A DNA stretch of 4,225 bases from a virus (taxonomy: Duplodnaviria; Heunggongvirae; Uroviricota; Caudoviricetes): the IMG/VR virus record IMGVR_UViG_2698536581_000011; one strand, given 5' to 3'. The notes beneath the pieces were generated by a model. It was not told the DNA's origin. It did not search any database and saw only the letters and a list, made by a program, of their open reading frames with translations. The number at the start of each line of letters is the position of its first letter. Position 1 is the first letter of the stretch. The position numbers were made by a program, and so were the translations under genes. Shown here piece after piece: positions 1-4,225 of this stretch.

Positions 1-147
1 CAGTTCATCCAGAATGGCATCCACTTCAGCATCAAGACGCGCCTCAAGATTCTGGCGGAGTTGCTGTTTCAGTGCGCTTCTGACTTCTTCAGAGCGCAGG
101 ACGTCCTTCACTGCTTCAGCAGTGACCAGAGATTTTATTTCTGACAT
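1..147 (-). CDS. Hypothetical protein, N-terminal 49 codons only (gene continues past the window start)
   Basis: ATG at 147..145 on minus, frame open to the window edge. Translation MSEIKSLVTAEAVKDVLRSEEVRSALKQQLRQNLEARLDAEVDAILDEL is charged and helical with no hydrophobic segment. Weak SD (GAGAAA about 10 nt upstream). Lies 37 nt downstream of the 60-aa gene on the same strand. No family recognised; it does not resemble a lambdoid R endolysin N-terminus. Confidence 0.45.
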   Translation of the reverse strand, partial: MSEIKSLVTAEAVKDVLRSEEVRSALKQQLRQNLEARLDAEVDAILDEL

Positions 148-184
148 GGGATTTTCTCGTTGAAAGGTGTTGTTAAGAAAGTTG

Positions 185-367
185 CTACGAAATGAGAGGC
201 TCTTCGGGTTTTGTTCCGGCTGACTGGCTGGCGCTGATTTTTTCCGCCGCCGCGGCATCAATCTTTTTGCGTATATAGTTCCGGATAACCTTATACCCGC
301 CACTTACCAGATATAACGTGCACACCACCGTGCAGAAATACAATAAAATAAGCTGTACAAATCTCAT
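185..367 (-). CDS. Small single-pass membrane protein (60 aa), function unknown; holin-like topology possible
   Basis: ORF from the track. Strong SD GGGAGGG ending about 4 nt before the ATG at 367. Residues 5-24 are hydrophobic (QLILLYFCTVVCTLYLVSGG), followed by a basic stretch (RNYIRKK) and a hydrophilic Ala/Ser/Glu tail. Not recognisable as lambda S or S21 holin. Confidence 0.55.
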   Translation of the reverse strand: MRFVQLILLYFCTVVCTLYLVSGGYKVIRNYIRKKIDAAAAEKISASQSAGTKPEEPLIS

Positions 368-461
368 TATCCCTCCCGGTTATTGATATGGTGTTGACAT
401 CGTTAATACCTGTTGGTTAAAAAAGTGTCCTGCATGTTTTGCTTTGGATATAACGACATTT

Positions 462-509
462 GCCGCCGGTTCTGGCTCCTTGTTTTCCCTGCCCCGGCGG
501 CCTTTTTTT
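462..509 (+). terminator. Terminator-like structure on the plus strand: GC-rich inverted repeat followed by T7
   Basis: GCCGCCGG (462..469) and CCGGCGGC (494..501) form 8-bp complementary arms, followed by TTTTTTT (503..509). The 24-nt spacer is long for an intrinsic terminator, so stability is uncertain. On the minus strand the same element is preceded by an A-run, so it is not a minus-strand terminator. Confidence 0.3.
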
Positions 510-514
510 CCTGC

Positions 515-2452
515 TTACGGGTTATTCACTTCCACTGTTATACTTTCAATCAGCACCGGATATGTCGCACCGCTAGTGATATCGGTCACGCGCAATTTGT
601 CTGCCGTAAACGTGCCGACCGGTGACTGTGACAGCATGAACGGCGTCCCGTCCTTACCATCAATGACCGGCGTCACCTCAATACTGTTGTTACCGGCAAA
701 ACGGAAGCCCAGCGTATGCCATTCGTTATCAAATGCGCCGAATGACCCCAGCTTCGTGTTCTGACCAGCATTTCCCTTGTGGTACATCACATTAAGGTCT
801 GTGGCATCGCTCTGTACGTAAAACGACGCCAGCAGGTTATGACCGGCATTACCTTCCAGTGTGACGCCCTGAGGCAGTGAAGAAACCGGCCAGTACAGCG
901 CCAGTGCGTACTGATTAGCTGTCAGTGTGCCATCAACTTTAAAACGACAACTGATAAGCCCGCCCTTCTCCAGCAGGTCTGCGCCATTACCGGCATCATG
1001 CTGCATAAACCACGAGGAACTTCCTGTCTGTTTGGTCCACCTCAGCGCCTTACCTCCTGCAGCACCTGCATCATCAACTACCAATGCACGCCCTCCTTCA
1101 GCTCCCCATCCCTGCGGATTCAGTAAACCACCTGACTCTGTTGCACGGTAATAAAGCAGCGTTGTCACTGATTTCCCGTCCGTTGACGGTGTTGATGGTG
1201 TGTCCGGTGACGGCTTCTCATCCGGCGGCATCACAACCTGTTCCCCACCCACCAGTTCAGCCGTCCGTCCTGCATGGAGAAGAATCGCTGAGGCAAGACG
1301 GTCAGAAATAATCCCCCTGCGTGCCCATGAGCTGAAATGGCTCGCACGGTCTGCTGACGTCCAGTTTGCCGACGTCCGGGAGGCCGCACCGTAATATCCT
1401 GATGCCGGAATATCCGGGTCTTCTTCCGGTTTGTTCGTCGGGACATTTGCTCCGTTCTCATCGGTCATGAACGGCACAAAGTGAATATTCTTTTCCGTTT
1501 TGTTTTTGTAACTGCCGTACACCGTCTGGTAAGTGGATTCGCTCTTCTGCTTCCAGAAATAAGTTGTGTCTCCACATATCCAGGGAACACCGTCAGCAGA
1601 ACCACCAGCGCACTGTCCCACCATATCTGCAAGGTCCGTACGATATTGTTCCACTACTTCTGTAAAACGGGCTGTGTGATTTGCTGGCGTTCCGTCAAAG
1701 TCAAATTCCCCCTGCATCCACACCACGGCAAGCAGCACATTTTTCGGGTTCTTTGCCAGCGCGGCTTTTGTACGACCGATGAGATCCTTATACAGCGGCC
1801 TGCCCACACCCCAGCGGGTAGAACTCTCTGAGGCACCGGTCACGTCACTGTATGTTCCATCTGCCCCGGTGGTGAAAGCTGAACCACCACGGCAGCACGG
1901 AACCAGAAGAATACCCGCATTCGCCGGTATAAACGGCAGCAGCTTTTTGGCAATATGCAGCCCCTGCCCCACGGTTCCGTACTGACCTTTCGACAGGTCA
2001 GCTTTCGGATGGTTAAGACGGCTCATGTCCTGTACATCATGCAGACAGTGGTCTGCCGGAATAATGTCGTTATATTTACAGGGAGCGCCATCCGGCGTCA
2101 CTGTGCTGCGACGAGCCAGTTGCTTTATACGCGGGTCAGGACGGTCATATGTCTGCGGCAGAGGAAGCCCCTCACCGTAAGCCATGCCGTTCGACTGCCC
2201 GGCCAGTGGAATAACGTAGTAATAATCTGGCTCCGTAGTGACCACTCCCGGATAGCCACCATCCCCCGTGCCGGGCACAACCACTGGCGTGGTCACATCC
2301 CCCTCCGCGGCAATCGCCTGCATCAGGGTATAAGGGGTTATGGCCACCGGACTACCAAACGGCTGCCAGCCCTCTTTCAGTTTGTGTGTCAGCTTTTCCG
2401 CAAGATCTGACGGCGACGCCGCCCTGACAACATCATAATGTTTAATCGACAT
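515..2452 (-). CDS. nanS-p: Prophage-encoded sialate (9-O-acetyl-N-acetylneuraminate) O-acetylesterase NanS-p; DUF1737-type N-terminus + SGNH/SASA esterase domain + C-terminal beta-rich domain
   Basis: 645-aa ORF with SD GGGAGA 7 nt upstream of the ATG at 2452. N-terminal segment MSIKHYDVVRAASPSDLAEKL... is typical of the DUF1737-type start of NanS-p proteins. Esterase block carries the catalytic-serine motif GQSN (YVIPLAGQSNGMAYGEG). A Pro/Ser/Thr linker (PSPDTPSTPSTDGKS) precedes a ~220-aa C-terminal domain. Length and architecture match the NanS-p esterases that sit directly downstream of stxAB in Stx phages and in related stx-negative EHEC prophages. Confidence 0.92.
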   Translation of the reverse strand: MSIKHYDVVRAASPSDLAEKLTHKLKEGWQPFGSPVAITPYTLMQAIAAEGDVTTPVVVPGTGDGGYPGVVTTEPDYYYVIPLAGQSNGMAYGEGLPLPQTYDRPDPRIKQLARRSTVTPDGAPCKYNDIIPADHCLHDVQDMSRLNHPKADLSKGQYGTVGQGLHIAKKLLPFIPANAGILLVPCCRGGSAFTTGADGTYSDVTGASESSTRWGVGRPLYKDLIGRTKAALAKNPKNVLLAVVWMQGEFDFDGTPANHTARFTEVVEQYRTDLADMVGQCAGGSADGVPWICGDTTYFWKQKSESTYQTVYGSYKNKTEKNIHFVPFMTDENGANVPTNKPEEDPDIPASGYYGAASRTSANWTSADRASHFSSWARRGIISDRLASAILLHAGRTAELVGGEQVVMPPDEKPSPDTPSTPSTDGKSVTTLLYYRATESGGLLNPQGWGAEGGRALVVDDAGAAGGKALRWTKQTGSSSWFMQHDAGNGADLLEKGGLISCRFKVDGTLTANQYALALYWPVSSLPQGVTLEGNAGHNLLASFYVQSDATDLNVMYHKGNAGQNTKLGSFGAFDNEWHTLGFRFAGNNSIEVTPVIDGKDGTPFMLSQSPVGTFTADKLRVTDITSGATYPVLIESITVEVNNP

Positions 2453-2538
2453 CGAATTTCTCCCGTGTACAGGAACAGAGTTAAAAAGCCGGAACCGGAA
2501 TCAAATCACAGGATGACCATCTGCCAGTGGCTGGTCGT

Positions 2539-2567
2539 AAAAAAAAGGCCGCGCCATGCGCAGCCGG
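2539..2567 (-). terminator. Strong Rho-independent terminator on the minus strand, 87 nt upstream of nanS-p
   Basis: Minus-strand RNA reads CCGGCUGCGCAUGGCGCGGCC followed by UUUUUUUU. The stem is 7-8 bp and GC-rich (GGCUGCGC / GCGCGGCC with one G.U pair) with a 3-5 nt loop, followed immediately by an 8-U tract (plus-strand A-run 2539..2546). Confidence 0.7.
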
Positions 2568-2795
2568 AAATAAAGGGATAACGATGATAGTTTGAGAAAA
2601 ACAGAAATAACACTTTTGTGGCAAAGCATGGTGCCGGGTGCCTCCCGGTGAATTCAGTACCAGCACCTGAATCCGCGATTATCCCATATACCTGGTTGCT
2701 GATTGCCCCTCCGCACAGGGGGATTCACCATGCAGTAGTATTTTTAATAAACAGTAAACAAAAAAATCAAGCATTATGCAGGCTGTTTCTTTTTA

Positions 2796-2933
2796 TCACC
2801 GGCCACAGCAATACCACAATGCCGCAGACCAGCCCCCATCCGCCAGCACCGACATGATTCTGCTGGTGAAATCCACCATCACCACCAGAAACAGCAGGAG
2901 TGCAGCCACAGCCAGGCGCAGTTTTACCGTCAC
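2796..2933 (-). CDS. Small hydrophobic protein (45 aa, GTG start), translationally coupled to the upstream TerB-like frame
   Basis: GTG at 2933..2931 overlaps the TGA stop of the TerB-like frame in a GTGA arrangement. SD GGAGA lies 7 nt upstream. Translation (M)TVKLRLAVAALLLFLVVMVDFTSRIMSVLADGGWSAALWYCCGR has one clear transmembrane segment. Below the 60-aa cut-off of the ORF track. No family recognised. Confidence 0.35.
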   Translation of the reverse strand: MTVKLRLAVAALLLFLVVMVDFTSRIMSVLADGGWSAALWYCCGR

Positions 2934-3322
2934 AGGTGATTCTCCAGACGAAGCCCCAGAACACCGGCAATCTCTTCCAGCACCTTGCGCTCTTCCGGCT
3001 CAATTTCGCCGTCTGCCTCCGCAATGGCCACCGCCACATCCAGCACATCTTCCGCTTCACGCGTATCGCGTTTCACATCCTCGATCTCACGTAACGCCGC
3101 ACGACGACCAATTTTAAAGTTCGTATCCAGCTGACCGATAATGGTTGCGCTAATCGCATTAATTTCTGACGTAAACGCGGACAGCGCTGGCTGATTACGC
3201 AGTACCTGTTCGATCTTCGCTTTCTAGGAAGCCTCACATTCACCATTTGCACAGGCCACCAGGTATGCGGCGTTAATCACCGCCTGTGCCAGATCGCGTT
3301 TCTCAAACTTTCCTTTTTCCGG
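2930..3322 (-). pseudogene. TerB-like (tellurite-resistance TerB / DjlA-N-type) domain gene remnant: 5'-truncated, no start codon, one in-frame amber
   Basis: The minus-strand frame reads ...PEKGKFEKRDLAQAVINAAYLVACANGECEAS*KAKIEQVLRNQPALSAFTSEINAISATIIGQLDTNFKIGRRAALREIEDVKRDTREAEDVLDVAVAIAEADGEIEPEERKVLEEIAGVLGLRLENHL, ending at TGA 2932..2930. It contains two A-x-[AD/N]-G-E repeats typical of TerB-fold domains. The frame is closed by TAA directly upstream of codon P (3325..3323) with no ATG/GTG start, and TAG at 3226..3224 interrupts it. No other minus frame upstream encodes a TerB-like N-terminus. Confidence 0.5.
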
Positions 3323-3425
3323 TTAACGTGACACACCAATAACTCTTGTCGAAAAAGCCAGCAAGCTGAAAGACCGGTATTCACAACCACCAGCGCGTTT
3401 ACTGTACTGGCGTGATTTCAGTCAT

Positions 3426-3450
3426 AAAAAAACCCGCCTGGCGACGGGTG
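3426..3450 (-). terminator. Weak terminator candidate downstream of pR' (possible tR')
   Basis: Minus-strand RNA reads ACCCGUCGCCAGGCGGGU followed by UUUUUUU (plus-strand A-run 3426..3432). The stem is only about 5 bp (ACCCG/CGGGU) with an 8-nt loop. It lies about 40-65 nt downstream of the predicted pR' start. Confidence 0.35.
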
Positions 3451-3481
3451 TAAAAAATCTTCTAACGTCAGGCATAAAACG

Positions 3482-3524
3482 CCCATCGTTAGGGAAAATT
3501 TACCACAGATTCGGGAAAAATCAA
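3482..3524 (-). promoter_or_regulatory. Late promoter pR' with lambda-like core and promoter-proximal pause element (Q engagement site)
   Basis: On minus: -35 TTGATT (3524..3519), 16-nt spacer, extended -10 TGgTAAATT (-10 at 3502..3497), then 6 nt, then AACGATGGG (3490..3482). As I recall lambda pR' (TTGACT-N17-TAAATT-TGACTC-AACGATGGG), the -10 hexamer and the initial transcribed AACGATGGG are the same. The element sits immediately 3' of the Q stop codon (3532..3530), as in lambda. Confidence 0.6.
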
Positions 3525-3529
3525 CAAAG

Positions 3530-4225
3530 CTATCTGGTCACCTTTTTCAGTTGTTGTTCTGCCCATGCTTCTTCAATATCAAACTGCACCACCAGCGTAT
3601 CGTAAAAACGTTTAACTGTTTTTTTCCATGTATCAAGAGATATGGCATCGGTTACATTACATATGGCATTAAATGCCTCCGTTGAAGGTAATCTTTCATA
3701 GCCACGACCACCACAACGCTGGCAGTCTCTGATAACAGGCATACCACGTTTTACCGACTCTTCACGATGAATGGCAACACCGCGCCCACGACAATCTTTA
3801 CAGGCGGTGGAAACCTCCCCCTTCCCTCCACACTCCGGACAGGCAACTTTTACCACCTCCCTGACTTTTTTCCATTCCTCCCAGTAAGACGGATACACGC
3901 CTTTTGTGCACTTTGCCCACACTGGCGGCTTACCATCCGGATACTGGATCTTGTTTGTAAAAACCTCGCTTTCAATAAATTTTTTTCCGTGACAACAGGG
4001 GCACTGTTTTTTGCTCGCCGCGCTACGGGCATAATCTTCAAACGCATACGAAGCCATAATACGCATCACTGCCGGTTTTATTTCTGCCGGGAGTTTTCTT
4101 AACGCCGCCACGCGATCACACCGACTGAGTGCATATTCTGTCAGCAATTCTGTTGCCCGCTCTCTGTCATTCATACTAATGCCCATTTTCCCAAGGAATG
4201 AACCGCCCCGGAAATCCTGGAGACT
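3530..4225 (-). CDS. Q: Late-gene antitermination protein Q (lambda Q family); ORF track gives 218 aa from ATG 4186, but the frame is open to the window edge so the true start may lie beyond 4225
   Basis: C-terminal half aligns with lambda Q as I recall it (ours ...WKKTVKRFYDTLVVQ...KKVTR versus lambda ...WSRTVKPLYDALVVQ...NAVTR; ours IMASYAFEDYARSAAS versus lambda VLATFAYADYCRSAAT). CxxCxGxG zinc-binding motifs are present. In-window start candidates are ATG 4186 and ATG 4174. The 13 in-frame codons upstream (SLQDFRGGSFLGK) have no stop and resemble lambda Q residues preceding SQNDKQ (FCGKHELSQND versus FLGKMGISMND), which suggests an N-terminal extension outside the window. Confidence 0.86.
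   Translation of the reverse strand, partial: SLQDFRGGSFLGKMGISMNDRERATELLTEYALSRCDRVAALRKLPAEIKPAVMRIMASYAFEDYARSAASKKQCPCCHGKKFIESEVFTNKIQYPDGKPPVWAKCTKGVYPSYWEEWKKVREVVKVACPECGGKGEVSTACKDCRGRGVAIHREESVKRGMPVIRDCQRCGGRGYERLPSTEAFNAICNVTDAISLDTWKKTVKRFYDTLVVQFDIEEAWAEQQLKKVTR

Follow-up and report, generated by a model that had tools for sequence, protein, structure and literature searches.

Evidence for a decayed copy of the phage gene pair tciA-tciB between Q and nanS-p

The window analyzed here, a 4,225-nucleotide stretch of viral DNA (IMG/VR record IMGVR_UViG_2698536581_000011), carries a gene pair between its antiterminator gene Q and its esterase gene nanS-p that is already named: it is tciA-tciB, annotated in phages P1, JLK-2012 and 434, in PHROGs, in Pfam and in RefSeq. 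We hold with high confidence that this identification is right and that the pair has decayed in the window. The tciA copy has lost 17 codons, its start codon and the upstream tRNAs and also carries an in-frame TAG and the substitution D39N, and the tciB copy has lost one G from a run of Gs, which removes its second hydrophobic segment. We infer that nothing at this locus is likely to work. An earlier note on this DNA, made from the sequence alone, had described the pair as an uncharacterised accessory module that was worth tracing; that description does not apply to a pair that is named and annotated. Its proposal of a two-gene moron in a late operon, with the small ORF as the coupled membrane partner of a TerB-family frame, agrees with our results.

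Results

Layout of the window

The reverse complement of the window differed from the chromosome of Escherichia coli O103:H2 strain PV16-126 (record L001) at a single base, window position 4, and the 1,077-bp interval from Q to nanS-p was 99.9-100% identical in other top-ranked records, including O103:H2, O45:H2 and O121 strains. By these matches, the window lies in a lambdoid prophage that is defective and belongs to E. coli of the O103:H2/O45:H2 lineage. The order on the minus strand is Q (3530..4198), pR'/tR', the TerB-like frame, the 45-aa ORF, an STnc100-type sRNA element, nanS-p (2452..515) and a DUF1378 gene (367..185). The features discussed below are as follows.

4199..4225, minus strand: non-Q sequence at the window edge, taken as the end of an IS3-family element
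3530..4198, minus strand: antiterminator gene Q, C-terminal 222 codons (PF03589, 129 bits)
3482..3524, minus strand: late promoter pR', with TTGATT, 16 nt, TAAATT (3502..3497), 6 nt and AACGAT-GGG (3490..3482)
3425..3449, minus strand: intrinsic terminator tR' (terminator scan), ending a pR' transcript of ~65 nt
3309..3311, minus strand: recombination junction between the Q-pR'-tR' module and tciA (near codon 18), with the last position matching Stx2_EH1910 at 3309 and the first one matching JLK-2012 tciA at 3311
2930..3311, minus strand: tciA pseudogene, TerB family, 5'-truncated, with TAG at 3226..3224 and D39N (ANGE)
2930..3076, minus strand: 48-aa ORF with a GTG start, left over from the C-terminal part of tciA and often annotated by gene callers
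2796..2933, minus strand: tciB (DUF3927), in which a -1 frameshift leaves the first helix and the loop in place and puts the second helix in another frame
2833..2837, minus strand: G5 run, the frameshift site of tciB; G6 gives the full 55 aa and G7 a 53-aa variant
2593..2759, minus strand: STnc100-type sRNA element that bounds the cargo slot on the right (Rfam RF02076, 101.6 bits; gathering score 47)
2547..2565, minus strand: intrinsic terminator-like hairpin before nanS-p (terminator scan), 8 pairs of which 7 are G-C, followed by a T run
515..2452, minus strand: nanS-p, sialate O-acetylesterase of 645 aa with DUF1737, SASA and DUF6645, annotated 'SASA family carbohydrate esterase'

ARAGORN found no tRNA genes in the window, and the ORF list of the window held no stx-like ORF, in line with what the earlier note had reported for the interval between Q and nanS-p. 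Near the TerB frame, whose neighbors are Q, tciB, STnc100 and nanS-p, there were no other ter genes. Two plus-strand ORFs antisense to tciAB (2776..3117 and 2900..3094) were assumed to be by-products of the coding strand. Rfam matches to asX2 (25 bits) and anti-hemB (18.9 bits) in the window fell far under the gathering scores and were treated as chance; the weak anti-hemB match coincides with the pR'-tR' hairpins.

A disrupted Q gene and a recombination junction at the 5' end of tciA

Q, pR' and nanS-p had all been placed in this region before, and each was found: Q by its match to PF03589, pR' by its likeness to lambda and nanS-p by its domains. Q, however, is cut near codon 51. Intact Q has 273 aa in L005 and in the Stx2a phage Stx2_EH1910 (L007), whereas L001 annotates Q as two fragments and describes the part in the window as 'missing N-terminus'. 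The 27 nt at 4199..4225 are unlike the intact Q of L005, and everything below 4198 matches it. In L001, an IS3-family transposase adjoins this point and Q is split after ~codon 51; the sequence at the window edge resembles what we take to be the terminal repeat of IS629. As far as these alignments tell, the ~51 N-terminal codons of Q are separated from the remainder by an IS element. Q of the same type from another prophage in the cell could antiterminate the window pR'.

The lambda pR', which likewise follows its own Q, consists of TTGACT, 17 nt, TAAATT, 6 nt and AACGAT-GGG, where AACGAT is the sigma-70 pause element. The consensus promoter scan missed pR' of the window (8 of 12 matches, where the scan needs 9), and it was identified by the comparison with lambda. 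The RNA from 3492 to 3424 is predicted to form two hairpins (-25.6 kcal/mol, z = -4.6).

Window positions 3600..3309 were 99.3% identical to the Q-pR'-tR' module of Stx2_EH1910. Because the matches switch from this phage to JLK-2012 tciA at 3309-3311, the junction took out the first 17 codons of tciA, its start codon and whatever was upstream. A different Q-pR'-tR' module was joined at this point, and the 5' end of tciA and the upstream tRNAs were lost.

The TerB-like frame is a tciA pseudogene

The open TerB-like frame extends from 3322 to 2930 on the minus strand and closes with a TGA stop at 2932..2930. When its in-frame TAG was read as E, it matched PF05099 (TerB) with 43.4 bits against a cut-off of 24.4, compared with 60.2 bits for the intact TciA of JLK-2012. 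TciA of P1 aligned to the window frame in tblastn with 50% identity (E = 4e-36), and window positions 3311..2902 were 93% identical in DNA to the intact tciA of JLK-2012 (143 aa) from tciA nt 51. RefSeq labels the frame "tellurite resistance TerB family protein", pseudo, with an internal stop. In PHROGs, tciA is phrog_632 "tellurite resistance", filed under "moron", and the window matched this family.

A profile of TciA relatives matched the TerB structure PDB 2JXU (E = 1.3e-12). The structure tests were made on intact TciA relatives, not on the broken copy of the window. The AlphaFold (AF2) model of one intact homologue (P0062) was all-helical (pLDDT 86, pTM 0.80), and its best PDB match in Foldseek was 2H5N (probability 1.0, TM 0.56-0.64, E = 0.02), which we take to be a member of the TerB family. 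Foldseek did not return 2JXU among the PDB matches of this model; the tie to 2JXU is drawn because the sequence profile, not Foldseek, matches it. These Pfam and profile searches, of the kind that the earlier note had suggested as a check, favor its assignment of a decayed TerB-like gene. The frame has no start codon and contains an internal stop, features that an unrelated gene fragment or a non-coding spacer with a coincidental likeness to TerB would also have. That reading is refuted by the agreement of the Pfam, PHROG, PDB-profile and P1 matches and by the 93% DNA identity to an intact 143-aa tciA, and we give it practically no chance.

Several lesions separate the window tciA from the intact gene. 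Both the start codon and the first 17 codons are missing, and the TAG at 3226..3224 takes the place of a conserved glutamate codon. Two ADGE-type repeats had been reported for the frame; the second is an intact ADGE (EADGEIE), but the first reads ANGE. The aspartate replaced there, D39, shows no variation in alignment A1 and a conservation of at least 90% in A2. The context TCC-TAG-AAA was also present in O157, O145 and other prophages, even together with the full tciA 5' end (L052, L061), and a truncated form of tciA without the TAG was represented by 284 member sequences (P0101). The TAG in copies with a full 5' end, together with the truncated form that is free of it, indicates that lesions were shuffled between prophage copies, and recombination between such copies is the likely cause of the mixed tciA lesions. 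The tciA 5' end was kept in 708 of 5,426 complete E. coli genomes.

The 48-aa remnant of tciA matched phrog_3920 over positions 1-48 of 48. Under the name 'TerB domain protein', its exact sequence was found on 64 contigs and a close variant on 802. The members of phrog_3920 appear to be fragments of tciA pseudogenes.

The 45-aa ORF is a frameshifted tciB

The TGA stop of tciA (2932..2930) overlaps the GTG start of the 45-aa ORF (2933..2931) as GTGA, an overlap of 4 nt, and a GGAG at 2945..2942 lies 8 nt 5' of this start. The overlap with a hydrophobic ORF that has a good Shine-Dalgarno sequence is thus as it had been described earlier, and it suggests that tciA and tciB are translationally coupled.

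The 45-aa ORF, labeled "DUF3927 family protein" in RefSeq, matched PF13064 (DUF3927) with 36.9 bits against a cut-off of 25, only over profile positions 2-34 of 53, and phrog_1470 ("TciB-like", "moron" in PHROGs) over positions 1-33 of 54 (E = 3e-18). When one G was added to the G5 run, a 55-aa protein was obtained that matched PF13064 over positions 2-50 with 60.5 bits. The second hydrophobic segment (GLVCGIVVLLWP...) sits in another frame and is brought back by this extra G; the hydrophobic segments of TciB were read without a dedicated transmembrane predictor. Among 1.84 billion representative proteins searched, almost every homologue of the 45-aa ORF aligned over residues 1-35 only, and homologues of its last 10 residues were found only within its own lineage.

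The length of the G-run varied among tciB copies. In a large collection, the G6 form (55 aa) was present on at least 999 contigs, the G5 form of the window (45 aa) on 217 and the G7 form (53 aa) on 36, and exact matches in complete E. coli records numbered 259 for G6 versus 15 for G5. Where tciB lies beside an intact tciA, the site reads GGGGTG (JLK-2012 DNA) and the protein ADGV (...ADGVLVCG... in 80 loci); other tciB alleles are without a G-run. A T-to-G change in the lineage with a dead tciA created the G6 run (ADGGLVCG, 55 aa), from which the window has since lost one G.

According to the earlier note, the moron was only partly inactivated. The TerB gene is indeed dead, through the missing 17 codons as well as the stop, but the 45-aa ORF has itself been frameshifted. 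For a membrane ORF that is intact and working one can point to an open frame with GGAG 8 nt upstream, to its annotation as a RefSeq protein and to its exact occurrence on 217 contigs. However, this ORF covers the profiles of DUF3927 and phrog_1470 only to position 33 or 34, its last 10 residues have no homologues beyond its lineage, a full-length DUF3927 match returns once a G is added, only 15 complete E. coli records hold the exact allele as opposed to 259 for G6, and Q is disrupted in cis. We regard a working membrane gene at this locus as very unlikely, and infer that the 45-aa ORF is a lineage-specific by-product of frameshifting rather than an intact gene. Even so, a 45-aa peptide with a single hydrophobic segment could be made from the frameshifted tciB, whose ribosome-binding site is still a good one.

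The existence of G5, G6 and G7 in nature, each with a different C-terminus, would also be expected of a phase-variation switch in which slippage turns the membrane protein on and off. Runs of 5-7 Gs are short for efficient slippage. The alleles moreover follow lineages: G5 was exact in 15 records, and those listed were of the O103:H2/O45:H2 type. In addition, the run arose by T-to-G only where tciA was already dead, copies with an intact tciA carry GGGGTG, and other tciB alleles have no run at all. A switch at this site is extremely improbable, and a lineage-specific frameshift remains our reading of the G5 allele.

Relatives of the pair in other phages

The tci names stem from phage P1, in which tciA, tciB and tciC follow tRNA-Asn and tRNA-Thr. 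As in the window and in JLK-2012, a TerB-family gene in P1 is followed by a tightly coupled DUF3927 gene, and tRNAs lie just upstream in both P1 and JLK-2012. The P1 genes differ in sitting outside a lambdoid late operon, whereas the window copy is a double pseudogene. P1 TciC had no match in the window (tblastn, E up to 10), where the STnc100 element is found instead. CRISPRi showed that tciA, tciB and tciC of P1 are non-essential (PMC10695390).

Intact lambdoid pairs were found in JLK-2012, with the order Q, three tRNAs, tciA (143 aa), tciB (54 aa) and yjhS (nanS-p), and in PPyecE_EH1910. Both share the slot order and the GTGA junction with the window at 92-93% DNA identity, but they differ from it in a full 143-aa TciA, a 54-55-aa TciB, upstream tRNAs and another type of Q. 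In phage 434, TciB occupies the same slot, 5' of the esterase gene, but follows an unrelated 247-aa membrane protein, and there is no TerB gene. The position of the 434 TciB beside a non-TerB gene indicates that TciB can occur without TciA. TerB of the ter (terZABCDE) operons belongs to the same Pfam family as TciA, with an all-helical domain and paired ADGE-type acidic motifs; in contrast to ter operons, the partner of tciA is not TerC but a protein of ~55 aa with two hydrophobic segments.

The junction is GTGA in the window, JLK-2012 and CharmingMan and TAATG in P1, and a GTG overlap was present in ~70 of 80 related loci. A coupled junction was kept in lambdoid phages, P1, a Klebsiella phage, an Actinobacillus phage and the virulent N4-like phages Pollock and FSL SP-058. 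In an Erwinia jumbo phage, the TerB gene is followed at a distance of 3 nt by a gene annotated as TciB-like. In Pseudomonas phage AF, the place of TciB is taken by an overlapping ORF that has a single hydrophobic segment, and the TerB gene of Vibrio phage K479 stands without a partner. This distant pairing was examined on seven hand-picked phage records, and the IMG/VR scan yielded only close relatives (at least 90% identity). Natural TerB-DUF3927 fusions also exist. The pair adjoins holin genes in CharmingMan and in Actinobacillus pPE4, where it lies just before them. The stretch between the two segments of TciB, DFTS-x-MS-x-LADG, looked nearly unchanged in ~8 sequences inspected by eye, which ranged from lambdoid phages of E. 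coli to phages of Actinobacillus and of the N4-like group.

The cargo slot

The window resembles the late region of Stx phages in having Q/pR'/tR' upstream of the cargo and STnc100 and nanS-p downstream of it, but its Q is disrupted by an IS. Stx phages carry a tRNA cluster and stxAB between tR' and nanS-p, whereas the window has neither, and the cargo proteins are unrelated. An STnc100-type sRNA (RF02076) lies directly 3' of stx1B, of stx2B and of stxB in a Shigella phage, and it likewise lies 3' of tciB in JLK-2012, O157, O145 and IMG/VR loci. The earlier note had passed over this element (2759..2593) in the window. In the annotated tciB loci, STnc100 is followed by nanS-p, as it is in both of the Stx1-type phages; the first gene annotated after it in Stx2_EH1910 is iraM.

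On the other side of the slot, tRNA-Met+Arg or Met+Arg+Arg was found just 5' of tciA in 52 of 80 viral contigs with tciA relatives, and the Met/Arg/Arg set is likewise annotated 5' of stx2A in Stx2_EH1910 (L007). From this shared arrangement, stxAB and tciAB are, at the level of gene order, alternative cargo of one slot that reaches from the tRNA cluster to the STnc100-type sRNA on the nanS-p side. The placement of the pair in the stxAB slot, which had been proposed before, thus stands: STnc100 and nanS-p follow stxB in Stx phages, and tRNA-Met/Arg/Arg usually precedes an intact tciA. The idea that the pair 'replaced or preceded' the toxin found evidence neither way; the two are alternatives at one slot. 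A 2026 preprint describes TerB as a conserved neighbor of PasA/PasC sRNAs and an association of STnc100- and PasD-type sRNAs with the esterase gene.

Discussion

In an intact pair, tciA and tciB would be transcribed late, from pR' under Q antitermination. Transcripts from pR' end at tR' in lysogens, and readthrough occurs only with Q (PMC7547250). We expect TciA to be a soluble protein with a helical TerB domain that may bind metal, by analogy with TerB, and probably acts at the inner membrane with the TciB hairpin; both its membrane association and its contact with TciB are parts of this model. For the contact between TerB and the membrane segments, we considered a structure of a natural TciA-TciB fusion (P0065), but the single-sequence model was unusable (pLDDT 41, pTM 0.26). 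In the searchable literature, we found no experiments on TciA or TciB.

TciA is homologous to TerB, ter clusters are reported to confer resistance to phage, colicins and tellurite (cited in PMC4319500 and PMC6799933), and the pair occupies a moron slot common to stx. Each of these points would suit a module for lysogenic conversion or anti-phage defence, one from which the host gains tellurite, colicin or phage resistance and which has no part in the lytic cycle. The link of tciAB to tellurite, colicins or phage, however, consists of homology to terB only (PMC4319500, PMC6799933, PMC9603915), and no other ter genes are present. PADLOC-DB gave no meaningful match: TciA had a weak partial match to PDC-S48 (E = 0.003, 14.6 bits) and TciB had nothing. 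The pair also lies in a Q-dependent late operon that is terminated at tR' in lysogens (PMC7547250), and its conservation extends to virulent N4-like and jumbo phages, for which there is no lysogen to protect. We think a host-benefit module unlikely, and the assignment to phage defence in the earlier note has no direct support from the PADLOC search or from the phages in which the pair is found.

The presence of the pair in virulent phages and its frequent position next to lysis genes led us to propose a role in the lytic cycle. More specifically, and with more doubt than belief, we suggest by analogy that the intact pair may guard the inner membrane or the membrane potential of the infected cell against premature collapse caused by pore-forming colicins, superinfecting phage or early firing of the holin. 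This guess echoes the colicin and phage resistance that has been attributed to ter operons.

At most loci where tciA is dead, tciB has stayed in frame; the 55-aa form is found on at least 999 contigs. Because tciB is in frame at such loci and is present without a TerB gene in 434, a role of TciB that is independent of TciA can be considered, although we find it rather improbable. If it were true, TciB would be a widespread late-gene effector at the inner membrane that perhaps acts on superinfection or on the timing of lysis, TciA would be an optional regulator, and the window would record the loss of TciB in one EHEC lineage.

The locus in the window is a known, annotated and non-functional remnant in a defective prophage with a broken Q, and by itself it matters little. 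Frameshifted tciB alleles of 45 and 53 aa pass as ordinary proteins in current annotation pipelines. The interchange of stxAB and tciAB in a bounded slot helps in reading the mosaics of EHEC prophages. The main residual value of the locus lies in a sharper definition of the cargo slot, in these annotation artefacts and in tciAB as a phage module of putative function. The intact TerB and DUF3927 pair is conserved in phages of several genera, temperate as well as virulent, and would be a reasonable and cheap target for a study of its function.

The 3′ border of the cargo slot

The right-hand end of the slot that holds the decayed tciAB pair carries an element that was absent from the earlier note's reading, together with an annotation on the opposite strand.

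2593..2759, minus strand: STnc100-type element, a strong match to Rfam RF02076 (101.6 bits; gathering score, 47)
2429..2572, plus strand: partial 'hypothetical protein' pseudogene in the RefSeq annotation (6958..7101 in L001, the near-identical record from an E. coli O103:H2 prophage)

Because STnc100 lies immediately 3′ of stx1B, stx2B and tciB in other phages, it delimits the cargo slot on its right-hand side. The PasD sRNAs are related to STnc100, according to a 2026 preprint. Directly past the STnc100 element and on the opposite strand to it, an antisense AgvB (RF02702) was observed in an O145 locus (L006, 3800..3861) and in two Stx1-type phage loci (L090, 3055..3114; L091, 3189..3248); the Rfam RF02702 model gave no match at the corresponding position in the window. 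The annotated pseudogene overlaps the terminator hairpin and the start of nanS-p, and is probably spurious.

Late promoter, terminator and disrupted Q

Three features at the 5′ side of the slot concern late transcription.

4199..4225: final 27 nt of the window, non-Q sequence
3482..3524, minus strand: pR′, laid out as in lambda pR′
3425..3449, minus strand: tR′

At this point, L001 contains an IS3-family element that splits Q after about codon 51, and the late operon is therefore without its own antiterminator. The 27 nt presumably resemble the IS629 terminal repeat. The window pR′ (TTGATT, 16 nt, TAAATT, 6 nt, AACGAT-GGG) shares its layout with lambda pR′ (TTGACT, 17 nt, TAAATT, 6 nt, AACGAT-GGG). 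Together, pR′ and tR′ should produce an RNA of ~65 nt with two hairpins (z = -4.6). Its predicted length is far below the 258 nt described for the StxS precursor of Stx phages, and this RNA could be an sRNA of the StxS kind.

Remnant and variant reading frames of tciA and tciB

2930..3076, minus strand: 48-aa GTG ORF 3′ of the tciA TAG, matching phrog_3920
2833..2837, minus strand: G-run in tciB, with other alleles in L002 and L005

The phrog_3920 match spans the entire 48-aa ORF, which is labelled 'TerB domain protein' on >800 contigs; this family appears to have been built from tciA pseudogene fragments. The tciB G-run originated by a T-to-G change in GGGGTG, and its alleles encode 45 aa (G5), 55 aa in frame (G6) or 53 aa (G7), all of which are ordinary DUF3927 proteins in the RefSeq annotation.

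Possible mobility and coupling of the tciAB pair

1415..1568 in L008 (P1) and 3549..3782 in L003 (phage JLK-2012): tRNA-Asn and tRNA-Thr, just 5′ of tciA
1132..1353 in L093 (Pseudomonas phage AF): 73-aa ORF after the TerB gene, joined by a GTGA overlap

In most of the E. coli prophage copies, the tRNAs at this position are Met/Arg/Arg, whereas P1 and JLK-2012 both have the Asn/Thr pair, which hints that the tRNAs and tciAB move jointly as one block between unrelated phage types. The phage AF ORF again overlaps the TerB gene through GTGA and has one hydrophobic segment; by eye, it seems dissimilar to DUF3927 sequences. The coupling may persist even when the partner of TerB is exchanged for another. 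TerB and DUF3927 parts are combined in natural single-ORF fusions in P0065 (197 aa) and in P0123 (170 aa). These fusions either are genuine, having arisen by frameshift where the two genes overlap, or reflect sequencing errors. If they are genuine, they support a functional link between the TerB protein and the DUF3927 protein.
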